From: Takakia lepidozioides
Taxonomy: Eukaryota > Plantae > Bryophyta
Length of the DNA stretch: 6,689 nucleotides
Direction: 5' to 3'
Assembly: GCA_030704615.1 (NCBI GenBank)
Contig: JAKLZA010000031.1
Location: 1 to 6,689 of the forward strand
Under the pieces are notes generated by a model, which was not told the origin of the DNA, did not search any database, and was given only the letters and a program-made list of their open reading frames with translations. This document shows positions 1 through 6,689 of the stretch, piece by piece; the stretch's first letter is position 1, and every line of letters begins with the position of its first letter. Made by a program: the position numbers and the translations under genes.

Positions 1-399
1 AGTGGCTTGCCTGAGAGTACTCGGCTTCAGTTAGCGCAGGTTGTGAGCAGACACTGGAATCCCTGCTGGAGCTTCAGTTTGGCCATGCGAGAGATTGGCC
101 GTCGTCCGTAGTACAGGAGCTTTCAAATTCCGCCCGGGTCTGGATCTGAGGTCTCTCTCAGAGAGAGCCACGCCCTTCAGGCGGATTAAGTCCCAGCCAA
201 AAAGATATCCTTTTTGGGTGGTAATGCCTGGAATACCCATGTTAAGCCAAGTATAGCATGAGATTTAGGGTACGGGTCCAGGAAGCCAATGGCGTCGCCA
301 GCCGAATAATAAGCGAAGGCCGTCGAAATTATTGCCAATGCGCATTTAAATGTCGGATGAAGCCTCCATGTCGGAAGAAAATAGACGAAAAACAGTCCC

Positions 400-720
400 G
401 GAATTTCCTTCACGCAGGTAATTCGGATCGGCGGAGGATGGAAATACGGCGCCGAATTTCCCATCCGTGCAGGTAATTCGGATGCGCCCGATGGAAATCC
501 GGCGCAGAATTCCATCCGCGCAGGTAGGGCGGTGCGCCAACTTTCCTTCAAGCAGGTAATTCGGATGGGCGGATGGATGGAAATCCGGCGCCGAATAATT
601 TCATCCGCGAAGGTAGGGCGGTTCGCCAAATTCCTTCCAGCAGGTTAAGTCGGCGCCGAATTCCATCCTGCCGGTAAGTCGGATCGGCTGCCATATGATA
701 TTCGGCGCCGAATTTCCATC
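400..720 (-). repeat. Left array of palindrome-bearing units, inverted relative to 1025-1470
   Basis: Cores at 448, 501 (variant), 587, 652 and 704. The linker GCAGGTAATTCGGAT is the reverse complement of ATCCGAATTACCTGC in the right array. A private sub-unit AGGTAGGGCGGT.CGCCAA occurs at about 522 and 611. Confidence 0.88.
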
Positions 721-1093
721 CGCCATTTATTTCTGAGCGCAGGAGATTACCTCCGTGCAGGTAATTCCCATATAAGAATTACCTTCGTGCAGATAATTCA
801 CATACAAGAATACCGTATGCAGCGTAATTTCCAGTAGGAGAATTACTTTGTGCAGTAATTCTGGCACGAGAATAAACATCGATTGGATTACGCAGGAAGT
901 AATTGTCCTGGAAATTACCTGCACAAAGGTAATTCTTGTATGCAAATTACTGCCATCGAGTGTAATTCTTATATGATGGGAATTACCTGCACGAAGGTAA
1001 TTCCCGCCTCAGAAATAAATGGCGAGTGAAATCGGCGCCGAATATCCATACGCACGAATCCGAATTACCTGCTGGATGGAAATTCGGCGCCGA
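650..1093. repeat. Long imperfect inverted repeat (foldback), arms ~210 bp, axis ~872
   Basis: CGCCATTTATTTCTGAG (721-737) is the exact reverse complement of CTCAGAAATAAATGGCG (1008-1024). GGCGCC cores mirror at 704/1034 and 652/1086, and the arms align inward to about 861 and 886. Confidence 0.93.
743..1005. repeat. Eight ~32-bp units of hairpin motif GAATTACCT-N6-AGGTAATTC, four on each side of the axis
   Basis: Units start at about 743, 776, 808, 840 and 886, 911, 944, 980. The best copy is GGGAATTACCT-GCACGA-AGGTAATTCCC (978-1005). Loops are TCGTGC-like on the left and GCACGA-like on the right. Confidence 0.88.
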
Positions 1094-1470
1094 ATTCCAT
1101 TCATCCACGATTCGATTACCTGCGGATGAAATTCGGCGCCGAATATCCATATAGACACCGATCCGACCTTACTGCTGGATGGAAATTCGGCGCCGAATTT
1201 CCATTCATCCACGATTCGAATTACATGCAGGATGGAAATTCGGCGAGAATATTCCATATGGCACCGATCCGCTTACCTGCTGGATGGAAATTCGGCGCCG
1301 AATTTCCATTCATCCACGATTCGAATTACCTGCAGGATGAAAATCGGCGCCGAATATCCATATGGCACCGATCCGACTTACCTGCGGATGGAAATTCGGC
1401 GCCGAATCTCCATCCATCCGAGATTCCACTTACCTGCTGGATGGAAATTCGGCGCCGAATCTCCATCCGG
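1025..1470 (+). repeat. Tandem array of nine ~52.5-bp monomers organised as ~105-bp A/B dimers
   Basis: Cores at 1034, 1086, 1135, 1189, 1242 (variant), 1294, 1346, 1398 and 1451. A perfect 26-bp palindrome ATGGAAATTCGGCGCCGAATTTCCAT occurs at 1179-1204 and 1284-1309. Confidence 0.95.
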
Positions 1471-2115
1471 GGTAATGGTCTCTGTCGGAGAGGTGCCGCC
1501 TCTCCGCCGCTCTGTTGATATTCGGTGCCGAATTCCGTCCGGGGTGAAATATGACTGCCAGGTTCCGACTCTCCCCCTCCCGACTCATTGGAACGGCCCC
1601 GAATTGAAATTCGGCGCCGTTTTCTCATCTGTGGAGGTTTTTATGTCGGCCAGTTTTCGCTCTGACCGCCCGACAAACACTTCCTTTGGGGGGGCCCGGA
1701 TGGGAAATTCGGCGCGAATGGCCGTCCAGGGGATGTCTCTGTCGCACACTGGCCGGCCTCTGTGCCCCAGGCGACTTCATCCGGGCGTCCCCTTTGTCGA
1801 TATTCGTTGCCGAATTCCGTCCGGGGGTGAAATGTGACACAACTGCAGGCCACTCCCCCCTCCCGACTGCATCCGAATCGCCCCGGATGGAAATTCGGCG
1901 CCGTTTTCCATCTGGGGATGTTTTTATGCGTCCAGTTTTCGGCCCTGACCCCCGACACGACTCCCTTTGGGGGACCGGATGGAATTCGGCGCCGAATCTC
2001 CATCCAGAAGATGTTCTCTGTCGCACACACTCCGGCCTCTGCGCCCGAGGCGACTTCATCCGGGCTTCCTCTGTTGGATTTGGGTGCGAATTTCCATTCG
2101 GGGTAGTAATGTGAC
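1440..2115 (+). repeat. ~280-bp tandem repeat, about 2.4 copies
   Basis: GATATTCG.TGCCGAATTCCGTCCGGGG occurs at 1517 and 1799, with a degenerate copy at 2077. Shared blocks are CCCCCTCCCGACT, TCTCTGTCGCACAC and AGGCGACTTCATCCGGGC. Confidence 0.92.
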
Positions 2116-3114
2116 GGCACGGTGCCGGCTTATCCCCTTCAGCCGTCATATCCGGACGGCCCCCCACTTTCTGACTGCATACCGTTGGCAGTTATTGGCA
2201 AAGACGAGGGGCCGCATTCCGGAGACAAGGTTCATTAACACTCTGACTGTGGATTTTTGAGATAGTTGGCTCCCTGGATTTGGATCAGGCTTCGTCGCTC
2301 GGACAAATCGGCATCGCATTCATTCCCATCGCTGCACCCCCTTCTACCAGGGAGCTTCCCCGCACGCCATCCTGGCAGTCTTGTGTGCACATCTCCCATG
2401 GCGGGAAAACCCGAGCGCTACAGTGTACTGCCCTCCTCACGAGCATAGAGCTTCATTCCGTGCAGAGGGGACACTGCCGGGTGATGGAGAAATATCTGTG
2501 CGTTCGATACCACCTGAAACCGGGGTCGGTTTTTTTGGAGGAGGAAAGGAAGGACTCAAACGGCCTTGTTGTCGAGAGTATTGTTGTGCTCCACGATGAT
2601 TTCGGCGATGGCAGGGAATGGCGAGTTCCACCATCGGACAGCGTCATATACAGGGCTGTTGGGGACTTCATTTGCCGCCAAATGCACCGTCTATCCTGGC
2701 GCCTTCCACGAAACAATCCGCGAATCAGAGAGTGGGTACCTCAAAGAGAGAAGTCCGCAACGAAGTAAATCCAGAGCCGAACCCATCCATGAAGACGACC
2801 GAGAACCGGGTTGTTCACAACCTGTCCGACTCAGACGAGGTCATGGAAGTTCCGAGGTCGTCCTGGAGATCAGGCAGTCCTCAATGGACGTCAGTGGAGG
2901 AGGGAGTCATATTCCCAGCACGAGCACCGCAGTTCGATCATTCTAGAAATTCTGCGAGGGCTTCACCTGGAGGGACACCGGTCGGAGCTGGCCGGGCTGG
3001 ACTACAACAAGTTCGCAATTAAATCGGTTACATGCCTTCCGCCGACGTCGACGGTAATGTCTTCTTTGAGTTCCTCCTCGGCGGACTACTCGAGGGCGTC
3101 CGGAATGTTGACAG

Positions 3115-3470
3115 ATATGGATAGAAAACATGACGGTCATCCTTGGTGCGTTACCAAACCACCAGCATGAAGATGCTTGATGGTGTGCGGGTGCGCTACG
3201 TTGTTTGTGCGGGGCGCGTTGCGGTGTTTCTCCCCAACTTGCTTCCACTTTAAATCCAGAGGTCACAGGAACGAGACCGATTGGACAGGCACAGCTCACC
3301 AACCATTTCGAGCTCAGGAGAAGGTTCCGAACTCCACATTTAAGTGTGCGCATTGCAAAGAAACCACCACACTGCATGTCTGTTTGTAATGCCAAGCAGT
3401 TCTATGTGTTGCCACCGTTTCCCTGACCTCACCCGAGCTTGCATACACGTTGGTTCCCATTGTCACAAAT
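3115..3470 (+). other. GCM-like (WRKY-GCM1 superfamily) zinc-binding, putative DNA-binding domain
   Basis: The pattern W..CxG..C..C / CxxC..C..GxHxH (DGHPWC..VCAG.LRCFSPTC..CAHC..CNAK..HVGSHCH) parallels the GCM domain order W..CLGVVVC..CPNC..C..GxHDH. Recognised by eye across four frameshifts. Confidence 0.55.
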
Positions 3471-3914
3471 TGGCGAGGGGGAACTCGCGGGAGGCTGCCC
3501 ACGAAGCAGAGCAGCTCGTTCAGGAGGAGGTTAAGTTGAGACCGGGTGCCAAACCCAAACAGATACAGCTCCAAGCCGCCCATAAGATGGCATGGCCAGA
3601 ATTATGTCGGAAGACGGCTCGGATAGAGTTCCTCTCGACGAGAAGGAAATGGAGGCATTGCTCGAGTCGGTGTCCCACGTATGTTCACCGAATGTCCGAA
3701 ACCACATTGTCTCATGCAAACAGAAAATGGGCGTGGCTCGGATATGCACTCCATTCTGGAGGTGAAGCGACGATGTGGATATGACTACATTCATGGAAGT
3801 AGGTTTCCAGGACAAGGGACTGAGGCAGATCGTTGTTTCGTATTCAAAATGTCCACGTGTGGACCTGGCAGTGCGTCGAACTGGTCGACAGGATGACGAG
3901 TGGGAACTTGTCAA

Positions 3915-4630
3915 ACAGTTGGGTCATGTTCGACCATATCAAGCGAATTACAAATCACCAGTGGGTGACAATGGGTGCACATGTCTACGACACCCACTGC
4001 AGGATGCTAATGACAATGCTATTTGTGAGATGAAAGGAGAGGACACACAATCGGAGATGCTTCTTTGGCAGGGAATAAACGAACAGATGGCCAAGGCGGG
4101 ATTGCCCCCTCCCAATTTCCGTGGTTTCATGGCGGACAACGCACAAGCAAATTGGGCTGCCATCCGAAGGGTGTACGGGCAAGACCCAAATGTTCCCATG
4201 GAAGGCAAGGAGAGATCTTGTGGGTTCCACTTTCTGCAGAGCCTTTCGCAGTACACAACCAGGCTCGTGGCGCCAGATTTCAGAGAGGAGCACCGTTCCA
4301 TGTGCCTGCGTGGAAGCGCGCTCCACCTTGGATGATGCAGAGACACAGTTTGCATGCATACGGGCTTGGTGGACATCGTCAGGTGCTGCTAAGGAAATCA
4401 GACGAAGGAGCAATGGTCAGTTGGCTAGCATGGTGGCATTATCGTTTCCTCCAGTTCGGCGACTATATGCGGGAGGTGAGTTGCACGAATTCGCGTCCCG
4501 TTGGATATTATTCTTGGCCATATTTGTAACTTGCTTGTAACCTCAACATGTGCTTGTGCAGGAAATGTGTCTCGACTCCGACACCGACATGCCCACGACA
4601 AACATGCCGAATCAGTGCACTCTTCCTGGG
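3915..4630 (+). other. MULE transposase catalytic DDE domain
   Basis: D1 is in VMFDH (GAC 3932-3934) and D2 in FMADN (GAC 4135-4137). The Mutator CxxH signature CGFH lies at 4219-4230, and E is in TTN-x-AESVH (GAA 4609-4611), matching the MULE TxNxxES motif. Confidence 0.85.
4476..4561 (+). other. Spliceosomal intron, 86 nt, phase 0
   Basis: Donor GAG|GTGAGT at 4476, T-rich interior with TTGTAAC twice, acceptor TGCAG|G ending at 4561. Splicing joins FGDYMRE in frame to EMCLDSDTDMPTTN and removes an in-frame stop. Confidence 0.8.
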
Positions 4631-5744
4631 TGCCTCCTCTGCGGCGCATCTGGTGGACATCCTCACTGCCACAACGGAGGACATTGTGAGGTCAATTATG
4701 CAGCAATGCAGGTACAACGAGTTCTTGAAAGGGAAACAGGGGGGCTTGGGGCCGGACAGGCAGGAAATGCTGATGCGGACTGCCTCCAGATCGAAGAATC
4801 CTCGGAAGTGGGCGGCGGCCTTGCGAGAGGGCCTTCGGGACACGCCATTGCTGCGAAGAGGCCAACATTTGGAAGGAGATGTTCATACCCGTCCAGTGAG
4901 ACGAAGACTTGACGAGGCACCTGGCGGAGAAGAGGATTCATGGCGAGCTGACAAGAATATTCGCACGCTCCCTCGTGGTCCGGTGATGTTGTCCGAGGAG
5001 GTCTCGTCGAGCACCGAAGTCCTGCACGTTCAAGATCGTCATCTCCTTTGAGCACAGGGCGCGTGCCCCGGCAACATAACGAGCCATCTGTAGTAAAGCA
5101 ATACAACATTCCCATTGTGGAGACAAGAGTGTCGGAGTCACAGTGGAGAATTGCGAGGACATTGCCGGCATTTCGAGGGAAGTGTGCGCCATCCGGGTGG
5201 ATACGAGAGCACGCTGTGGTGAGATGATTCGGAGGAACCCACGGTGCTGTACCTGCACCTTGTTTCAGCGGCAGATTTTTGACTCCCACATTTGCTCACG
5301 CCACAACGCAGACATTTGGTTCTGTAGGCACGACATAATGACCTGTGTATTTGGCAAGCCCAAGTACGGGATTCAGGGAATGCCGGAGCCTCCGGGCGTC
5401 TGGCCTGTTGCACCGGGTTGCAGCCTCTCTCAGAATGAGGCGGATGCTCTATCTGCAGCAGGATTTCGAATGGTGCAACGCACAGACATCCCGGCCCACG
5501 CATTTCCGGTTCTCAGACCCAGCCATTGCATACTGCTCGGTCCAGTAGAGACGGATTGGACAATTCTGCACATCCCACAATGCGATTCGGAAGAGTGAAG
5601 AGACGACCCTCCCAACAAGTTGAATGAGACTCGGATTGCCATGCTCTTGGGATGGCTTGCACTATTCAGAGCTCCGTGGACGTACCCCCACCCGGCCTTG
5701 GGCGTGTGTATCGGATGGCAACGGCCGGCTCGGCTGTACGCGAC

Positions 5745-5860
5745 GATGTATACACAATTACGATTGGAGTGGAGCCGACTTGCAACTGTACGGACTTCTC
5801 GTTGATGGAAGCAAAGAAGGGTTCGAAGTATTATCCGTGCAAGCATCTGTATTACATTTA
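5745..5860 (+). other. SWIM zinc finger
   Basis: YTITIGVEPT-CNC-x16-CKH-LYYIY gives CxC at 5781-5789 and CxH at 5838-5846, the canonical CxC-xn-CxH pattern. Confidence 0.92.
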
Positions 5861-6127
5861 CCTGAAGAGGTTGAGGATGAACGTGACTATTGATGACTTT
5901 ATTCATGCACCGGCGTTGAGCGTGTGACGAGCTGCACAAACTCCTTCTTAGGGATTCCAGAAATCATTGATGGGGCAAACGGAATCCTCCATATGGATAT
6001 TTTCAAATGCATTTTGCTGTATCAGACTTTTTTTTTTGCAGTGTAATGAAATGCACCCCAAAACTCCTGGAAATGAGGCAATATTCCATTCAAACTGAGA
6101 TCCAACAGAAGCAGTTCTGGGCCATTT

Positions 6128-6362
6128 CTGGAAAAATGGCGCCGAATTTCTCTTTTTGGGGCCGAAAACTCGCTAAGTCCCAACATGCACTGGTACCTGT
6201 GTTTGGGAAAATGGCGCCGAATTTCTCTTTTTGGGGCCGAAAACTGGCTAAGTCCCAACATGCACTGGTACCGTGTCTGGAAAAAAATGGCGCCGAATTT
6301 CTCTTTTTTGGGGCCGAAAACTGGCTAAGTCCGAACATGCACTGGAAAAATGGCGCCGAATT
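6128..6362 (+). repeat. 75-76-bp tandem repeat, three copies plus a partial fourth
   Basis: Unit GGAAAAATGGCGCCGAATTTCTCTTTTTGGGGCCGAAAACT.GCTAAGTCC.AACATGCACTGG, with cores at 6138, 6213, 6289 and 6352. Confidence 0.96.
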
Positions 6363-6376
6363 ACCTGTCATGAGGG

Positions 6377-6495
6377 GACCTATAGCCGCGGAATTCGCAC
6401 CATTTTTCGCCAGAGAGACCTATTGCCGCGAAATACGTCGCCGTTTTTTCAGGTTACGGACCCTATTACCGCGAAATTCGGCGCCATATTTGCAC
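6377..6495 (+). repeat. Three degenerate ~41-bp tandem units with the core motif in opposite orientation
   Basis: GACC(C)TAT..CCGCG.AAT.CG..(G)CC.T.TTT starts at 6377, 6417 and 6459. GAAATTCGGCGCCAT (6473-6487) is the reverse complement of ATGGCGCCGAATTTC in the 75-bp unit. Confidence 0.75.
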
Positions 6496-6689
6496 ATGTC
6501 GCTAGGAATTGGCATGAGCGGAAGACAAAATATCATGAGCACAACTGTCAAAAGTGCAATTTTCCCTTCAAGGGGCCGAATAATATATTGTTTTTTTCTG
6601 ACACATTGCATTAAATTATTGTTTTTTATTGTTTTATTGTTTTTATTTTCGAAATTTGTACTTCTGCTCATGAAAACCGATTGTGTTAC

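Follow-up and report, generated by a model that had tools for sequence, protein, structure and literature searches.

Structure of the locus

The window, by which we mean the whole 6,689-nt stretch of DNA that was analysed, contains a decayed transposase gene of the Mutator-like (MULE) type on the plus strand and, upstream of that gene, a large imperfect palindrome built of short repeated sites. Tandem arrays of such sites flank the gene on both sides and are partly inverted with respect to each other; they differ in unit structure and in length, and the ends of the element were not found. The features are as follows, with the strand given where one was assigned.

1-400: left flank, outside the palindrome; no significant mirror within 1398-2110 (inverted alignment search), no inverted match to 6350-6689 above shuffles, at most a borderline resemblance to 6050-6600, and no Pfam hit for its ORFs
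401-744: left arm, outer part; five GGCGCC-centred dyads with centres at 450, 503, 589, 654 and 706; the linkers carry CAGGTAATTCGG on the plus strand and are followed by a short segment mirrored at about 1003-1021
745-860: left arm, inner part; four hairpin-type palindromes (745-766, 777-798, 808-829 and 841-860) with a period of about 32 bp
861-886: palindrome centre, an asymmetric unpaired loop, from symmetry scan, alignment and fold (about 860-886, 26-27 nt)
887-1027: right arm, inner part; mirrored hairpin-type palindromes and the mirrored short segment
1028-1474: right arm, outer part; tandem 52-bp (104-bp dimer) array with 8.4 units of the dyad GGAAATTCGGCGCCGAATTTCC; the linkers carry CCGAATTACCTG on the plus strand
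1475-2110: about 2.2 copies of a 283-bp repeat, each unit containing two or three sites that are degenerate or asymmetric
2111-2398, plus strand: presumed, by its position alone, to hold the promoter and 5' leader of the gene; it extends from the last repeat to the first residues that align with full-length relatives
2399-5927, plus strand: decayed MULE-type transposase gene, from tblastn frames, SWIM finger and relatives
6127-6345: 75-bp repeat, 2.9 copies, with asymmetric sites; inverted relative to the 283-bp units
6346-6500: a single site merged with CCGAATTACCTG (6356-6367) and followed by about three 42-bp units (6379-6500)
6501-6689: region in which CATGAGC is present at 6512 and 6533 and the complementary motif at 6669; an AT-rich tail begins at about 6590

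The transposase gene

When related proteins were aligned to the window by tblastn, the matches passed through frames 3, 1, 2, 1, 2 and 3 between 2463 and 4544 and through frames 1 and 3 in 5305-5921, and because of these frame switches the gene at 2399-5927 is a pseudogene. Its DDE core falls at about 3900-4390, an intron-like GT..AG segment is present at 4478-4561, and the N-terminal region appears zinc-finger-like when read by eye. A SWIM finger (PF04434) was recognised in 5652-5927 with E 3.9e-4 and 20.3 bits against a cut-off of 19.6, the finger itself occupying 5751-5852, and this was the sole match when all sizeable ORFs of the window were compared with Pfam. The Pfam MULE domain (PF10551) gave no match in the window ORFs or in relatives of at least 700 aa, even at E values up to 1. 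A word-based protein search with the ORF that holds the DDE core was blank, and Rfam and tRNA scans of the window returned nothing.

The 248 related proteins, the best of which is 58% identical over 97 residues, include proteins of 700-724 aa and proteins of the liverworts Riccia sorocarpa and Calypogeia fissa. In a language-model protein atlas one full-length relative (P0167) was placed with very high confidence among MULE/ZSWIM1-3 clusters, the ten best matches sharing the family; we treat this placement as a lead only. The sequence-only reading of this DNA had taken the element for a Foldback-MULE, and this part of it is supported: the element is probably an old, dead Mutator-like transposon with modular foldback-style arrays.

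The palindrome

We confirmed that the palindrome is genuine, large and imperfect. In a gapped local alignment of 400-872 with the reverse complement of 873-1470, the arms 401-859 and 1397-887 paired. Of the 437 columns 384 were identical (88%), and there were 40 gap events; the left arm in this alignment begins at 401, inside a dyad site. The inner block (640-872 against 873-1100) was 91% identical over 200 columns, with a K2P distance of 0.096 and 18 gap events against 18 substitutions. An ungapped symmetry scan placed the axis at 871-871.5. Single-strand DNA folding of 640-1100 returned one long hairpin, in which 745-860 pairs with 887-1002, at a dG of -157.8 kcal/mol compared with -54.5 +/- 4.4 for shuffled sequences (z = -23.7).

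Beyond the inner block the arms are unequal by whole-unit insertions and deletions: units of the left array are a mixture of 53 and 89 bp, and the right array is regular at 52/104 bp. Tandem-repeat analysis of the latter gave a 104-bp period (1028-1466) with 4.2 copies and 88% matches. The strands of a polar 12-mer, described below, show that the mirror orientation extends into these outer parts.

Most of what the sequence-only reading had said about this geometry holds. The foldback it placed at 650-1093 is seen both in the identity of the inner block and in the single hairpin, the arms are indeed arrays of small palindromes of two kinds, and outside 650 and 1093 the polar 12-mer and the 53/89-bp against 52/104-bp units agree with its description of one repeat family in mirror orientation with differing unit structure. 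The unpaired centre that it gave as about 24 bp at 862-885 lies where it said, but at 26-27 nt (about 860-886) is larger.

Site families and repeat modules

The arms consist of two modules, a 22-nt dyad (GGAAATTCGGCGCCGAATTTCC) spaced at about 52 bp and small palindromes of a hairpin type that adjoin the axis. The hairpin-type units (AATTACCTGCACGAAGGTAATT, 20-23 nt) number four to the left of the axis within 745-860 and three to the right by scan (913-934, 945-967 and 981-1002), to which reading by eye adds a degenerate fourth at 886-906. A site scan found none of them away from the axis in the rest of the window, including the other side of the gene.

Dyads of the GGCGCC-centred kind, counted where at least 15 of 22 positions were identical, occur at least 24 times in the window, 18 of them at 450-1990 upstream of the gene and six at 6140-6482 downstream. 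Their core TTCGGCGCCGAA, with at most one mismatch, has 14 occurrences against 0.01 expected. In the regular part of the array the dyads lie 52-53 bp apart, or about five helical turns; helical phasing of the sites was not robust, with a Rayleigh p of 0.015 at 10.4 bp only among the seven periods tried. The polar 12-mer CAGGTAATTCGG stands on the plus strand at 415, 470 and 553 in the left arm and on the minus strand at 1060, 1321 and 1373 in the right, and with the copy at 6356 the window total on both strands is seven matches against 0.07 expected. Identical 29-mers were found at 1180 and 1285 within the right-arm array.

The right-arm array passes unbroken into the 283-bp units, the site at 1442-1478 being homologous to the first site of those units. 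An asymmetric site within the 283-bp units (GAAATTCGGCGCCGTTTTC) lies on the plus strand at 1606 and 1890. On the far side of the gene an asymmetric site (GAAATTCGGCGCCATTTTT) lies on the minus strand at 6132, 6207, 6283 and 6346, and 6311-6365 matches 1945-1889 on the minus strand (72% of 57 nt, E 4e-5). The asymmetric sites of the 42-bp units are on the plus strand, at 6430 and 6473. Site polarity flips again past 6379, so that the right end is mixed.

The exact 21-nt site had no match in a viral collection and one chance match, in a Myxococcales MAG, in a prokaryotic collection. A metagenome scan for two cores 30-55 bp apart returned 120 loci, none of them related to the window (no blastn hits), the pattern being too loose. 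A word-based protein search with the ORF that reads through the array was blank.

Related elements

One relative, L138, comes from a long-read assembly in ENA and carries transposase ORFs that are collinear with the window gene at 31-48% protein identity, with a SWIM finger in the collinear ORF at E 1.9e-3. About 1 kb upstream of its transposase lies an array of 13.4 direct copies of a 96-bp unit, with a 192-bp higher-order unit. The array contains 22-nt dyads of the form GGAGTTTC-TGCGCC-GAAACTCC, of which the core is near-identical to that in the window and the arms are different. The linkers keep a single polarity throughout and the array is unmirrored, and no dyad sites were found downstream of the L138 transposase. 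A search for TIRs of at least 45 nt in L138 found none, so that the array is placed relative to the genes only and not to the element ends.

An ORF on the minus strand of L138 begins about 50 bp from the array and is divergent from the transposase, and one further minus-strand ORF is methyltransferase-like in the protein atlas, with high confidence but as a lead only. Pfam and PDB sequence searches for a ParB or methyltransferase identity of these divergent ORFs were blank, and the window was found to contain no homologs of them.

Tandem repeats beside the gene occur in other relatives as well. In L139 a tandem array of 119 bp x 3.4 lies ahead of the gene, and in a Riccia relative (L129) arrays of 84-bp and 57-bp units flank it. 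A more distant relative, L121, has plain TIRs of 386 nt that are 97% identical, and no site arrays of the window type were found in it.

Ends of the element

No TIR tips were found within the window, and the ends may fall beyond it. Direct reading showed no convincing target site duplication (TSD) at 393/401 against 1474, 6510, 6518 or 6539, and a search of the right end for a large mirror yielded a single pair of 22-nt sites.

Several candidates for ends or for a second copy of the element were tried and rejected. Segments 320-412 and 6469-6570, which share CGGAAGA..AAAATA, were considered as a direct repeat or second copy; the alignment scored 19.5, whereas controls reached 20.5 with real sequence and 24 with the reverse complement, and blastn gave E 4. 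A looser alignment of 1-470 with 6050-6689 as a tandem copy scored 26.9 against a shuffle maximum of 27.2. The motif CCCGG at 396-400, taken as a mirror of CCGGGG at 1469-1474, was considered as one of two outward-facing tips; this was rejected because CCGGGG recurs within every 283-bp unit, and the left arm starts inside a dyad site instead.

Origin of the palindrome

We give about an even chance to the explanation that the palindrome is a polarity switch, most simply an inverted duplication, inside the array upstream of the transposase of one dead element. Several observations speak for it. The array family runs from the right arm through the 283-bp units to the gene unbroken, and the left arm ends at 401 in a site. 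The small hairpin-type units are confined to the axis. The 75-bp and 283-bp units are inverted with respect to each other across the gene. The one-directional array of L138 and the tandem arrays ahead of the gene in other relatives also favour an internal duplication. The 12-mer at 6356 mirrors the left arm and not the right, which points to the right arm as the extra inverted copy; this argument from far-end polarity comprises one exact 12-mer and six asymmetric sites. We take 401 to be a breakpoint, and the left arm may once have been longer, even a whole inverted copy.

Under an internal duplication, the cluster of small hairpin-type palindromes was probably the fold-back point that seeded an inverted copy of about 0.5 kb of array, an event that would have left the 26-nt asymmetric centre. 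The arms would then have drifted neutrally, accumulating 9-13% substitutions and many indels, and the 104-bp array of the right arm would have grown by unequal exchange. Decay of the gene fits a divergence of 9-13% between the arms.

The main proposal of the sequence-only reading was of another kind, namely that two termini abut at the axis as the junction of a tandem multimer or an excised circle. In its broader form two element tips would meet at about 872, whether in a tandem pair, in a head-to-head pair or at the junction of a circle that has re-integrated; we judge this unlikely on the material of one window and more distant relatives. The terminal motif would then be represented by the hairpin-type units, and the subterminal repeats by the GGCGCC units. 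Symmetry is indeed best kept beside the axis and the outer arrays diverge, as would fit TIR tips followed by variable subterminal repeats, and the order inward from 873, of palindromic terminal units, tandem repeats and gene, is like Muta1's terminal motif and its subterminal repeats (PMC5499845). Circles with abutted ends are made by bacterial transposases of the IS256 family, which is related to MULEs (PMC7780238), and the 7-mers common to 1-393 and 6050-6600 number 26 against a control mean of 13.

The sequence to the left of 401, however, contains no element body, no mirrored 283-bp units and no coding signal, and comparison of the left flank with the right-end region was not significant (blastn E 4, with real-sequence controls equal). 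The hairpin-type units that are the candidate tips are absent beyond the gene. The 12-mer at 6356 shares the polarity of the right arm, where an element starting at 873 would need the inverse, and the start of the left arm at 401, in the middle of a site, is like a breakpoint and not like a terminus. The homologous array of L138 is one-directional and lies between the transposase and a divergent ORF, although the ends of L138 were not found. Muta1, the one eukaryotic MULE that has been characterised biochemically, moves by cut and paste, with hairpins formed in the flanking DNA and without circle junctions (PMC5499845), so that abutted-end junctions are not expected intermediates. The proposal of abutted termini is therefore weakened, and not supported, on five counts: the missing second body, the position of 401 inside a site, the confinement of the hairpin-type units to the centre, the wrong polarity at the far end and the one-directional array of L138. 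The fallback kept by the same reading, that of an internal structure or a control region lying upstream of the gene, is the better fit.

That the axis is a true junction of abutted ends, formed by a MULE tandem dimer or a re-integrated circle as in the bacterial IS256 relatives, seems to us distinctly improbable. If it were true, either a DNA transposon of a plant would have passed through a copy-out or circle-based step, or the element would be one that inserts at its own ends; no circle or dimer step is known to have been described for eukaryotic MULEs.

We consider it quite unlikely that the mirror is an ancestral, functional bidirectional control region, in which the arrays would face the transposase on the right and, on the left, a cargo gene that has been lost here. 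L138 offers an argument for such an arrangement, since its array stands between the transposase and a minus-strand ORF starting about 50 bp away, with further minus-strand ORFs beyond, among them the one for which the atlas gives a methyltransferase lead. That same array is nevertheless unmirrored with linkers all of one polarity, the window contains no homolog of these minus-strand ORFs, and no ORF in 1-400 matches Pfam.

The boundaries of the mirrored region bear on another reading, that a separate, short, non-autonomous foldback element of the FARE1, FB or Tm1 kind (about 401-1474) went into the element that bears the transposase, at or within its left end. Such a foldback element would have two long, modular inverted repeats, whose outer edges are its tips, and a very small loop between them. 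The region does have about the expected form, being some 1.07 kb long with modular arms that contain tandem sub-repeats and a short loop, and the repeat type shifts from 104-bp to 283-bp units at about 1474. Both plants and animals are known to have FB-like elements that carry MULE transposases (PMC3169594, PMC5499845). Direct reading nevertheless showed no flanking direct repeat of 8-11 bp at 401 and 1474, the left edge falls in a dyad site and not in a terminal motif, and the right boundary is not sharp, since the first site in the 283-bp units has a homologue at 1442-1478. We find this reading decidedly unlikely.

An assembly or read artefact, be it a chimeric read that folds back on itself or a contig, short and badly polished, that was wrongly joined through palindromic repeats, is very unlikely indeed, for although the 6689 bases of the window may be an entire small contig, 1-bp indels are unusually many (the inner 200 columns hold as many gap events as substitutions, 18 of each) and dyad-symmetric repeats can mislead overlap assembly, the symmetry stops short of the sequence end with 1-400 unmirrored, the arms differ by 9-13% substitutions and by whole-unit indels that are not the pattern of a read-level fold-back, the unique 26-nt centre with colinear, unit-specific arms is unlike a false overlap and resembles no sequencing-adapter sequence known to us, and the argument of the sequence-only reading against a simple fold-back artefact is thereby upheld.

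Comparison with known systems

Foldback-type MULEs are the closest kind of element to the one described here. Muta1 of Aedes aegypti is a "type 2 foldback element" (PMC5499845), and FARE of Arabidopsis and Tm1 of nematodes are foldback-type MULEs (PMC3169594). As in these, a transposase that probably belongs to the Mutator superfamily is flanked by long foldable regions made of tandem short repeats. Muta1 also has a palindromic motif, and its own repeats serve as extra transposase-binding sites that raise excision (PMC5499845). The present element differs from foldback MULEs in several respects: its repeats are 22-nt dyad sites about 52 bp apart and not 12-bp direct repeats, its arrays are unequal, with 1.7 kb to one side of the gene and 0.4 kb to the other, the large palindrome is confined to a single side, and a terminal motif and an 8-9-bp target duplication were not found in the window.

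The closest analogue of the abutted-termini idea is provided by the circle junctions of the IS256 type (PMC7780238). The circle and (IS)2 dimer junctions of IS256, IS30 and IS911 likewise have two inverted ends that face each other across a short spacer, and transposases of the IS256 family are related to those of MULEs (PMC7780238). Those junctions, however, have defined tips and a spacer of a few bp and belong to a copy-out/paste-in pathway (PMC7780238), whereas the centre here is 26 nt long and has no defined tips.

A palindrome of transposon-end DNA also recalls Mu killer of maize, for inverted duplications of transposon ends trigger silencing (PMC3440606). In Mu killer the region at the 5' end of a Mutator element, MuDR, has been duplicated in inverted orientation, and the duplication here could in the same way yield a silencing hairpin RNA. 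The Mu killer duplication takes in some of the mudrA coding sequence, and its transcription comes from a gene beside it (PMC3440606); here, by contrast, the duplication is restricted to non-coding array DNA, with some 900 bp between the end of the arms (401-1474) and the coding start at 2399. The present-day locus may extrude a hairpin or cruciform, and by analogy the palindrome, if transcribed, may give a long hairpin RNA directed against the family's own arrays.

The window adds a Mutator-type family with a long array of 22-nt GGCGCC-cored dyads preceding the gene; transposon ends built of repeats are already known. Because such an array recurs with different arm sequences in L138, which is from another organism, the array as such is probably functional. 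On account of their dyad symmetry, their 52-53-bp spacing and the conservation of the array between the window and L138, the dyad sites are predicted to form a loading platform, probably for a dimeric DNA-binding protein encoded by the element. Candidate readers would be the zinc-finger region at the N-terminus of the transposase or a cargo protein in sister elements; in Muta1, the subterminal repeats strengthen transposase binding and excision (PMC5499845). The dyad array offers a DNA probe for the protein that reads the sites, and the mirrored array is a natural test case for fold-back of an array or for hairpin RNA.

Palindrome arrays among the relatives

In L138, a relative from another sample whose transposase is collinear with the gene of the window, the region upstream of the transposase holds a direct array of dyad sites and, nearer to the transposase gene, a further single palindrome:

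L138:5324-6609, direct array, 96 bp x 13.4, of 22-nt dyads GGAGTTTC-TGCGCC-GAAACTCC
L138:7168-7221, single perfect palindrome, 23+23 nt

The core of the L138 dyads is TGCGCC or TGTGCC in most sites, and the flipped core GGCGCA is found at one site. A truncated relative in the genome of the liverwort Riccia sorocarpa (L129, CM100798.1) has tandem arrays at both of its flanks:

L129:8376-8604, flanking tandem array, 84 bp x 2.7
L129:12510-12680, flanking tandem array, 57 bp x 3

These flanking arrays contain AAGCTAGCG-type palindromes, and arrays of palindromes specific to each subfamily may therefore be characteristic of the clade. The more distant relative L121, recovered from JGI metagenomes, is an element of approximately 11 kb in which no GGCGCC sites were found; its gene pair (416 and 353 aa) was found again in at least 8 samples, and its ends are as follows:

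L121:1-386 and L121:10677-11062, terminal inverted repeats of at least 386 nt, 97% identity

Divergent open reading frames of L138

The minus-strand ORFs of L138 (237-5332) point away from the transposase, with about 50 bp between the array and the place where they begin; searches of Pfam and PDB sequences returned no match to them. DPPY is a motif of amino-methyltransferases, and at its position the minus-strand ORF at 237-641 contains DLIVVDVSTCY. In a language-model protein atlas, this ORF falls with methyltransferase clusters (0.87), which is a lead only, and it may be a cargo gene of a ParB-methyltransferase-like kind.

Arms and flanks of the window palindrome

Between the two arms, gap events equal substitutions in number (18 of each in 200 columns, window 640-1100), and the gap events are for the most part 1-bp length changes in short runs. 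Slippage of natural origin could account for this, as could a short contig that was imperfectly polished.

In the left flank, the near-palindrome GGTCTCTCTCAGAGAGAGCC (147-168) resembles, in direct orientation, GGTCTCTGTCGGAGAGGTGCC (1477-1497), with which the first 283-bp unit opens, and a 10-mer of the near-palindrome reappears inverted at 6412-6421; either likeness may be due to chance.

Within the downstream array (6127-6500), the asymmetric site variant lies on the minus strand in the 75-bp units (6132-6346) and on the plus strand in the 42-bp units (6430 and 6473), and there is therefore a small polarity switch near 6370-6400 in this array also. Beyond it, CATGAGC, for which about 0.8 occurrences are expected in the whole window, is present inside 165 bp (6512-6539 and 6669-6675) as two plus-strand copies and one complement. 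The tail of the window is AT-rich from approximately 6590 onward.
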